Shown here: piece after piece, positions 1 through 64,000 of the stretch
How the letters are laid out: every line of letters begins with the position of its first letter
How positions within the stretch are numbered: the first letter of the stretch is position 1
Assembly: GCA_964516975.1 (NCBI GenBank)
Contig: CAZFAS010000001.1
Span: 118,500-182,499 of the forward strand
Source of the DNA: an uncultured Candidatus Saccharibacteria bacterium
Lineage (GTDB): Bacteria; Patescibacteriota; Minisyncoccia; Phycocordibacterales; Zambryskibacteraceae
Direction of reading: 5' to 3'
DNA length: 64,000 bases
The notes under the pieces: generated by a model
Database searches by the model: none
What the model saw: only the letters and a program-made list of their open reading frames with translations
What the model was told of the DNA's origin: nothing
Translations under genes and position numbers: made by a program

Positions 1-10
1 ACCGTATGAA

Positions 11-556
11 GTGATTCCTGAAATCACAGCTGATGAAGCGACAAGCACGCAAGCTACATCTACCCCACCCCAAAAGGTAGATATGGGGGAACCGGAAGTT
101 TCTGATGAAAGTCAAAAGAAAATTATTTTACTTGAAAAGAAAATTCTTTCGCTTGAAAAGCAAATTAAAACTCTTGAAGAGACAAATAAAAGTGTCGCTA
201 CAAAATACAATAGCTGTCAGGATTTCATTACAAGTGTATCAAAAGCCAAAGCATCACATAATCCATCAAATAATCCACAAGTAGAGGAAAAGCTTGAGGC
301 TCTTGATACAAAATTATTTGCACTCACTGATCCTGTTGAAAATTTATTGCAAAGTTACTCTGATTGGCAAAGTGTGCCAGTAAATAGATGGTATGTATTC
401 CCTTCTGCAGATCAAATTAATGTCATTGTCAGAAAATACAAAGAACTAGATCCTAATGTGCCACTTATTACCATGAGTGAAGGTGAGCCAAGTTCATTTG
501 GACCACAACTCATGTTACTAATTTCTCAGGTTAGAATGTATAAACAATACAGGTAA
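11..556 (+). CDS. hypothetical coiled-coil protein (N-terminus may lie upstream of window)
   Basis: 181-aa ORF with K/E/L heptad-like stretch (LEKKILSLEKQIKTLEE); no family recognised. Confidence 0.4.
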   Translation: MIPEITADEATSTQATSTPPQKVDMGEPEVSDESQKKIILLEKKILSLEKQIKTLEETNKSVATKYNSCQDFITSVSKAKASHNPSNNPQVEEKLEALDTKLFALTDPVENLLQSYSDWQSVPVNRWYVFPSADQINVIVRKYKELDPNVPLITMSEGEPSSFGPQLMLLISQVRMYKQYR

Positions 557-644
557 CCTACTCCGGTAAATTGCAAATTAATTGTATTTGTATACACTGC
601 AGAAAGATCATATTGTTCCTATCACTTATCAGTAGGAGGATGCC

Positions 645-914
645 ATGGAAAAGGAAAGGGATGAGATCACCGCATTGCGTAAATTGCTTTACAACAGGCT
701 TAACTACATTGCGGCATCACTAGAATCAACACTGCTACTTGTAGTTAGTTATACCCTTCTCTTTTTTACATACTTATCAGTCACTGAGCATATGTACTAT
801 TTGTCTTTTGTACTTGTACTATTTGTTCTTTGTTCTTTGAGACTCACCTACTACTCGTACAAAAGATTCATTACTCTGTTTATCGATGAATTCAAACAAA
901 AACCACCCAAATAG
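645..914 (+). CDS. small hypothetical membrane protein
   Basis: 89-aa ORF with two hydrophobic segments; stop lies inside downstream terminator hairpin. Confidence 0.3.
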   Translation: MEKERDEITALRKLLYNRLNYIAASLESTLLLVVSYTLLFFTYLSVTEHMYYLSFVLVLFVLCSLRLTYYSYKRFITLFIDEFKQKPPK

Positions 915-926
915 GGTGGTTTTCTA
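896..926 (+). terminator. rho-independent terminator
   Basis: aaaaCCACCCaaataGGGTGGtttt; same stem as terminators at 15.2 and 21.85 kb. Confidence 0.55.
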
Positions 927-1069
927 CTGACACGAATCACATATATACTGCTGACTCGGATCTTCAATATCTGGTAAATCCATAAACTTTGGCTGTGGCT
1001 TCACATCTTGTATTTGTTCTTCTTGCATAATTTATAGTATGAATGAAAAATAAAATAAATACTTGTGGA

Positions 1070-1645
1070 TTAATATTTCCTAATAACTGCTTTTACAATA
1101 GCGGCAACATGGAAGCTCTCTGTTGGAAAAATGTTTCGAAACTTCTTGTTGGCAGGCTCAAGATAGGGTTTGTTACCTTTCTTGCGGTAATATTTCATGG
1201 TCCACCCGCCATCGACCTCTGCTATCACAATATCTCCCTCCTTTGGTGATCCAGAACGCTCCACGAGGACATAGTCACCTTCATTGATATGCGCATCGAT
1301 CATCGACTCCCCTTTCACTTCGAGTAAATAACTCTTCTCTTTATTTTCAACAAGAAAATCTTCAAGACTAATTCTATCCAGCTCATCTACTTCAGCCTCA
1401 CTTGGTATACCTGCTTCGACTAACCCAAGAAGTGGGATTTCCTCATATATTTGATTTGGGATAATCTTGCCTCGTGCATCCTTTGTAACGATACCTTCAT
1501 CGACAAGCCAGGAAATAAGCTTGTGTACAGAGTTCTTTGACTTAAAACCAAGAAGCGTCATGATCTCTTGATACCCAGGCATTCTTTTGTGCCGTTTATA
1601 AAAGGAGATGAGCTTATCTTTTTGTTCTACTTTTTTTGGATTCAT
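1070..1645 (-). CDS. lexA: LexA repressor (SOS regulator, S24 peptidase)
   Basis: N-terminal wHTH (MNPKK...SVHKLISWLVDEGIV) and C-terminal S24 motifs (VKGESM..., ...GGWTMKYYRK); start taken at MNPKK (1645) rather than longest ORF (1708). Confidence 0.85.
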   Translation of the reverse strand: MNPKKVEQKDKLISFYKRHKRMPGYQEIMTLLGFKSKNSVHKLISWLVDEGIVTKDARGKIIPNQIYEEIPLLGLVEAGIPSEAEVDELDRISLEDFLVENKEKSYLLEVKGESMIDAHINEGDYVLVERSGSPKEGDIVIAEVDGGWTMKYYRKKGNKPYLEPANKKFRNIFPTESFHVAAIVKAVIRKY

Positions 1646-1649
1646 ATAA

Positions 1650-1847
1650 TTAGAGTAAAAATGAAAGGAACCGCATTGATGCTTGAGGACGCTGTATCCG
1701 TGTAACATCTTGCAACATATTCATGAGAAGTTTGTGACGCTTTGCTTCCCTCTTGTATGGGATACCACGGATAACTTTTAGATCGATCTCTTCGTTAATG
1801 TGCTGTAATTCCGAAGAGAGAGTATGTATTAGTTTTTGTGTACTCAT
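1650..1847 (-). CDS. small protein co-transcribed upstream of lexA (unknown function, presumably SOS-induced)
   Basis: 65-aa ORF ending 4 nt before lexA start; sits between LexA-box promoter and lexA. Confidence 0.4.
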   Translation of the reverse strand: MSTQKLIHTLSSELQHINEEIDLKVIRGIPYKREAKRHKLLMNMLQDVTRIQRPQASMRFLSFLL

Positions 1848-1877
1848 TTTGGAATTTCAAATAATTTGTATATTCAT

Positions 1878-1906
1878 AGTATAAGTGAACTCTAGTTCAC
1901 CTGCAA
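1878..1906 (-). promoter_or_regulatory. SOS promoter with Cheo-type LexA box in spacer
   Basis: minus strand reads TTGCAG-gtGAACtagaGTTCact-TATACT; palindrome GTGAACTCTAGTTCAC at 1885-1900 matches GAAC-N4-GTTC. Confidence 0.6.
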
Positions 1907-2026
1907 GAAAATTCCTGTGGATAACCATTTAAATTTGTTAATCTTTTAAAAAAATCTAAATTATGTAATCTATAAGTTAGGCAGGCACGCGGTCCACATA
2001 CAGAGAATCCAAGGAGTTACCAAAGG

Positions 2027-2200
2027 ATGAACAAGCATGAAATAAGGCGCGATGCTCGTGTACATTTGAATCGTAAAACTGGACTTCTGTTCAGTCGTGA
2101 GTCGAAGCAGAAACCTCAGCGTAAGAGTGTACGGCAACGCTCATTTACCCAAATTGTTAGCAGCGTTTTTTCTTTATACAAGAAAGTAACGAGAAAATGA
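2027..2200 (+). CDS. very small basic protein (57 aa)
   Basis: AAGGAG 10 nt upstream of ATG; K/R-rich; followed directly by terminator; below ORF-track size cutoff. Confidence 0.3.
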   Translation: MNKHEIRRDARVHLNRKTGLLFSRESKQKPQRKSVRQRSFTQIVSSVFSLYKKVTRK

Positions 2201-2203
2201 TCT

Positions 2204-2240
2204 ATAGGTGCGAGTACAAACTCGCACCTATACTTTTTTT
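2204..2240 (+). terminator. rho-independent terminator
   Basis: ATAGGTGCGAGtacaaaCTCGCACCTAT + T7; followed by extended -10 TGTATAAT. Confidence 0.6.
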
Positions 2241-2293
2241 ATGTATAATGCGAAAAGACAGTACATGACAAATTGAGCGTCTGGAGGAAGCTA

Positions 2294-2430
2294 TGGCTAA
2301 AAAGCACCTGGCGAAACAACTTAACAAGTGCAGAATCCTAGCAAAGTACACAAAAGGAAAGATCACACTCTCAAGGCAAAAAAGAAGCGGCCTGTTGCCA
2401 GAACGGCTTCATAAACCAGCAAAAAAGTGA
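2294..2430 (+). CDS. very small basic protein (45 aa)
   Basis: GGAGGA SD 5 nt before ATG; MAKKHLAKQLNKCRILAKYTKGK...; lysine/arginine-rich. Confidence 0.25.
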
Positions 2431-2540
2431 CACCCGAGTCCAACAATGGGATCACAAAGCGCGACAAGTTCGCGCTTTTTCTTTTTTGCCTTACTATGCT
2501 GTTTATACTAAAATACGTCTATTCACTAACAAAAATAATT

Positions 2541-3206
2541 ATGTCATTTATAAAGAGAAATCTATGGGGTATCGGGTTTGCGGTTATTCTTATAGGAGCT
2601 TTCGGAGCTATGTGGGTAGCAGGAAAAAATACAAATATACCCTCTCCTACTGCAACGGTGACGAATACCACAAACTTTACATTTGCTGATGATGAATATA
2701 TTAAAGGACCTTCCACTGCGAAAGTTACACTCGTAGAATTTGGCGATTTCCAGTGCCCAGCATGTGGTCAGTATTACCCTATCGTTGAGGAGGTTATGAA
2801 AGCTCACCCTGATAACCTCCGAGTGGTTTTTAAACATTTCCCACTTACTCAGATTCATTATCGTGCACAAATTGCTTCACAGGCTGCAGCTGCTGCAGGA
2901 ATGCAGGGAAAGTTTTGGGAAATGTATGATCTTCTCTTTAAAAATCAAAATAGCTGGGTAACAAAAAGTGGTAATACCGAATTTGAAAATTACGCAACAC
3001 AAATCGGCCTTGATCTGAGTAGATTCCGAATCGATATTAGCTCACAAGCTGCAAAGGATCGTGTAGCGCGTGATCTTAAGCAAGGTATTGACCTCGGAAT
3101 AAATGGCACGCCAACATTCTTTTTAAACGGCAAACACATTGATAATCCAAGAAGTGTCGAGGAATTCAATAAGCTTATCGAAGAAGCAACTAAGACCGCA
3201 CAATAA
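2541..3206 (+). CDS. DsbA-family thiol:disulfide oxidoreductase (thioredoxin fold, CPAC active site)
   Basis: N-terminal TM anchor then FGDFQCPACGQYYP...; ORF track gives longer GTG-initiated version from 2427. Confidence 0.8.
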   Translation: MSFIKRNLWGIGFAVILIGAFGAMWVAGKNTNIPSPTATVTNTTNFTFADDEYIKGPSTAKVTLVEFGDFQCPACGQYYPIVEEVMKAHPDNLRVVFKHFPLTQIHYRAQIASQAAAAAGMQGKFWEMYDLLFKNQNSWVTKSGNTEFENYATQIGLDLSRFRIDISSQAAKDRVARDLKQGIDLGINGTPTFFLNGKHIDNPRSVEEFNKLIEEATKTAQ

Positions 3207-3208
3207 CA

Positions 3209-3658
3209 ATGAGTACATCAAAACCACTTTTCTTTGCGTTTATTGTTGTTGCTTTCCTTGGATTTCTAGACGCCTCATATCTTACTGCGCACCATTACAG
3301 TGGAGTCCTTCCACCATGCTTTATAACCCAAGGATGTGATGTAGTAACAACAAGTGCTTACTCAACGATGCTTGGCATTCCTGTTGCACTTCTTGGAACA
3401 CTCTATTACCTCACCGTACTCGTACTCGGATTTATATATATTGATAAGAAAAAGGACTGGGTCATTCTCAAGGCATTACCCGTTGTAAACACACTTGGTC
3501 TCTTGGCTTCCGCATGGTTCGTCTATGCACAAGTCTTTATCATTCATGCACTTTGCATGTATTGTCTTCTCTCCGCAGCATCATCAACGACGCTTTTTAT
3601 TCTCATGATATTTCTAAGAAAAAGAATACTCCAAGCAACAAAAAACCCTCTCGCTTAA
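3209..3658 (+). CDS. VKOR-family (vitamin K epoxide reductase-like) membrane protein, DsbB functional analogue
   Basis: 4-5 TM segments, CxxC (CMYC) and loop Cys pair (PPCFITQGCD); immediately downstream of dsbA-like gene. Confidence 0.75.
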   Translation: MSTSKPLFFAFIVVAFLGFLDASYLTAHHYSGVLPPCFITQGCDVVTTSAYSTMLGIPVALLGTLYYLTVLVLGFIYIDKKKDWVILKALPVVNTLGLLASAWFVYAQVFIIHALCMYCLLSAASSTTLFILMIFLRKRILQATKNPLA

Positions 3659-3676
3659 GGCAGAGGGTTTTTTGTT
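3640..3676. terminator. bidirectional rho-independent terminator
   Basis: aaaaaCCCTCTcgcttaaggcAGAGGGtttttt between convergent genes. Confidence 0.6.
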
Positions 3677-3691
3677 ATAGATAGATAGCGA

Positions 3692-4105
3692 TTATTTCTT
3701 GGCGATATTACTATACTTTGCCCAACAAGGGGACGAGGCAATCCAAGGACGAGCACCTTCCTTCTCATAGAGGTATCTGGCATAGGCCATATTCCCCTCT
3801 GTAGTGTAGATGTCGTAGCCGAGTTTTTTTGATTCCTCAAGGTGATACATTTCATTGATTTGCATCACCCCAACGTCATATCGATTGGCTACACCTCGGA
3901 ATATCTTCCCATTCTTATCAACTTGTCTGAAGTGTGATTCACATCGCGCAATGTCGATCATGATAGGAAGGTCAGAGAAATATTGATTTACTTTCTCCTC
4001 AACCGTAAGTGGAACCGATTCTTCAGTACTCTGGGTACTATCTGTAGAATAACTTAAGTTATCTGCAATCATACCGTTTGTATTGAAGCCTGAAACAACT
4101 GCCAA
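3692..4105 (-). CDS. lytic transglycosylase-like protein (SLT/lysozyme-like domain)
   Basis: motifs IARCESHFRQ ... GVMQIN typical of SLT domain; TTG start in track, hydrophobic signal-like segment just upstream in frame so true start uncertain. Confidence 0.5.
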   Translation of the reverse strand: MAVVSGFNTNGMIADNLSYSTDSTQSTEESVPLTVEEKVNQYFSDLPIMIDIARCESHFRQVDKNGKIFRGVANRYDVGVMQINEMYHLEESKKLGYDIYTTEGNMAYARYLYEKEGARPWIASSPCWAKYSNIAKK

Positions 4106-4380
4106 TAATCCAATAGTCGCAAGATTTAAAATACGTGTTTAGGTTATTGGTAATTCTGTCGTGTTCTGAAGTTGGAAAGATCAATTTTTCATGCTTTTGG
4201 TGTTGACCAAACATCACCAAAGCCTTGAAAAAATAAAACTCAGCTGTTAACTGAGTGATTAGATAATAGCAGATTTAAATGTCAATGTCAAGGATTTTTC
4301 ATGAAAATATAGCTATTATATGGCTCTATAAAGGCCTATATTTCATAATATCATTAGCCAACTTTTTACACTTTTTGTCC

Positions 4381-4413
4381 AAAAAGAAAGCGGGGTCAAT
4401 TCAAAACCCCGCT
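4381..4413 (-). terminator. rho-independent terminator (minus strand)
   Basis: GCGGGGTcaattcaaaACCCCGC followed on minus strand by TTTCTTTTT. Confidence 0.5.
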
Positions 4414-4557
4414 TGGCTTCTTACTTCCCTATTTGAGAGAGCTTTTTTTGCTTTTCAAGGCTCTCTTTTATCTCCTTAATCGATGCGGAAACGACTCGAA
4501 GGGACCTTTCGATCCTCTTAGCAAGAACCATCGCCCGATCTGATGTGCCTCTTACGC

Positions 4558-5046
4558 TCACATTACCTCACTTGATGATGGGGTGAATTTCGTGTGAAGC
4601 ATCCTGTGACGGGACATTTCCCATTCAGGTGTAGTCCCCAAGAATATCTTTGCACACAACTCCAAAGGATTCATGGGCAACCTTCGATTGATCTCTTGCA
4701 GGAATGCAACTCTATTTACTCCGTGGATAATAAAGACAGGCCCCTTAAGCGTGCATACCGGGCCGTTCATTTCAAACAATTCTCCCCGCATACCAAGCTC
4801 AATGTCAGGAAATGGCTCGAATATCGCAGTATCCTCGCTTTCTATTCCTGCCCTTAGAGCTTGCGACACTTTTCGCATCCAAAATACTTCAGGTAAAGCC
4901 TTACTTTGATACTGAGGATCAATTTGCAAAGAAGAAAGCGATCTACGATCAAGGACTCCGTATAGTGTCGCCATGCCATTTGGTGCCACAGCAACCGTTG
5001 GTCGAAACAACTTGACCTCTTCACAAACTGAAGTATCCATACCCAA
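4558..5046 (-). CDS. hypothetical protein, GC-rich island gene 1
   Basis: 162-aa ORF in ~55-60% GC segment; no family recognised. Confidence 0.4.
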   Translation of the reverse strand: MGMDTSVCEEVKLFRPTVAVAPNGMATLYGVLDRRSLSSLQIDPQYQSKALPEVFWMRKVSQALRAGIESEDTAIFEPFPDIELGMRGELFEMNGPVCTLKGPVFIIHGVNRVAFLQEINRRLPMNPLELCAKIFLGTTPEWEMSRHRMLHTKFTPSSSEVM

Positions 5047-5190
5047 TACCTGTTAAATGTTGAAAGAACTTTTACTCAAAAACATAGTACATCCAAGGTA
5101 AATTATTTCAAGCTATAAATATTGAAATATAAAATTGACCCCCAATCCGCCAAAGCAGACTGAGGGTCAAAGGGTCCAAGGGACAAAGGA

Positions 5191-5904
5191 TCAGGCTTGC
5201 GCCGGAGCCGAAGGTTCCGAGGATGAAAGATCTGAATTGCGAGAGAACACCCGGTCGAAATCACCCCACCAGACCGGGCCCTCGACGGAGCTCGCATAGA
5301 CGCCCCAGCCGTCGTCGCAGCAGCGCACGCGGACCACACGAAGCACACCTTTTTGGTCCCTGATGTAGAAGATGTTGGCGTAGCCGTTGTTCAGGAGAAC
5401 ACCGTATTCACCGTTCTTCTGCTTCTCCATCATGGAGAACATCTCCGTCAAAGTGGTTTCGGATTTCTCCTCGCCACCCAGTTCGGTGATTATGGGACCA
5501 TTAACTGAAGACTTCCGCAATTTGTGGTAGCGGAGCGTCTGTTCGCTGATCGGGTCTTCGGTTTTGCCGTCGCCTGAGAGGAACCAGTTTGTGAAATTGT
5601 CGCAGACTTCCAAGATCTTCACCGGATCGTTGCGCTTGGTGCTGACCGCGAACTTGTCTTTGGCGACGAACTTGCTGGTAGTTGCCAAGACCACGACAGT
5701 CGAGACGAGCTCGAGGATCGAGGGTGTGGGTTTCGGCTGCGCCACTTGCGTGACGTTGCCGTTGGTCCAGCACGGCTCCTTGCGGAGGAACTTCTTCAAT
5801 TCCGCTTCCCACTGGTCGCCGTATTGGCCACCGAGGTTCACGATGAGCTGATTAAGCGGTCCGGTCGTGAATTCGCGGAGCGCTCTGCTGAGCATGGTAT
5901 CCAT
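5191..5904 (-). CDS. hypothetical protein, GC-rich island gene 2
   Basis: 237-aa ORF, ~58% GC; antisense ORFs in same span judged spurious. Confidence 0.45.
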   Translation of the reverse strand: MDTMLSRALREFTTGPLNQLIVNLGGQYGDQWEAELKKFLRKEPCWTNGNVTQVAQPKPTPSILELVSTVVVLATTSKFVAKDKFAVSTKRNDPVKILEVCDNFTNWFLSGDGKTEDPISEQTLRYHKLRKSSVNGPIITELGGEEKSETTLTEMFSMMEKQKNGEYGVLLNNGYANIFYIRDQKGVLRVVRVRCCDDGWGVYASSVEGPVWWGDFDRVFSRNSDLSSSEPSAPAQA

Positions 5905-6043
5905 GGTCAGATTTCCTTTCTTTTTGGTTTCCTCTACGCCGAGGAGGCACTATGGGCCGGTGTGGTCATAGCGAGGAGAGGTCCAAGATTGAGCCACTTT
6001 TCGCTATGACCAACTTACAATTCGTATTAAAGAACTACTAATA

Positions 6044-6072
6044 ATTATACAACTATAAGTTAAATTTGTAAA
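6044..6072 (-). promoter_or_regulatory. sigma70-like promoter for GC-rich island genes
   Basis: minus strand TTTACA-17-TATAAT immediately downstream of terminator hairpin; 5'UTR contains GGTCATAGCG...CGCTATGACC stem. Confidence 0.5.
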
Positions 6073-6073
6073 T

Positions 6074-6105
6074 ACAATACAAAAGCCGCAAACGATGTTT
6101 GCGGC
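6074..6105 (-). terminator. rho-independent terminator (minus strand)
   Basis: GCCGCAAACgatGTTTGCGGC followed on minus strand by TTTTGTATT. Confidence 0.45.
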
Positions 6106-6114
6106 TTTGTTCCC

Positions 6115-6288
6115 CTATCGTGGGACAAGGGAACCGACACTAGCAATGTTCTTGGTTGTACCAAGAATTGATTGCAAGGATTCAAAGAACGCGAGGAGGG
6201 TATTCTCGAATCCTGCAAAAACTCGCGGGATTAGGAACTTGAACATGATTATGGCAAGCCCCAAACCAAAGACTCTAAGTATTTTCAT
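6115..6288 (-). CDS. small hydrophobic peptide (57 aa)
   Basis: MKILRVFGLGLAIIMFKFLIPRVFAG...; stop directly followed by terminator at 6074-6105; below ORF-track cutoff. Confidence 0.25.
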   Translation of the reverse strand: MKILRVFGLGLAIIMFKFLIPRVFAGFENTLLAFFESLQSILGTTKNIASVGSLVPR

Positions 6289-6480
6289 ACTTGTATCAAT
6301 GAGGAAAGCTCGGCTGTGACGGACGAGGTCACAACGTGCCCATAATCAGGCTGCCCCCCTCTTTTCAAAATAGAATTAGAATAGAGTATAAAGAATACAG
6401 CAATTCTGTTTCAAAAAGATTGGAGGTTCCGATGATGTTATTTCAAAAAACTATATACTATTTATAACATATAAATTGGA

Positions 6481-7010
6481 AAAAGAAAACCCCGCACGCA
6501 AGCGTGCGGGGGTATGTGACAACTTGACTATAGTCCAATGGACATTCACTTGATCGTCACACACAGTTTCAGTACGAAGCAATCGTGTAATCGTCTTTCG
6601 ACAGTATGGGGATCGCTTCGCACCAAGATATGAGACATTGAGGTCTGCGTCTACACAAACAGAGAATCGTCTCATATCAAAAGAGCAGTTCGGGGGAAAA
6701 CATGAGCTGAAACGCTTTTACAAAGCACGAGAGCTCCCGTTCCAGTGACAAATACTACCTCGTAAATCAACATCTCGAATATCGTCACTTCCCCCTTTCT
6801 AAGTTACAGATATATAACCTAGAAAGGAGGCCCGACAAGCAAAGCTTGTCGGGCTTTGCAGAAAACATCAGTATTCTCGTTGTAAAACATTTTGACAATC
6901 GTCTTCTGCCAAAGCAAAATATCATTCTTTATATATAAGTCAACCCCCATACAAGCAAGCTTGTATGGGGGCGTGTGACAATGATTCGGTCGTCGTAGAG
7001 ACATCAAGTC
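6481..7010. repeat. structured direct-repeat unit A (3' of recombinase gene); similarity decays to ~7250
   Basis: ~80% identical to 8575-9190 with indels; contains three perfect hairpins (6489-6510, 6830-6854, 6944-6971) and terminator-like end on minus strand. Confidence 0.7.
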
Positions 7011-7250
7011 CATCGTCACAAAATGAACTATGTTGTAAGACATGACGAAAGCCGTCAGACACGACAAGCATCAATTCGTCTCACAACATACAAAAGAACT
7101 TGACCTGAGAACATTCATACCGTCTTCACTTAGGAAATGAACTCGATCGTTCTCAGATCAATGAAATGTTGTTTTGAGACATTGGGTGAATCGTCACTAA
7201 GACAAACAGCCTATCGTCTCAAAACAAAGAACTTTAAAGTACTACTCGTT

Positions 7251-8441
7251 TTACACGACACTCCCTGCTTCGATCTTGCTCCACTCCTTGTAGAGCCACT
7301 CAGCAAACTTCGTCGCAGTCCTCCAGATCGCCATCTTGTGGATGTGACCCTTGGAGTATCGCTTCTTTCCATCTACCACTACTGGCTCAGGGTGACGGAC
7401 TGTGATCTGCGCCTTGATCTCTTTGAAACGAATACCCCATGGAGAATCAGGATTCTTGATGAACTGATCCATCAGAAGATACAAGCCCTGACGCACTTCT
7501 GCATTCCAGTTTGCGACCTGACCTCGCGAACGACGAGCAAGGCCGAAATTTCCATCCTTTCCCTTGCGAAGCCCGACGCCACAATACGACTTGAACTTGC
7601 TCTTATTCGGAAAGCGACGGACATCACCGATACCTGAGATGATTCGAGCTGCAATCTTGGGACCACAACCCTTCACCTCGGCAAGCACCTGAGTCCAGAT
7701 TGGAAAAAGGTCAAGTGTCTGTTCGACTGCCTTTGCGCAGCGAGCTTCTTCAGCAATGAGTGACTTCAAGGTAACATCATTTGCTTCCGCATCCTTGAGC
7801 CAAAGCTCAAGCGAACCCGCTTCGTACCAACCTTCACTGCTACAAAATATCTCGCCGATCACTCGTTGCTTCAGTCTCTGCTGACAGGCAATGCGTGCCT
7901 TACGAGCATCGACAAGACTGCGATACTTCCACTGAATCGAGATCAGATCTCGATCAGCAGGAGTCGTCTCAATGAAGTATTCAGGATTAGTAGCAAACAG
8001 ATCAATGAGTAGTCCCGCATCTTCATCCTTACTCCGCTCTTCTCGAGCAGACTTCAGATAAAATGCTGGAATACGCAAAACCTTTGCTCCAATCGATTGA
8101 CCGCGAAGCGAGAGCGCGTATGCGAAGTAATCCCCACTTCCACCAAGAGTCAAAAGCACTCGGTCTCCTGACCGCAAACCATCATACTCGGATGGAATCT
8201 TCCAACCGTTCTTTCCTTCACTGCGATGACTGATTTGAACATCAGAGGGAATACCCTCTTCATTTTCTACAGTCATCCACTTCACAGGAAATCTTCCGAC
8301 AAGAAAATCGTATTCATGAGACTCACTTTCAAGCTCATACACAGTTCGCTCTCCACCATGATCGATTACGATCTGTGTCGGCCTTGCTTCTCCATCTATA
8401 GTCTTCTTGACTCGATGACGAATTCCGATGAGGCGTCCCAC
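7251..8441 (-). CDS. IS110-family-like recombinase/transposase (Transposase_20-type C-terminal domain)
   Basis: C-terminal ...GCGPKIAARIISGIGDVRRFPNKSKFKSYCGVGLRKGKDGNFGLARRSRGQ matches IS110 HhH/Ser domain; GTG start preceded by AAGGAGAG SD; N-terminal domain atypical (IGIRH instead of IGID). Confidence 0.65.
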   Translation of the reverse strand: MGRLIGIRHRVKKTIDGEARPTQIVIDHGGERTVYELESESHEYDFLVGRFPVKWMTVENEEGIPSDVQISHRSEGKNGWKIPSEYDGLRSGDRVLLTLGGSGDYFAYALSLRGQSIGAKVLRIPAFYLKSAREERSKDEDAGLLIDLFATNPEYFIETTPADRDLISIQWKYRSLVDARKARIACQQRLKQRVIGEIFCSSEGWYEAGSLELWLKDAEANDVTLKSLIAEEARCAKAVEQTLDLFPIWTQVLAEVKGCGPKIAARIISGIGDVRRFPNKSKFKSYCGVGLRKGKDGNFGLARRSRGQVANWNAEVRQGLYLLMDQFIKNPDSPWGIRFKEIKAQITVRHPEPVVVDGKKRYSKGHIHKMAIWRTATKFAEWLYKEWSKIEAGSVV

Positions 8442-8574
8442 GTTACTCTCCTTGTAGAGGTTTCGTCCTGAAGGACATGGAAAGAACTGTCAGACAATCG
8501 TATACTCGTATGTAACATACATCAACGAGATAGTCTGACCAAATAAAAATACATACTATATTGAATTTGTCAAT

Positions 8575-18033: not shown

Positions 18034-19422
18034 ATGCTTAGACTCACAAACACGCTTACAAAAACTAAAGAGGACTTCTCTTCTCTTGTGCCAAATACTG
18101 TGCATATGTATAACTGCGGTCCAACAGTGTATGACTATGCGCATATTGGAAACCTTCGTGCATATATCATTGCTGATATTCTCCGAAAAACGCTTGAGGC
18201 TAATAATCTAAATGTAACTCAAGTCATCAATGTGACTGACATAGGCCACCTCTCAAGTGACAGCGACGACGGTGAGGACAAAATGACAAAGGCCTTAAAG
18301 CGAGAAGGAAAACCACTCACACTTTCAGCAATGCGTGAGATCGCAGATTTTTACTTTGAAGCATTTAAAAAAGATCTGCTTTCTCTCAATATTAAGCTTC
18401 CAGAATATTTCCCTTTTGCAAGTGATCATATTGCAGAAGATATTGCGCTCATAGAAACTCTTCATGATAAAGGATTCACCTATACAACGAGTGATGGGAT
18501 ATACTTCGATACAACAAAAGACGAGGATTACGGCAAACTTGGTGGATCCACGCAAGAAACTAACGCTGTGGAAAGAATTGAAATAAATACAGAAAAGAAA
18601 AATTCTCGTGATTTTGCTTTATGGAAATTCAATACTGAGCTCGGATACGATGCACCGTTTGGAAAAGGTTTCCCGGGCTGGCATATAGAGTGCTCAGCAA
18701 TGTCGATGAAATACCTCGGCGAAACATTTGATATTCATACAGGAGGAATCGAACATATTCCTATTCACCATAACAACGAAATTGCTCAATCAGAATCAGC
18801 AACTGGAAAACCATTTGTAAACTATTGGATTCATCATAACCATCTAACTGTTGATGGAGGAAAAATGGCAAAATCAGAAGGTACTGGTTTTACTCTTCAC
18901 GATCTTGAAGAGAAAGGGTTTTCTCCTTCTGCTTATCGATATTTCACCTTACAAGCAAGATACAGTTCCATACTAAATTTCACTTGGGAAGCTATGAGCG
19001 CTGCTCAAAATGCATACGAAAAAATTCTTACAACATACAGTGAACTTCCAGAAGGAGGTAACATTAACGAATCATATAAAATAAAATTCCTAGAATATAT
19101 AAATGATGATCTTGATACCCCAAAAGCGCTTGCGCTCATGTGGGAACTTGTAAAAGATGACTCGGTCTCAAGTTCTGATAAAAAATCTACACTCCTATAT
19201 TTTGATACAGTACTCGGTCTTAATCTAGCACATGCGAAATTACCAAACATGTTTCTCGATATCCAAGCGCTTCCACAGGATATACAAGTATTAATTACAA
19301 AAAGAGAAGAGGCAAGAAAAGAAAAGAATTGGAATGAATCTGATTTGCTCAGAGAACAACTTAGTGCACTTGGGTACACCATTCATGATGCGCCAGAGGG
19401 AGCAAAAGTTACAAAACAATAG
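18034..19422 (+). CDS. cysS: cysteine--tRNA ligase
   Basis: HIGN and KMAKSEG (KMSKS) class I motifs, Cys-binding residues. Confidence 0.9.
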   Translation: MLRLTNTLTKTKEDFSSLVPNTVHMYNCGPTVYDYAHIGNLRAYIIADILRKTLEANNLNVTQVINVTDIGHLSSDSDDGEDKMTKALKREGKPLTLSAMREIADFYFEAFKKDLLSLNIKLPEYFPFASDHIAEDIALIETLHDKGFTYTTSDGIYFDTTKDEDYGKLGGSTQETNAVERIEINTEKKNSRDFALWKFNTELGYDAPFGKGFPGWHIECSAMSMKYLGETFDIHTGGIEHIPIHHNNEIAQSESATGKPFVNYWIHHNHLTVDGGKMAKSEGTGFTLHDLEEKGFSPSAYRYFTLQARYSSILNFTWEAMSAAQNAYEKILTTYSELPEGGNINESYKIKFLEYINDDLDTPKALALMWELVKDDSVSSSDKKSTLLYFDTVLGLNLAHAKLPNMFLDIQALPQDIQVLITKREEARKEKNWNESDLLREQLSALGYTIHDAPEGAKVTKQ

Positions 19423-19480
19423 TATTGACAATGGTATTTTTTTGATTTAATGTAAATAGAGAACCAACAGGAAACTCTCT

Positions 19481-19687
19481 ATGAAAGAGAAGTGGACGAC
19501 TAACCCAGAAACAAGGAAAGAAAACGACTCGCTTATGTTTCACCAGATAAAGAACGCTATCAGTGAGATCCTCAGTAAGCAAATCCGAGGATCAAAACCT
19601 GAAGATGTGAGTGCTGCGGCTTGGATGGTACTTGCGAACCTCGCTACTGAGTTTCGCATGGTTCCAGAGGACTTTCTCGATCTTTAG
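19481..19687 (+). CDS. small hypothetical protein
   Basis: 68-aa ORF followed by strong terminator. Confidence 0.35.
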   Translation: MKEKWTTNPETRKENDSLMFHQIKNAISEILSKQIRGSKPEDVSAAAWMVLANLATEFRMVPEDFLDL

Positions 19688-19692
19688 GCCCC

Positions 19693-19722
19693 GAAATACG
19701 CCGCAATGCGGCGTATTTTTTA
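19693..19722 (+). terminator. rho-independent terminator
   Basis: ATACGCCGCaatGCGGCGTAT + T7, then TTGACA. Confidence 0.65.
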
Positions 19723-19829
19723 TTTGACAAGGTATTATAATATTTCATTTTACTCTCTCCCCATCTTACACACAGCTTGTACAGAAAATTACTTTCTTTG
19801 ATTACTAACTGATATGCTAAAATTCTCAC

Positions 19830-21212
19830 ATGGCAGAAAACTTCGTACGCGACAAAGTAAGAATCCCACCACAAAATATTGAAGCGGAACAAGCACTTCT
19901 TGGTTCTATTATGCTTCGTCCCGACGCTATCTTTGAGGTCTTTGATTTCATTAATGGAAAAGCATTTTATGCAGAGCGGCACTCAATGATATTTGAGACA
20001 ATGCTCGAACTCTTTTCAAAACGAACTCCAATCGATCTTCTTTCTCTCTCATCAAGACTAAAAGAAAAAGGGATTCTCGACCAAATAGGTGGAGCAAGTT
20101 ATCTCACCGAACTCGTAAACACAGTTCCCTCTTCGACAAACATAAAACATTACGCTGAAATCATCCAGAAAAAGTTCATGATGCGCAGACTCATCGAGGC
20201 GTCAGAATACATCGCTTCACTTGGCTTCGATGAAGCAAGTGAACTCGAGGAAATACTCGACAAGGCAGAAAAGCAAGTATACGAAATTACAAACTCTGGT
20301 GGAGTGCATAAATTTGTTCACCTCAAAGACGAGCTAGCGGAAGCATGGGAAAGACTCGATACACTTCATAATTCAAAAGGTGAACTCCGTGGTATCCCAA
20401 CTGGATTTCAAGAAATTGATGGCAAGCTCGCTGGACTCCAAAAAGCAGACCTTATTATTCTGGCAGCAAGACCAAGTATGGGAAAGACTTCCCTCGCTCT
20501 TGATATCGCTCGTCAGGCATCGGTAAATCACAATATCCCTGTTGGAATATTCTCACTGGAAATGAGTTCTCAGCAACTCGTCGACCGTATGCTTGCAGCA
20601 CAGTCAAATGTGGATGCATGGAAGCTTCGCACAGGTAGACTCTCACGAGAAGAAGACTTCGCTTCGATCAGGCAATCACTCGATAAACTCTCTCAAGCAC
20701 CTATCTTTATCGATGATCAGCCAGGAAGTAACATCCTTAAAATGCGATCAGTTGCGAGAAGACTTAAGAGTGAAAAAGGTCTCGGTCTCCTTGTAGTAGA
20801 TTACCTCCAGCTCATCATCCCGACGTCTTCAAAGAATAATGACAACCTCGTGCAACAAATCACTGAAATCTCACGCTCACTCAAGAACCTTGCCCGCGAG
20901 CTCGATATACCAGTTCTAGCCCTTTCACAGCTCTCTCGTGCGGTGGAAAGCCGTGGTGGTAGGCCTCGTCTCTCTGACCTTCGTGACTCAGGATCTATCG
21001 AACAGGATGCCGATGTAGTGATGTTTATTCATCGAGAGGATAAATACAAAGATGAAAGTGAGAAAACAAATATCGCAGAAATCCTTATCGAAAAGCACCG
21101 AAATGGAGAAACTGGTAGAGTAGAGCTCTTCTTCAATGAGAAAAAAGCCACCTTCCAGTCAATTGATAAGAGTAACTATGTTGGTGCTGAAAAAGAATTA
21201 CAAGACTTCTAA
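19830..21212 (+). CDS. dnaB: replicative DNA helicase DnaB
   Basis: N-terminal DnaB domain, Walker A GARPSMGKTSLALDIA, RecA-like C-terminus. Confidence 0.9.
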   Translation: MAENFVRDKVRIPPQNIEAEQALLGSIMLRPDAIFEVFDFINGKAFYAERHSMIFETMLELFSKRTPIDLLSLSSRLKEKGILDQIGGASYLTELVNTVPSSTNIKHYAEIIQKKFMMRRLIEASEYIASLGFDEASELEEILDKAEKQVYEITNSGGVHKFVHLKDELAEAWERLDTLHNSKGELRGIPTGFQEIDGKLAGLQKADLIILAARPSMGKTSLALDIARQASVNHNIPVGIFSLEMSSQQLVDRMLAAQSNVDAWKLRTGRLSREEDFASIRQSLDKLSQAPIFIDDQPGSNILKMRSVARRLKSEKGLGLLVVDYLQLIIPTSSKNNDNLVQQITEISRSLKNLARELDIPVLALSQLSRAVESRGGRPRLSDLRDSGSIEQDADVVMFIHREDKYKDESEKTNIAEILIEKHRNGETGRVELFFNEKKATFQSIDKSNYVGAEKELQDF

Positions 21213-21214
21213 TA

Positions 21215-21844
21215 ATGACCCCTTTGAATACGATTCAGAAATTAGAAAAATTATTTAAAGACTTCCCTGGAATAGGTCCACGCCAAGCAAAACGATTCGT
21301 ATATTTTTTGCTTACTAGAAATGAGGAATTCACTTCTGAGTTTGTTCGTCTTATCTCTGAGCTCAAACATGAAGCAACAGTCTGTTCATCGTGCTTTCGA
21401 TATTTTTCAAAATCGAATCCTCTATCAAATCAGACACTCTGCAGTACCTGCTCAGATACTGAGCGTGACGCCACCCTTCTTATGATCGTTAGCCGTGATG
21501 TAGATTATGAAAATATTGAACGAACCTCCGCATATAAGGGAAAGTATTTTATACTTGGTGGCGTTGTACCAATCCTAGAACAAGAACCAGAAAAAAGAAT
21601 CAAAATAACAAAACTTATAGAAAGAATTAATAATGATTCAAGCACTATTCAAGAGATAATCCTAGCTCTCAATGCAAATCCAGAAGGAGAAAATACTGCC
21701 GATTATATTCGAGAAAAAATTAGCGATCTTGCATCCTCACATAACATAAAAATCTCTACCCTCGGAAGAGGGCTCGCAACTGGAAATGAGCTTGAGTACA
21801 CTGACTCAGAAACACTAAGAAGCGCTTTTAAAAACAGGCAATAA
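21215..21844 (+). CDS. recR: recombination protein RecR
   Basis: HhH FPGIGPRQAKRFVYFLL, C4 zinc finger CSSC...CSTC, Toprim. Confidence 0.9.
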   Translation: MTPLNTIQKLEKLFKDFPGIGPRQAKRFVYFLLTRNEEFTSEFVRLISELKHEATVCSSCFRYFSKSNPLSNQTLCSTCSDTERDATLLMIVSRDVDYENIERTSAYKGKYFILGGVVPILEQEPEKRIKITKLIERINNDSSTIQEIILALNANPEGENTADYIREKISDLASSHNIKISTLGRGLATGNELEYTDSETLRSAFKNRQ

Positions 21845-21845
21845 T

Positions 21846-21875
21846 ACAAAAACCACCCGAGAGGGTGGTTTTTGT
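21846..21875. terminator. bidirectional rho-independent terminator
   Basis: aaaaCCACCCgagaGGGTGGttttt; identical stem to 15.2 kb terminator. Confidence 0.7.
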
Positions 21876-21876
21876 A

Positions 21877-22287
21877 TTATTTGATTGAATCAATTGTAAC
21901 TTCAAAGTATGGCTGTCGGTGACCGTTTTTCTTGTAGTAGCGACTCTTCTGCTTATACTTCATCACAATTACCTTTTGTGCTCTGCCAATCTTCTTTAAA
22001 GTACCTTTTACTTCAGCTCCTGAAACTTCTGGCTCACCAATAGTAGTTTTTGTTCCATCATCGACGAGGAGAACCTTGTCGAAAGTGATAGTGTCACCCT
22101 CAACAAAACCCCCGAGGATCTTTTCGATTTTGACATTATCTCCAACTGCTACTTTATACTGCTTTCCTCCTGTAGCAATAACCGCAAAGGCATTACTTAC
22201 CTCTGCTTTTGGGGCCTTTTTAGCCACCTTTGGTTTAGTTGTTTTTGCTTTTACTGCCATAGATATAGTGGGTACCATTCTATACAA
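21877..22287 (-). CDS. rplU: 50S ribosomal protein L21 (with K/A-rich N-terminal extension)
   Basis: AVIATGGKQYKVAVGD... canonical L21 core; alternative start 22260. Confidence 0.85.
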   Translation of the reverse strand: MYRMVPTISMAVKAKTTKPKVAKKAPKAEVSNAFAVIATGGKQYKVAVGDNVKIEKILGGFVEGDTITFDKVLLVDDGTKTTIGEPEVSGAEVKGTLKKIGRAQKVIVMKYKQKSRYYKKNGHRQPYFEVTIDSIK

Positions 22288-22600
22288 ATCTCGAAAAAAG
22301 ACAAGGCCCCCGGTGAATTGGGGGCCTTTTGGAGCATCCTAGGGGAAGGATTGGCATTTAGATGCAAACCTGCTTCACTTCCCTCTAGGAGAACAGAGAT
22401 CACCTCCCTTATGTGCCAGTAGGTCTCTTGGTGCCTTCAGTTCTGAAATGCGAGGGAGGAGAGTTATTGGGTCTCATAGATCTCCGTACGATGGGGGGTG
22501 GATGAATACCGCGCGAGGACCAGCTCTTTATTTCTTTACGTACATAGCTCCTCCTTTGGTGAACGGTCTTTTTTCAGTATAACAAAAAATATCTTGTATG
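22288..22600 (-). promoter_or_regulatory. structured 5' leader of rplU with terminator/attenuator hairpin (possible ribosomal-protein autoregulatory leader)
   Basis: GC-enriched ~310-nt leader; minus-strand hairpin AGGCCCCCaattcaccGGGGGCCT + TTGTCTTTTTT ends ~30 nt before rplU start; 5-codon uORF (AGGAGG-ATG-TAC-GTA-AAG-AAA-TAA) near 5' end. Confidence 0.4.
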
Positions 22601-23677
22601 CTACTCATCACTTGGCTTCACGAGCTCAAGTGTTTCTATCTCAATCGATGTGCCACTAATCCGCATCACATCTTTATCTATTTTTCCAAGTTCCTTGCGT
22701 GAAGTATTGAAGTGACTCACAGCAGTGCCAAGAGAATTACCGAGTTTTGAATGATATTCCTCAAAACTTTTTATATGTTTTCCAAGATCATTTACTCGCT
22801 TGATAATATCCTGCGCTGTCTCCTCGATCTGAAGCGCCTTGAGTCCCTGCAGTACAGTCTGAAGGTACGCAAGGAATGATGTGGGTGAAACGATGATGAC
22901 ATGCCTCTCTTTAAATGCATACTCTATAAGATCACGAGTATTTACTTTTACAGAACCGACCTGTGCTACGAGTAGGTCATAATAGATTGCCTCGTGGGGG
23001 ATAAACATGAAAGCGAAATCCATCGTCCCCTCCTCAGGTTTTACATATTTTGCTGTTTCATCAATACGATTTTTTAAATCTAGTCTAAATGCTTTTTCAA
23101 ATTTCTCTTTTTCTATAGGGTCTTTTTCTTCCACAAGACGATTATAATTCTCAAGAGAAAACTTCGAGTCAATCGGGATAATCTTTTCTTTTACAAATAC
23201 GACTGCATCAACAATCGTTCCATCAGTAAATGGATACTGCATTTGGAAACTCCCCGGTGGTAATACATTTTTTAAAAGTGTCTCAAGATAATACTCACCA
23301 AGTATTCCTCTTTGCTTTGGATTCTTGAGTACATCTTGAAGAGATTGGAGTTGATCAGCGAAAGAGACAACTTGTTTATTCGTTTCATCAAGACGGGTGA
23401 GTTTTTCGGTTATCTCACGAATTACCTTTATCGACTCGCCTGATTGATACTTGAGAGAATCATTCAGTTGTCTTGAGGAATCAATGAGTTTTTGATCTAT
23501 TGTGGTCGTAAGATTACTCAAATTTCGTGACAAATCATTGAACTGATTTTGGATCAAAAGGAGACCACTATTGTCAGCAGTACTCCCCTTCCCACGCCTT
23601 GAAATCTGCCACAATATAACTGCGTTTAACACGAGAATAACAAAAACAAATACGTAGAATGTTGTATTTCCTGTCAT
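22601..23677 (-). CDS. rmuC: DNA recombination protein RmuC
   Basis: N-terminal TM, long coiled coil, C-terminal RmuC nuclease-like domain. Confidence 0.8.
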   Translation of the reverse strand: MTGNTTFYVFVFVILVLNAVILWQISRRGKGSTADNSGLLLIQNQFNDLSRNLSNLTTTIDQKLIDSSRQLNDSLKYQSGESIKVIREITEKLTRLDETNKQVVSFADQLQSLQDVLKNPKQRGILGEYYLETLLKNVLPPGSFQMQYPFTDGTIVDAVVFVKEKIIPIDSKFSLENYNRLVEEKDPIEKEKFEKAFRLDLKNRIDETAKYVKPEEGTMDFAFMFIPHEAIYYDLLVAQVGSVKVNTRDLIEYAFKERHVIIVSPTSFLAYLQTVLQGLKALQIEETAQDIIKRVNDLGKHIKSFEEYHSKLGNSLGTAVSHFNTSRKELGKIDKDVMRISGTSIEIETLELVKPSDE

Positions 23678-23789
23678 ATGAAACCATTATAACACTCAAA
23701 AAATATTTGCATCTTACTAATTATGTATATTTTGTTACACACAAGACGCTCTGATATAATTCATCCTCTAAACTTTTTATCTATACATT

Positions 23790-24044
23790 ATGCAGTACGT
23801 CTATGTGTTGCAAAGTAAGAAAGATAAGGATTTGTATATTGGTTGTACCACCGACTTAAAAAAGAGATTTGCCCTGCATAATGCGAAAAAAATTACCTCT
23901 ACTAAAAATTGAACACCACTTGTGCTAATATACTACGAAGCCTATCTTGATAAGAGGGACGCGTACCAAAGGGAGATATATATGAAGACACAGTGGGGCA
24001 GAAAACATATACGCAAAGTACTGGGTAATTTTTTTAATAGATAA
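23790..24044 (+). pseudogene. GIY-YIG nuclease family gene interrupted by in-frame TGA (23910-23912)
   Basis: N-half MQYVYVLQSKKDKDLYIGCTTDLKKRFALHN and C-half LIYYEAYLDKRDAYQREIYMKTQWGRK are same frame separated by single TGA. Confidence 0.6.
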
Positions 24045-24062
24045 AAAGTTTTTAGGATACAT

Positions 24063-24518
24063 ATGTCATTACATGAGCAAATAAAAAATGAAGTAAAGCA
24101 AGCCATGTTTGCGAAGGATAGTGTTCGATTAAATACCGTACGAGGACTTATTGCCGCCTTTATGAATGAAGCGGTATCAAAGAAAAAGAAACCAGATACA
24201 GAACTTACTGATGAAGAAGCGCTCGAGGTCATCCGTCGAAGTGTAAAGCAAAGAAAAGACTCTATCGACCAATTCAAAAAAGGTGGCCGTGAAGACCTCG
24301 CAGTGAGTGAAGAGGCTGAGCTTGCAATACTTTCTGCATATCTGCCAGCATCAATGAGTAAAGAGGAAATCGTGAAAGTCGCTGAGGCAAAGAAAAGTGA
24401 ACTCGGTATTACCGACAAATCAAAAATGGGGATGCTCATGGGCATGATCATGAAAGACCTCAAGGGCAAAGCTGAGGGTGACCTAGTCAAGGAAGTTGTG
24501 GAGTCTCTCTTTAATTAA
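24063..24518 (+). CDS. yqeY: GatB/YqeY-domain protein
   Basis: characteristic YqeY layout and conserved ...RLNTVRGLIAAF... / ...ILSAYLP... Confidence 0.8.
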   Translation: MSLHEQIKNEVKQAMFAKDSVRLNTVRGLIAAFMNEAVSKKKKPDTELTDEEALEVIRRSVKQRKDSIDQFKKGGREDLAVSEEAELAILSAYLPASMSKEEIVKVAEAKKSELGITDKSKMGMLMGMIMKDLKGKAEGDLVKEVVESLFN

Positions 24519-24629
24519 CTACTATCTATTTTTACTCTATAGCTCATATACTTATCCACAGTATATTGACTTTTTCTATTTATTGTGATAGTATATAACT
24601 CAGATTGAACCCTTACAAGTGGAGGTAGT

Positions 24630-24971
24630 ATGTCTCTTCCAAGTGACATCCGCGCCTACATGGATGAGGCGTTCAAGGTGTCAAAAAAGGAGAAACTCAG
24701 ACTCTGGTCGGCAATCTTCCGAGTTCTCGATCTTCATGGTGTAAGAGACCATGGAGAACGAATGTCAGTAATCAACCAAATCCGAACAGAGCTGGAAAAT
24801 CGTAAAAAAAAGAAGTCCGCACCTCGGACTGCAAAACCTGTCGAACCGCGAGTTCGACAGGAACCACACCCCCACCCTTCACCACGCGAGCGCACTGATT
24901 GGCTCGCGCAGGTCGAGGAGAGGCACGATGAAATCAGTGCTTCTCTTGAAAACAAAGGGCCCGCTACCTAG
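24630..24971 (+). CDS. hypothetical protein
   Basis: 113-aa ORF, basic/Pro-rich C-terminus. Confidence 0.4.
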   Translation: MSLPSDIRAYMDEAFKVSKKEKLRLWSAIFRVLDLHGVRDHGERMSVINQIRTELENRKKKKSAPRTAKPVEPRVRQEPHPHPSPRERTDWLAQVEERHDEISASLENKGPAT

Positions 24972-24990
24972 CGGGCCCTTTTCTATTTCT
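24953..24990. terminator. bidirectional rho-independent terminator
   Basis: GGGCCCGCTacctaGCGGGCCC + TTTTCTATTTCT between convergent genes. Confidence 0.65.
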
Positions 24991-27709
24991 GATACTTTTT
25001 CATTATCTCACCCTCTATTTCGTACCTATCCCTTCCGAACTCCTGATATGAAAGTCGCTTGATCGTCTCAACATCCACATCAGTCTTCGGCGGTGGTGGC
25101 ATTGCCTTCATATTAAACGGCTTTACCGGTTTTCCATTGGCAAGCATTTTTACAAACGCATTGTAATTATCGATGTTTATTATTTCTGAAACAGAAAATA
25201 CAGGCTCAAACTGTTTTACAAGATATTCTGCATCATCAACCCCTACTCGATATGAAATTATAGTACCCACATTTCCAAACACGGCATTCTTGATATTCTC
25301 ATCGAGCTGTCCGATGAACTGATGTGCGATATAGAGAGATAAACGATATTTTCTCGCCTCCGAAAGGATCGTTGCAATAGATGGAGTGGTAATATTCTGA
25401 AACTCATCTATATAGAGATAAAATGGGGGGAAATCTTTTCCGAGCATATCCACTCGTGAAAGTGACGCCATAAGTATCTTTCCAACCAAGATAAGACCGA
25501 TGAGGTTTGCATTGATGTCTCCGAGTCTTCCCTTCGAAAGATTCACGAGGAGGATTTTCTTATTATCCATAATATCGCGGAAGTTAAACGAAGATTTCTC
25601 CTGCGCGATAATCGGACGCATGATCTCATTTGCGAGGAATACATCGAACTTACTTGTGATATATGGCACGATATTTGCAAGAGCTCCTTCCCCGCCAGCT
25701 TTTTCTGCAACTTCATTCCAAAATTGTACGACGATCGGATTTCGACATCGCGATAATTTGAGCTGTCTAAATTCTTTATTTGCGAGCACACGAGAAACAT
25801 CGAGGAGCGTTGAACCCGACTCAGGGTCCTCGATCACGAGCATCGTCGCGTTTCTAAAATACTGTTCGAACATTGGCCCCATTGATTCTGGTACTGCTCC
25901 ATACAGTTTTTGGAAAATACTAAAAAGCTCATTCACTACAAAAGTTTTTTGCTCCGGAAAACGATAATCATACTCGAGCATATTGAGTGCCATCGGCCTA
26001 TCAATAAATGCTGGATCAAAATAGATAACATCTTTCATTCGCTCTGGTGGGACATGTGCTAATACATCCTGAACATCCGATCCATGCGGATCGATCATAC
26101 ATACACCATTACCACGTTCGATGTCCTGAATAATCATATTCTTAAGGAGTGTGGTCTTACCAGTACCTGTTTGTCCGATCGTGTATACATGGCGAAGTCT
26201 ATCTTCATCAGTCAAATACACCTTTGTATCTTGGCCGCGATATGAGTTCACTCCGATAAGGGTTCCAAGCTCAGGAAGCTCATGCGGTGCTGGGGCATAC
26301 CCACTCTTTGCTACCTTGAGCTGACTTGCTCCCTTGAGGGCACTTGTGTGGAAGTGGATAAGAGTAGTGAGTTCTTTAATATTGAGTGGGATAAAATCTG
26401 CCCAATCAAAAGCTCGAAATGCAAATGATCTTATAAACTTCTTCAGCTTTCCACCATTACTGATTCGTGAAAATCGAATACCATTACCCTGCGTCTCATC
26501 GAACTGATTAAAACTCGATTCAAGATCAGCTAAAATACTTTCCGCTCGGTTCTTATCACCGGCAGAAACTACGATCCGAATATTGATAGCACAAATAGGA
26601 CTGCTTAATTTTTTCTGAATTTTTTCTATTGCCTGAGTATCGACTTTCTTCTCTTCTTTTTTTTCATCTTTCTTAGTAGCGCCAAATATAGATTTAAATG
26701 TCTTACCGAGCTCTGTCACAAAAGAATTTTCAGCAGTTGCTTCCTTAGCAGACATGCCTTTTTCTATCTTTTTTATTGCTGATTCATATTTCTGCTTGTA
26801 CGTATCACCCACAGGTCCCATCATCACCTGAAGACATGCTCCCTCACCTTCCTTTTGAATCTTCGAAAAACTATTGAGGATTACATTGAGCGGATCATGA
26901 TCAAAAGACTCATATGTACGCATTTGAAATGCTGGATTTCCGTTCGAATACCCTACTGAACCAAGTGACACGCCTTCTTGGTTGAAGATATTATGATCAT
27001 CATTTTTCTCTGTAACTCGCGCATCATGAAAAATAGATAGGATTTGTTTTTCAAATAAATCCTTTCGTTCATCTGGTACCGCAACATAAAAAATAAACTC
27101 ATCACTACCATTACTATTTGCGATTTCAAGAGTAATATAATCTCGTTTATTATATTCATCACCAGAAATGGATGTCATACCGGCATAAAACTGCTCCATA
27201 CCAGAGATAAGCTCTTTTAACCCTCTTTGCTGTTCATCAGATCCTTGCGGAAGTACTACTTCATAAAGTGTCATGCGAAGTGCTCGTGAAAGTGGAGCTC
27301 TTGTGGGTAATCCTTTAACTTCAAAACCTTTTTTTACATACTGCACGAGAAATCGATGGAAATCATCTTCGACATGAACATCGCCAAGCTTTTCGATAAT
27401 AGCTAAAGTATTCTTTATCCCCTTTTGATTGAGCAAAATTAAAAGTTCATCCATTTTCTTGTCATGTGGTTCAGGAGAAAGATTGAGCGCAAGCGCATGG
27501 ATTGTGTCTTGTGTAAGCGCATGATGAGCATGCAAGATAGTATGAGGCTGTAAATTGTATTCTTTAAGTTTCTCTCCGATAACCTTATCCCGCGAAACTT
27601 CGTTTCCTGATTCACGGAGGAAACGTTCCTGTTTCAATACTTCATTTTTAATATGAGAAATTTCCTCTTCTTTTGTCCGAAGTGATTCCAATCTTGTTTC
27701 TGGTTCCAT
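24983..27709 (-). CDS. large P-loop ATPase of HerA/FtsK/TraD(VirD4)-like superfamily with ~480-aa N-terminal domain of unknown function
   Basis: Walker A GQTGTGKTT then MIDPHGSDV (HerA/AAA_10-like); Walker B ...YLYIDEFQN; C-terminal TraD/TraG-like region. Confidence 0.7.
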   Translation of the reverse strand: MEPETRLESLRTKEEEISHIKNEVLKQERFLRESGNEVSRDKVIGEKLKEYNLQPHTILHAHHALTQDTIHALALNLSPEPHDKKMDELLILLNQKGIKNTLAIIEKLGDVHVEDDFHRFLVQYVKKGFEVKGLPTRAPLSRALRMTLYEVVLPQGSDEQQRGLKELISGMEQFYAGMTSISGDEYNKRDYITLEIANSNGSDEFIFYVAVPDERKDLFEKQILSIFHDARVTEKNDDHNIFNQEGVSLGSVGYSNGNPAFQMRTYESFDHDPLNVILNSFSKIQKEGEGACLQVMMGPVGDTYKQKYESAIKKIEKGMSAKEATAENSFVTELGKTFKSIFGATKKDEKKEEKKVDTQAIEKIQKKLSSPICAINIRIVVSAGDKNRAESILADLESSFNQFDETQGNGIRFSRISNGGKLKKFIRSFAFRAFDWADFIPLNIKELTTLIHFHTSALKGASQLKVAKSGYAPAPHELPELGTLIGVNSYRGQDTKVYLTDEDRLRHVYTIGQTGTGKTTLLKNMIIQDIERGNGVCMIDPHGSDVQDVLAHVPPERMKDVIYFDPAFIDRPMALNMLEYDYRFPEQKTFVVNELFSIFQKLYGAVPESMGPMFEQYFRNATMLVIEDPESGSTLLDVSRVLANKEFRQLKLSRCRNPIVVQFWNEVAEKAGGEGALANIVPYITSKFDVFLANEIMRPIIAQEKSSFNFRDIMDNKKILLVNLSKGRLGDINANLIGLILVGKILMASLSRVDMLGKDFPPFYLYIDEFQNITTPSIATILSEARKYRLSLYIAHQFIGQLDENIKNAVFGNVGTIISYRVGVDDAEYLVKQFEPVFSVSEIINIDNYNAFVKMLANGKPVKPFNMKAMPPPPKTDVDVETIKRLSYQEFGRDRYEIEGEIMKKYQK

Positions 27710-27749
27710 ATAGGAAAATTATACCACCTTAACCTAGATATATCTGTGC

Positions 27750-27786
27750 AAAAAAACACCCCCGACAAGTCGGGGGTGTTTTTTAA
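27750..27786. terminator. bidirectional rho-independent terminator
   Basis: aaaaaaCACCCCCGACaaGTCGGGGGTGtttttt. Confidence 0.65.
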
Positions 27787-27968
27787 CTTTGGTTTTCCTT
27801 ATAACTTTGTACCTCATCAGTAAGCTCTTCAATTGTCGCGAATTCTCGCAATTCACCACTCGGTGTCACCCATCGAAATGGTTTCATTTCTCCCTCAAAT
27901 TTATTCTGTGTATCCTCTGGATTAAAACCGCTTTGTGAAGACTCTGCTGTTTCAAGATTTTCACTCAT
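27783..27968 (-). CDS. small acidic hypothetical protein
   Basis: 61-aa ORF upstream of ATPase on same strand. Confidence 0.3.
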   Translation of the reverse strand: MSENLETAESSQSGFNPEDTQNKFEGEMKPFRWVTPSGELREFATIEELTDEVQSYKENQS

Positions 27969-28068
27969 ATAATAAATATTGACTTAACTATACTAATGTG
28001 TTAAATTGTAGCGCAGAAAATACCTCAGAGTCAAGCTCATTTATACACTTATCGAAGAGGATACCTCT

Positions 28069-28671
28069 ATGCCCGCAGATTTGAATGCGGGCATGATGCC
28101 CGACTTCATACTACCCAACACATTGCGTGAACTACGCGCAATGATCCCCGAAGATCGCTACCTCTCAATCGTTGAAGATGACCTCTCAGATGAATATTTG
28201 AGAGTAAAACTCAAGGAGCTCGAGTGGCTAGCCGAAGTTAGCAGTGATCCAATTCTGCTAACTATTCACTCTGAAGGTGGTCATCTCGGAAGAGCCAGGG
28301 ATATTTCAAGGTTCCTCAGAACAACAGAAGTACCAGTGATCGGTGTCGCAGCACGACATTGCTACTCAAGTGCCTTACTCATCCTACTTGGGTGCAAGTA
28401 CAGAGTAGCGAGCAGTAGTGCGACATTCCTCGTCCACAATCCTGTTGTGAGATTTGCTTTCGAAATCAATGGAAGTGTTACGAGAGCAAAGCTTCACACC
28501 CTTGTTGACTCTGCGTTTGATCATTTCGAGTCGGAGCAACGGGTAGTTCGTGATCTTGTCTCATCATGCTCGTTTCTTGAGCAAGATAAGGTGTTTGAAA
28601 TCATGAACAAAGGAGAAATACTTAGCGCTCAAACTGCATTTGAGTATGGCTTCCTCGATAAGGTGTACTAG
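28069..28671 (+). CDS. ClpP-family (S14-like) serine peptidase homologue
   Basis: ...ILLTIHSEGGHLG...VIGVAARHCYSSALLILLGCKYRVASSSATFLVHNP... aligns to ClpP Ser/His region; slightly GC-enriched. Confidence 0.6.
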   Translation: MPADLNAGMMPDFILPNTLRELRAMIPEDRYLSIVEDDLSDEYLRVKLKELEWLAEVSSDPILLTIHSEGGHLGRARDISRFLRTTEVPVIGVAARHCYSSALLILLGCKYRVASSSATFLVHNPVVRFAFEINGSVTRAKLHTLVDSAFDHFESEQRVVRDLVSSCSFLEQDKVFEIMNKGEILSAQTAFEYGFLDKVY

Positions 28672-28675
28672 CACG

Positions 28676-28707
28676 CGCCGTCCTGCACAGCAGGACGGCG
28701 TTTTTTT
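28676..28707 (+). terminator. rho-independent terminator
   Basis: CGCCGTCCTGCacaGCAGGACGGCG + T7. Confidence 0.7.
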
Positions 28708-28709
28708 AT

Positions 28710-28737
28710 TTGACAAAACAAAATTTGATGATATAAT
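28710..28737 (+). promoter_or_regulatory. sigma70-like promoter (TTGACA-16-TATAAT)
   Basis: directly abuts terminator T-run; drives lipoprotein gene. Confidence 0.55.
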
Positions 28738-28766
28738 TGCTTCAAACGTTCATTCAAGGAGGTAGT

Positions 28767-29141
28767 ATGAAGACCCTGAAGGCAATCCTGTACCTGATCA
28801 CCATCATCGTTCTCGGTGCATGCGGGAATGTGTGGGAACAAGCTCGGTTTGAGCTTGTGATCATCAATCATAGCTCTGATGAGCTCATGATTACGGTCAA
28901 CGGTCGTGCCGTTGATCCCACAACGAAGGGTAATGAGACCCACCGTTACACTCCACGAGTCATCGTGGAGCAGCAGTACTACTACAACAACGGCTACTCG
29001 CCCGAGCCGCCAAAGTGTGCCACCTACATCGATGTTGTTGCGAAGAATCTTCGCAACAACGTACAGGTGCACAAGACCCTCTCAAGGGTCTGTCAGGACG
29101 AGACTCTCTCGCTCGATTTCTATTCGAACGAGTTCAAGTAG
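28767..29141 (+). CDS. small lipoprotein (lipobox LGAC)
   Basis: MKTLKAILYLITIIVLGAC signal/lipobox with AAGGAGG SD; ~52% GC; start at MKTLK not ORF-track start. Confidence 0.55.
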   Translation: MKTLKAILYLITIIVLGACGNVWEQARFELVIINHSSDELMITVNGRAVDPTTKGNETHRYTPRVIVEQQYYYNNGYSPEPPKCATYIDVVAKNLRNNVQVHKTLSRVCQDETLSLDFYSNEFK

Positions 29142-29149
29142 CCCCCGCC

Positions 29150-29192
29150 CCGCCCCGCAAGCTTTGCTTGCGGGGCTTCTTTTATATTTTTA
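29150..29192. terminator. rho-independent terminator
   Basis: CCCCGCAAGCtttgCTTGCGGGG + CTTCTTTTATATTTTT. Confidence 0.55.
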
Positions 29193-29442
29193 CCCCCTCC
29201 TCTCTTAAAAGTTGCAATTTTGTCTTGCCACGTAGGCTATTATACCCGCCCACTTTTCCATCAGAGCGGATCACTCTATGACATGGGACTTTTGTATCGC
29301 TATTTTTCGACAGGATAGTTCCCACTGCCCGTTGTGCATTGGGCCTTCCTGCGATCAATGCAACTTGTTTGTATGTTAATGTCTTCCCTTTTGGAATTTT
29401 CTTCACTACAGCATATACATGTTCTGCAAAAGTTTTATACAT
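29182..29442 (-). CDS. MGMT-family DNA-binding domain protein (O6-alkylguanine-DNA alkyltransferase C-terminal domain, PCHRV)
   Basis: ...KVPCHRVIRSDGKVGGY... active-site motif; only C-terminal domain present (~86 aa). Confidence 0.75.
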   Translation of the reverse strand: MYKTFAEHVYAVVKKIPKGKTLTYKQVALIAGRPNAQRAVGTILSKNSDTKVPCHRVIRSDGKVGGYNSLRGKTKLQLLREEGVKI

Positions 29443-29460
29443 AAAAAAAGTATAACAAAA

Positions 29461-29482
29461 GGCCAGCATTTCTGCTGGCCCA
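29461..29482 (-). terminator. rho-independent terminator (minus strand)
   Basis: GGCCAGCAtttcTGCTGGCC then TTTTGTTATAC on minus strand. Confidence 0.5.
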
Positions 29483-29486
29483 CATA

Positions 29487-29858
29487 CTACTTTTTCCCTT
29501 TCTTACTGAGTTCATCTGCCCGATGATACAGCGCCTTCGCATAGGTGCGAAGCGCACGAGGATTATCGAGTATTCCCGAATTAAGCTTTCGAATATTCTT
29601 GCTGATGACAACAACCATCTTTCGAATGATCTTGTCACCCTCAAGAGAGGTGTACACATGGAAGTGCAGACTCGCAGTATCCTTACTGCGAACAAAGAAA
29701 TCTCTTCGGTCTGGTGAAACTTCCCACACCTTGATAGATTCTCGACCAATCCGAACCTTTCTCACTTGTGGCGAGAGCTGATCATCAAGTTCTCGAGCAA
29801 ACACTTCGTTCGTGTGTGCATCGAGAGGTTCCAAAAACCACAGTCTCTTTCTGCGCAT
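29487..29858 (-). CDS. hypothetical protein
   Basis: 123-aa basic ORF; no family recognised. Confidence 0.4.
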   Translation of the reverse strand: MRRKRLWFLEPLDAHTNEVFARELDDQLSPQVRKVRIGRESIKVWEVSPDRRDFFVRSKDTASLHFHVYTSLEGDKIIRKMVVVISKNIRKLNSGILDNPRALRTYAKALYHRADELSKKGKK

Positions 29859-29932
29859 ATCTCCTCCGAACTTAAGGGTGAAGTTACGATCTAAAAATAC
29901 AATAACACATTATGTAGAATTGTAAAGTATAA

Positions 29933-30547
29933 TTACTGAATGTAACCTTTCATAGCGCGAAACACTCGGTCAGCAATAATCGCATAACCTGCATCATTTG
30001 GATGAACTTCATCTGACATATATTCTTTATGTGCAAAAAGACCATCAAGCACATCGCTCACATACACTGCTCCTGTTTCTTGTGCAAGCTTTGCATATTC
30101 ATCTTCGTAGTGGTCACTGAGGATTCCTCCACGTACACCAAGGAGCACTACCATCACCCCTCTTAATTGAAGCCTACTTATTATGTTTCTTAAATTTTGA
30201 AATGTCTGTGCCTTTGGAACCTTCTTTAAGTAGTCATTCCCACCAAAAAGCAAAATCACTGTGCCAGGACTCCGATCCAGTATATCTTGCACTCGTGATA
30301 ATCCATCTGATGATGTCTCTCCAGAGACCCCAAGGTTTATAATCGGCTTACCGAGTTTCTCTGCTAGTAGCGATACGAAACCTCTATCTTGAGTTGCACC
30401 ATATCCAACTACAAGACTATCTCCAAATGCAACGATCGTGGCATTTCTTGGTGGGTAATTTTTTATATTTTGTTTTCTTGGTATAAAAAAATATATTCCC
30501 AAAATAAGAGCAAGTACAAAAATAATTACAATATACTTTCTATTCAT
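29933..30547 (-). CDS. SGNH/GDSL-family hydrolase (arylesterase-like), membrane-anchored
   Basis: blocks FGDSL, GGNDY, DxxHP. Confidence 0.75.
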   Translation of the reverse strand: MNRKYIVIIFVLALILGIYFFIPRKQNIKNYPPRNATIVAFGDSLVVGYGATQDRGFVSLLAEKLGKPIINLGVSGETSSDGLSRVQDILDRSPGTVILLFGGNDYLKKVPKAQTFQNLRNIISRLQLRGVMVVLLGVRGGILSDHYEDEYAKLAQETGAVYVSDVLDGLFAHKEYMSDEVHPNDAGYAIIADRVFRAMKGYIQ

Positions 30548-30616
30548 ATCACAATTCTACAGTAAATTTTTGAATACAAAACAGCCCATCTGCGTAGCAG
30601 ATGGGCTGTACAATTT

Positions 30617-31390
30617 CTATACTAAAGACAAAGCGGCTTGTGCCTTGTCGATCTCTTCATAAGTACGCAAGACAGCTTCACGTGGATCCTTCGCTTGTGT
30701 AATGGGTCTTCCCACTACAATACGGTCAGCTCCAGCGAGCATTGCCTGCTCAGGTGTCATAATCCGTGACTTATCTTGATCATCACCCTCAACAATAGAC
30801 CATGCTGGCCGAATTGCAGGAGTGATAATCTCTGTGACAGTCGGAATAAGATCACGAATGAGCCTTGCTTCTTGTGCAGAACACACAAAACCAGTGAGTC
30901 CTGCCTGAGAAGCAGAAAATGCAAGATTTTGCACTGCAGTCTGAATGGTTGCATTATGAATCATCCGCGACTCTCTCTCACCAATTGCAGTGAGCACCGT
31001 CACACCAAGGACAATCGTACTTGGCAATTCATCCTTGAGCGCTTTGATTGAAGCTTGTCCAGCATTACACATCACAGTGACAAAATCTGGAGCAATTGTA
31101 TCGAGCCCCAAGAACCTTGCATCATTTCGAAGTGTCGCAGGGATATCGCACAACTTCAGATCTGCGAAGAATTTATTTCCGCCCTGCTCAACTATTGCAG
31201 ATAACTCTCGAATCATCGCATATCCGAAAAACCTGATGACAGAATTGAATTTCAAAATGACACCAGTTCCATCGAGCGATTCGATGATTCGATTTATGTC
31301 TGAAACAATCTCACCCGTACTGTTGTAATTCGATGGGTCGATGTCAATGGCGACTATGAGTCGCTCATTTGGCTCCAAGACCTTTCGCAT
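30617..31390 (-). CDS. pyrF: orotidine 5'-phosphate decarboxylase
   Basis: IVAIDI..., KLCDIP, GRPIT motifs. Confidence 0.85.
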   Translation of the reverse strand: MRKVLEPNERLIVAIDIDPSNYNSTGEIVSDINRIIESLDGTGVILKFNSVIRFFGYAMIRELSAIVEQGGNKFFADLKLCDIPATLRNDARFLGLDTIAPDFVTVMCNAGQASIKALKDELPSTIVLGVTVLTAIGERESRMIHNATIQTAVQNLAFSASQAGLTGFVCSAQEARLIRDLIPTVTEIITPAIRPAWSIVEGDDQDKSRIMTPEQAMLAGADRIVVGRPITQAKDPREAVLRTYEEIDKAQAALSLV

Positions 31391-31405
31391 ACGCTGTCTC
31401 CTCAG

Positions 31406-32071
31406 TTAGTAGCGCGCGTTTAAGCGCTGCCAGTTGTCGTTGTGCTTCGGACGAAGCGCCTCAGAACCCTGCAAACACAGTGGGCAAATTTCACTCACCC
31501 ATGTCGGCATGGAGCGATCGATAAGAGCAATGATTTTCTTTCCGTTTACTTCAGAAAGTCCTGTCCGATTCACAAGAACGAGAACGAAAGGAAGACACTT
31601 TGCATCAAGGCCTTTTACCGCCTTCACAACAAGGTCAACGCTTCTCCCAGTAGTAAGAACATCTTCCGCAAGGAGAACATTATGTGCATCCTTGATCGAT
31701 GTCTTGTTGAAATACATGCCGCCATCTTCAGTTTTTTCTGTATATGCACGCGAGCAAGGGTATCTACGGCGTTTGCTGATACGTCTTGCGATCTCATGCA
31801 CAAGAGTGATTGCTCCCATGGCAGGTCCGACAACACAATCAACGCTATCTAAATCAAACGATTGATTTTCTAGAGCCTGGACAAGCGCCCCACATGCATC
31901 CTCAAGCAACAGTGGATCACGCATTACTTCTTCACTATTGAAGAACCCCGATGAATGCAGACCTGATCGCAATAGTGCATGTGGCCTGCTCGGATTACCG
32001 TCATGAATCCACAGTGCACCCCTTTTTTCATATGCGTCGATCCACTCGTTCTCAATGTCTTGCAAAATCAT
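31406..32071 (-). CDS. pyrE: orotate phosphoribosyltransferase
   Basis: PRTase motif VLLAEDVLTTG; promoter TTGACC-17-TAATGT and CAGGAGGA SD upstream. Confidence 0.85.
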   Translation of the reverse strand: MILQDIENEWIDAYEKRGALWIHDGNPSRPHALLRSGLHSSGFFNSEEVMRDPLLLEDACGALVQALENQSFDLDSVDCVVGPAMGAITLVHEIARRISKRRRYPCSRAYTEKTEDGGMYFNKTSIKDAHNVLLAEDVLTTGRSVDLVVKAVKGLDAKCLPFVLVLVNRTGLSEVNGKKIIALIDRSMPTWVSEICPLCLQGSEALRPKHNDNWQRLNARY

Positions 32072-32162
32072 GCATCCTCCTGTGTATAGATTTGTACAAC
32101 AATGAACTGCAAACCCCGAAACACATTAGTAGAAATACCCAATTTGGTCAATATAAACAAAA

Positions 32163-32205
32163 ACCCCGTACCATAGAAGCACGGGGCTTGATGGTACGGG
32201 GTAAC
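32163..32205 (-). terminator. rho-independent terminator with alternative stems
   Basis: CCCCGTAC...GTACGGGG with nested CCCCGT/ACGGGG option, T5 on minus strand. Confidence 0.5.
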
Positions 32206-32208
32206 GCA

Positions 32209-32427
32209 CTAACAGTTCGGTGGCGAGAGAGCGAGCTGCTTCTCGGCCAAATCAAAGCCGAGATTGTAGGAAGCACTGCGTCCGTCTTCACGGGCGCAAT
32301 ACGCTGCAGCTATGAAACGCCCTGCGTAATACTCCCGCAGGGCAATCGTGAATGCCAAACCTTTTTCAACGGTCTCGGGACACCCGTTCAGATGCCCGAC
32401 CTCTTCCTCGCAGTACTTGCACTTCAT
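32209..32427 (-). CDS. small Cys-rich (zinc-ribbon-like) protein
   Basis: 72 aa, MKCKYCEEEVGHLNGCPE..., ~58% GC. Confidence 0.4.
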   Translation of the reverse strand: MKCKYCEEEVGHLNGCPETVEKGLAFTIALREYYAGRFIAAAYCAREDGRSASYNLGFDLAEKQLALSPPNC

Positions 32428-32562
32428 GTGCGCTCCAGGTTAAAGAACTGACAATATAGTAGCATATTATATACAAAATGTCAATCTACATTATCGTGGC
32501 TAATTACACTTTATAAAATCAAGTAGATTTTTTGCTATATTTTGCTATTCTTCATTCCACAT

Positions 32563-32610
32563 GGCCCTATCGTCTAACGGTCATGATTGGACTCTCAAGC
32601 GCTTAAGAGG
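32563..32610 (+). pseudogene. degenerate 5' fragment of a tRNA-Glu-like gene
   Basis: first 19 nt identical to tRNA-Glu at 32744, D and anticodon stems no longer pair. Confidence 0.45.
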
Positions 32611-32629
32611 GGTGAGAAGCGAACACTTG

Positions 32630-32720
32630 GAGCTTCGCAAGACCGGAGCGCGACGGCGCGAGGTATGGTCAGGAGCAAAGTCAGCAGACTTTGACTCATG
32701 ACCGATGAACCGGAATCGGG
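32630..32720 (+). repeat. GC-rich structured repeat E1
   Basis: ~80-nt similarity to 32880-32977 incl. CGCG-ACGG-CGCG hairpin and AAAGTC-agca-GACTTT stem. Confidence 0.5.
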
Positions 32721-32743
32721 TTTTAATAATTTATGTTTATATT

Positions 32744-32818
32744 GGCCCTATCGTCTAACGGTTAGGACAAGGCCTTCTCAAGGCTTAAATCGGGGTTCGA
32801 TTCCCCGTAGGGTCACCA
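32744..32818 (+). tRNA. tRNA-Glu (anticodon CUC), CCA encoded
   Basis: cloverleaf: acceptor GGCCCTA/TAGGGTC, D GTCT/GGAC, anticodon loop TTCTCAA, T arm CGGGG-TTCGATT-CCCCG, discriminator A. Confidence 0.85.
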
Positions 32819-32879
32819 AATATTACGAAGTAATATGTGTGATTTTTAAACACGCTGGGAGCTTGTTTAAAAAGAATCG

Positions 32880-32977
32880 AAAGCCGGAGCGCGACGGCGC
32901 GAGGCGGGGTCGCGAGCAAAGTTAGCAAACTTTGACTTGTGACCGAAGCGTACTCGCGTTTCCCCGTAGGGTCACCA
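32880..32977 (+). repeat. GC-rich structured repeat E2
   Basis: partner of E1; stem AAAGTT-agca-AACTTT shows compensatory C>T/G>A change relative to E1. Confidence 0.5.
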
Positions 32978-32995
32978 ATCGAAACCTTTTACATT
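32978..32995 (+). other. duplicated 3' end of tRNA (TTCCCCGTAGGGTCACCA), att-core-like
   Basis: 18 nt identical to 3' end of tRNA-Glu at 32801-32818. Confidence 0.5.
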
Positions 32996-32997
32996 TG

Positions 32998-33807
32998 CTA
33001 CTTCCTCCCCTTCACTATCCGAATAAAATCACGCATTGTTTGAGGGGCAAAATATCCCGGAAGATCATATGAATCTTCCCATGTATATAAAGTTTTATTA
33101 TGTGTGCCTCTCGCTGAAATATACCCCGCTTCATTTACTACCGTCATAATCTCTTTATTCATATCTCCAAAAGGATACGCAAAGCTTGTAACACGTGATC
33201 CGAGCTTTTTCTCAAGCAATTCTTTACTTCTTAAGATTTCCTCTCTCATCTCATCAGTATTCAACCTCGAAAGGAATGGGTGCGAAAGTGAGTGACTCCC
33301 AAACGACATACCTCCTGCCTTCATTTCTCGTATTTCATCCCAAGTTAGAAATCGGTAATCTTTTCCAATAGGATTTGTATATACGTAGAAAGTTGCAACT
33401 TGTCCGTACTGTTTAAGGAGTGGATATACACGTACATATTGATCCTGCCAACCGTCATCAAATGTAAGTGCAACCAATTTCTTTTCTGTAGTTGTGCCAA
33501 ATTGCAAATATTCTTCTAACTCACCCATAGTGATTGTTACATATCCATTATCACGAAGGTACCTTAGCTGTTCTTCAAATATTTCTGGTGGAACATTGTA
33601 TTGTATTTGTTCCTGCGTCTCTCCTTCACGGAGTGGATGTACCGAATGGTATACCAAAACCGGAATATCTAAAGGAAATAATTGACTTGCGGTTCGTGCA
33701 CTAGCTTTAATCTGAACTGGCAAATCAACTAAAAACGGATGCATGAGAAAAAAAGTGATTGCAAGTAATGAGCATTGTATAAGTACTGTAATCCTAGATT
33801 TATCCAT
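32998..33807 (-). CDS. polysaccharide deacetylase (NodB homology domain)
   Basis: signal/TM then ALTFDDGWQD..., HSLSHP motifs. Confidence 0.8.
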   Translation of the reverse strand: MDKSRITVLIQCSLLAITFFLMHPFLVDLPVQIKASARTASQLFPLDIPVLVYHSVHPLREGETQEQIQYNVPPEIFEEQLRYLRDNGYVTITMGELEEYLQFGTTTEKKLVALTFDDGWQDQYVRVYPLLKQYGQVATFYVYTNPIGKDYRFLTWDEIREMKAGGMSFGSHSLSHPFLSRLNTDEMREEILRSKELLEKKLGSRVTSFAYPFGDMNKEIMTVVNEAGYISARGTHNKTLYTWEDSYDLPGYFAPQTMRDFIRIVKGRK

Positions 33808-33918
33808 GTATTTTTAGTCTAACAACTCTCTCCCAAAACATACTGTGCACATCGAATAAAATCCATGTTAGTATAAAAAATATCAGTTTCGTCAAATTAT
33901 CATCATCATTTTCACTCT

Positions 33919-34338
33919 ATGGAAAAACACATTCAGCATCCCCGTATTGAAGAGCGAGCAAAAACCGGCCCTCATCTTACAAAAGATGAACGAGTTGGTT
34001 TCAACGGAAAGCTTGCACTTTATATTACAAATGCTGTTAGTACTATGTGGTGCGCATATATCTTTGCAGCAATCGCACTTATCAGTCTTCCAAACGCTAT
34101 TCAAAGTGGCACATCAGCGATCATCACGTGGATTGCTCAAACCTTTCTCCAACTCGTTCTCCTCTCTGTCATCATGGTGGGACAAAAAGTTGCAGCTACA
34201 GCATCAGATAAGCAAGCTCTCCAAACGTACAAAGATGCTGAAGCACTTCTCAAGATTCAAGACGAAATACACAAGCTTGTAAAAATCAATAACGAGCAGA
34301 CAGAAGAAATCCACGACCTGATTGTAAATAAAAAATAA
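33919..34338 (+). CDS. DUF1003-like membrane protein
   Basis: two TM helices followed by coiled coil. Confidence 0.45.
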   Translation: MEKHIQHPRIEERAKTGPHLTKDERVGFNGKLALYITNAVSTMWCAYIFAAIALISLPNAIQSGTSAIITWIAQTFLQLVLLSVIMVGQKVAATASDKQALQTYKDAEALLKIQDEIHKLVKINNEQTEEIHDLIVNKK

Positions 34339-34345
34339 ATAGTAA

Positions 34346-34375
34346 TAAAAAGTGCCCCAAAAGGGCACTTTTTAT
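34346..34375. terminator. bidirectional rho-independent terminator
   Basis: aaaaAGTGCCCcaaaaGGGCACTttttt. Confidence 0.6.
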
Positions 34376-34389
34376 TACTATCTTAAAAT

Positions 34390-34668
34390 TTATTTCTTCT
34401 TTTCTTCTTCCTGTTTTTTTCTAAGTTCCTCTGCTTCTTTTTCATGAAGCTCTCGCATTTCTACCTCAAGTTCACTAATCTCTCTTTGTATTTTCTCTTC
34501 CTCCCTTTTTGAATCGGCAATTTCTCTTTCCTTGTCCTGAGTTAATTTTTGCACTTCTTGGGTAAATTTGCCTTCAATTTTTTGCACTTCGCCTTGCACT
34601 TTCGTCAATTCGCTACGAAGCTTTGCTATCTTACCTTCGATTTCTCTAATTTTATCTGTTGCGCTCAT
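34390..34668 (-). CDS. hypothetical coiled-coil protein
   Basis: 92-aa K/E-rich ORF. Confidence 0.4.
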   Translation of the reverse strand: MSATDKIREIEGKIAKLRSELTKVQGEVQKIEGKFTQEVQKLTQDKEREIADSKREEEKIQREISELEVEMRELHEKEAEELRKKQEEEKKK

Positions 34669-34692
34669 ATTTTTTTACTATTATTTATAATG

Positions 34693-35985
34693 CTATCTCT
34701 GCTGCCATGCGCTTCCTTGCCTTACAAGCAAACTATCTTTTTTCTCAGGATGCAACATAACTTCCTCAACAGTCTTTTCCATACGAACACCTTGTGAACC
34801 CTTTATAAGTACGACATCACCTGATAGAAGTAATGACTGTAAATGCTTTCCTGCCTCTCGAGGTTTATCAAATTGAAATATATTTTCCTCACTCATCCCA
34901 CTACTAAGAGCACCCTCTGCTATACCTCGAGATCTGATACCTACCGTTATCAAAATCTCCACCACTTGTGCGGCATGTTCACCAGCTTTTTTATGTTCTG
35001 CACTTGAATACATACCAAGCTCTAGCATATCCCCAAGTACTGCAATCTTTCTCCCTTTTGCACGAATTGTTTTGAGTGCCTCAAGAGCTTCATGTAAGGC
35101 AACAGGAGAAGAGTTATATGTATCATCAATAAGTATAGTATCCTTTAATCCCTCAATAATATTCATTCTTCCAGGTGTCGGCTCATGCTTTCGAATAGTA
35201 TCAGCAACTTTCTTGAGTGTAATGCCCTGTGACACCCCTACTGCAATTGCAGCGAGAGCTGGATACATGACTTGTTTTCCAAGCCCGCCTTCGATTGTCA
35301 CTTTTTCAGTATGATCTTCAACTGTCACTTGAAAAGTTACTCCTCGTGGAACATCGCGTTCTTCATAGAGTGCATACTCGGTACCGAGCACATCAGAATT
35401 CTGCATGCCGTAATACATAATCTTCACATCTGATACGAGTGTTGCATAATTCCTCACATCCTCATCATCAGAATTAAGTATAAGTACCCCGTCACGCTTC
35501 AGAGCCTGAACAAGGTATCCTTTTTCTCGAACCACATCTTCTGGTGATGGGAAGAACTCGACATGCACTGGGACTTTTGAAAGTCTCGTTATTACAACAA
35601 CATCTGGTTTAATCCATTCTGTTATCTTTTTTATATCATATGGCCTATCAGCACCGATCTCGAGTACAAGCCAATCAGGATAATTATTTGGTATAAGTAC
35701 AAGAATAAGGCCCTCTATTATAATTTTGAGCCAAGCAAATGGATTATTCCATCCAGTAGGACAACCGAGAATCGTAAGCGGTACACCGAGTTCGCTATTA
35801 AAACTCTTCTCGCTCCTTCGAGTAAAATGAAAATGTGAGAGGGTTGAGAAAATAGCATCTTTCGTTGAAGTCTTCCCCACACTTCCAGTAACCGCAACAA
35901 TCCGCGGGTTATATTTTTTAAGAACAAGCTTTGCCTCCCAAGTAAGAATCGCCACTACAACATCTTTTAAAACCTGCTTTATCAT
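34693..35985 (-). CDS. murF: UDP-N-acetylmuramoyl-tripeptide--D-alanyl-D-alanine ligase
   Basis: ATP-binding ITGSVGKTSTKD, Mur ligase central and C-terminal domains. Confidence 0.85.
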   Translation of the reverse strand: MIKQVLKDVVVAILTWEAKLVLKKYNPRIVAVTGSVGKTSTKDAIFSTLSHFHFTRRSEKSFNSELGVPLTILGCPTGWNNPFAWLKIIIEGLILVLIPNNYPDWLVLEIGADRPYDIKKITEWIKPDVVVITRLSKVPVHVEFFPSPEDVVREKGYLVQALKRDGVLILNSDDEDVRNYATLVSDVKIMYYGMQNSDVLGTEYALYEERDVPRGVTFQVTVEDHTEKVTIEGGLGKQVMYPALAAIAVGVSQGITLKKVADTIRKHEPTPGRMNIIEGLKDTILIDDTYNSSPVALHEALEALKTIRAKGRKIAVLGDMLELGMYSSAEHKKAGEHAAQVVEILITVGIRSRGIAEGALSSGMSEENIFQFDKPREAGKHLQSLLLSGDVVLIKGSQGVRMEKTVEEVMLHPEKKDSLLVRQGSAWQQR

Positions 35986-36130
35986 ATTTTTATTATTAGT
36001 TATCTATCCGGCGGTATTTGGCCCCAAACAAATTATATATACTTTACTATTGCTGAGATACTATCTTCATTCTATCCTATTTTCGATGTATCACAATTTT
36101 CCCAGTAATTTGTAAGGGGTAAATAATAGT

Positions 36131-37837
36131 CTATCTATCTGGTGGTATCTGGTAGTAATTAATAAGAAACTTTGCGATATCCATAAATGGATCAGTAAGT
36201 GTCTCAGAAGCATATTTTACATTCTTTGGATAATAGGTATAGAGAAATACTATAAATTGAGGTTTGTATGCGGGGAAATAACCAAAGAAAGAGTGCAGAT
36301 ATCTATCTTCATAGTACCCGCCCCCACTTCCCTTTGAAATCTGAGCCGTACCTGTCTTAGCAGCAATACTATAATGCTCCTGCTTTACCTCTCCGTGACG
36401 AAGTGCTGTGTCTACAACACCCACAAGCATGCGTGTAATTGTTTCAGAAGTTTCTTTTTTGAGGACCTGCTTATCTGGGCCGAAGCTCATCGTCTTATAT
36501 CCACCGATTTTATAATTTATCCTTGTTGCGATATGTGGAGTTACGAGCTTTCCTCCGTTACCCAAAGTTGCGAGCGCTCGAATAGTCTCCACAGGGGTAA
36601 GAGCTATACCTTGCCCGAATGAAGCGGTTGCATATTCAATATCTCGAGGACTATTGAGGTTCGCTACAAGTCCGTGCGTTTCATTAGGAAGATCAATACC
36701 TGTTTCTTCACCAAGTCCATAATCAAGCATATATTTTGCAAAATTCTTCGTACCCATCTTAAGAGCTACGTATGCAGCGCCTGTGTTCAGTGATTGATTG
36801 AGTACTTCCTGCATACTTACTTGACCTCTACCCTTTCCATCAAAGTTCGAAAGTGTGCTTTTATTGAGTGTTAACTTACCCGCATCATAATATGTTGACT
36901 CTGGTGTAACTGCTCCAGCATCGATACCCGCTGCCATTGTGAGAGGTTTTACGATAGAACCCATTTCATATACATTTTCTACAAATTTATTTGAGAACAC
37001 TGAGGAATTTTTTTCTTCTTGAAGATTATTTGGATCAAATGTTGGGTCAAGTGCTATAGAATATATTTCCCCATTCGATGGATTCATCACGATTGCTCCA
37101 GTATATTCTGAATGATACTGCTCGTTTACTTTTTTGAGTTCCTGCTCTACATATGCTTGCACAGATGGCTCGATCGATGTTACGACGTCACCCTCAAGTT
37201 TGTTCCCTTCTATACCCTGCTTTAAATTTGAAAACACTTCTGCAAAAAAGTTTACAAAAACACTTTCGTTGTTTCTTCCAAGTACATCTTCATAATACCT
37301 TTCAAGCCCATACCTTCCCGCCAATTCATCACCCTTATAGGCAATGAACCCGAGTGTATGAGCCGCCATCGTATTGCCTGGATAGTATCTCCATCTTTGT
37401 TTATATGCAGTAATACCAGCAATCTTTTGCTTACTAATCTGATCAGCATCTGAAGCTGAGATCTTTTTTGCAACTTCTATATAGGTAGTATTTTTGTTTT
37501 CAATTTTCTTAAAGTATTCATCTTTATCAATAGATACAGCAGAACTAAGTGCTGCATAAGTCGCTTGCGGATCACTGATAAGTTTTGGATTTGCAGCAAT
37601 AATAAAACCATTTTTCAGTGTTGCCGCAGAGACAAGATCACCATCCTTAGTAGTAAAATAAATTAAACCACGATTGAAATAATCATACGTTGACTGTAAA
37701 TATTGTCTATCTGCTTTTGATTCAAAATCTTTTCGAGACACAATCTGCACCATGTAGAGCTTTCCAATAAGCAAAAAAGCAAATAGTAAAATTACTATCG
37801 AGAAAAGTCGTATCCTCGAAGAAGAATTCTTTGCCAT
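36131..37837 (-). CDS. ftsI: penicillin-binding protein (FtsI-type transpeptidase)
   Basis: N-terminal TM, SIVKP (SxxK), SxN, KTGTA motifs; between ftsL-like and murF. Confidence 0.85.
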   Translation of the reverse strand: MAKNSSSRIRLFSIVILLFAFLLIGKLYMVQIVSRKDFESKADRQYLQSTYDYFNRGLIYFTTKDGDLVSAATLKNGFIIAANPKLISDPQATYAALSSAVSIDKDEYFKKIENKNTTYIEVAKKISASDADQISKQKIAGITAYKQRWRYYPGNTMAAHTLGFIAYKGDELAGRYGLERYYEDVLGRNNESVFVNFFAEVFSNLKQGIEGNKLEGDVVTSIEPSVQAYVEQELKKVNEQYHSEYTGAIVMNPSNGEIYSIALDPTFDPNNLQEEKNSSVFSNKFVENVYEMGSIVKPLTMAAGIDAGAVTPESTYYDAGKLTLNKSTLSNFDGKGRGQVSMQEVLNQSLNTGAAYVALKMGTKNFAKYMLDYGLGEETGIDLPNETHGLVANLNSPRDIEYATASFGQGIALTPVETIRALATLGNGGKLVTPHIATRINYKIGGYKTMSFGPDKQVLKKETSETITRMLVGVVDTALRHGEVKQEHYSIAAKTGTAQISKGSGGGYYEDRYLHSFFGYFPAYKPQFIVFLYTYYPKNVKYASETLTDPFMDIAKFLINYYQIPPDR

Positions 37838-37894
37838 GTATGAATAGTGTACCCTGTTTACACAAAGTACGAAAGACTAAAAAATATAAAAATA

Positions 37895-38233
37895 CTACCT
37901 AACTTCGAATGCACTATCAGATGCTGGTATCTCAAGCATTGCAACTGAAGTTTTACGAGATACATATTTTGTATCTGACGTTGGAACAAATCCAAGCTTA
38001 AGCGCGTAATCTAATGTAATACTATTTTTTTGTTGTATATATTGAAATTCAAGATCACTAATATGTGAAGAAACCTTAGCGAGCTCAGTCTCGATAGCTT
38101 GGCGCTTCACTATATTACGTACTGTAAGATTTACAGAAAAAATGTATACAAAAATAGACAAAAGACATAGAGCACTCATTACCGTCATCGTGAGCTTTGG
38201 ATTCTGGAATAGTATTGCTTTTGCTTTCGTCAT
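37895..38233 (-). CDS. FtsL-like small bitopic cell-division protein
   Basis: single TM then coiled coil; position between rsmH and ftsI. Confidence 0.45.
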   Translation of the reverse strand: MTKAKAILFQNPKLTMTVMSALCLLSIFVYIFSVNLTVRNIVKRQAIETELAKVSSHISDLEFQYIQQKNSITLDYALKLGFVPTSDTKYVSRKTSVAMLEIPASDSAFEVR

Positions 38234-38245
38234 TATTTTGTAAAA

Positions 38246-39127
38246 TTACTTTTTCTCGATAATTCTTAATTTCGCACTTCTTGATCTTGGGTTTACTGCT
38301 ACTTCTTCGTCACTTGGCACGATCGGCTTCTTCGTTACAAGGACTGCGAGATCTGTATCTGACCAAGCTCTGAACATATGTTTTACAATTCGATCTTCAA
38401 GGCTGTGAAATGAAATTGCTGCTATTCTTCCTTTTGGTCTGAGCGCAGTAAACGCTTTTGTTAGTCCATCTTGTATAGACTCGAGCTCATCATTTACTGT
38501 TATACGTAACGCTTGAAATGTTCGAGTCGCAGGATGGATCTTTCCATGTTTAGATTTGGCAGGCACTGCTCCGACAATAATGTCTACCAGTTGCCCAGTG
38601 GTGCGTATTGGTTTTATTTCTCGAGCTTTTACTATTGCCCTTGAAATCTTCCCCGCAAAACGTTCTTCACCGTACCCACGAATGATATGTCGGATGTTCT
38701 CTTCATCCCACTCATTCACAATCTCCTGCGCGGTGAAACCGGAGTGATTTTTCCCAAATGTCATAAGGAGAGGTTCATCTCTTTGAAATGAAAATCCTCT
38801 TCCTGATTCTTCGAGTTGATTTGACGAGAGGCCAAAATCAAAAATCACTTTATCCACATTCGACAGACGAAGGTTCTCGAGGATTGTATCAAGGTTTCGA
38901 AATGAATCATTTACATACGTGATGTTTGTAAATTCTTTCAGTCTCTCCTTACTCCTTTCGATAGCATCGGGGTCAAGATCAATCCCGATAATGTTAACCT
39001 TCTTTCCAAGACGCGCGATTGATTCGGTATGCCCCCCGTTTCCGAGAGTGCCATCAACCACGGTGTTGTCGTCTTGAATGTCGAGCCCATCTAACACTTC
39101 ATGTAAAAGAACTGATGTGTGCACCAT
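38246..39127 (-). CDS. rsmH: 16S rRNA (cytosine1402-N4)-methyltransferase RsmH (MraW)
   Basis: SAM motif VDGTLGNGGH; start at MVHTSVL (39127) to avoid overlap with mraZ; longest ORF to 39259. Confidence 0.85.
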   Translation of the reverse strand: MVHTSVLLHEVLDGLDIQDDNTVVDGTLGNGGHTESIARLGKKVNIIGIDLDPDAIERSKERLKEFTNITYVNDSFRNLDTILENLRLSNVDKVIFDFGLSSNQLEESGRGFSFQRDEPLLMTFGKNHSGFTAQEIVNEWDEENIRHIIRGYGEERFAGKISRAIVKAREIKPIRTTGQLVDIIVGAVPAKSKHGKIHPATRTFQALRITVNDELESIQDGLTKAFTALRPKGRIAAISFHSLEDRIVKHMFRAWSDTDLAVLVTKKPIVPSDEEVAVNPRSRSAKLRIIEKK

Positions 39128-39131
39128 ACAT

Positions 39132-39590
39132 TTATATAACTCCCATTCCTCCAAGCTTTTCTGCCATTGAATCCGCTTGTTTTTCAATAACAGTGCGCTT
39201 CTCCGACCAATCTTTTTCATTCCATATTTCGATTCGATCGTAGAGTCCTGCAAAAACAACTTTGCTTTTGAGAGAAGCGAAATCTCGGAGAAAATCAGGA
39301 ATAAGAATTCTTCCGATTGTATCTACCTCGACTTCTACTGCTCCAGAAAGCATGAATCGTCCGAAGTCACGATTATCACGGTGCCCCATGGGTAACTTAC
39401 CAAGTGTCTTTGCAATTTCTTCCCACGCTTTTGTCGGATACACAAGAAGACACGCATCAGGACTTTTTGTTATTACAATTTTTTTCCCGAGATCTTTTCT
39501 GAATCGTGAAGGTAATGAGATTCTTTTTTTCTCATCAACCGTATGCGTATATTCTCCAATAAACATTGTTGCGTAGTGAAGAAAAAGCAT
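39132..39590 (-). CDS. mraZ: transcriptional regulator MraZ
   Basis: duplicated DxxxR-type halves (DEKKRISLPSRFRK...). Confidence 0.85.
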   Translation of the reverse strand: MLFLHYATMFIGEYTHTVDEKKRISLPSRFRKDLGKKIVITKSPDACLLVYPTKAWEEIAKTLGKLPMGHRDNRDFGRFMLSGAVEVEVDTIGRILIPDFLRDFASLKSKVVFAGLYDRIEIWNEKDWSEKRTVIEKQADSMAEKLGGMGVI

Positions 39591-39692
39591 ATCCCACTTC
39601 TTCCCACTTGATAGTAAGTATAGAACACTTCATCCCACTTCCCTACAATTTTTATCCACTTTTTTGGTGAACTGTAGTTCTTTTGTATATTT

Positions 39693-39733
39693 TTTTAAAA
39701 AAGAAAATAGCCTCGCGCTTTGCGCGAGGCTAT
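39693..39733 (-). terminator. rho-independent terminator (minus strand)
   Basis: TAGCCTCGCGCtttgCGCGAGGCTA + T-run on minus. Confidence 0.6.
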
Positions 39734-39742
39734 CCAACGGAG

Positions 39743-40390
39743 CTACTTCTTCTTCGGGACCCAAGTGAGTCCCATGTACCACATGTCTGTCCTCTTGTTC
39801 ACGTTGCGTGTCCAAGAAGATGTCACGGAAACTTCTTCCGTCATCGGTACCGTAAGTGCTACTGACGGAAGCGTGTTCCATGGAAGGTCGAGGAAGTTCA
39901 GCTTGGCGTAGCCAAGCGTTACCCATCGATACGAAAGGGAAACATCACCCAGATATCCGATGAGTAACGTCTCCGGATTCTGGACACCATCTTCCCTGAA
40001 TGACTTCGGTTCATAGGCCGGATACCACGCTGGCCACTGCATCGTCGAGACCTTGATCTCGTCACTACCGATCTTCGCGACCGGAACAGTGAGCCTGACG
40101 TACGGCCCAACCCAGGGCGAACCCTGGTAGTGACCGACAGACCATGCGATGAAACCAGTCAGCTTGCGTCCATGAAGATTCTTCCCCATGGCAAGCCACG
40201 CCTGCTCCTGCATGACAGCGAACTCCCCATATTCAGAGGAATCCGCTTTCTCGAAGATTACGATACCGGTGATTCCTGATGCGATGGCGCCTTCGCCAGC
40301 ACCAACGCTGACAGAAGACACACGGCGCTGGGCAGACGCGCCACTCACGCCGACCAAAAGCATCATGACAACCGCAAGAATGGTGCGCAT
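39743..40390 (-). CDS. secreted hypothetical protein (signal peptide), GC-rich island
   Basis: MRTILAVVMMLLVGVSGASAQ signal; W/Y-rich; ~55% GC. Confidence 0.5.
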   Translation of the reverse strand: MRTILAVVMMLLVGVSGASAQRRVSSVSVGAGEGAIASGITGIVIFEKADSSEYGEFAVMQEQAWLAMGKNLHGRKLTGFIAWSVGHYQGSPWVGPYVRLTVPVAKIGSDEIKVSTMQWPAWYPAYEPKSFREDGVQNPETLLIGYLGDVSLSYRWVTLGYAKLNFLDLPWNTLPSVALTVPMTEEVSVTSSWTRNVNKRTDMWYMGLTWVPKKK

Positions 40391-40473
40391 CCCCCTTCCC
40401 CCTTGGATTTGAAGTTAAGATACAAACAAAGAACAGTACTACTTATATATCATAAAATATTTATTAAGTCAAG

Positions 40474-40506
40474 TAAGAAAAAGCCGGTTCATTTCTGAAC
40501 CGGCTC
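40474..40506 (-). terminator. rho-independent terminator (minus strand)
   Basis: AGCCGGTTCAtttcTGAACCGGCT + T-run on minus. Confidence 0.6.
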
Positions 40507-40514
40507 TCCTACAA

Positions 40515-41117
40515 CTAGAAGCTAAGTCGCAATGCAGCGACCGAATTACGCGACCCCTTAACTTCAGGATCAAACGCAACCGGCACTGCCCACAACATCA
40601 CACGCTTCTTTGAGAATACAACTTGGACACGAGGTCCAACACCAGCGAAACGCTGGGCACGAACACCGAGTCCAATGTTGTTGATTCCATTCAAAGTATC
40701 TGAATGGGTCAAAACATTGTTGTTCTGTTCGAGCAAATACCAATAACCCGAACCTCCCAACTCAGTGGCGAGATACAGCGAGTGCACCCCTTTCGCCATG
40801 AAGGCTGACGCCTGCATGCGCAAGGGGTTAACATCGCTCTCCACACCTCCTCCGATACTCAGCTCGATCCATGTAGCGGGAACGTAGGTCATCCCCACGA
40901 TCCCCTCGCTCCATGTATTTGAACTGAGTGACCAGATGAACACCTTCAAGTGTTCATTGATCTTGTGCTCACCAGAGATATCCACCTGAGTGGACATCTT
41001 GTGGGACTTTGCATTATACAAGTTATAGCTCTCTGTCCAGAACGAATTCCGAGACTGAGCTTCAACATTGCATACTGCTCCCAGCATGAGTGCCACAAAG
41101 GCGAAGATTCTCAACAC
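40515..41117 (-). CDS. secreted hypothetical beta-rich protein ending in C-terminal Phe (outer-membrane-barrel-like signature)
   Basis: signal MLRIFAFVALMLGAVCNVEAQ; alternating hydrophobic strands; ...VAALRLSF end. Confidence 0.5.
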   Translation of the reverse strand: MLRIFAFVALMLGAVCNVEAQSRNSFWTESYNLYNAKSHKMSTQVDISGEHKINEHLKVFIWSLSSNTWSEGIVGMTYVPATWIELSIGGGVESDVNPLRMQASAFMAKGVHSLYLATELGGSGYWYLLEQNNNVLTHSDTLNGINNIGLGVRAQRFAGVGPRVQVVFSKKRVMLWAVPVAFDPEVKGSRNSVAALRLSF

Positions 41118-41232
41118 TGTCGTATCCTCTTTGTAAGTGAAAGAACTAACCGTGCTAGTATTATACCATAAATATTACATAATTGTCAAGTATGAAAAAG
41201 ACGTCTTGATATGTACCAAGACGTCTTGTTGC

Positions 41233-41451
41233 CTACCCAGGATTTTCGTTGTAACCACAGTTGTTACACCGATGAGACCTTACATCCAGCAATGACCCAC
41301 ATTTGGGACATGAAACTGGCTCTGGCTTCGGCCTTGGGATTCCATGATGGATTTCCGCTCCGCAATGCGGACATTTTCTCAGATTTCCCTTTTCAAAGTT
41401 TCTCTTGCACGTGCAGTAATACACTGCCATATCTCCCCCCGGAAAGGACAA
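41233..41451 (-). CDS. small zinc-ribbon protein
   Basis: four CxxC pairs in 72 aa. Confidence 0.4.
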   Translation of the reverse strand: MSFPGGDMAVYYCTCKRNFEKGNLRKCPHCGAEIHHGIPRPKPEPVSCPKCGSLLDVRSHRCNNCGYNENPG

Positions 41452-41487
41452 AGCTGATACTAGTGAAAACTGAATATAAAATCAAGT

Positions 41488-41524
41488 CAAAAAAATAGCA
41501 TCGTACAAATTTTGTACGATGCTA
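41488..41524 (-). terminator. rho-independent terminator (minus strand)
   Basis: AGCATCGTACAAAtTTTGTACGATGCT with A/T runs. Confidence 0.55.
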
Positions 41525-41713
41525 CTTACTAACAGTACTTCTCAAGTACTCCTGCAACTCGCGCATCACCTTTTCATGGTTCATGTGAAGAAGGCCTCTC
41601 AGCTGAACCAGCCTCCGCTGGTCTACATCAGGCAATTCATCCTCTCTCACACCATTAACCATGATCTTACCGTATTCAAGGAGGAGTTTCCTCTTGAATT
41701 CCTCGTTTCGCAT
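41522..41713 (-). CDS. small hypothetical protein
   Basis: 63-aa ORF. Confidence 0.3.
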   Translation of the reverse strand: MRNEEFKRKLLLEYGKIMVNGVREDELPDVDQRRLVQLRGLLHMNHEKVMRELQEYLRSTVSK

Positions 41714-41767
41714 GCGACCTCCGAGTTGTCCTCACAGCACAATAACACAAATTCGGATAAACGCAAA

Positions 41768-42202
41768 TTATTGCGTTTCAAGATTGTTTGCCCGCGTCAA
41801 TGTAAGTCTAAGAGCGAATTGGCCACATGCATTCCTAGATTCAGCGTTTGGAAGTACCGCACTCACATCTTCAAGTTTCTTCCCAGCTTTTATGGCATTT
41901 CTTATAAAAATTCGGATAGTATCCTGTGTTGCGGTGTGAGTGATGCTTCTTTGTTCATCTTTTATTGCATGCTCCTCACCTCTACCCTCCGTCTCAAGTG
42001 TAGAAAGATGATCCACTACACTCTTTGTATACCGCAAACACTGATCAAGAAGATCTTCCAATAATTCTTGTAAATTTTCATCACCTTCTGCTAATGCGTT
42101 TAGTTTTTCAAGTGGCACCATCCACGAAGTACTATCCATATCAAATCCTTCACGAAGTGGTTCTATCTCTTTTACTGTTTCATCAGGTAACTCAAAATGC
42201 AT
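41768..42202 (-). CDS. acidic hypothetical protein
   Basis: 144-aa ORF. Confidence 0.4.
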   Translation of the reverse strand: MHFELPDETVKEIEPLREGFDMDSTSWMVPLEKLNALAEGDENLQELLEDLLDQCLRYTKSVVDHLSTLETEGRGEEHAIKDEQRSITHTATQDTIRIFIRNAIKAGKKLEDVSAVLPNAESRNACGQFALRLTLTRANNLETQ

Positions 42203-42207
42203 ATATG

Positions 42208-43686
42208 TTAATTATCTTTAGGTTTTAATGTTGGAAATAGTATCACTTCCTTAATATTCTTCACATCAGTAAGTAACATTGCGAGTCTATCTATTCCGAT
42301 ACCAATCCCTCCATTTGGTGGCATGCCGTATTCCATTGCTTCAAGATATACTTCGTCAGACGGTGATATCTCGGATTCACCTTTTTTACCTTTTTTCTCT
42401 TCCTCAAGATATCGAGCTTTCTGATCAAGAGGATTATTCGTCTCAGAAAAAGCATTTACAAGCTCTACTCCCCCGACGACAAGCTGAAATCTATCGATAA
42501 GTGTAGGATCATCTTCCTTACGCTTTGCGAAAGGATTCATTGCAACAGGATAATCAACAATAAATGTAGGCTGAACAAGCTTAGGGCGAGCTGTCTTTTT
42601 ATAAATGTTATCCATGATTTTTTCGAGTGCCTCCTCTGGTTCAACTTTTACTCCAAGTTGTTGTGCGCGAATTGCAGCGTCTTCACGAGTCAGTGTCTCT
42701 GGATTTGGAATAAGTGCATGCCGGCGTAATAGATCATAAAAAGTAACAACAGCAAATTTTTTGCTAAAATCGATTGTCTGTTCGTCGTACACGATCTTAC
42801 TTTTACCAAACAACTTTTTCACAACATACTTAAAGAGTTCCTCGATAAAGTCTCGCTGATCCTGTGCATCTGCATATGCTTCATTTGACTCAAGCATTGT
42901 GAACTCAGGATTATGTGTTGTATCGATACCTTCGTTTCGAAATCTTCTACCTATTTCATACACCTTGGTAAACCCACCACCAAGCAGTTCTTTCAAATAT
43001 AACTCTTGCGCGATAGGAAGATAAAAGTCCATATCAAGAGCATTATGATGTGTCACAAAAGGTTTAGCTGTTGCTCCTCCAGCTAGCGGTTGGAGTTGTG
43101 GTACTTCGACCTCAAGAAACCCTTTATCATTATAAAAGTTGCGAATTTCTTGAATCATCTTGATTCGAAGAATAAATCTTTGCTTCACTTCTTCGCTCAT
43201 GAGTGTATCGAGATACCGACGCCTGAATCTTTCCTCGACATCTTGAAGTCCGTGCCACTTTTCAGGAAGAGGTCTTAGTCCCTTTGCAAGCATGCGCCAC
43301 TTAGAAACCTGAACGGTCTTCTCATTTCTTTTTGTCACGAACAGTGAGCCTTTTACTTCTACGAAATCCCCGATATCGAGCGTTTCATTGAGCAAGTCAA
43401 AATCTGCATCGCTAATCTTCTCCCCCTTTTTTACAAGTGCTTGAAATTTCTCAGTACCATCTGAAAAATGAAAAAACACGAGACCACCTTGAGGCCGTAG
43501 TGACATGACTCTTCCTACAAGGTAATACTCTTTCTTTTTTGCTTTTGATAGCTTATTAAAATTCTTAACAACCTCTGAAAGTTCAAAATCTCTTTTTGTT
43601 GTGGTTGGGAATGCATTAATACCCTTCTCTTCGAGCTTCTGCAATTTCTCTAGTCGTATATTTCTAATTTCTTCAAGTGAAGACAT
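42208..43686 (-). CDS. lysS: lysine--tRNA ligase (class II)
   Basis: N-terminal OB fold, class II motifs 1-3 (...FRNEGIDTTHNPEFTMLE..., ...GIGIDRLAML...). Confidence 0.9.
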   Translation of the reverse strand: MSSLEEIRNIRLEKLQKLEEKGINAFPTTTKRDFELSEVVKNFNKLSKAKKKEYYLVGRVMSLRPQGGLVFFHFSDGTEKFQALVKKGEKISDADFDLLNETLDIGDFVEVKGSLFVTKRNEKTVQVSKWRMLAKGLRPLPEKWHGLQDVEERFRRRYLDTLMSEEVKQRFILRIKMIQEIRNFYNDKGFLEVEVPQLQPLAGGATAKPFVTHHNALDMDFYLPIAQELYLKELLGGGFTKVYEIGRRFRNEGIDTTHNPEFTMLESNEAYADAQDQRDFIEELFKYVVKKLFGKSKIVYDEQTIDFSKKFAVVTFYDLLRRHALIPNPETLTREDAAIRAQQLGVKVEPEEALEKIMDNIYKKTARPKLVQPTFIVDYPVAMNPFAKRKEDDPTLIDRFQLVVGGVELVNAFSETNNPLDQKARYLEEEKKGKKGESEISPSDEVYLEAMEYGMPPNGGIGIGIDRLAMLLTDVKNIKEVILFPTLKPKDN

Positions 43687-43790
43687 GTTCGGACTCTTAT
43701 CTATTAATACTATATGGTAAATAGTAGCACAAAAAAGCGTGTAGACATGGCTCTACAATAATGGGACCTTAAAGCAAACTTGGAACGAGA

Positions 43791-44258
43791 TTACTTGATT
43801 TCGAGAATCTTGTAGGTCACATTACCGCCCGGAGTTGAGAATGAGAATGACTCCCCCTTCTTTTTTCCCTGAGCGGCAGACCCTAATGGAGATTTGATTG
43901 AGATTTTGCCGAGAGACATATCAGCCTCTTCTGAACCCACGAGTGTAATGACCTTTTTATCCTTGTCACCCTCCTTCTGAATAGTAAGTGCTGAACCCAC
44001 AGACGCAACGCCAGTAGTATGTGCTGAAACGATAGTTGCTGTTTTAAGAATCATTTCAAGTTTTGCAATTCTATCTTCAACAGAAGCCTGCATATCACGT
44101 GCTTCATGGTATTCAGCATTCTCAGAAAGATCACCAAGACCCTTGGCATGCTCAAGGTTTTCTGCAACTTCCTTTCTTCGAACTGTTTTCAAATGATGTA
44201 ACTCATTTTTGAACTCTTCGAACTTTTCTTTGGTCAAATACTCGTGTTCGTCTTTCAT
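43791..44258 (-). CDS. greA: transcription elongation factor GreA
   Basis: N-terminal coiled coil with acidic tip, C-terminal FKBP-like domain. Confidence 0.85.
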   Translation of the reverse strand: MKDEHEYLTKEKFEEFKNELHHLKTVRRKEVAENLEHAKGLGDLSENAEYHEARDMQASVEDRIAKLEMILKTATIVSAHTTGVASVGSALTIQKEGDKDKKVITLVGSEEADMSLGKISIKSPLGSAAQGKKKGESFSFSTPGGNVTYKILEIK

Positions 44259-44273
44259 ATATATTAGCGAGTT

Positions 44274-44301
44274 ATTGTATGCTTTTAGGGGTAAAAGTCA
44301 A
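44274..44301 (-). promoter_or_regulatory. putative greA promoter (TTGACT-16-TACAAT)
   Basis: minus-strand -35/-10 hexamers upstream of greA. Confidence 0.5.
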
Positions 44302-44353
44302 CTTACCTACAAGAGTAATACGTGGGGCAATACAAAAGAAATATAAAAAACGC

Positions 44354-44381
44354 TTGACAATAAAATTGGGCATGCTATAAT
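44354..44381 (+). promoter_or_regulatory. strong sigma70-like promoter TTGACA-16-TATAAT (divergent from greA)
   Basis: cgcTTGACAataaaattgggcatgcTATAATagg. Confidence 0.6.
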
Positions 44382-44389
44382 AGGCGCAG

Positions 44390-44772
44390 AAAAAAGCAGT
44401 ACGTTCGAAACAAAAAGAGCGAAGCGAAAAAGATAAAAGAAGAAGCGAAGCAAGACTCAAGACCCAAGAGCCAAAAAAGTAGTACACGAGCGGGATCAAC
44501 CCGCCCGTGCCGCACTACAAGCAAGTGGGCTTGAAAGCTTGGTTATCCTCCGAATCCGGATTTGGGCCCGCGTTGGCCCAAGACGTGAGTCGGACAAATC
44601 TGCGACCACCGATAGAGGTGAGAGGTGGCGTGAGATCAAAAGGGAGTCTTGGCCAGGCTGCGGGATTTGAGTGCCACCTTTCGCTCGCCAAGTTAGTAAA
44701 GTCACTCGAGCATTTGCTCGTAGTGCACCATTGCCCCGTCACACATCCAGTGTGACGGGGCTCTTTCTTTGT
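44390..44772 (+). ncRNA. candidate structured noncoding RNA (~380 nt, GC-rich), identity undetermined
   Basis: consensus promoter upstream, purine-rich 5' ~100 nt then multiple GC stems, rho-independent terminator CCCCGTCACAcatccagTGTGACGGGG+T at 3' end; ~55-58% GC in low-GC genome; only a weak GTG-start ORF without SD. Confidence 0.4.
44472..44510 (-). terminator. terminator-like hairpin on minus strand
   Basis: CACGGGCGGGttgatCCCGCTCGTG + TACTACTTTTTT on minus strand. Confidence 0.45.
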
Positions 44773-44788
44773 CAAAAACTTTTTATCA

Positions 44789-46498
44789 TTATTTAACGTA
44801 TTGTGGTGTATTAATATACATCCACTCTAGAAGTTGGCGCATTACGTATGTTGCTCCGATAGTGTTTGTTCGATCTCCTCTTTCCATAAGTACAGCAAAA
44901 GCGAAACGTGGATTTTCGTATGGGAAAAATCCTGTGACCCATGAATTCACTTTTTGTTTTGTTACACCAAGCTCTGCTGTTCCAGTTTTGGCAGCGACGG
45001 ATATTCCAGGCATCGAAAGACCTTTCGCTATGCCCTCATCAACTGAAAGTTTCATCCCCTCTTTTACAATTTGGAAATGATCGCCTGAAAGTGCAAGCGA
45101 CACGGTATCTTTACTTTCTCGAGGGTTATTCAAAATCACTGTTGGACGAAGTAGTGTGCCATTATTTGCAAGTGACGCTACTGCGCGCACCGCTTGAATA
45201 GGCGTCACCTGAAAACCATACTGACCGATAGAACTATTATACGTATCACCGATTCTCCACGGATCCCCTTTAAACGTTGCAGCTTTCCATTCTGGACTCG
45301 GAATATTTCCCACCTTTTCGCCCAAAAGGTCTATTCCCGTATTACTACCGAAACCAAACATTCGTATATATTTTTCAATATTTGCTATACCAAGGCCTTT
45401 TTGACCGTTATATCCCCCGCCAATCGTATAAAAATATTCATCAGATGATTCTGCAATTCCTTGTCTCATATCCACCCATCCATGCACCTTCCAGTCTTTA
45501 AATATAGTTTTCTTCGTTGGATCGTATGGATTTGGAATACTAATATAACCAATACTTAAAATCTTCTTGAGTGGATCAATCAAATTCTCTTCAAGAGCAC
45601 CGAGAGCGATATATGGCTTTACGATAGACCCTGGAATATAGAGACCTGAAATCGCTCGATCAATAAACGGATTATTTTTATTGAGCAAGATTTCCTGAAT
45701 CGCTTTCGAATCTGTACCATCTGTCATCACATTGAGATCAAACTCTGGATAACTTGTTATAGCAAGTATTTCACCATTATGAATATCCATAATGACCCCA
45801 GATCCTCCAGAAAAACCTCGATCAATCGCAGTAGATTTGATCGATTCAAACAATTTATTCTGTACACCAGCATCTATAGAGAGTGTGAGGTTGGCACCAT
45901 CTTTCGGAGGTGTCAGTAAACTCTCAGACTGAATATTACCAAGTGCATCTGTTTCTGTAATCTTAAGGCCATTCGTTCCAAGAAGCTCATTATTATAATA
46001 CTCCTCAACCCCACCCTTCGGAGTAAATTTTTCTTCATAATAAAATCCAGATTTATCTTTCGAAGGATATTTCACGAATCCGAGCACATGAGCAAATCCA
46101 GCTTGATTTATATATTTTCGAAAAGAAAAATCGCTTCCCGGATTTAGCTCATTCCATGCAAGCTCTTTTTTATTTCTATCCAGTATAAGTCCACGATCAG
46201 CATATATCGTCGTATGCTTCAAATGGTTCTTGTCACTACGTATTTGAAAAGCTTCACCTTGTTTCACTTGGAGGACCCACATCCTTCCAGTAAAAACAAT
46301 ACCAATTATTAAAAATAAAATACCTGTCAGAAGAAATGTGGTCTTTGAGATTGGCTTTTCGAGCCTTCCCTCAAACTGATGAGTGTCAAAATCTGGTAAG
46401 TTTGAAGAATCAAGAAATATTTCATCGGGATCAATCGTCCCTTTTGTATCAATTACTCCAGAATGAAATATTTTTCTTTTGATTCTCTTAAAGGTCAT
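44789..46498 (-). CDS. mrdA: penicillin-binding protein 2 (elongasome transpeptidase)
   Basis: SIVKP, SxN, KTGTA motifs; follows mreBCD. Confidence 0.85.
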   Translation of the reverse strand: MTFKRIKRKIFHSGVIDTKGTIDPDEIFLDSSNLPDFDTHQFEGRLEKPISKTTFLLTGILFLIIGIVFTGRMWVLQVKQGEAFQIRSDKNHLKHTTIYADRGLILDRNKKELAWNELNPGSDFSFRKYINQAGFAHVLGFVKYPSKDKSGFYYEEKFTPKGGVEEYYNNELLGTNGLKITETDALGNIQSESLLTPPKDGANLTLSIDAGVQNKLFESIKSTAIDRGFSGGSGVIMDIHNGEILAITSYPEFDLNVMTDGTDSKAIQEILLNKNNPFIDRAISGLYIPGSIVKPYIALGALEENLIDPLKKILSIGYISIPNPYDPTKKTIFKDWKVHGWVDMRQGIAESSDEYFYTIGGGYNGQKGLGIANIEKYIRMFGFGSNTGIDLLGEKVGNIPSPEWKAATFKGDPWRIGDTYNSSIGQYGFQVTPIQAVRAVASLANNGTLLRPTVILNNPRESKDTVSLALSGDHFQIVKEGMKLSVDEGIAKGLSMPGISVAAKTGTAELGVTKQKVNSWVTGFFPYENPRFAFAVLMERGDRTNTIGATYVMRQLLEWMYINTPQYVK

Positions 46499-46767
46499 GA
46501 GTGAAAAGTGAAGTGTTCCTTCATATAGAATGAAAGAAGAAACATAGCAGAAAGAATAAGTGTAAATGGCATACCCATAAGAAAACTGAGTTTGCCTGCG
46601 GCATACAGCGTATCAAGGATAAGTGCTACAGGCAATAATTCGTAAAACGAATTAAACATAAACACTAAATACAGACCAAATAGCACACTCACCCACCATG
46701 GAAGGAAGAACAGCGAGCTAAAAAGGATTACGTCACAGATGATACGAATACTATTATTTTTATTCAT
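46495..46767 (-). CDS. mreD: rod shape-determining protein MreD-like
   Basis: 90-aa polytopic membrane protein between mreC and mrdA. Confidence 0.5.
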   Translation of the reverse strand: MNKNNSIRIICDVILFSSLFFLPWWVSVLFGLYLVFMFNSFYELLPVALILDTLYAAGKLSFLMGMPFTLILSAMFLLSFYMKEHFTFHS

Positions 46768-47560
46768 GAATAATTTGTACCCAACTTAATTCAAAAATAT
46801 TTAGTGGATATGACAAATAGAGTGTCTTAAATGAGTCTGCCTCCGTTTCAGATATATGGCCCACGAGCGCAATCACATGAGAATGAAAAGCGGGAATAAT
46901 AACAGTGTCATTTGGATTTACTGTTAAATCTTTTGGTACTACAACAGTAAAATTTCCTCCGCCACTTCCCACAAGTTTGAGCGGAACACTACTCTTTGCA
47001 ATTTCAGCATCTATGGTAAACCCAGGATCAGAGTACATTCGAACTTTTGCAATCTTTCCATATACATCGAGCACTTCACCAAGGATCACACCCCCGACAC
47101 CGAGAACTTTGTCCCCTTTTGCGACAACCTCACCTCCTGTCTCAACATAAAAAAGATCGTATGGTGTTTCAAAAAAACGCGTGAGAATTCGAGCAGGGAT
47201 TGTGCGACCATTTGGTGTGGAAGATGATATACCTTTCAGCACTTCATTTTCTTTTTGCAAATATTCTGACTTTGATGCTTCGAGATTTGCAAGAAGTAAA
47301 TCCTGCTTAAGCTTCTCGTTTTCAGCAATGAGACTTGACTTTGAATAGAGAAAAGAAAACTTAGACTTTGCAGCATTAGAAACCGATTCACGAATCGCCC
47401 AAAGCGGTTTTGAAACTGGTTCAAGAATAGTAAACAAAAAATGTGGGAATAATCGTGAAATGAAAAAAGTTGCCACACAAAAAACAACGACGACTTTAAG
47501 TGCCATCGTAAATGATGCATTCTTTCGAGGTTTAGTTTTGAGCTGGTAATTCATCTTCAT
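46760..47560 (-). CDS. mreC: rod shape-determining protein MreC
   Basis: N-terminal TM, coiled coil, beta-barrel domains; start MKMNYQ overlapping mreB end (longest ORF to 47650). Confidence 0.75.
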   Translation of the reverse strand: MKMNYQLKTKPRKNASFTMALKVVVVFCVATFFISRLFPHFLFTILEPVSKPLWAIRESVSNAAKSKFSFLYSKSSLIAENEKLKQDLLLANLEASKSEYLQKENEVLKGISSSTPNGRTIPARILTRFFETPYDLFYVETGGEVVAKGDKVLGVGGVILGEVLDVYGKIAKVRMYSDPGFTIDAEIAKSSVPLKLVGSGGGNFTVVVPKDLTVNPNDTVIIPAFHSHVIALVGHISETEADSFKTLYLSYPLNIFELSWVQIIHE

Positions 47561-48608
47561 TCTGAATGAGTACTTCCCTAAAGCTATCGATATCTTCAAG
47601 AATAATACCCGTACCACGCGCAACCGCAGTAAGTGGATCAGACGCAACATGAATCGGAATCTTCAGTTCACTTTCTAAAAGCTCGGCGAGTCCTTTGATA
47701 AGTGCACCACCACCTGCAAGGTATATTCCTCTGTTCATAATATCAGAGAGAACTTCTGGTGGTGTAGTCTCGAGAACTTCGCGACTTGCTTCTATTAGGC
47801 TTGCTATCGATAGTGATATTGCTTCTCTAATATCTGAATCAGTAATAACAACCTCACGTGGAAGACCGGTCACAAGATCACGACCTTTAATAGAAGACTC
47901 GAGTGATCCTCCCATTGTAGGGATTACAGCACCAATCGCCATCTTAATATTTTCTGCAGTCTTCTCACCAATCAAGATTTTGAATTCACTGCGAATGTAC
48001 GAAATGATGTCGTTATTAAGCTTGTCACCTGCGATACGAAGATTTTTTGCTTTCACAACGCCGCCGAGTGAAATAACTGCGATATCAGATGTGCCTCCCC
48101 CAATATCAATAACCATACTTCCCACAGGATCATTTACAGGTAGTCGCATGCCGATAGCTGCAGCCATCGGCTCTTCTACAATATGCACCTCACCTGCTCC
48201 AGCATTTCGCGTTGCGTCACGGACTGCACGAATCTCAACATTGGTTATTCCTGATGGAACACCAACAACAACTCGCGGGCCAAACATTTTTTTATTATTT
48301 TTTTGCGCAGTATTGAGTAGGTACGTAATCATTTCTTCTGTCACTTCGAAATCCGAGATAACTCCATCGACAAGTGGTTTTACTGCGACGATGTGTGCTG
48401 GAGTACGTCCAAGCATTTGCTTTGCTTCATTGCCCACGGCTACCACTCTTCCTGTTTTTTGGTTTATCGCTACTACTGATGGCTCATTGATGACAATACC
48501 CGCACCCTTTACATACACAAGAGTATTTGCTGTTCCAAGATCAATACCAATGTCATTTCTGACAAAGTGTTTAAACTTTTCAAATGGTCCTTTTTTTTGC
48601 TTATCCAT
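47532..48608 (-). CDS. mreB: rod shape-determining protein MreB (actin homologue)
   Basis: IGIDLGTANTLVYVKG..., DIGGGTSDIAVIS, GGGALI motifs. Confidence 0.9.
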   Translation of the reverse strand: MDKQKKGPFEKFKHFVRNDIGIDLGTANTLVYVKGAGIVINEPSVVAINQKTGRVVAVGNEAKQMLGRTPAHIVAVKPLVDGVISDFEVTEEMITYLLNTAQKNNKKMFGPRVVVGVPSGITNVEIRAVRDATRNAGAGEVHIVEEPMAAAIGMRLPVNDPVGSMVIDIGGGTSDIAVISLGGVVKAKNLRIAGDKLNNDIISYIRSEFKILIGEKTAENIKMAIGAVIPTMGGSLESSIKGRDLVTGLPREVVITDSDIREAISLSIASLIEASREVLETTPPEVLSDIMNRGIYLAGGGALIKGLAELLESELKIPIHVASDPLTAVARGTGIILEDIDSFREVLIQNEDELPAQN

Positions 48609-48610
48609 AA

Positions 48611-49876
48611 TTATGAAAACAGTGAGCCGATCGTACCAGTAAGCACTCCTTCTTCTTTTACTATTTTTACTTCACCTGTCTTTCGATTTTTAACTTCAAC
48701 TGTTCCTTCCGCATTTCCTCTTTCACTCACAATCACCTGATACGGAATACCGATGAGATCTGCGTCAGCAAACTTCTCTCCTGCACGAGCATCTCGATCA
48801 TCATAGAGAACTTCAATATTTTTTTCTTCAAGGGTTTTATATATTTTCTCTGCACGCTCCTTTACACTTTCATCTTTGCTTCCAATCTCAATAAGGTGCA
48901 CTGCAAATGGTGCGACAGACTCAGGCCAGACTATTCCCTTGTCATCTGCGAGGACTTCTACGATTGTGCCCATAAGTCTACCGAGGCCGATACCATAACT
49001 ACCCATAATAACTGTTTTCTTCTCACCTTGTTCATCTGTATACGATAGACCGATAGGCTCTGAGAACTTTACACCGAGAGAAAATATATTCCCCACTTCA
49101 ATAGCCTTCTCCTCTGTAAAATCTTCTTTTGCATGGCCAAGTTCGGCAAGCACCTCAGGAGTGAATACTTCTTTATTGATAGCTATTCCTGCTTTTTTGT
49201 TGAGATAAATGATATCTTCACCTGCGTCGGTAAGTGTCTGAAATTCATGTGAATATTTACTGAAGCTTCCCCCCGAAGCAAAAGTCATATATGTCACATG
49301 ACCGATTCCCGCACGATTGAAAACATTGGTATATGCTACTTTTGATTTCTCATAAAATTCATTGTGCTCTGCTTCATCTTTTGAAAATGAATACAAGTCT
49401 TTCATGATAAACTCTCTTCCTCGAAGAATTCCGCTCTTTGCACGAAGTTCATTTCGAAACTTTGTTTGAAATTGATAGACGTATTGTGGGAGGTCGCGAT
49501 ACGAATTCACATATTCGGAAAGAATCGCAGTTAATGGTTCTTCATGGGTTGTAGCAAGGCCCACATCAGCACCACTTTTGAGCTGTGGTTTAAACCACAC
49601 ATCGATAACTTCATCACTCCATCTACCAGTCTTTGACCATACTTCACTACCTTGAAGTGCAGTCATTTCAATTTCCTGACCACCAAGCATGTTCATTTCC
49701 TCACGAATGATGTTTTCAATCTTTTTTAGTACACGAAGTCCGAGTGGCAATATGGCATATGCTCCTGCCATTTCCTTATGAATATATCCAGCGCGAATAA
49801 GGAGCTGAGCGTTTTTTGCAACCTCGTCTTTAGGTGCTTCCTTACGTGTTTTTGTGAAGAGTTTCGATTGTTTCAT
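48611..49876 (-). CDS. proS: proline--tRNA ligase
   Basis: class II motifs and anticodon-binding domain; start at MKQSKL (longest ORF 49939). Confidence 0.85.
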   Translation of the reverse strand: MKQSKLFTKTRKEAPKDEVAKNAQLLIRAGYIHKEMAGAYAILPLGLRVLKKIENIIREEMNMLGGQEIEMTALQGSEVWSKTGRWSDEVIDVWFKPQLKSGADVGLATTHEEPLTAILSEYVNSYRDLPQYVYQFQTKFRNELRAKSGILRGREFIMKDLYSFSKDEAEHNEFYEKSKVAYTNVFNRAGIGHVTYMTFASGGSFSKYSHEFQTLTDAGEDIIYLNKKAGIAINKEVFTPEVLAELGHAKEDFTEEKAIEVGNIFSLGVKFSEPIGLSYTDEQGEKKTVIMGSYGIGLGRLMGTIVEVLADDKGIVWPESVAPFAVHLIEIGSKDESVKERAEKIYKTLEEKNIEVLYDDRDARAGEKFADADLIGIPYQVIVSERGNAEGTVEVKNRKTGEVKIVKEEGVLTGTIGSLFS

Positions 49877-49961
49877 GAGGAAATAGTAACGCAATTTATT
49901 ATTCTCAGCAAACACTACTTGACACATGATAAAATACATGATAAATTTTTCTTAGAAAAAC

Positions 49962-50933
49962 TTGTTCGTTCCCACACACGGAGAAAATCTAATGGGAGAA
50001 AAAAAGAAGTCGAAGTCAACTTGGTTACTTGCGCTCGCAAAGTCGACCAAGATTCTCAAAGCAGTCAAGATCTTGAAATCTCTGAAGTTTTTCAAAATGT
50101 TCATCATGCTGTTCAGCATGGTGGCATCTGTCTTTTTCTACTCGTTTCGATTCGGTTGGAAATTCGCAACAGGTTTTGTACTTCTCATCTTTGTACACGA
50201 GATGGGGCACATAATTGCAATGCGAATGAAAAAGATGAACGCATCACTTCCGATGTTCATACCCATGCTTGGTGCAGTTATATTTGCACCTAAAATGGGT
50301 ACTCGTGAAGATGAAGCTTTTGTTGGAATCGGTGGCCCAGTACTTGGGAGTATCGGTGCACTTGCAGTTTTTGGTGCACACTTCTTCACCAATGCACCGG
50401 TATCAGATTTTTTGCTTACCCTATCATTCTTCGGTGTTGCGATTAATCTGTTCAACATGATTCCTATACGTCCACTTGATGGGGGTCGAATTACGCAGGT
50501 TGTCGGAGAATGGTTTCGGTGGGTAGGAGGCATTCTTTTGCTTGCGCTTACGCTGTTTGCAAAAGATCCTTCACTGCTTCTCATTTGGATCATCGTCATT
50601 CAGGATTTCACTTGGAAAAATCTTTGGCACAAATTTAATATCGGAGTTGCACTGCAGCTTTTGATGTTTACATTGATGCTCAGAGATTACGGCGGTATCA
50701 ACTTCCCTCGTTGGCAAATAATTGTCGATATGGTACTTGCTACTCTCCTTAACTTCGGCAGCTATTTATCTGCTTCCAAGGTAGTCGAGGAAACTACTGA
50801 AGATCGCCATGTTCTTCCGGTAGCTACCGCACCAACGCGATTTAAGTGGTTCGCATACTACCTTTTGGTTGTTGGTGGCCTCACGTGGATCATGTACTAC
50901 CAATCTTCACTACTCAGAAACATTGTGAAGTGA
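49962..50933 (+). CDS. M50-family (site-2 protease-like) membrane metallopeptidase
   Basis: HEMGH zinc motif in TM helix, polytopic; TGA stop. Confidence 0.6.
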   Translation: MFVPTHGENLMGEKKKSKSTWLLALAKSTKILKAVKILKSLKFFKMFIMLFSMVASVFFYSFRFGWKFATGFVLLIFVHEMGHIIAMRMKKMNASLPMFIPMLGAVIFAPKMGTREDEAFVGIGGPVLGSIGALAVFGAHFFTNAPVSDFLLTLSFFGVAINLFNMIPIRPLDGGRITQVVGEWFRWVGGILLLALTLFAKDPSLLLIWIIVIQDFTWKNLWHKFNIGVALQLLMFTLMLRDYGGINFPRWQIIVDMVLATLLNFGSYLSASKVVEETTEDRHVLPVATAPTRFKWFAYYLLVVGGLTWIMYYQSSLLRNIVK

Positions 50934-50937
50934 AGAT

Positions 50938-50972
50938 AGAACCCCGACGCTTCGCGTCGGGGGTTTCTTTTT
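50938..50972. terminator. bidirectional rho-independent terminator
   Basis: CCCCGACGCttcGCGTCGGGG + TTTCTTTTT. Confidence 0.65.
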
Positions 50973-50973
50973 A

Positions 50974-52068
50974 TTATCTCCAGAGTTTTATGATGTCATG
51001 AAAAGTCACTACAACCATAAGGAGAATAAGAATCACGAAGCCAACTGCGTTCAATGTATTTGCAACCTTCGGTGATAAAGATTTTCTTCGGATCGCTTCA
51101 ATAAGCAGAAAGAGAAGTCTTCCCCCATCAAGTGCTGGGAATGGGAGCAAGTTAATTACTGCAAGATTGATAGAGATTATCGCAGTAAATGAAAGTAAAT
51201 ATATAAATCCAAGCTTTGAGACATCTCCCACTAAGCCAACAATTCCTACAGGACCTGTAACCTGTGAGAGATCTCCTTTTCCAACAAATGCACTGCCTAT
51301 AAATCCTATAAGTCCAGTAGCGGTTTGCCATGTTGTATTAGCAGTTGTTTTAAGCCCCTCCCAAATTGCCTTATGGATTGGAAGTCGCATTATTCCAATC
51401 TCTTCCATGCGTACTCCGATAGCGATTTTCCCAGGGACTATTCCCTCTTCTGCTTTTACACGTGCTGAAAGCATTTCTTTTCCACGATTGATATCTACAG
51501 TTATCTCATCTCTTCCATGTGCTTCGATAAAATTCGAGATAATCTGCGGTGAAACTTCTTTGATCACATACTTACCTGAACTTGCACTTAGTATCACATC
51601 ACCTGCTTTTATACCTGATTTAAATGCTGGAGAATCTGGCGCAACTGTCGTCACTACTACATGTGGGTTTACCACAGCGCCCGGATTTGCACTATCAACC
51701 GGTGTTGGAAGTCCGATCATATATCCAAGTGTAATGAGAAGCCATGCAAAGAGCGCATTAAATAGTACTCCGCCGATGAGTACCGCTGCCTGGATATATC
51801 TTGGCTTATGAACAAAACTTCTTTCTTTCTCTGGTCCATCGATAGACTCTTCATTTGGTTCTTCACCAAAAATTTTTACAAATCCACCAAATGGAATCGC
51901 ATTTACTGAATACAAAGTCTCACCCTTTTGTTTGCCCCAAATTTTCGGTGGAAAGCCTATACCAAACTCCGTCACTTTGATTTTAGATTTCTTTGCAATA
52001 AGAAAATGTCCGAGTTCATGCACGAGTACAAGCACTGCAAGTATGATTACAAATATAATAAATGACAT
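50974..52068 (-). CDS. rseP: RIP zinc metalloprotease RseP (M50 with PDZ)
   Basis: HELGHFL motif, PDZ domain, C-terminal LDGG. Confidence 0.8.
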   Translation of the reverse strand: MSFIIFVIILAVLVLVHELGHFLIAKKSKIKVTEFGIGFPPKIWGKQKGETLYSVNAIPFGGFVKIFGEEPNEESIDGPEKERSFVHKPRYIQAAVLIGGVLFNALFAWLLITLGYMIGLPTPVDSANPGAVVNPHVVVTTVAPDSPAFKSGIKAGDVILSASSGKYVIKEVSPQIISNFIEAHGRDEITVDINRGKEMLSARVKAEEGIVPGKIAIGVRMEEIGIMRLPIHKAIWEGLKTTANTTWQTATGLIGFIGSAFVGKGDLSQVTGPVGIVGLVGDVSKLGFIYLLSFTAIISINLAVINLLPFPALDGGRLLFLLIEAIRRKSLSPKVANTLNAVGFVILILLMVVVTFHDIIKLWR

Positions 52069-52098
52069 CTGTGTATAAATTAAAATTAGTAGGTAAAC

Positions 52099-52650
52099 CT
52101 AGTTAAGGATCTCCTGCTCTTTCTTTGTAGCAAGTTCATCGAGTTTTTTGTTTGCCTCATCCACGATCTTTTGCATTTCTTCGAGAGCTCTGAATTTATC
52201 ATCCTCTACGATAGCTCCTGACTTTTCTTTTGCATCGATATCATTCTTTGTTTGTTCTCGTTCTTTGCGGAGGGTAATACGAGCTTCTTCGAGTTTTTGT
52301 TTTGAAACTTTCACAAGAGATGTTCTTCGTTCAGCAGTAAGTTCTGGAAAAATAACTCGAAGCCCCTTTCCATCTGACACGACAGAAAGCCCGAGTCCAG
52401 CATCTGTTATGCCCTTTTCGATAGCCTTGAGAAGTGTATTATCCCACGGTACTACACGAAGAGTTTTCGGATCTTCAGTTGTCACACTCGCAACCTGATT
52501 TACCGCCATACGTGATCCGTACGACTCTACTGAGACTGCATCAAGGATGATCGGTGTCGCACGACCTGTGCGAATAGATGAGTACTCTTTTTTGAGCCAC
52601 TCCTCAGTTTCTGATACTCGCTGTTTTAATGTGTTGAAGTTGTATGCCAT
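52099..52650 (-). CDS. frr: ribosome recycling factor
   Basis: canonical RRF sequence (...VDAVSVESYGS...). Confidence 0.9.
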   Translation of the reverse strand: MAYNFNTLKQRVSETEEWLKKEYSSIRTGRATPIILDAVSVESYGSRMAVNQVASVTTEDPKTLRVVPWDNTLLKAIEKGITDAGLGLSVVSDGKGLRVIFPELTAERRTSLVKVSKQKLEEARITLRKEREQTKNDIDAKEKSGAIVEDDKFRALEEMQKIVDEANKKLDELATKKEQEILN

Positions 52651-52683
52651 TTTTTCCTTATTCTATCAGAGCACGACCCAAAA

Positions 52684-53199
52684 TCAATGAAAACGCGTAA
52701 CGAGTGTAATAACCACTATTACAAAAATTATCTGAAGCACGGGGCCTAAAATATTGCGTCCCTTGAGTCGAATATCGGTATGCATGAAATCATGAAATCT
52801 CTGATGAGTAGTGAGTGGTTCCCGCTTTACTTGGTAGTACGTGAATTGCAATAGATCTGGGAGCACAGCGCCAAATGAACCCCATAGCACAGGACTAGTA
52901 AAAAGTGTTGCTACAGAATAAAAATCACGAAAGAAATATATTGTAATCGATAACCCAATAAGAAAATCTATACTGACTTTCACTAGATCAATAGCAAATG
53001 CTTTACCTCGAACGTTTATCGTACCATCGAGAGCATTCTCACTTGAACTCTTTGTACTCGAAAGAAGTGGGTAATCCCAGTGTGGCAATACATCAAGCAT
53101 GTAGTGCGAAAGTAATCCAAATACAAACGATGTCGCTGGATTCGCTTTTGCAAGAACACTGATCGCTCCTCCAGTAATAATGTGTGGCGTAAAAACCAT
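52684..53199 (-). CDS. membrane-bound metal-dependent hydrolase-like protein (DUF457/YdjM-like)
   Basis: polytopic, conserved His residues; TGA stop. Confidence 0.5.
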   Translation of the reverse strand: MVFTPHIITGGAISVLAKANPATSFVFGLLSHYMLDVLPHWDYPLLSSTKSSSENALDGTINVRGKAFAIDLVKVSIDFLIGLSITIYFFRDFYSVATLFTSPVLWGSFGAVLPDLLQFTYYQVKREPLTTHQRFHDFMHTDIRLKGRNILGPVLQIIFVIVVITLVTRFH

Positions 53200-53216
53200 A
53201 GAAAAAGATTATAGCA

Positions 53217-53894
53217 TTATACAACCGGTGTAATATGAGCAATATGCTCGAGAAGCATCTTGAGAGATGGTGACCTATCATCTACATACCCCTTAACAGA
53301 AATAACTTGGTGTAATGTATCCTGTAATTCCTTACTACTATTCTTTTTCATCTGTTCATACAATACAAACTCAATACCATTCAAAAGCATCTTTGCTCCT
53401 GCCTTATCTTTTTTCTCATGAAGTTCCTCTATTTGTTTTACCCTTTCGGCAAGGGTGCTCGAGAGAAACTTCTTTCCAATTTTTTGGATATCAGCAATGG
53501 GTCCTTCATGTTTAGAAAGGAAAAATACTCGTGACTGCAGTGTCGGCAAAAGCCGATCAAATGAATCAACGATAATAAAAAAGTGGGTATGCTCGGTCGG
53601 TTCCTCAAATACTTTAAGAAGTGCATTTTGCGCCTCAACGGTAATGCCTTGAAAACTGATTACAAATATTTTCTTGTTTCCAGATATCGACTTTCTCATC
53701 TGATCGAGTGAAAGCGCACGCGCATCATCAACGCCAAGCGTTTCAAATACTCTATATGTGTAATCTGGATTTCCTTGTAAATCGTAATCAAGAGTCTCCG
53801 TAAGAAAATTTTCAAGCAATGGAAGGACTACATCAGTCGAACCTTGTATTACATACGCATGATGTAAATTTTCAATATTAATATTTTCAAACAT
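53217..53894 (-). CDS. holB: DNA polymerase III delta' subunit-like (clamp loader)
   Basis: QNALLKVFEEP and TLQSR (SRC-like) motifs. Confidence 0.65.
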   Translation of the reverse strand: MFENINIENLHHAYVIQGSTDVVLPLLENFLTETLDYDLQGNPDYTYRVFETLGVDDARALSLDQMRKSISGNKKIFVISFQGITVEAQNALLKVFEEPTEHTHFFIIVDSFDRLLPTLQSRVFFLSKHEGPIADIQKIGKKFLSSTLAERVKQIEELHEKKDKAGAKMLLNGIEFVLYEQMKKNSSKELQDTLHQVISVKGYVDDRSPSLKMLLEHIAHITPVV

Positions 53895-53905
53895 GTATGA
53901 ATTAG

Positions 53906-54919
53906 CTACCTTTTTGCAATAATACTCTTCTTATAAGTATCGAGGTGATCGAGAGCAATACCAGTACCTCGCGCAACACAATACAAAGGATCTTTTGCAA
54001 GTACAGCTTTTACCCCAGTCCTACGAAATACGAGCTCAGCTATATTACGAAGTTGTGATGATCCTCCTGTCATAATGATACCGCGATCAATAATGTCTGA
54101 TGAAAGTTCTGGTGGAGTCTCTTGGAGTACATCCTTAATTGCTTTCACAATCTCTCGAAGTTCCTTTCCTATCGCTTTCACGATTTCATTTGTCTTAATT
54201 TCTACTGATCGAGGAAGACCGAGCACATAGTCACGCCCCTTTATTGTCATAACAAGCTCTTCATCGAGTGGAATTGCTGACCCAATTTTTATCTTAATTT
54301 CTTCTGCTGTTCTATCTCCAATAGCGAGGTTAAATGTCTTCTTAATATAGTCTGCGATTGCAGCATCGATTCTATTTCCAGCACACTTTACTGATGTTGA
54401 TGAGACGATACCTCCAAGAGAGATAACTGCAACGTCAGTAGTACCTCCACCTATGTCTACGATCATATGTCCAACCGGTTCATGAATAGGAATACCTGCG
54501 CCAATAGCAGCGAGGATTGGCTCTTTCACGACATATGCATTCTTAGCCCCTGCCTTTACTGCTGCTTCTACCACCGCTCTTCTTTCTGTAGATGTAACAC
54601 CTGCAGGAACAGAAATGAGAACTTCGGGTTTTGCAATATTCCATTTACCAAGCGCTTTTGTAATGTAGTACCTGAGCATCGCCTCCGTCACACGATAATC
54701 TGCGATAACACCATCTTTCATTGGTCTGTATGCAACAATCGAATCTGGAGTTTTGCCGATCATTTTTTTTGCCTCAAGACCGATAGCAAGAATCTTATTA
54801 TCTTCCTCTGAAATCGCTACAACAGATGGCTCATTCAATGCTATGCCTTTTCCAGGAACAAATACGAGAACACTTGTTGTCCCCAAATCAATACCAAGCT
54901 TTTTTGAGAAAAATGCCAT
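53906..54919 (-). CDS. second MreB/Mbl-family actin homologue
   Basis: IGIDLGTTSVLVFVPG..., DIGGGTTDVAVIS; paralogue of mreB at 47.5 kb. Confidence 0.8.
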   Translation of the reverse strand: MAFFSKKLGIDLGTTSVLVFVPGKGIALNEPSVVAISEEDNKILAIGLEAKKMIGKTPDSIVAYRPMKDGVIADYRVTEAMLRYYITKALGKWNIAKPEVLISVPAGVTSTERRAVVEAAVKAGAKNAYVVKEPILAAIGAGIPIHEPVGHMIVDIGGGTTDVAVISLGGIVSSTSVKCAGNRIDAAIADYIKKTFNLAIGDRTAEEIKIKIGSAIPLDEELVMTIKGRDYVLGLPRSVEIKTNEIVKAIGKELREIVKAIKDVLQETPPELSSDIIDRGIIMTGGSSQLRNIAELVFRRTGVKAVLAKDPLYCVARGTGIALDHLDTYKKSIIAKR

Positions 54920-55034
54920 AGTGCTTCTAGCATAGGGCTTTCAACACCAAAAGACAAGAATAATCCGAATTTAAGCATTATTTGTGTTTTAAAGGATTAT
55001 CTGCAAAAATGGGCAGAAATAAAATTAAAAAATA

Positions 55035-55823
55035 ATGAAAAAAGAAACAATCTGGAAAATAAAACTTACTACTATTGTCATCGTGATTCTCGGGCTCGCC
55101 TTCTTTTTTCGTTCTGGATGGAAACCAAGTGGTCATTTCAATCTAAATGGTGGCACCATTGAGATCACTGTTGAAGAACCAAACACGAAGATCTATATCG
55201 ATAACATCGAAGAATACGAAACGAAAAGCGTAAATGAAACCTACACCGCAAGTAGTGTTTCCGCACAGAACCATTCAGTAGCAATATCAAAAAAAGGATA
55301 CTGGCCATGGCTAAAAAATGTTGATGTTAAAAAAGATGAAACAGTTAAACTTCGTCCATTTTCTCTGTCTCAAACACCGATGGCAAAGGAAATTGACACA
55401 ACTGATCCTGCATACACCAAAGTTCGCACGGATTTCTACAGCCACAGCACTCCGAGCGAGTGGAATAAACTACCATCCCCACACGCTATCTACAAAGTAT
55501 GGGTGGATAACAATACAATATTCGCCGAGCTAGCAGATGGAAATAAAAACCCACCACCATTTTTTTGCCCTAACACAGTTTGTGCAACACGTGTTGAGGT
55601 GTTAACCAGTACAAAAAATATTGATGATGTTTCTTTCTATAAGGACTTCGACGACGTACTCATTTTCTCAAATGAAGATGGGGTATACGCTCTCGACCTT
55701 AATAAAAATGGCACTCAAAACTTCCAACCATACTTTCCTTTCCCCCATGCACAGTTTCTTAGATATGAGGATACTCTCTACATCCTCGTAGGTGACTCCA
55801 TAAAGGCAGTCTCACTAAAATAA
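55035..55823 (+). CDS. hypothetical membrane-anchored extracytoplasmic protein
   Basis: N-terminal TM then 230-aa beta-rich domain. Confidence 0.4.
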   Translation: MKKETIWKIKLTTIVIVILGLAFFFRSGWKPSGHFNLNGGTIEITVEEPNTKIYIDNIEEYETKSVNETYTASSVSAQNHSVAISKKGYWPWLKNVDVKKDETVKLRPFSLSQTPMAKEIDTTDPAYTKVRTDFYSHSTPSEWNKLPSPHAIYKVWVDNNTIFAELADGNKNPPPFFCPNTVCATRVEVLTSTKNIDDVSFYKDFDDVLIFSNEDGVYALDLNKNGTQNFQPYFPFPHAQFLRYEDTLYILVGDSIKAVSLK

Positions 55824-55865
55824 CCCTGTTTTTCACTCCATGCGAGAACATAGTATTATGGGAGA

Positions 55866-57752
55866 ATGAAATTATATGAGGTCATCCCCATAGCGAAGGT
55901 ACTCGGCAAGGAGACACTCTCCTATTTTGGACAAGACTCAATAGAGCTTGGTGCACTCGTTAGTGTGCCACTCAGAAAAAAGACATCTTTTGCTATTGTT
56001 ATTGGGAAAAAAGATATAAGCACTGAAAAAGCTTCAATCAAATCTTCGGATTTTATTTTGAAAAAAATTATTGGAGTGAAGTCGCCACACTTCCTTTCGC
56101 AAGCATTTCTTGAAGCAACCCGTGACACAGCACATTACTTCGGTACAAATACCGGAAGTATCCTTCGCACAATTCTTCCCGAACTCATACTTACTCAAAC
56201 CATAAAAAACAAAGCTCCCATCGTTCATAAAAAATCTGAAGCCAGACGAGAAAACCTCGTACTTCAATCAGAAGATGAAGAGCGCATAGCAAACTATAAA
56301 GCCTTCATTCGAGGAGAATTCGCAAAGAAATCTTCGGTATATTTTTGTCTCCCTACTATGGAAGATATTCGCTATACCAAAGATCAACTCGAAAAAGGTA
56401 TTGAACAATATACAGCTGTACTTCACAGCGGCCTTTCAAAAAAAGAATTCCAAGCAGAACTCAAAAAAATAGAGAACGTATCTCACCCCATCCTCATCGT
56501 CGGCACAGTTCCATTTCTTTCAATCGAGCGTGACGACCTTCGAAGTATTATTCTCGACAGAGAAAATTCTCGTTCATACAAAACACAAGCAAGGCCGTAT
56601 TTTGATCTACGTATTTTTGTAGAAAAACTTGCCGAGCACACAAACAAAAAACTTATCATTGGAGACATGTTACTTTCGACCGAGACAATGTGGAAATGCA
56701 AAAATGATGAATATGCAGAATTCTCTCCAATCAAATCACGCATCCTTTCCCCCGCACAAAGCTTACTAGTAGATATGAAGCTTAAAAAAGGAGTGTATGA
56801 GGAGGAATTTCGGGTACTCTCTCGAGAGCTTGAGGCGCTCATAGATAAATCAAAAGAAGACAACGAAAGACTCCTCATTTTTTCATCACGAAAAGGACTC
56901 TCGCCTTCCACAGTATGTGGTGACTGTGGCCTTGTGGTAACCTGCAATAACTGCAAAGCTCCCGTGGTTCTCTATACACGTGGTGGAAATAATTTTTTCA
57001 AATGTAATAAATGCGGTGAAGAGAGAGACGCGATGGAGCGGTGTAGAAACTGTGATAGCTGGAAGCTCGAAACGCTTGGAATCGGAATCGAACGAGTAGA
57101 ACAAGAAATCAGAAAGTTATTCCCTGACCTCAAACTCTTCAGGCTTGATAAAGAAAGCGTAAAGAGTGAAAAAAGAGCGCTTGAGATCGTAAACAAATTC
57201 CAAGAATCACCGGGGAGTGTACTCCTTGGCACAGAACTTTCACTCTTTTATCTTAAAAAACCTATTGAAAATGTAGCGATTGCCTCAATAGATTCACTTT
57301 TTGCATTACCGGATTTTCGAATAAATGAAAAAATATTTTATACCCTTCTTACACTCAGGTCACGTGCAGAGAAAGTATTTATTATTCAGACAAGAAATGC
57401 TGACGAAACTGTATTTGATTACGCTCTCAAAGGAAGCCTCGCAGACTTCTATCGTGAGGAAATCGAAGATAGAAAGAAGTTCCTCTATCCTCCATATTCA
57501 GTTTTTATTAAACTTTCTATCGAAGGCAAGAAGCCGGCCATATTAGAAGATGCACAGACACTCGCAAAACTTCTTGATGAGTATAATCCAAATATATATC
57601 CATCATTTTCACCATCACGCAGAGGAAACACAATCATGAACGTTATCCTAAAACTCCAAAGTGAATCGTGGCCGGACGACAAACTTATGAAAAAAATCAT
57701 GTCACTTCCCCCACAAGTAGCTGTGCGTGTGGATCCTGAAAGCCTCATTTGA
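55866..57752 (+). CDS. priA: primosomal protein N' (PriA)-like with degenerate Walker A
   Basis: N-terminal 3'-DNA-binding domain, C4-C4 Cys cluster (CGDCG...CNNC...CNKCG...CRNC), helicase-like motifs VLHSGLS / VLLGTEL / LPDFR but P-loop replaced by GEFAKKSS. Confidence 0.65.
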   Translation: MKLYEVIPIAKVLGKETLSYFGQDSIELGALVSVPLRKKTSFAIVIGKKDISTEKASIKSSDFILKKIIGVKSPHFLSQAFLEATRDTAHYFGTNTGSILRTILPELILTQTIKNKAPIVHKKSEARRENLVLQSEDEERIANYKAFIRGEFAKKSSVYFCLPTMEDIRYTKDQLEKGIEQYTAVLHSGLSKKEFQAELKKIENVSHPILIVGTVPFLSIERDDLRSIILDRENSRSYKTQARPYFDLRIFVEKLAEHTNKKLIIGDMLLSTETMWKCKNDEYAEFSPIKSRILSPAQSLLVDMKLKKGVYEEEFRVLSRELEALIDKSKEDNERLLIFSSRKGLSPSTVCGDCGLVVTCNNCKAPVVLYTRGGNNFFKCNKCGEERDAMERCRNCDSWKLETLGIGIERVEQEIRKLFPDLKLFRLDKESVKSEKRALEIVNKFQESPGSVLLGTELSLFYLKKPIENVAIASIDSLFALPDFRINEKIFYTLLTLRSRAEKVFIIQTRNADETVFDYALKGSLADFYREEIEDRKKFLYPPYSVFIKLSIEGKKPAILEDAQTLAKLLDEYNPNIYPSFSPSRRGNTIMNVILKLQSESWPDDKLMKKIMSLPPQVAVRVDPESLI

Positions 57753-57819
57753 CATTTTTTTTGTTTATTATATACTTGTTAGGTAACTGCTCATTCTAAA
57801 CCCCAGAGAAGGAGGCACC

Positions 57820-58050
57820 GTGCTCGACATTTTGTTGATCATTATCGATTCATCACTCCGCATTCTGCTGTTCGGCATCCTTGAGCTCGTCATCGCCTTC
57901 ACTGGATATGGTGAAGAAAACGAAGACAAGTTCTCACGGACACACTGCGTCCTGCGTGCGCGTTACAACGGCATGCGCATCACCTCCTATTCTACCTATC
58001 TTGAGTGGCTCAGCCACTACAAGGAGGCATGGAAGGAGGAGAGGGTGTAA
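57820..58050 (+). CDS. small hypothetical protein
   Basis: 76-aa ORF with hydrophobic N-terminus, followed by terminator. Confidence 0.3.
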   Translation: MLDILLIIIDSSLRILLFGILELVIAFTGYGEENEDKFSRTHCVLRARYNGMRITSYSTYLEWLSHYKEAWKEERV

Positions 58051-58063
58051 TACCCTCTCACTG

Positions 58064-58100
58064 GTCCGCCCGACACGAAGTGTCGGGCGGTTTCTTTTTG
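58064..58100 (+). terminator. rho-independent terminator
   Basis: CCGCCCGACACgaagTGTCGGGCGG + TTTCTTTTT. Confidence 0.6.
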
Positions 58101-58128
58101 TATTTTATATGCTAGAGTCTTTTTATAT

Positions 58129-58689
58129 ATGAAAGTTCATATAGTTCAAAAAAATGATCCGGTACTGCGAGCAATCGCGAAAGAAGTCCCGAAAAAGGAT
58201 ATTGATTCTCCGAAGATCCATAAAATTATAGAGGATATGAAAATCGCACTTGCATCACAAGATGATGGTGTTGCGATCGCAGCTCCACAAATAGGACACT
58301 CTCTCCGCATGTTTGTTGTATCAGGAAAAGTTATTGGATATATCAAAGATGGTGATTCTGAAGATGATGGAATGACCAAATATCCTGACCAAGTATTCAT
58401 TAACCCGGTTATTACGAAATCTTCTCGTGAAAAAGAAACAATGGAGGAAGGTTGTCTCTCAGTGCGATACTTTTATGGTAAAGTTCGAAGATCAAAAAAA
58501 GTTACTCTCGTTGCATACAATGAGAATGGCGAAAAAATACAAAGAGGAGTAACTGGTCTCATGGCACAAATATTTCAGCATGAGACAGATCATCTAAATG
58601 GAGTACTATTTACGGATACTGCAGAAGACCTTGTAGATATGCCTCCTGAAGATTTTGAACACACTTCAAAGAAAAAGAATGAAAAATAA
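58129..58689 (+). CDS. def: peptide deformylase
   Basis: GVAIAAPQIG, EGCLS, QHETDHLNG motifs. Confidence 0.9.
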   Translation: MKVHIVQKNDPVLRAIAKEVPKKDIDSPKIHKIIEDMKIALASQDDGVAIAAPQIGHSLRMFVVSGKVIGYIKDGDSEDDGMTKYPDQVFINPVITKSSREKETMEEGCLSVRYFYGKVRRSKKVTLVAYNENGEKIQRGVTGLMAQIFQHETDHLNGVLFTDTAEDLVDMPPEDFEHTSKKKNEK

Positions 58690-59542
58690 CATACCATTTG
58701 TTTTTTTTGGATCACCGGAATTTGCTGTAAAAATTCTAGATGTGCTGAAATCACACGATTATTTTCCAGTATGTATAGTGACCCAAGAAGACAAACCAAA
58801 AGGTCGTAAGCTCATCATCACGCCCCCACCCGTAAAAATATGGGCGCAAGAACATTCAATCCCCTTTATTCAACCAAAAACACTTCGAAGTTCAGAAATT
58901 GTCGAGGAACTAGCAAAATGGAATGCGGAAGTTTTTATCGTAGCTTCGTATGGGAAAATAATTCCTCAAGCAGTACTTGATATACCTAAAAAAGGGACAC
59001 TCAATGTCCACCCCTCTCTTCTTCCCAAGCTCCGCGGTGCTTCACCTATTCCAGGCGCAATACTGCAAGAAGAAAAAACGGGAGTATCTATTATGCTTCT
59101 TGATGCTGATATGGATCATGGTCCAATACTTGCCCAAGAGGTCGCTAATATTGCGAACTGGCCTCCATACGCAGATGAACTCGAAAATATCCTCGCAAAC
59201 ATAGGTGGCAACTTACTTGTACGCACACTCCCAGAATGGGTGCAAGGCAACATTACCGCTGTCGAACAAGAACACGATAAAGCAACGTTTGTTAAGAAAA
59301 TTGAAAAAGAAGATGCTCTTATAGATCTATCAGCACCTGCGGAAGAAAATTTGAGAAAAATAAAAGCGTACGCAGAGAAACCAAATGCGTATACTTTTCT
59401 AAATATTAATGGAAAGCAAACTCGAATTATTATCAAAAAAGCCCACATCGATAATGGGCTCCTAGTACTAGATAGAATAATTCCTGAAGGTAAAAGAGAA
59501 ATGTCGTTTGAAGAATTCAAACGAGGTCATATCAAAAACTAA
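58679..59542 (+). CDS. fmt: methionyl-tRNA formyltransferase
   Basis: formyltransferase core ...NVHPSLLPKLRGASPI...; start MKNNIPFVFFGSP overlapping def end. Confidence 0.85.
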   Translation: MKNNIPFVFFGSPEFAVKILDVLKSHDYFPVCIVTQEDKPKGRKLIITPPPVKIWAQEHSIPFIQPKTLRSSEIVEELAKWNAEVFIVASYGKIIPQAVLDIPKKGTLNVHPSLLPKLRGASPIPGAILQEEKTGVSIMLLDADMDHGPILAQEVANIANWPPYADELENILANIGGNLLVRTLPEWVQGNITAVEQEHDKATFVKKIEKEDALIDLSAPAEENLRKIKAYAEKPNAYTFLNINGKQTRIIIKKAHIDNGLLVLDRIIPEGKREMSFEEFKRGHIKN

Positions 59543-59700
59543 AACGGTTCAAAATACCCGATTGAAGCATTATATTCATAATACGCTGTCTCTTGTTGTT
59601 GCTGGTAACTAAGTGTCCATAGCAACATAGCAATAAAGAGACCTCCAGCAAGGACACCATACGAAACCTGCTTCCCTATTTCTTTTTCAATATTCAGCAT
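59539..59700 (-). CDS. small membrane protein (53 aa) translationally coupled to hpf
   Basis: ATG overlaps hpf stop (TAATG); MLNIEKEIGKQVSYGVLAGGLFIAMLLWTL...; below ORF-track cutoff. Confidence 0.3.
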   Translation of the reverse strand: MLNIEKEIGKQVSYGVLAGGLFIAMLLWTLSYQQQQETAYYEYNASIGYFEPF

Positions 59701-60086
59701 TATTTTTTAAATTTATTTCGAAAATCTCCCAAACCTTTTAATAAATTTTTTACCTGAAGCGCACCTCTTCTATACAATGTTTGTGATTTATCTTTTTGAG
59801 TCGTGATCTGTTGAACAATTTCATCCTTCACTTCATCGATTGCGGCATAGAGATCATCTTTCTCAGATACTGCATAAAAATTCCTTCCAGAAAAACGAAG
59901 ATTCACTTCAGCTCGAAAAAAATCTCCTGACTTATGATGTCGCGATGTCTTCCCCACCTCGACTTCACAGAAAGCACTATCAAGTTCACCTTGAATAAAT
60001 CTGTCGAATGCTGAAAAACGCTTGTCGATATAATCACTAATAGCTGGAGTAATCTCAATATTTGTTGCTTTAATATTTTTATTCAT
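59700..60086 (-). CDS. hpf: ribosome hibernation promoting factor / RaiA (S30AE family)
   Basis: MNKNIKATNIEITPAISDYIDKRF... beta-alpha-beta-beta-beta-alpha fold signature. Confidence 0.8.
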   Translation of the reverse strand: MNKNIKATNIEITPAISDYIDKRFSAFDRFIQGELDSAFCEVEVGKTSRHHKSGDFFRAEVNLRFSGRNFYAVSEKDDLYAAIDEVKDEIVQQITTQKDKSQTLYRRGALQVKNLLKGLGDFRNKFKK

Positions 60087-60104
60087 GTGTTCATTATATC
60101 AAGT

Positions 60105-60335
60105 CTACTGTTCTTGAACATCCACCGACAACATTTTACTGCCTGAGTGATGACCTGAAATTATCCTCACTTTACCCAAGGGGACGCCAAGCTCATGGGC
60201 AACAAGCTCTCGAATACGGGTATTGGCCATATTGCGCTCAGCAGGCTCTCGTACCGAAATGTCATAGTGGTCAAAACTCACCTTCTCCACGAGCTCTCGC
60301 TTAGCTCCTGCTGTTACTCGTACCTTTATATACAT
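60105..60335 (-). CDS. DUF167 (YggU-like) protein
   Basis: MYIKVRVTAGAKRELVEK...VREPAERNMANTRIRELVA... ; longer ORF to 60506 would run through tRNA exon. Confidence 0.55.
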   Translation of the reverse strand: MYIKVRVTAGAKRELVEKVSFDHYDISVREPAERNMANTRIRELVAHELGVPLGKVRIISGHHSGSKMLSVDVQEQ

Positions 60336-60467
60336 ACCCCCTATCATACGCGATACCGTACTGTGCTCAACAGTACTTTTGATTTTCAAAAGATATCTGA
60401 TATTATCTTTCTGTTCTGCTAAAACAGAACCATTCCGGAGTAGCTCAGTGGTAGAGCGATCGCCTGT

Positions 60468-61027
60468 GTCGGAAAGTTCGTGGTATAATTGCTTGGTGTA
60501 TACCAAGAAAAAAAGATTAGAAAAATGAACTTACGCCGACCGTCGAGCATATATGGTAATGGCAGTAACAAGGAGAAGAAGAAAACTCCGTGAGATGGCC
60601 AGAGAACAAGCCGGCGGAAAATGTGCATTATGTGGCTACAAAAAATGTCAGAGGGCTTTAAGCTTTCATCACGTAAACCCTAAAAATAAGGATTTTGATC
60701 TTTCTTCAAGGGGTTTAACGAGATCGTGGGAACGTATTAAAAAGGAAATCGAAAAATGCGTTCTCTTGTGTGCAAATTGTCACATGGAAGTACATGAAGG
60801 CATTACGCAGCTTTCTATCAAAAGATAGATTGAAAAACGAGGTGAATTCGGGGAAACCCAATTATTGGGCAATCCCGAGCCAAGCTCTAATGAAAGTTGG
60901 AGAAGGTGTAGAGACTATCCTTTATGGAGTAGTGTCAAAAACTTGATACGAAGCGCCTCGATCCTAAGTTCCAGATTGGAATATGGATATGATATAGTCC
61001 ACGCTTCTAGCAATAGAAGAATCAGTG
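60468..61027 (+). mobile_element. group I intron (560 nt) with internal HNH homing-endonuclease ORF
   Basis: 5' exon ends in U, intron ends in G; conserved core elements P (AATTCGGGGAAA), Q (AATCCCGAGC), R (GTAGAGACTATCC), S (GATATAGTCCAC). Confidence 0.7.
60553..60828 (+). CDS. HNH endonuclease (intron-encoded)
   Basis: CxxC...HH..N...CxxCH zinc/HNH motif (CALCGY...SFHHVNPKNK...CANCHMEVH); extended -10 TGGTATAAT at 60477. Confidence 0.75.
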   Translation: MVMAVTRRRRKLREMAREQAGGKCALCGYKKCQRALSFHHVNPKNKDFDLSSRGLTRSWERIKKEIEKCVLLCANCHMEVHEGITQLSIKR

Positions 61028-61079
61028 TAAGCGATTGGTCGTAGGTTCGATCCCTACCTCCGGAGCATGCAAAAATCTT

Positions 61080-61112
61080 AGGCCGTCAGAAATGACGGTC
61101 TTTGATTTTTTA
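61080..61112 (+). terminator. rho-independent terminator after tRNA-Asn
   Basis: GGCCGTCAgaaaTGACGGTC + TTTGATTTTTT. Confidence 0.6.
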
Positions 61113-61294
61113 TGCTCAGGAGAGCAAAGCCTGCGCGCTTTGTGTGCAGGGATCGAACGGCGGAATGTGAAATTTTCAGTAGAAAATTTCCATGAGCCTG
61201 TGCCCAGACTTTTTTTGTATTGACTATTTGTATATTTTGTGATAGTAATTATCCAGTACTGTTCAATCAACTAAACAAGAGAGCGAGGTAACAA

Positions 61295-61612
61295 ATGGCG
61301 ACGAGCAAGACACAGGATATCAAGACTTTCAAGAATCAAACCGGATACTGGGAGCATGATGGAGCATTTTCCGTCGAACTGACACCCAGTGCCGACAAGA
61401 GCATCGTACCGCCAAACGCAGAGATCCGAGTCGACACAGTTCATGTGAGACACGGACGCATCAAACAAACGATTGGTGGTATCCAGCTCTACTCGGAAGG
61501 TAGCCCCCTTTCTACTGGGGCTACGCACACATCAAGATCATTCGCGACGGAAGCGGCAATCTCCTGTGGGTCAACCATAACTACAGATAAGTTTCACCTC
61601 TCCACCGCCTGA
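61295..61612 (+). CDS. hypothetical protein (moron-like array gene 1)
   Basis: promoter TTGACT-17-TAGTAAT, GAGG SD; 105 aa; TGA stop. Confidence 0.4.
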   Translation: MATSKTQDIKTFKNQTGYWEHDGAFSVELTPSADKSIVPPNAEIRVDTVHVRHGRIKQTIGGIQLYSEGSPLSTGATHTSRSFATEAAISCGSTITTDKFHLSTA

Positions 61613-61650
61613 CAGAAGCCGTTCGCTTCTGTGGGCGGTTTTCTTTTGTT
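61603..61650 (+). terminator. terminator (variant of repeated CCGCC...GGCGG cassette)
   Basis: CCGCC-tgaCAGAAGCcgttcGCTTCTGtg-GGCGG + TTTTCTTTTG. Confidence 0.55.
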
Positions 61651-61677
61651 TGACAAATTATATAAATGTGTTAATAT
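61650..61677 (+). promoter_or_regulatory. promoter TTGACA-16-TAATAT fused to terminator T-run
   Basis: repeated cassette. Confidence 0.5.
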
Positions 61678-61709
61678 GTTAACAGTACCTTCAAACAATC
61701 GAGGTGATC

Positions 61710-61997
61710 ATGTCGAAGAAGCAAGGTATGAAAAAACCTCTTCGGTCTTGGACCATTCTGCTCAATGAGCAGAACATCCGAGCTCGAATCGAGAAGGAAG
61801 AACCAGGAATGCTGAAATTCCTGGACTTCCTTGCGAGTAAGGAAAAGGTTCCGATGCAAGCTGGTCTTGTTGGATGGTCAGTGTTCACACACTGGCTCTC
61901 TTGTGCTTACAAGTACCTGAAGCACAGACCATCTGATGTTCCCTACTACAGCGACAATGCTGTGCTCGATGTGGTTTTCCCCGCAAGTAAGAGGTAA
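61710..61997 (+). CDS. hypothetical protein (array gene 2)
   Basis: GAGGTGAT SD; start MSKKQGMKK (track start 61704). Confidence 0.4.
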   Translation: MSKKQGMKKPLRSWTILLNEQNIRARIEKEEPGMLKFLDFLASKEKVPMQAGLVGWSVFTHWLSCAYKYLKHRPSDVPYYSDNAVLDVVFPASKR

Positions 61998-61998
61998 A

Positions 61999-62211
61999 AT
62001 GAAAATCCAGTGCGTATTGTTTAGTGGAACGGTCTCTGATGTCGAGTTGTTCAACAACGGCACATCTGCAAGTGTGACCGTAACCACACCACTTTCGACT
62101 CCCTGTGGAACTCTATACTTTCCAGTCGGCCAAAGGATTCAGTTCAGCAGAGTCCTAATCGAAGGAGACACGATTGTTCCTCAGAGCGGAGGAAGTATCT
62201 CCGTTCTCTAG
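61999..62211 (+). CDS. hypothetical protein (array gene 3, 70 aa)
   Basis: AAGAGG SD, start MKIQCVLFSG abutting previous stop (track gives longer 61936 start). Confidence 0.4.
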   Translation: MKIQCVLFSGTVSDVELFNNGTSASVTVTTPLSTPCGTLYFPVGQRIQFSRVLIEGDTIVPQSGGSISVL

Positions 62212-62222
62212 AAAGTTCACCG

Positions 62223-62252
62223 CCGCCCACACTGTGGGCGGTTTTCTTTTGT
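62223..62252 (+). terminator. terminator of repeated cassette
   Basis: CCGCCCACAcTGTGGGCGG + TTTTCTTTTG then TTGACA. Confidence 0.6.
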
Positions 62253-62320
62253 TTGACAGTTTTATATATATGTGATATTTTTTCAACAGATTATCGTTCC
62301 CTTCTCACCCATGAGGACTC

Positions 62321-62698
62321 ATGCCAGAAGATATATTTGCTGAAGTTCCTGAATTTCTCGCAGCATTTCAGAACATTCGAGAAAATGGCTTCTTTGAGAG
62401 CATGGATTTCAAAGTGGGCGGTGAGCAATTAGAAGGAAAGGTTGCGCATTTCTATATCCGCGCTGTAGGGTGTATTCCAAATAATCCAGACTTCATGGCT
62501 ATTGGTTGTGACGAAATCATCGATCCAGACAGAATCATCAATTCATGTCGAGCTCTTGTAAAACTGAGGAAAGTAAAGTCTGTACAGGTTAAAGTTGAAA
62601 CAGATGAATGGCCAAAATGGAACCGATCCGGCACGGAGATAACTGGAAGTAAAGGTAGACGCACAATTCTTTCGCTTTCAGTTCAGTTTAAGATATAG
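62321..62698 (+). CDS. hypothetical protein (array gene 4)
   Basis: 125-aa ORF. Confidence 0.4.
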   Translation: MPEDIFAEVPEFLAAFQNIRENGFFESMDFKVGGEQLEGKVAHFYIRAVGCIPNNPDFMAIGCDEIIDPDRIINSCRALVKLRKVKSVQVKVETDEWPKWNRSGTEITGSKGRRTILSLSVQFKI

Positions 62699-62708
62699 AA
62701 TAATCACA

Positions 62709-62739
62709 CCGCCCACACTGTGGGCGGTTTTCTTTTGTT
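62709..62739 (+). terminator. terminator of repeated cassette
   Basis: CCGCCCACAcTGTGGGCGG + TTTTCTTTTG then TTGACA-16-TAATGT. Confidence 0.6.
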
Positions 62740-62793
62740 TGACAAAAACATGAATTATTCTAATGTTATCGCAGAACTTTCACCAAGGTAACC

Positions 62794-63081
62794 GTGCAGA
62801 AAGATACCAGCACGAATCATCCTGAACAGAAAGATGGAGAAGTGTTCATTGGAAACTTCTTGAATAAGTCACCAGAAATCCCAACTGAGGGGATACTCAT
62901 CGACCCCTTCGACAGAGTTGGTTGGAAAACAAAGCGAGCTGGAATGGTTGCGTATGACCACAATGGCAACACCCTTCCGGACTGCTTCCCTGTTTTTGTA
63001 CTGAGGTCAGAAATGAGAGAATCAGGAATGGATCCCGATTCATTGTGGTTAAAAAAACCAGAGGAGAACCGCGATGTCTGA
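62794..63081 (+). CDS. hypothetical protein (array gene 5)
   Basis: 95-aa ORF; TGA stop. Confidence 0.4.
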   Translation: MQKDTSTNHPEQKDGEVFIGNFLNKSPEIPTEGILIDPFDRVGWKTKRAGMVAYDHNGNTLPDCFPVFVLRSEMRESGMDPDSLWLKKPEENRDV

Positions 63082-63328
63082 GATTGTGACTCAAGCTGAA
63101 TTGAGGTTTGAAGATCGAACTGAATGCAACCATTTTTTCAAATGGGATCCAGAATCAAAACATTGGAAGACCACTCGTGGGCAAACTATTTTCGTTTGCC
63201 CACCAAGTAGCATATGTAAAAGATGGGTAGTCATCTGGCCTAGCAACAACAAAAGAAAGGAAATCCACAGCCAAAATCCGGAATTCGCAGCATTTAGCGA
63301 AGCGGATCTCTGGTCAAGAAGAAAGTAA
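63074..63328 (+). CDS. hypothetical protein (array gene 6)
   Basis: 84 aa, start overlaps previous stop (ATGTCTGA). Confidence 0.4.
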   Translation: MSEIVTQAELRFEDRTECNHFFKWDPESKHWKTTRGQTIFVCPPSSICKRWVVIWPSNNKRKEIHSQNPEFAAFSEADLWSRRK

Positions 63329-63345
63329 GTATACAAACCGCCAAG

Positions 63346-63372
63346 TAGCAAATAGCGAACGGCGGTTTTTCA
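63346..63372 (+). terminator. rho-independent terminator
   Basis: ACCGCC-(18 nt loop)-GGCGGT + TTTTT. Confidence 0.45.
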
Positions 63373-63428
63373 TTGATATTCATTAAATAATGAAGTGATG
63401 TATACTATTTATATTAATCAAAAACACT

Positions 63429-63776
63429 ATGCCATTCGAAAAACCAACGCAAGTATTTGAAAAATATGAGGAAGAAGCAAATGCGCTATTACCTGAAATT
63501 ACAGATCGTATCAAGGATGCGCTCATTGGAAAAAGGGTGACACTCATGGACTATTCTAGAAATAAGGAAGAAACAGTGACGGTAAGGCAGGCTGACCCTG
63601 AGAGTTCGAATTGGATGTACATACGTGAGGATGGTCTCAACCATTCATTCACTACTACATTTCGTAGTATTGTACTCAGCACAGAAGGAAGAAAAATTAT
63701 GAATGAAATCGTCGATGGTCTATCTGTACATAACGAAGTAAAAAAAATATTAAAAGAAAAAATTACAGCTCGATAG
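63429..63776 (+). CDS. hypothetical protein (array gene 7)
   Basis: 115-aa ORF. Confidence 0.4.
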   Translation: MPFEKPTQVFEKYEEEANALLPEITDRIKDALIGKRVTLMDYSRNKEETVTVRQADPESSNWMYIREDGLNHSFTTTFRSIVLSTEGRKIMNEIVDGLSVHNEVKKILKEKITAR

Positions 63777-63777
63777 C

Positions 63778-64000
63778 ATGAAAATAATAAAACTCTTTGA
63801 TCGATTAGAGGATCGTGTCCGTGGTTGGCTCAGTAAACGCCCTATTCTGTATGCACTCATTGGTGGATTTGCTATTGTCCTCTTTTGGAGAGGAGTCTGG
63901 GATTTCGCAGATGAATTCGCATTTCTCACGCCAGTAGTATCAATCGTAATCAGTGTCCTTATAATGATGGCAACTGGTACATTCGTATCATTCTTCATTG
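63778..64000 (+). CDS. hypothetical membrane protein (3' partial, runs off window)
   Basis: MKIIKLFDRLEDRVRGWLSKRPILYALIGGFAIVLFW... two TM segments, no stop before window end. Confidence 0.4.
   Translation, partial: MKIIKLFDRLEDRVRGWLSKRPILYALIGGFAIVLFWRGVWDFADEFAFLTPVVSIVISVLIMMATGTFVSFFI

Follow-up and report, generated by a model that had tools for sequence, protein, structure and literature searches.

The group I introns in the tRNA-Ile gene of Azoarcus and in the tRNA-Leu(UAA) genes of cyanobacteria belong to subgroup IC3. They interrupt their genes at positions 34/35 or 36/37, measure ~200–250 nt, and carry no open reading frame (ORF) (PMC3984707). As far as the account of Bonocora and Shub (2001) given in PMC3984707 goes, a group I intron at position 33/34 of the Synechocystis tRNA-fMet gene encodes I-SspI (I-Ssp6803I), an endonuclease of the PD-(D/E)XK type. 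Collaborative (trans) homing, which pairs a free-standing endonuclease with an ORF-less intron at the same site, has been described for F-CphI with cyanophage psbA and for T4 mobE with I-TevIII (PMC3984707, PMC2790892, PMC6083498). The closest described systems are the introns at position 35/36 of tRNA-Asn in Patescibacteria, reported by Nakagawa, Amikura, Omae, and Suzuki (mSystems 2026; PMC13011429; bioRxiv 10.1101/2025.07.03.662931, preprint July 2025). Self-splicing of the tRNA-Asn intron of GCA_016700035.1 was demonstrated in vitro, and sequencing of the product placed the junction at 35/36 (PMC13011429). The introns of this class were missed by tRNAscan-SE and default ARAGORN and were miscalled as interrupting tRNA-Thr(UGU) at 33/34 (PMC13011429). 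Four published introns exceed 500 bp and contain PF01844 HNH genes, and in the survey of 95 complete genomes, endonuclease-bearing tRNA introns were judged rare (PMC13011429). The position of the ORF within the ribozyme, the ORF promoter, free-standing copies, and ORF decay are not described in that paper.

Here, we establish the anatomy, covariation, splice register, and polymorphism of a locus in a 64,000-nucleotide stretch of DNA (the window). With high confidence, we assign it as a Patescibacteria tRNA-Asn(GUU) gene into which a 560-nt group I ribozyme of IA-like architecture is inserted between U35 and U36, with an HNH cassette in the P1 loop that is probably impaired in this allele. The locus has the host gene tRNA-Asn(GUU), the 35/36 insertion site, and the phylum in common with the introns of PMC13011429, and it also shares their two-base tRNA-Thr(UGU) miscall and their invisibility to default tools. 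The class is thus already published, and the window provides a further, correct but no longer new example. Because the window genome is absent from the GTDB species representatives, among which the best HNH match is 87% identical, it is not one of the published introns. Three features go beyond PMC13011429: a segregating nonsense mutation, a conserved -10 box, and the presence of the HNH cassette outside the intron in 14 of 80 related genomes. Furthermore, while endonuclease-bearing introns were found to be rare in that survey, we found the HNH protein encoded in 214 species genomes.

A split tRNA-Asn gene

The original prediction had placed a tRNA-Asn(GUU) gene and its 560-nt intron at the positions given in Table 1, and all of these coordinates proved correct. 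Exon 1 comprises the 5' strand of the acceptor stem, the D arm, the 5' strand of the anticodon stem, and C32 U33 G34 U35, while exon 2 starts with U36 A37 A38 and continues through the 3' strand of the anticodon stem, the variable loop, the T arm, and the 3' strand of the acceptor stem to G73; CCA is not encoded. Upon in silico joining, the exons formed a perfect 72-nt cloverleaf, as foreseen, and ARAGORN identified it as tRNA-Asn(gtt). The spliced tRNA carries a U1:A72 pair, G73, and the anticodon loop CUGUUAA. The anticodon GUU and the discriminator G73 are tRNA-Asn identity elements in recognition by AsnRS. The predicted ligated junction is CCUGU/UAAGCG, i.e., CGCCUGUUAAGCG, and the expected terminal bases, a U in the 5' exon and a G in the intron, were found as U60467 and G61027.

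Among the 80 best genome loci for relatives of the HNH gene, 60 contain the same split tRNA-Asn. The 5' junction (CTGT at the exon end) was invariant in 75 loci. U1:A72 and G73 were present in all 75 reconstructed tRNAs, each of which ARAGORN assigned to Asn. An uninterrupted tRNA-Asn, found in locus L065, reads CCTGTTAAGCG across the junction and is identical to the spliced window tRNA at 62 of 73 aligned positions.

Table 1. Features of the split tRNA-Asn gene, its intron, and the flanking DNA (window coordinates; a slash marks the splice site)
Feature	Position	Strand	Details
DUF167 (YggU-like) neighbour gene	60105..60347	-	outside the intron element
Promoter-like site for pre-tRNA	60379..60406	+	consensus scan, pattern match only
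tRNA-Asn exon 1	60434..60467	+	positions 1-35
P1 5' strand CUGU/GU	60464..60469	+	pairs with 60805-60810 (ACGCAG)
Group I intron, 560 nt	60468..61027	+	between anticodon positions 35 and 36
Extended -10 box TGGTATAAT of HNH cassette	60481..60489	+	also inverted-repeat 5' arm
Ancestral HNH ORF start, GTG 60496, VYTKKKRLEK	60496..60528	+	in-frame TGA at 60526-60528
Remaining HNH ORF, 91 aa	60553..60828	+	Pfam HNH, PHROG 2255
P1 3' strand and internal guide sequence AC-GCAG	60805..60810	+	inside HNH codons Thr-Gln
P2 hairpin CUAUC-AAAA-GAUAG	60815..60828	+	compensatory changes in 5/5 pairs
P3	60838-44 / 60954-60	+	97% paired, 4 compensatory pairs
P4	60848-53 / 60873-78	+	5/6 pairs compensatory
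P5	60857-59 / 60867-69	+	
P6	60879-81 / 60905-07	+	
P6a	60885-88 / 60899-902	+	
P7	60913-18 / 60994-99	+	invariant, 99.5% paired
P7.1	60920-21 / 60926-27	+	covariation
P7.2	60932-38 / 60943-49	+	6/6 pairs compensatory
P8	60961-64 / 60985-88	+	3/4 pairs compensatory
P9.0	A61001-U61026, C61002-G61025	+	both pairs covary
P9 hairpin	61004-08 / 61015-19	+	
Terminal omega-G	61027	+	last base G in all aligned introns
tRNA-Asn exon 2	61028..61065	+	U36 A37 A38 onward to G73
Intrinsic-terminator-like hairpin and T run	61080..61111	+	9-bp stem, 5 G-C pairs

Fold of the ribozyme

The predicted assignment of the intron to group I was borne out by Rfam: RF00028 (Intron_gpI) matched window positions 60768–61020 over its full model length (1–253) with 64.0 bits against a gathering score of 50 (E = 6.4e-14). 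We drew the structure by hand on an alignment of 69 related introns and compared it with shuffles (n = 500). In this alignment, 93.3% of cells were paired, as compared to 36–45% with slid partners, and compensatory changes occurred in 37 of the 53 pairs; none of the 500 shuffles reached the observed values. The fold supported by covariation includes the P3/P7 pseudoknot, P7.1, P7.2, and P9.0. P3 (60838..60960) encloses P4, P5, P6, P6a, the 5' strand of P7, P7.1, and P7.2, and P7, the guanosine-binding helix, is pseudoknotted with it. The strings that had been quoted as core elements P, Q, R, and S correspond to the two strands of P4 and the two strands of P7, respectively. In the Asn register, P9.0 covaries immediately 5' of the terminal G, with AU in 66, GC in 2, and GU in 1 intron at one position and UA in 40 and CG in 28 at the other.

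Within P1, the splice-site U60467 is wobble-paired to G60807. The guide GCAG was invariant in the 69 introns. The first intron base and its partner form G-C in 58 of 58 ORF-bearing introns, while ORF-less introns show A-U (6), C-G (4), or a mismatch (1). P10 is weak, as the UAA of exon 2 pairs only with UUA (60803-05), leaving C60806 unpaired (3 bp and a bulge), and it was left out of the assigned helices.

The Rfam alignment located P2 at 60772-60815, inside the ORF; this was dropped in favor of the covarying hairpin at 60815-28, which follows the guide sequence. An alternative P1 between the intron bases GUCGG (60468-72) and CCGAC (60536-40) was also rejected, as it is not conserved in other loci; the pairing does occur in the minimum-free-energy fold, but that fold is not significant (z = -1.6).

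Subgroup IC3 was first assumed because of the similarity to Azoarcus. Indeed, the window intron resembles the Azoarcus and cyanobacterial introns in residing in a bacterial tRNA anticodon loop, in forming P1 from anticodon-loop and stem bases, and in its very similar J3/4-P4-P6 and P7 sequences (GAAUUCGGGGAAACC..., GGUGUAGAGACUA). In contrast to these introns, which are devoid of P7.1 and P7.2, it is inserted at 35/36 and has covarying P7.1 and P7.2 helices as well as an ORF in the P1 loop. The P7.1 and P7.2 helices and the published classification point to an IA-like intron rather than a classic IC3 tRNA intron.

An HNH endonuclease gene in the P1 loop

The HNH ORF sits in the ~335-nt P1 loop. 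The 91-aa frame matched Pfam PF01844 (HNH) marginally, with 22.5 bits against a cut-off of 21.4, and it matched PHROG 2255 at 1.1e-28 and PHROG 3106 at 2.3e-25, both annotated as HNH endonuclease. This upholds the predicted 91-aa HNH ORF in the 5' half of the intron, here in an N-terminally truncated allele. We found 415 HNH homologs, and the invariant Cys, His, and Asn residues are all kept in the window: C24, C27, H39, H40, C73, N75, C76, H77, and H81 do not vary among the 34 homologs aligned, and the zinc-binding cysteines and H-N-H catalytic residues are intact in the 91-aa ORF. As in the case of I-SspI, to the extent that it is described in PMC3984707, the protein is encoded in a group I intron of a bacterial tRNA and is predicted to target the anticodon region of the intron-less gene. 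It differs from that enzyme in being a predicted endonuclease of the minimal zinc-binding HNH type, of ~106–110 aa. At 91–110 aa, it would be very small for a site-specific homing enzyme, the role predicted for it.

The last 22 nt of the ORF double as the internal guide sequence and P2, and the 3' strand of P2 contains the ORF stop codon UAG (60826-28). The motif xTQL(P/S) is present in 60 of 61 intronic HNH genes; its Gln was found in all 61, as compared to only 1 of 14 free-standing copies.

The ancestral frame of 110 aa is broken in the window, and the 91-aa ORF is what remains of it. Over the ancestral start segment, homologs read MYTKKKxxxRTYADRAxYM. A C-to-T change at codon 11 has converted CGA to TGA, with the loss of the conserved N-terminal 19 residues. 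Codon 11 is CGA (Arg) in the sibling contigs L003 and L005, which otherwise match the window throughout the 632-nt split gene, and most sibling contigs are polymorphic at this TGA/CGA site only. The TGA allele was present in six of the eight sampled contigs, in addition to the window. Thus, the nonsense mutation at 60526-28 is segregating. Because it removes the N-terminal 19 residues, the endonuclease of the window allele is probably inactivated or weakened, with the ribozyme intact.

A conserved -10 box upstream of the HNH ORF

The extended -10 box that had been noted for the HNH ORF, TGGTATAAT, lies at 60481-60489 and is conserved: TGGTATA(C/A)T was found in ~64 of the 80 loci, in intronic and free-standing copies alike. 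The distance from the box to the start codon is 6 nt in 34 loci and 9–10 nt in 15. The box is so placed that it should direct a leaderless HNH mRNA. A promoter consensus scan of the window did not list it, because it is without a -35 hexamer. The box also forms half of a conserved inverted repeat, pairing 60481-88 with 60498-60505, in which at least seven of eight positions are paired in 69 of 78 loci as compared to ~7% of shuffles; its conservation could therefore reflect a hairpin rather than a promoter.

The HNH cassette outside the intron

The best 80 loci belong nearly all to Patescibacteria metagenome-assembled genomes (Paceibacterota, Nomurabacteria, Kaiserbacteria, and Zambryskibacteria). 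From these loci, and from metagenome contigs with the gene neighbourhood of the window, we infer that the window comes from the same phylum. In the 14 related genomes in which the HNH cassette is located outside the intron, it lies beside tRNA-Asn. In 13 of these loci, the tRNA-Asn carries an ORF-less 35/36 intron, and in one further locus, it is intron-less. Both the free-standing and the intronic state occur among close relatives, the window representing the latter. The geometry of the 13 ORF-less-intron loci and the intron-less locus is the one from which composite mobile introns have been proposed to arise. Known collaborative homing involves phages and protein-coding genes, whereas the relatives described here are on bacterial chromosomes and involve a tRNA gene.

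We tentatively propose, with slightly less than even confidence, that the HNH gene is a self-contained cassette, composed of the -10 box, a leaderless start, and the ORF, which has moved repeatedly between a free-standing site beside tRNA-Asn and the P1 loop. If this holds, all steps of the life cycle proposed for mobile group I introns would be on display among extant bacteria in a single family. Collaborative homing would be represented by introns that lack an ORF but have an endonuclease gene nearby, the composite stage by introns in which a recoded ORF provides the guide sequence and P2, and the onset of endonuclease decay by the segregating CGA/TGA polymorphism of the window. Endonuclease-driven spread of tRNA introns in Patescibacteria would then be common, not rare.

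Alternative readings of the locus

A TGT repeat at both junctions makes a second splice register possible. Default ARAGORN did not call the split tRNA-Asn gene in the window, as anticipated for tRNA finders without an intron model, while ARAGORN -i reported tRNA-Thr (tgt) i(33,560), two bases out of register. The gene would then be tRNA-Thr(UGU) with an intron at 33/34 (exon 1 60434-60465, intron 60466-61025); its spliced sequence likewise gives a cloverleaf, its last exon base is also U and its last intron base G, and its ligated product would read CCUUGUAAGCG. The comparative data refute this register, and we give a tRNA-Thr gene virtually no credence. Many related introns would terminate in A (...AAA/TGTAA), and the anticodon would differ among loci (UGU or CGU) though U1:A72 and G73 are fixed. 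Moreover, G61025 and U61026 form the covarying 3' strand of P9.0, and the pairing of the guide GCAG with CUGU puts the wobble U at 60467, both in conflict with this register. The identical two-base miscall has been disproved by experiment (PMC13011429). The Asn register of the original prediction is thus supported by the terminal G, which only there is kept in 74 of 74 related introns, by P9.0 covariation, and by the tRNA identity elements (U1:A72 and G73, 75/75). It is also very improbable that the locus is a decaying pseudogene, i.e., an intron-disabled, unspliced tRNA-Asn copy with a functional tRNA-Asn elsewhere. The visible 64 kb of the genome leaves room for a second tRNA-Asn gene, and the endonuclease gene carries a nonsense mutation; however, every helix of the intron model forms as drawn, the only non-Watson-Crick pairs being G-U wobbles, including U43-G55 in P3 (U-G in 65 of 69 introns) and U60921-G60926 in P7.1. 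In addition, the tRNA halves give a perfect cloverleaf, the split gene is identical in most sibling contigs save one site in the ORF, and a promoter-like site and a terminator flank it. Last, intron-bearing and intron-less copies of one anticodon rarely coexist in the published survey (PMC13011429).

It is unlikely, though by no means negligibly so, that the HNH gene of the window still produces a working homing endonuclease, either as the 91-aa protein from ATG 60553 or through UGA read-through. The 91-aa frame is undamaged with every invariant residue present, and full-length homologs conserve its Met at 60553 to at least 90%. Such a protein could arise, for example, by re-initiation once the 10-codon upstream ORF has been translated; TGA is, moreover, the commoner allele among the sampled contigs. 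However, all homologs conserve the segment that is missing here (RTYADRAxY and a basic stretch), ATG 60553 is not preceded by a Shine-Dalgarno sequence, and apart from L050 and L085, in which box and start were mis-picked, the early stop occurs in no other scanned locus. The low dN/dS against relatives (0.05–0.10) fits a working enzyme but mostly reflects the history before a very recent mutation. Recoding of UGA (codes 4 or 25) was rejected: neighbouring genes are normal under table 11, homologs have Arg, and sibling contigs CGA. An impaired endonuclease is therefore our preferred reading. Also on the doubtful side, though a serious contender, is a reading in which the TGGTATAnT box serves not as a promoter but as the 5' arm of an RNA hairpin (UGGUAUAC / GUAUACCA), which would hide the start codon in the precursor or a longer mRNA and control translation, or compact the P1 loop. 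The 8-nt inverted repeat has a loop of 8–9 nt, its geometry is kept despite a shift of the start codon (ATGTATACC versus ATATGCCA), and a few compensatory changes occur (L069, L072). In contrast, the first loop base is T in 66 of 69 loci and corresponds to the invariant last T of the -10 hexamer, a base that a hairpin would not require. At position 8, A is frequent and also occurs in the window; it makes the TATAAT perfect but leaves the stem mismatched there. The hairpin pairs are mostly conserved rather than covarying, and the fold of the window segment lacks significance (z = -1.6), with a different hairpin preferred. The two functions are mutually compatible.

Proposed splicing and mobility

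The window copy would be expected to splice in the same way as its sister introns, for which self-splicing at 35/36 has been shown by others. A single precursor would be transcribed; its promoter probably lies near 60379-60406, and the terminator at 61080-61111 would end it. The CUGU at the end of exon 1 and the first two intron bases would pair with the guide ACGCAG to form P1, and a free guanosine bound in P7 would attack after U60467. P9.0 would then put the terminal G61027 in the same site, allowing the exons to be ligated; this would restore the loop CUGUUAA and yield a working tRNA-Asn. Transcription from TGGTATAAT would begin at or next to the HNH start codon, giving a leaderless mRNA separate from the precursor. 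By analogy with other intron-encoded HNH enzymes, the HNH protein would cleave or nick tRNA-Asn genes that lack the intron, close to its insertion site, and repair would copy the intron in.

For genome annotation, the locus represents a required tRNA gene that is missed by default tools and mis-assigned by intron-aware ones. Gene callers also stretch a neighbouring ORF across the split gene, and the completeness scores of small CPR genomes are affected. The combination of P9.0 with the omega-G rule allows the splice register to be chosen from sequence only. Added to this are the scale of the HNH family (214 species genomes), the dual coding of the ORF C terminus with the guide sequence and P2, and a series of free-standing, intronic, and decaying endonucleases, which makes models of the origin and death of mobile introns testable in one family.

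Flanking signals and the neighbouring gene

The promoter-like site consists of TTGATT, a 16-nt spacer, and TG-TATTAT, 28 nt upstream of the tRNA 5' end; the consensus scan returned 3 sites against 2.6 expected, which is weak support for this one. The terminator-like hairpin has the tail TTGATTTTTT and closes the tRNA transcription unit. On the minus strand, the listed ORF at 60105-60506 (133 aa) crosses exon 1, as had been pointed out for a DUF167 reading frame, and the Pfam DUF167 domain covers only aa 58-128. The true start of the DUF167 gene is probably Met54. The same gene neighbourhood is present on metagenome contigs.

Identity and splice register of the split tRNA gene

Our analysis confirmed the observation of a tRNA-Asn(GUU) gene interrupted by a group I intron and supported its interpretation. 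The exon and intron sequences are as the original prediction described; the joined exon halves (72 nt) were folded by ARAGORN as tRNA-Asn(gtt), and Rfam Intron_gpI matched with 64.0 bits (gathering score, 50; E = 6e-14), as the sole intron match within the 64-kb window. The expectation that standard finders miss the gene was also borne out, as default ARAGORN reported only a tRNA-Glu in the window. Intron-aware search did detect the split gene, but ARAGORN in intron mode labeled it tRNA-Thr and placed the 560-nt intron at position 33.

Window coordinates of the split tRNA gene, its intron, and neighboring features
Feature	Position	Strand	Description
DUF167 (YggU-like) ORF	60105-60506	-	crosses exon 1
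Promoter-like site	60379-60406		general promoter scan; flanks tRNA gene
Exon 1	60434-60467
P1	60464-60469 / 60805-60810		second strand, guide sequence ACGCAG
Group I intron	60468-61027		560 nt
Extended -10 box	60481-60489		TGGTATAAT
Inverted repeat	60481-60488 / 60498-60505		8 nt; UGGUAUAC / GUAUACCA; TGGTATAA ... GTATACCA
Ancestral start codon	60496		GTG
In-frame stop codon	60526-60528		TGA, codon 11 of ancestral frame
HNH ORF	60553-60828		91 aa
Rfam Intron_gpI match	60768-61020	+
Exon 2	61028-61065
Terminator	about 61080-61101		general promoter scan; flanks tRNA gene
Small ORFs	61295-62700	+	105, 95, 125 aa, and others

In the window, TGT occurs at both junctions (exon 1 ends in CCTGT and the intron begins with GTCGG; the intron ends in CAGTG and exon 2 begins with TAAGC). 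Thus, moving both splice sites two bases upstream also yields a cloverleaf, with anticodon UGU, an ambiguity absent from the original prediction. Because the window sequence alone cannot choose between this Thr register and the Asn register, we used related sequences. Exon 1 ended in CTGT, and the intron in (A/G/C)(T/C)G followed by TAA, in every locus. The terminal intron base of the related loci was always G in the Asn register and often A in the Thr register. The two bases preceding the terminal G pair with the two bases following the P7 3' strand to form P9.0, which covaries (A-U 66, G-C 2, and G-U 1 at one position; U-A 40 and C-G 28 at the other) and therefore fixes the terminal G at 61027. 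At the other end, exon CUGU pairs with GCAG of the guide sequence, and the wobble U accordingly falls at 60467; the next pair, involving the first base of the intron, was G-C in 58 of 58 ORF-bearing introns, while the ORF-less introns had A-U (6), C-G (4), or a mismatch (1). All 75 reconstructed tRNAs carried U1:A72 and G73 and were called Asn(gtt) by ARAGORN, and at locus L065 the tRNA-Asn gene is uninterrupted, its junction region reading CCTGTTAAGCG. The tRNA-Thr(UGU) with an intron at 33/34 proposed by ARAGORN intron mode was ruled out by the terminal G, P9.0, guide pairing, and U1:A72/G73. Because junctions, P9.0, guide pairing, tRNA identity, and L065 agree, the gene is, on sequence evidence, tRNA-Asn(GUU) with an intron between positions 35 and 36.

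The window gene is a further example of an already published class, the tRNA-Asn 35/36 introns of Nakagawa et al. (PMC13011429; preprint July 2025). These genes are missed by tRNAscan-SE, and a two-base shift makes ARAGORN and tFind label them Thr(UGU) at 33/34; the introns were placed in subgroup IA, four tRNA-Asn introns, all above 500 bp, carry genes for PF01844 HNH proteins, and a tRNA-Asn intron self-spliced in vitro, in an experiment that included product sequencing and a terminal-G mutant control (PMC13011429). The window species is probably not among the published genomes, because the closest GTDB match to its HNH protein is 87% identical. That study makes no mention of the place of the ORF in the ribozyme, the promoter, leaderless expression, or free-standing copies (PMC13011429), and the value of the present finding comes chiefly from side observations. 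Endonuclease-bearing tRNA introns were concluded to be uncommon (PMC13011429). When we scanned GTDB with each species represented by one genome, 214 genomes encoded an HNH relative, which suggests that such introns are frequent in draft Patescibacteria genomes, as the authors of that study anticipated.

Ribozyme structure

From an alignment of 69 intron cores, extending from the guide sequence through exon 2, RNAalifold recovered P2, P4, P5, P6, P7, P7.1, P7.2, P8, and P9; the P3/P7 pseudoknot and P9.0 were then added in a hand-drawn structure. Across the 69 cores, this structure gave standard pairs in 93.3% of cells, as compared to 36-45% with partners slid by 1-3 columns, and compensatory changes in 37 of 53 pairs, values reached by none of 500 shuffles. 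All model helices form as drawn in the window intron, with G-U wobbles as the only non-Watson-Crick pairs. P7.1 and P7.2 are extra helices typical of subgroup IA; despite them, this class resembles the Azoarcus IC3 intron in its P4-P6 and P7 sequences. Three ORF-less introns (L079, L080, and L087; A2 columns 47-113) carry an extra insertion of ~40-70 nt between the halves of the P4 5' strand (J3/4-P4), which is absent from the other introns.

The HNH gene within the intron

The predicted HNH endonuclease was recognized by Pfam HNH (22.5 bits; cutoff, 21.4) and PHROG 2255 "HNH endonuclease" (1e-28), and its sole match among solved structures was the HNH (En) domain of a group II intron maturase. 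The identical protein occurs on 23 metagenome contigs that share the neighbors def, fmt, a ribosome hibernation factor, and DUF167. Protein search returned 415 homologs at 67-88% identity, mostly of 90-110 aa, the named ones being from Patescibacteria. Among the best 80 loci of the 214-genome scan, nearly all from Patescibacteria MAGs, 60 have the HNH gene inside a tRNA gene split exactly like that of the window.

Given the positions of the P1 strands, the ~335 nt between them form the P1 loop, which houses the HNH gene. The ORF extends into the resumed ribozyme: its Thr-Gln codons (ACG CAG) double as the guide sequence, and its UAG stop lies in the P2 3' strand. The overrun past the first G of GCAG ranges from 13 to 64 nt across loci, 22 nt being the commonest and that of the window. 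Gln stands at the guide position in 61 of 61 intronic proteins (60 with xTQL(P/S)) versus 1 of 14 free-standing homologs; judged by this difference, the protein segment is constrained by the RNA.

Some database HNH proteins (P0051 and P0107) have an N-terminal extension, ...SVVEQSPV..., that is translated tRNA exon 1, a gene-calling artefact of the unrecognized split tRNA. In addition, Patescibacteria-type HNH genes were found in bins of other phyla, inside a tRNA-Asn intron (L015, labeled Burkholderiales) and free-standing beside tRNA-Asn (L076, labeled Nitrospira sp.); these are probably mis-binned contigs, with horizontal transfer as the rival explanation.

A nonsense mutation in the window allele

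Homologs begin ~19 residues earlier (MYTKKKxxxRTYADRAxYM...). The corresponding ancestral frame of the window starts exactly 6 nt after the -10 box and meets a TGA where homologs carry Arg. Of eight sibling metagenome contigs, five were identical to the window across the entire 632-nt split gene, two (L003 and L005) differed solely by C for T at 60526 (CGA, Arg), and the eighth (L004) has the TGA but diverges within exon 2. With TGA and CGA both present among siblings, the stop is, by allele comparison, a recent nonsense mutation still segregating in the population. Elsewhere the ORF retains every invariant residue, with a dN/dS of 0.05-0.10 versus relatives. We interpret this as an intron that is otherwise intact but whose endonuclease has begun to decay or has at least been weakened.

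L004 (jgi 3300045347 Ga0490050_008583, about 3480-3745) is window-identical through the intron and the first four exon 2 bases. Beyond that point, both exon 2 and the flanking sequence downstream of it differ, and the 3' acceptor strand is mismatched to exon 1. Either the contig is an assembly chimera, or recombination occurred at the boundary between intron and exon.

The box upstream of the HNH gene

The extended -10 sequence of the promoter proposed for the HNH ORF is present, and relatives have the same box: about 64 of 80 loci carry TGGTATA(C/A)T shortly before the start codon, with a gap of 6 nt in 34 and 9-10 nt in 15, leaving no room for a Shine-Dalgarno sequence. Since the box also accompanies free-standing HNH genes, it is a feature of the gene rather than of the intron. 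At this distance, the box would direct transcription to begin at or next to the start codon, suggesting a leaderless HNH mRNA. The general promoter scan of the window did not list the box, as it is without a -35 element.

The box also forms the 5' arm of an inverted repeat whose 3' arm covers the first codons. Of 78 loci, 69 have this repeat, with a loop of 8-9 nt, as compared to about 7% of shuffled controls; compensatory changes are few. It may form a hairpin hiding the start codon in the precursor RNA. In 66 of the 69 loci, the loop opens with T. A -10 hexamer ends in T, and this base would be its last, whereas the loop of a hairpin has no need of it. Promoter and start-codon-hiding hairpin are both possible; the repeat could also be a protein-binding site or a by-product of promoter plus coding sequence.

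Free-standing HNH copies

Thirteen related loci carry the HNH gene external to a tRNA-Asn gene with a short ORF-less 35/36 intron (216-331 nt), either immediately upstream on the same strand (four loci: L020, L025, L026, and L043) or on the opposite strand (nine: L036, L061, L070, L073, L076, L079, L080, L083, and L087); in L065, it lies beside the intron-less tRNA-Asn. By sequence similarity, the free-standing copies do not form a separate clade but are intermixed with intronic ones. The free-standing HNH of L076 and the intronic HNH of L047 are 86% identical, with intron cores 91% identical, and L061 groups likewise with L054, and L043 with L059 and L049. This interleaving implies repeated relocation of the HNH cassette. 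A free-standing HNH gene with an ORF-less 35/36 intron has the geometry of collaborative homing, here in bacterial tRNA genes, a geometry shared with the route proposed for how free-standing endonucleases come to reside in introns (PMC3984707). By this analogy, a reading of the free-standing copies as collaborative homing or intron entry is suggestive only.

Neighboring ORFs

The DUF167 frame runs across exon 1, as noted in the original prediction. It is over-extended there by ~53 codons, the Pfam domain covering aa 58-128 only. The same 133-aa call appears in all metagenome gene calls, and thus public protein databases carry an artefactual DUF167 N terminus. Downstream of the tRNA, the run of small ORFs, which gave no Pfam match, is also called on sibling contigs.

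Follow-up and report, generated by a model that had tools for sequence, protein, structure and literature searches.

Gene content of the array and its chromosomal setting

The window (i.e., the whole 64-kb stretch of DNA analysed) comes from an uncultured, ultra-small Patescibacteria bacterium and carries, next to a tRNA-Asn gene, a strain-variable run of tiny genes (Table 1). Housekeeping genes occupy the annotated stretches (DnaB, CysS, PBP, Mur ligase, ClpP, MreB, PriA, Def, Fmt, and HPF), with VanY and MsrA/B following them on the far side of the array. On its tRNA side the array is bordered by PriA, Def, Fmt, HPF, and tRNA-Asn, and on its other side by H, J, VanY, and MsrA/B. Annotation covered about 13 to 49 kb of the window and then the sequence from about 50 kb up to a point 5.4 kb beyond it. 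The window is Patescibacteria chromosome, not prophage. A scan of GTDB species representatives with Fmt gave a best match of 49% identity and no close genome for synteny.

Table 1. Features of the array and its tRNA boundary (window coordinates)
Feature	Position	Strand	Description
Group I intron in tRNA-Asn	60768-61020		RF00028 match
tRNA-Asn(GUU), exon 2 and 3' end	61023-61067	+	acceptor, T-arm, and anticodon loop CU-GUU-AA, read from sequence
Strain-variable block, haplotype 1	61068-62708	.	A, B, C, D, and cassettes 1 and 2; from haplotype comparison
Terminator hairpin 3' of tRNA	61080-61112	+	AGGCCGTCAGAAATGACGGTCT, then T-run; -19.6 kcal/mol, z -7.4
Gene A promoter	61220-61248	+	TTGACT, 17 nt, TAGTAA with TG before it; read from sequence
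Gene A	61295-61612	+	frameshifted member of a family of ~97 aa
Cassette 1	61604-61677	+	long hairpin 61604-61639, U-tract, -35 TTGACA 61650-61655, -10 TAATAT 61672-61677
Unit B-C	61710-62211	+	B 61710-61997, 95 aa; C 61999-62211, 70 aa
Cassette 2	62222-62281	+	hairpin 62222-62242, identical core 62223-62258, -35 62253-62258, -10 TATTTT 62276-62281
Gene D	62321-62698	+	125 aa, native-like codon usage
Cassette 3	62708-62766	+	hairpin 62708-62728, identical core 62709-62744, -35 62739-62744, -10 TAATGT 62761-62766
Unit E-F	62794-63328	+	E 62794-63081, GTG start, 95 aa; F 63074-63328, 84 aa
F-G junction	63335-63428	+	weaker hairpin ACCGCC..GGCGGT, then TTTTTCATTGATA; -13.7 kcal/mol
Unit G-H	63429-64000	+	G 63429-63776, 115 aa; H from 63769 past window end

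The seven small ORFs of the original prediction (starting at 61295, 61710, 61999, 62321, 62794, 63074, and 63429) exist, and in each case codon scoring favours the annotated frame over the other five. With H, the eight genes (A to H) form five transcription units (i.e., A, B-C, D, E-F, and G-H), and the idea that such units are individually promoted and terminated agrees with the predicted consensus promoters and folded terminators at the unit junctions. The three pairs are translationally coupled, with 8-nt overlaps at E/F and, as had been reported, at G/H. C, which has the Shine-Dalgarno sequence AAGAGGT, is left uncalled by public pipelines. H encodes a membrane/coiled-coil protein of 127 aa and is a conserved core gene, while G is fast-evolving (45% identity with the relative L043).

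None of the array proteins matched Pfam, PHROG, NCBIfam, or the PADLOC defence models, and a word-indexed search of 5.8 billion proteins found no homologues of B or D (B matched only itself). The claim that the genes match no known family therefore stands for curated libraries and fails for metagenomes, where A has 18 homologue clusters and G a few homologues. A PDB sequence search with the A and G profiles found nothing, the single-sequence AF2 model of D (pLDDT 55) was too low in confidence for use, and weak matches between G and Ig-repeat proteins were set aside as uninformative.

Several genes are GC-elevated, as predicted: the G+C contents of A, B, C, and E are 51.6, 47.6, 47.9, and 45.8%, respectively, versus about 40% in long native genes. 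The GC3 values of these four genes are 0.48 to 0.55 (B, 0.54; C, 0.51), versus 0.33 in native genes, while D and G are native-like. Atypical G+C content is no proof of recent transfer, as the case of gene I illustrates. Gene I has a G+C content of 61%, and its homologue region in L043 is also GC-rich by eye.

A terminator/promoter element at three junctions

The window has exactly three copies of the 25-mer GTGGGCGGTTTTCTTTTGTTTGACA, always on the plus strand (at 61631, 62234, and 62720). Its count was zero across 100 dinucleotide-preserving shuffles; that is, none is expected by chance. Each occurrence lies in a cassette in which a stable terminator hairpin leads into a U-tract, with a TTGACA -35 box directly behind it. 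Copies 2 and 3 agree at every position of a 36-nt stretch, and copy 1 matches them over 27 to 29 nt that take in the 3' arm, T-tract, and -35 box. The three hairpins have folding energies of -24.6, -17.2, and -16.9 kcal/mol (z, -3.6 to -5.5). The -10 boxes, of which those of cassettes 1 and 2 are accompanied by TG, follow TTGACA after 16 to 17 nt. Identity between the copies ends sharply past TTGACA. Outside the core, alignments of the promoter/leader halves, including the promoter of A, gave z values of 1.4 to 3.0, versus up to 3.8 for controls made with unrelated promoters of this genome, so that similarity between copies was mostly no higher than background; the exception was the pair P_B and P_D (z, 5.7).

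The cassettes stand upstream of B, D, and E as three co-oriented copies within 1.1 kb. Thus, the repeat that the original prediction placed around each gene is a real triplicate but is present at only three of the seven junctions (A-B, C-D, and D-E). The F-G junction has a cassette-like design without being a copy, its terminator and promoter being unrelated. Neither the rest of the 64-kb window nor the ~840 kb of loci that were fetched contained a further copy, and in this scope the cassette appears to be a local triplication, not a genome-wide system. Searches of IMG/VR and of JGI metagenome contigs gave zero matches; the JGI collection missed JGI contigs known to carry the cassette and appears to be without this species. 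The general design (terminator, T-tract, and TTTGACA) had been reported to recur at 19.7, 28.7, and 58.1 kb. It does so at the first two positions, with stems unrelated to that of the cassette, while the terminator at 58.07 kb has no clear -35 box. Since the design is also found on the minus strand at 8.6 and 41.5 kb, it points to a general style of this compact genome.

An all-against-all BLASTP comparison of the array proteins revealed zero paralogy. Because the flanked proteins are unrelated, tandem gene duplication cannot explain the repeats, and identical direct repeats that surround unrelated units and end sharply after TTGACA suggest that the copies arose by recombination instead.

The source of the hairpin is indicated by the A family. 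The order tRNA-Asn, then an A-family gene, is conserved in three divergent genomes, and the leader of A is conserved with that of its homologue in L049. Gene A itself is a pseudogene: a 2-nt insertion within 61504-61511 shifts its frame relative to the 18 homologues, and the family-type C-terminus (PFYWGY..LLWVNHNYR*) is found in the +2 frame, with its stop at 61588-61590. The A-family terminators of L049 and L046 have in common with cassette 1 both a base, CCGCCCAC...GGGCGGTTTTC(A/T)TTTTG, and an apex, AGAAGCCGTT.GGCTCT. By this comparison, cassette 1 is orthologous to the A-family terminator, with a promoter joined to it, and cassettes 2 and 3 are the same hairpin minus its apex. These correspondences show that the cassette hairpin and U-tract descend from the native terminator of the A-family gene, which adjoins tRNA-Asn in several genomes.

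Strain variation between tRNA-Asn and the conserved flank

The left edge of the strain-variable block is the 3' end of tRNA-Asn, and the breaks of all alternative contexts fall at 61063-61067. In the second haplotype, which comes from other samples (contigs L017, L019, L020, L027, and L006), the block is replaced by ~1.54 kb carrying a GNAT gene (G+C content, 29%), X1, and X2. These contigs match the window as far as position 61067 and resume the match at 62709, E-F being common to both haplotypes. The right breakpoint of this single replacement event (n = 1) is the 5' edge of cassette 3, a position also expected if selection simply preserved the promoter of E. Neither version of the exchanged segment, which lies between tRNA-Asn and E, contains a mobility gene.

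Three other contigs (L003, L005, and L035) have different DNA joined to the array at 61063, and L041, which shares its sample with L005, stops at the tRNA 3' end, where the base that follows is different. The joined DNA is partly mobile-element-like: that of L035 encodes HTH_17 and a fragment of a Type III RM methylase, and that of L003 encodes CsoR and DUF305. We asked whether the sequence to the left of the junction in L003 and L035 could be a degraded copy of the tRNA 3' end (attR); the similarity was not significant (p, 0.13 to 0.19), with only a 5-nt GAGCA microhomology in common. Among the contigs found, there was no clean deletion of a single unit (D or B-C) between two cassettes. Five Logan contigs begin inside cassette 3, possibly because assembly broke off at the repeat and not because the strains vary. 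What looked like different lengths of gene I came from different gene calls on identical DNA.

The presence/absence variation anticipated by the original prediction was therefore found, in the swap of A-D for GNAT-X1-X2 and in the contigs that join different DNA at the tRNA 3' end. The array is nevertheless not uniformly cargo. Conservation or synteny across relatives holds for H (conserved in 46 Patescibacteria loci), for G-H-I (syntenic in one relative), and for tRNA-Asn with A, while A-D varies among strains. Single-nucleotide polymorphisms in E-H comprise 7 nonsynonymous and 2 synonymous changes, and those in VanY plus MsrB comprise 2 and 16, respectively.

A candidate modular islet and its parallels

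The interval between tRNA-Asn(GUU) and H may well be a flexible chromosomal islet of self-contained modules, in which the terminator/promoter repeat serves as both insulator and recombination anchor. The modules (A, B-C, D, E-F, and G-H) would encode small lineage-specific proteins. At three junctions, the element of 27 to 36 nt is predicted to stop transcription of the upstream unit and, about 10 nt on, to recruit a sigma-70-type RNA polymerase, so that the units would be insulated and independently expressed; this predicted role is based on consensus signals and folding energies. The element is probably also a recombination anchor, as are the promoter-early stem-loops (PeSLs) of T4-type phages. 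Its copies would then offer portable homology for the insertion, loss, or replacement of units by homologous or Campbell-type exchange, possibly after DNA uptake. The identical core of 36 nt is far below the ~100 bp over which PeSLs are conserved. A length of 36 nt is close to the minimum for homologous recombination (i.e., minimal processing segments). That A is already a pseudogene is consistent with dispensable cargo that is turning over.

A different account, which we regard as rather unlikely, is that A-D and GNAT-X1-X2 are decayed cargo of integrative elements targeting tRNA-Asn and that the repeat is a by-product of local rearrangement with no role in exchange. The block does begin precisely where the tRNA ends, L035 and L003 have other DNA attached at that point, a large serine recombinase beside tRNA-Ala in L046 is about 3.5 kb away from an A homologue, a degenerate second copy of tRNA-Asn exon 2 is found just upstream of the A homologue in L049, and A is a pseudogene here. 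However, the 10 kb or so to the left and to the right contain no integrase, a second, directly repeated copy of the tRNA 3' end (allowing up to 3 mismatches) is absent from the window and from 8.3 kb downstream (L001), and identical, sharp-edged 36-nt repeats around unrelated units are left without explanation. Phage morons are extra genes with their own promoter and terminator in prophages. The original prediction took the array for such genes or for a hypervariable cargo region, in view of its autonomous small genes without detected homologues, atypical composition, and nearby tRNA. We consider an origin in a prophage or prophage remnant very unlikely, given that phage context is missing: housekeeping genes surround the array, no integrase or virion gene occurs in the annotated stretches, and no phage gene was found at about 13-49 kb, at 50-64 kb, or over a further 5.4 kb outside the window, the side on which a search for integrase or phage structural genes had been suggested. 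The sole PHROGs match was the HNH of the intron. IMG/VR scans with the cassette, A, D, and E gave zero matches, as did blastn of the array DNA against 50,697 phage records and against plasmid records. Vertically conserved core genes (H and J-VanY) also interleave with the array.

Two further explanations concern the palindromes. It is highly improbable that the repeat is a selfish REP/MITE-like palindrome that copied itself into intergenic regions and acts as a terminator by chance. A perfect-stem palindrome of 19 nt, intergenic 3' positions, and identical copies would suit such an element, but the three copies share one orientation and span 1.1 kb, with none elsewhere in the window or the fetched loci; the nonpalindromic T-tract and -35 box belong to the repeat; and the hairpin is orthologous to the terminator of the A-family gene itself. 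Small, unrelated, co-oriented genes with palindromes between them also recall an integron-like array in which an integrase recombines attC sites, and GTTTGAC after the hairpin, as read from the sequence, fits GTTRRRY at six of seven positions. attC sites are imperfect palindromes of 57 to 141 bp with paired core sites, and integron cassettes are promoterless. The palindromes here are 19 to 36 nt, identical, and without paired core sites, every unit has its own promoter, no tyrosine recombinase lies within about 10 kb, and no called gene from about 50 to about 69 kb, in coordinates equivalent to those of the window, has a recombinase match in Pfam. An integron-like array is scarcely credible on these grounds.

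For the islet reading, the closest known systems are PeSLs, which combine a sigma-70-like promoter, an A/T-rich tract, and a terminator stem-loop (Arbiol et al. 2010, PMC2839356) and whose architecture and recombination logic have been documented experimentally in T4-type phages (PMC2839356; Comeau et al. 2014, PMC4122927). Like PeSLs, the cassette is a composite promoter/tract/stem-loop motif, recurs between small, uncharacterised genes of a plastic region, and would supply every shuffled gene with separate signals for starting and stopping transcription; in one PeSL subclass, too, the stem-loop precedes the -35 box. Indels and replacements between close relatives end at PeSLs, and one such right breakpoint is seen here. 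The two differ in that PeSLs number about 50 per phage genome, are conserved over ~100 bp, and generate mini-circles upon recombination, whereas the cassette, a predicted terminator and promoter, has three copies in 1.1 kb, an identical core of 27 to 36 nt, and no sequence relationship to PeSLs and resides in a cellular Patescibacteria chromosome without phage genes. A bolder and rather doubtful extension is that PeSL-like linkers in Patescibacteria are portable anchors by which single-gene modules are excised (possibly as mini-circles), taken up, and reinserted at tRNA-proximal hotspots. Ultra-small genomes would thereby gain a low-risk means of sampling new genes, a cellular counterpart of the modular shuffling that the literature consulted describes only for T4-type phages.

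The minimal mobile elements of Neisseria, in which alternative sets of 1 to 4 genes occupy one syntenic site (Saunders and Snyder 2002, as described in PMC1797815), likewise place unrelated gene sets between conserved flanks without a mobility gene. Their flanks are long conserved genes and their exchange is mediated by transformation, whereas the flanks here are a tRNA 3' end and a 36-nt regulatory repeat, and such exchange is only presumed. Phage morons resemble the islet units as autonomous transcription units set between other genes, with atypical composition here in A, B, C, and E and native-like values in D and G, but they reside in phage genomes. In tRNA-linked genomic islands, as here, variable content starts at the exact tRNA 3' end and other DNA joins there in subpopulations; in contrast, the islet has no integrase or att direct repeat, and its block is tiny (1.6 kb).

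Gene flux and the origin of many unique genes in the Candidate Phyla Radiation are poorly understood. If module exchange does depend on the repeat, cellular genomes of this radiation would share a mechanism that has been proposed for hyperplastic regions of phages. The interval from tRNA-Asn to H would then be a PCR-testable hotspot for tracking how strains in natural populations gain and lose genes. Should the element be no more than an insulator, the locus is a clean but ordinary case of tRNA-proximal microdiversity. L049 has its own 46-nt terminator-plus-promoter repeat, which flanks a small gene directly after the A homologue.

Small-gene array and its repeated cassette

Eight small ORFs, all in the same orientation, lie between 61.07 and 64.0 kb, directly downstream of tRNA-Asn(GUU) (see the table). 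A comparison of codon-usage scores over six frames placed the annotated frame top for each array ORF, and A, B, C, and F scored lower than more than 95% of the 300-nt fragments taken from native genes. As the original prediction had stated, none of the array proteins matched a known family (0 matches in Pfam, PHROGs, PADLOC, NCBIfam, and PDB).

Coordinates of the array and of other features (window positions unless stated otherwise)
Feature	Position	Size, strand, or note
tRNA-Asn(GUU), split	60434-61067	upstream of array
HNH endonuclease ORF in tRNA intron	60553-60828	91 aa
Group I intron match (RF00028)	60768-61020
Gene A	61295-61612
Gene B	61710-61997
Gene C	61999-62211
Gene D	62321-62698
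Gene E	62794-63081
Gene F	63074-63328
Gene G	63429-63776
Gene H	63769 onward	leaves window
25-mer, cassette 1 (junction A|B)	61631
25-mer, cassette 2 (junction C|D)	62234
25-mer, cassette 3 (junction D|E)	62720
GNAT acetyltransferase (haplotype 2 insert)		GC 29%
X1 (haplotype 2 insert)		118 aa, no assigned function
X2 (haplotype 2 insert)		124 aa, no assigned function
I, lipoprotein (first group past window end)	~64257-64810 (window equivalent; contig L001, 8540-9093)	171 aa
J (first group past window end)		220 aa, minus strand
K (first group past window end)		66 aa
VanY, DUF4342, MsrB, MsrA (next past window end)
IS110-family transposase	7251-8441	minus strand
Direct repeats flanking IS110 gene	6473-6993, 8564-9184	~520-620 bp
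908-aa ATPase	24983-27709	minus strand
tRNA-Glu	32744-32818

The 25-mer GTGGGCGGTTTTCTTTTGTTTGACA occurs in exactly three copies in the 64 kb and in none of 100 dinucleotide-preserving shuffles; cassettes 2 and 3 share 36 identical nt (CCGCCCACACTGTGGGCGGTTTTCTTTTGTTTGACA). The upstream part of each cassette folds, as RNA, into a stable hairpin (-24.6, -17.2, and -16.9 kcal/mol for cassettes 1, 2, and 3, respectively) followed by UUUUCUUUUGUUU, and 16 to 17 nt after TTGACA comes TAATAT or TATTTT (both with an extended -10 TG) or TAATGT. On the basis of these consensus signals and folding energies, the cassette is predicted to be a terminator fused to a promoter, which would insulate each unit.

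The repeated cassettes and the small ORFs after tRNA-Asn were thus present as originally described (i.e., three 25-mer copies and the ORF calls). The claim that every gene is framed by a cassette held for three of the seven junctions; B-C (separated by 1 nt), E-F, and G-H (each overlapping by 8 nt) form coupled pairs, and the F|G junction carries a different terminator/promoter that is weaker than the cassette. Therefore, the transcription units are [A], [B-C], [D], [E-F], and [G-H...].

The same design had also been claimed at 19.7 and 28.7 kb. A TTGAC(A/T) within a few bases of a terminator does recur there (19.70 and 28.70 kb), as well as at 8.6 and 41.5 kb on the minus strand, with unrelated stems; terminator-promoter fusion is thus the general style of this compact genome. 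The special feature of the array is the identical sequence in three cassette copies, all of them local among the window and fetched loci scanned. The stretch that separates the tRNA terminator from the A promoter (61100 to 61215) also contains a perfect 9-bp AT-rich hairpin (GAAATTTTC-AGTA-GAAAATTTC), together with GC-rich alternative pairings.

Gene A and the origin of the cassette

Gene A is a member of a ~97-aa protein family (18 clusters with 49 to 79% identity to A). Relative to these 18 homologues, the window copy is frameshifted: because of a 2-nt insertion within 61504 to 61511 (adjacent C5/T3 runs), the conserved C terminus of the family now lies in another frame. The 105-aa frameshifted product was found on 19 contigs, so A is a fixed pseudogene and the frameshift is not a sequencing error. 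The shifted ORF extends as far as the 5' arm of the A terminator.

Comparison with the A homologues shows that the cassette hairpin and U-tract derive from the native terminator of gene A, since cassette 1 has its stem base and its tail (CCGCCCAC...GGGCGGTTTTC(A/T)TTTTG) in common with the A-homologue terminator of contig L049 and the apex (AGAAGCCGTT.GGCTCT) with that of contig L046. Cassettes 2 and 3 correspond to the cassette 1 hairpin with its 15-nt apex reduced to one base. Thus, the hairpin and U-tract of the A terminator were copied twice downstream, with TTGACA after each copy. Duplication of whole gene units was rejected as the source of the cassettes, because the flanked proteins are unrelated to one another and similarity ends abruptly 3' of TTGACA, where it is no higher than between unrelated promoters (the exception being the promoter of B compared with that of D). 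Sharp-edged direct repeats around unrelated inserts are the expected product of recombination at a shared site.

An A-family gene directly follows tRNA-Asn in three divergent genomes (i.e., the window, L049, and L044); in L046 to L048, by contrast, the homologue is part of a region of small genes, and in L046 this region has a large serine recombinase and tRNA-Ala nearby. The anticodon loop of the window tRNA-Asn(GUU) is split by a ~556-nt group I intron encoding an HNH endonuclease, and the split tRNA was missed by ARAGORN. The tRNA-Asn of L044 has no intron. That of L049 has the same kind of intron (the split tRNA spans 3732 to 4000, with a ~200-nt intron and no ORF), and a degenerate second exon 2 precedes the A homologue: the two copies (3962 to 4000 and 4059 to 4097; 92% identical, 97 nt apart) look like an att-type scar. 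Immediately downstream of the L049 homologue, a 46-nt terminator-plus-promoter repeat (4608 to 4653 and 5046 to 5091; 87% identical and unrelated to the window cassette) flanks an 85-aa membrane-protein gene; the terminator-promoter design therefore recurs beside an A homologue.

Strain variation at the tRNA 3' end

Exact-protein look-ups recovered more than 40 contigs (JGI, ENA, Logan, and NCBI) and two haplotypes, the window representing haplotype 1. Haplotype 2 (L006, L017, L019, L020, and L027) matches the window at 99.4 to 100% up to 61067, the final tRNA base, and again at 98.8 to 99.8% from 62709, where the cassette 3 hairpin begins. Between these points, it carries ~1.54 kb of different DNA encoding GNAT, X1, and X2, and cassette 3 is predicted to provide both the X2 terminator and the E promoter. 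In L003 and L005/L035, other DNA meets the array at 61063, with GAGCA as the sole microhomology. The joined DNA encodes a DUF305 protein and a CsoR-type repressor in L003 (1 to 1190) and a type III RM methylase fragment, an HTH_17 protein, and uncharacterized genes in L035 (1 to 2148); both share a related ~130-bp end segment (85% identical) with a possible 43-aa ORF. L041, which shares its sample with L005, stops at the 3' end of the tRNA, and the base that follows differs. Given these junctions and haplotype 2, DNA has been joined repeatedly at the tRNA 3' end, and the 1.64-kb block A-D is dispensable. The small-gene pairs B-C, E-F, and X1-X2 can be likened to toxin-antitoxin or effector-immunity pairs by size and layout, a resemblance only.

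H has homologues in 44 further Patescibacteria loci (38 to 69% identity), in addition to two weaker partial matches (33 to 34%), and the H-J-VanY synteny is kept in L051. The order of G (45% identity), H (93% identity), and I (47 to 62% identity) is preserved in L043; G is thus a gene that evolves fast but is inherited. For B and D, a word-indexed search of 5.8 billion proteins returned no homologues. The nonsynonymous-to-synonymous SNP ratios among contigs (7:2 in E to H; 2:16 in VanY and MsrB) would fit a weak constraint on the small genes, although the SNP numbers are small. Gene I is GC rich (61%; GC3, 0.74) in a genome of 40% GC. Its homologue region in L043 is, by eye, GC rich as well, so that high GC alone is not evidence of recent transfer.

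Genomic setting and proposed mechanism

The window is a chromosome segment, not a phage. The genes called on identical public contigs (~13 to 49 kb and ~50 kb to 5.4 kb past the window end) include those for ribosomal proteins, DnaB, CysS, PBP, Mur ligase, MraZ, ClpP, MreB, PriA, Def, Fmt, and HPF. No integrase or virion genes occur in these stretches, including the 5.4 kb beyond the window end where a search for such genes had been advised, and the proposal of phage morons did not survive; an integron-like array was likewise rejected on its defining tests, and a REP-like element is improbable, with no further cassette copy in the 64 kb or the fetched loci. Much of the evidence would also fit a decayed integrative element that targeted tRNA-Asn, but neither an integrase (in the annotated stretches) nor att repeats were found, and such an element leaves the identical repeats unexplained. 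The original observation was confirmed, and its interpretation holds in part. The locus is an islet close to a tRNA gene in a CPR chromosome; it varies between strains and consists of small-gene modules predicted to be autonomous.

We infer that the cassette may act as portable homology for the insertion, deletion, or replacement of modules. Its origin and its match with one haplotype breakpoint are shown by comparison of sequences; its role in recombination is plausible, within the limits of three local copies, a 36-nt core, one replacement event (haplotype 1 versus 2), and no observed single-unit deletion. Promoter-early stem-loops (PeSLs) of T4-type phages, composite sigma-70 promoter/stem-loop repeats beside uncharacterized genes in hyperplastic regions, follow the same logic as proposed here; recombination between PeSLs accounts for indels of close relatives and gives mini-circles (PMC2839356; PMC4122927). 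The PeSL-like repeated terminator/promoter is the most interesting aspect of the locus. The locus also fits the pattern of the minimal mobile elements of Neisseria, in which alternative genes occupy a single syntenic site (PMC1797815).

Other features of the window were also recorded. Among the GTDB species representatives, the nearest Fmt shows 49% identity and comes from a Patescibacteria MAG. The first ~13 kb, outside the annotated stretches, contains an IS110-family transposase (Transposase_20, E = 2.6e-8) flanked (6473 to 9184) by direct repeats that are 90 to 96% identical and contain many terminator hairpins and promoter-like sites. Around tRNA-Glu (32560 to 32980), several 22- to 63-nt segments are doubled at spacings of 159 to 241 nt, and one of them duplicates the 5' end of the tRNA (32562 to 32586); another tRNA-like gene, either degenerate or undetected, could be present here. 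The 908-aa ATPase, among housekeeping genes, contains DUF8128 and has weaker or faint matches to TraG-D_C, DUF87, and T4SS-DNA_transf, and K has a sub-threshold match to TrbC/VirB2 pilin (E = 0.0026).
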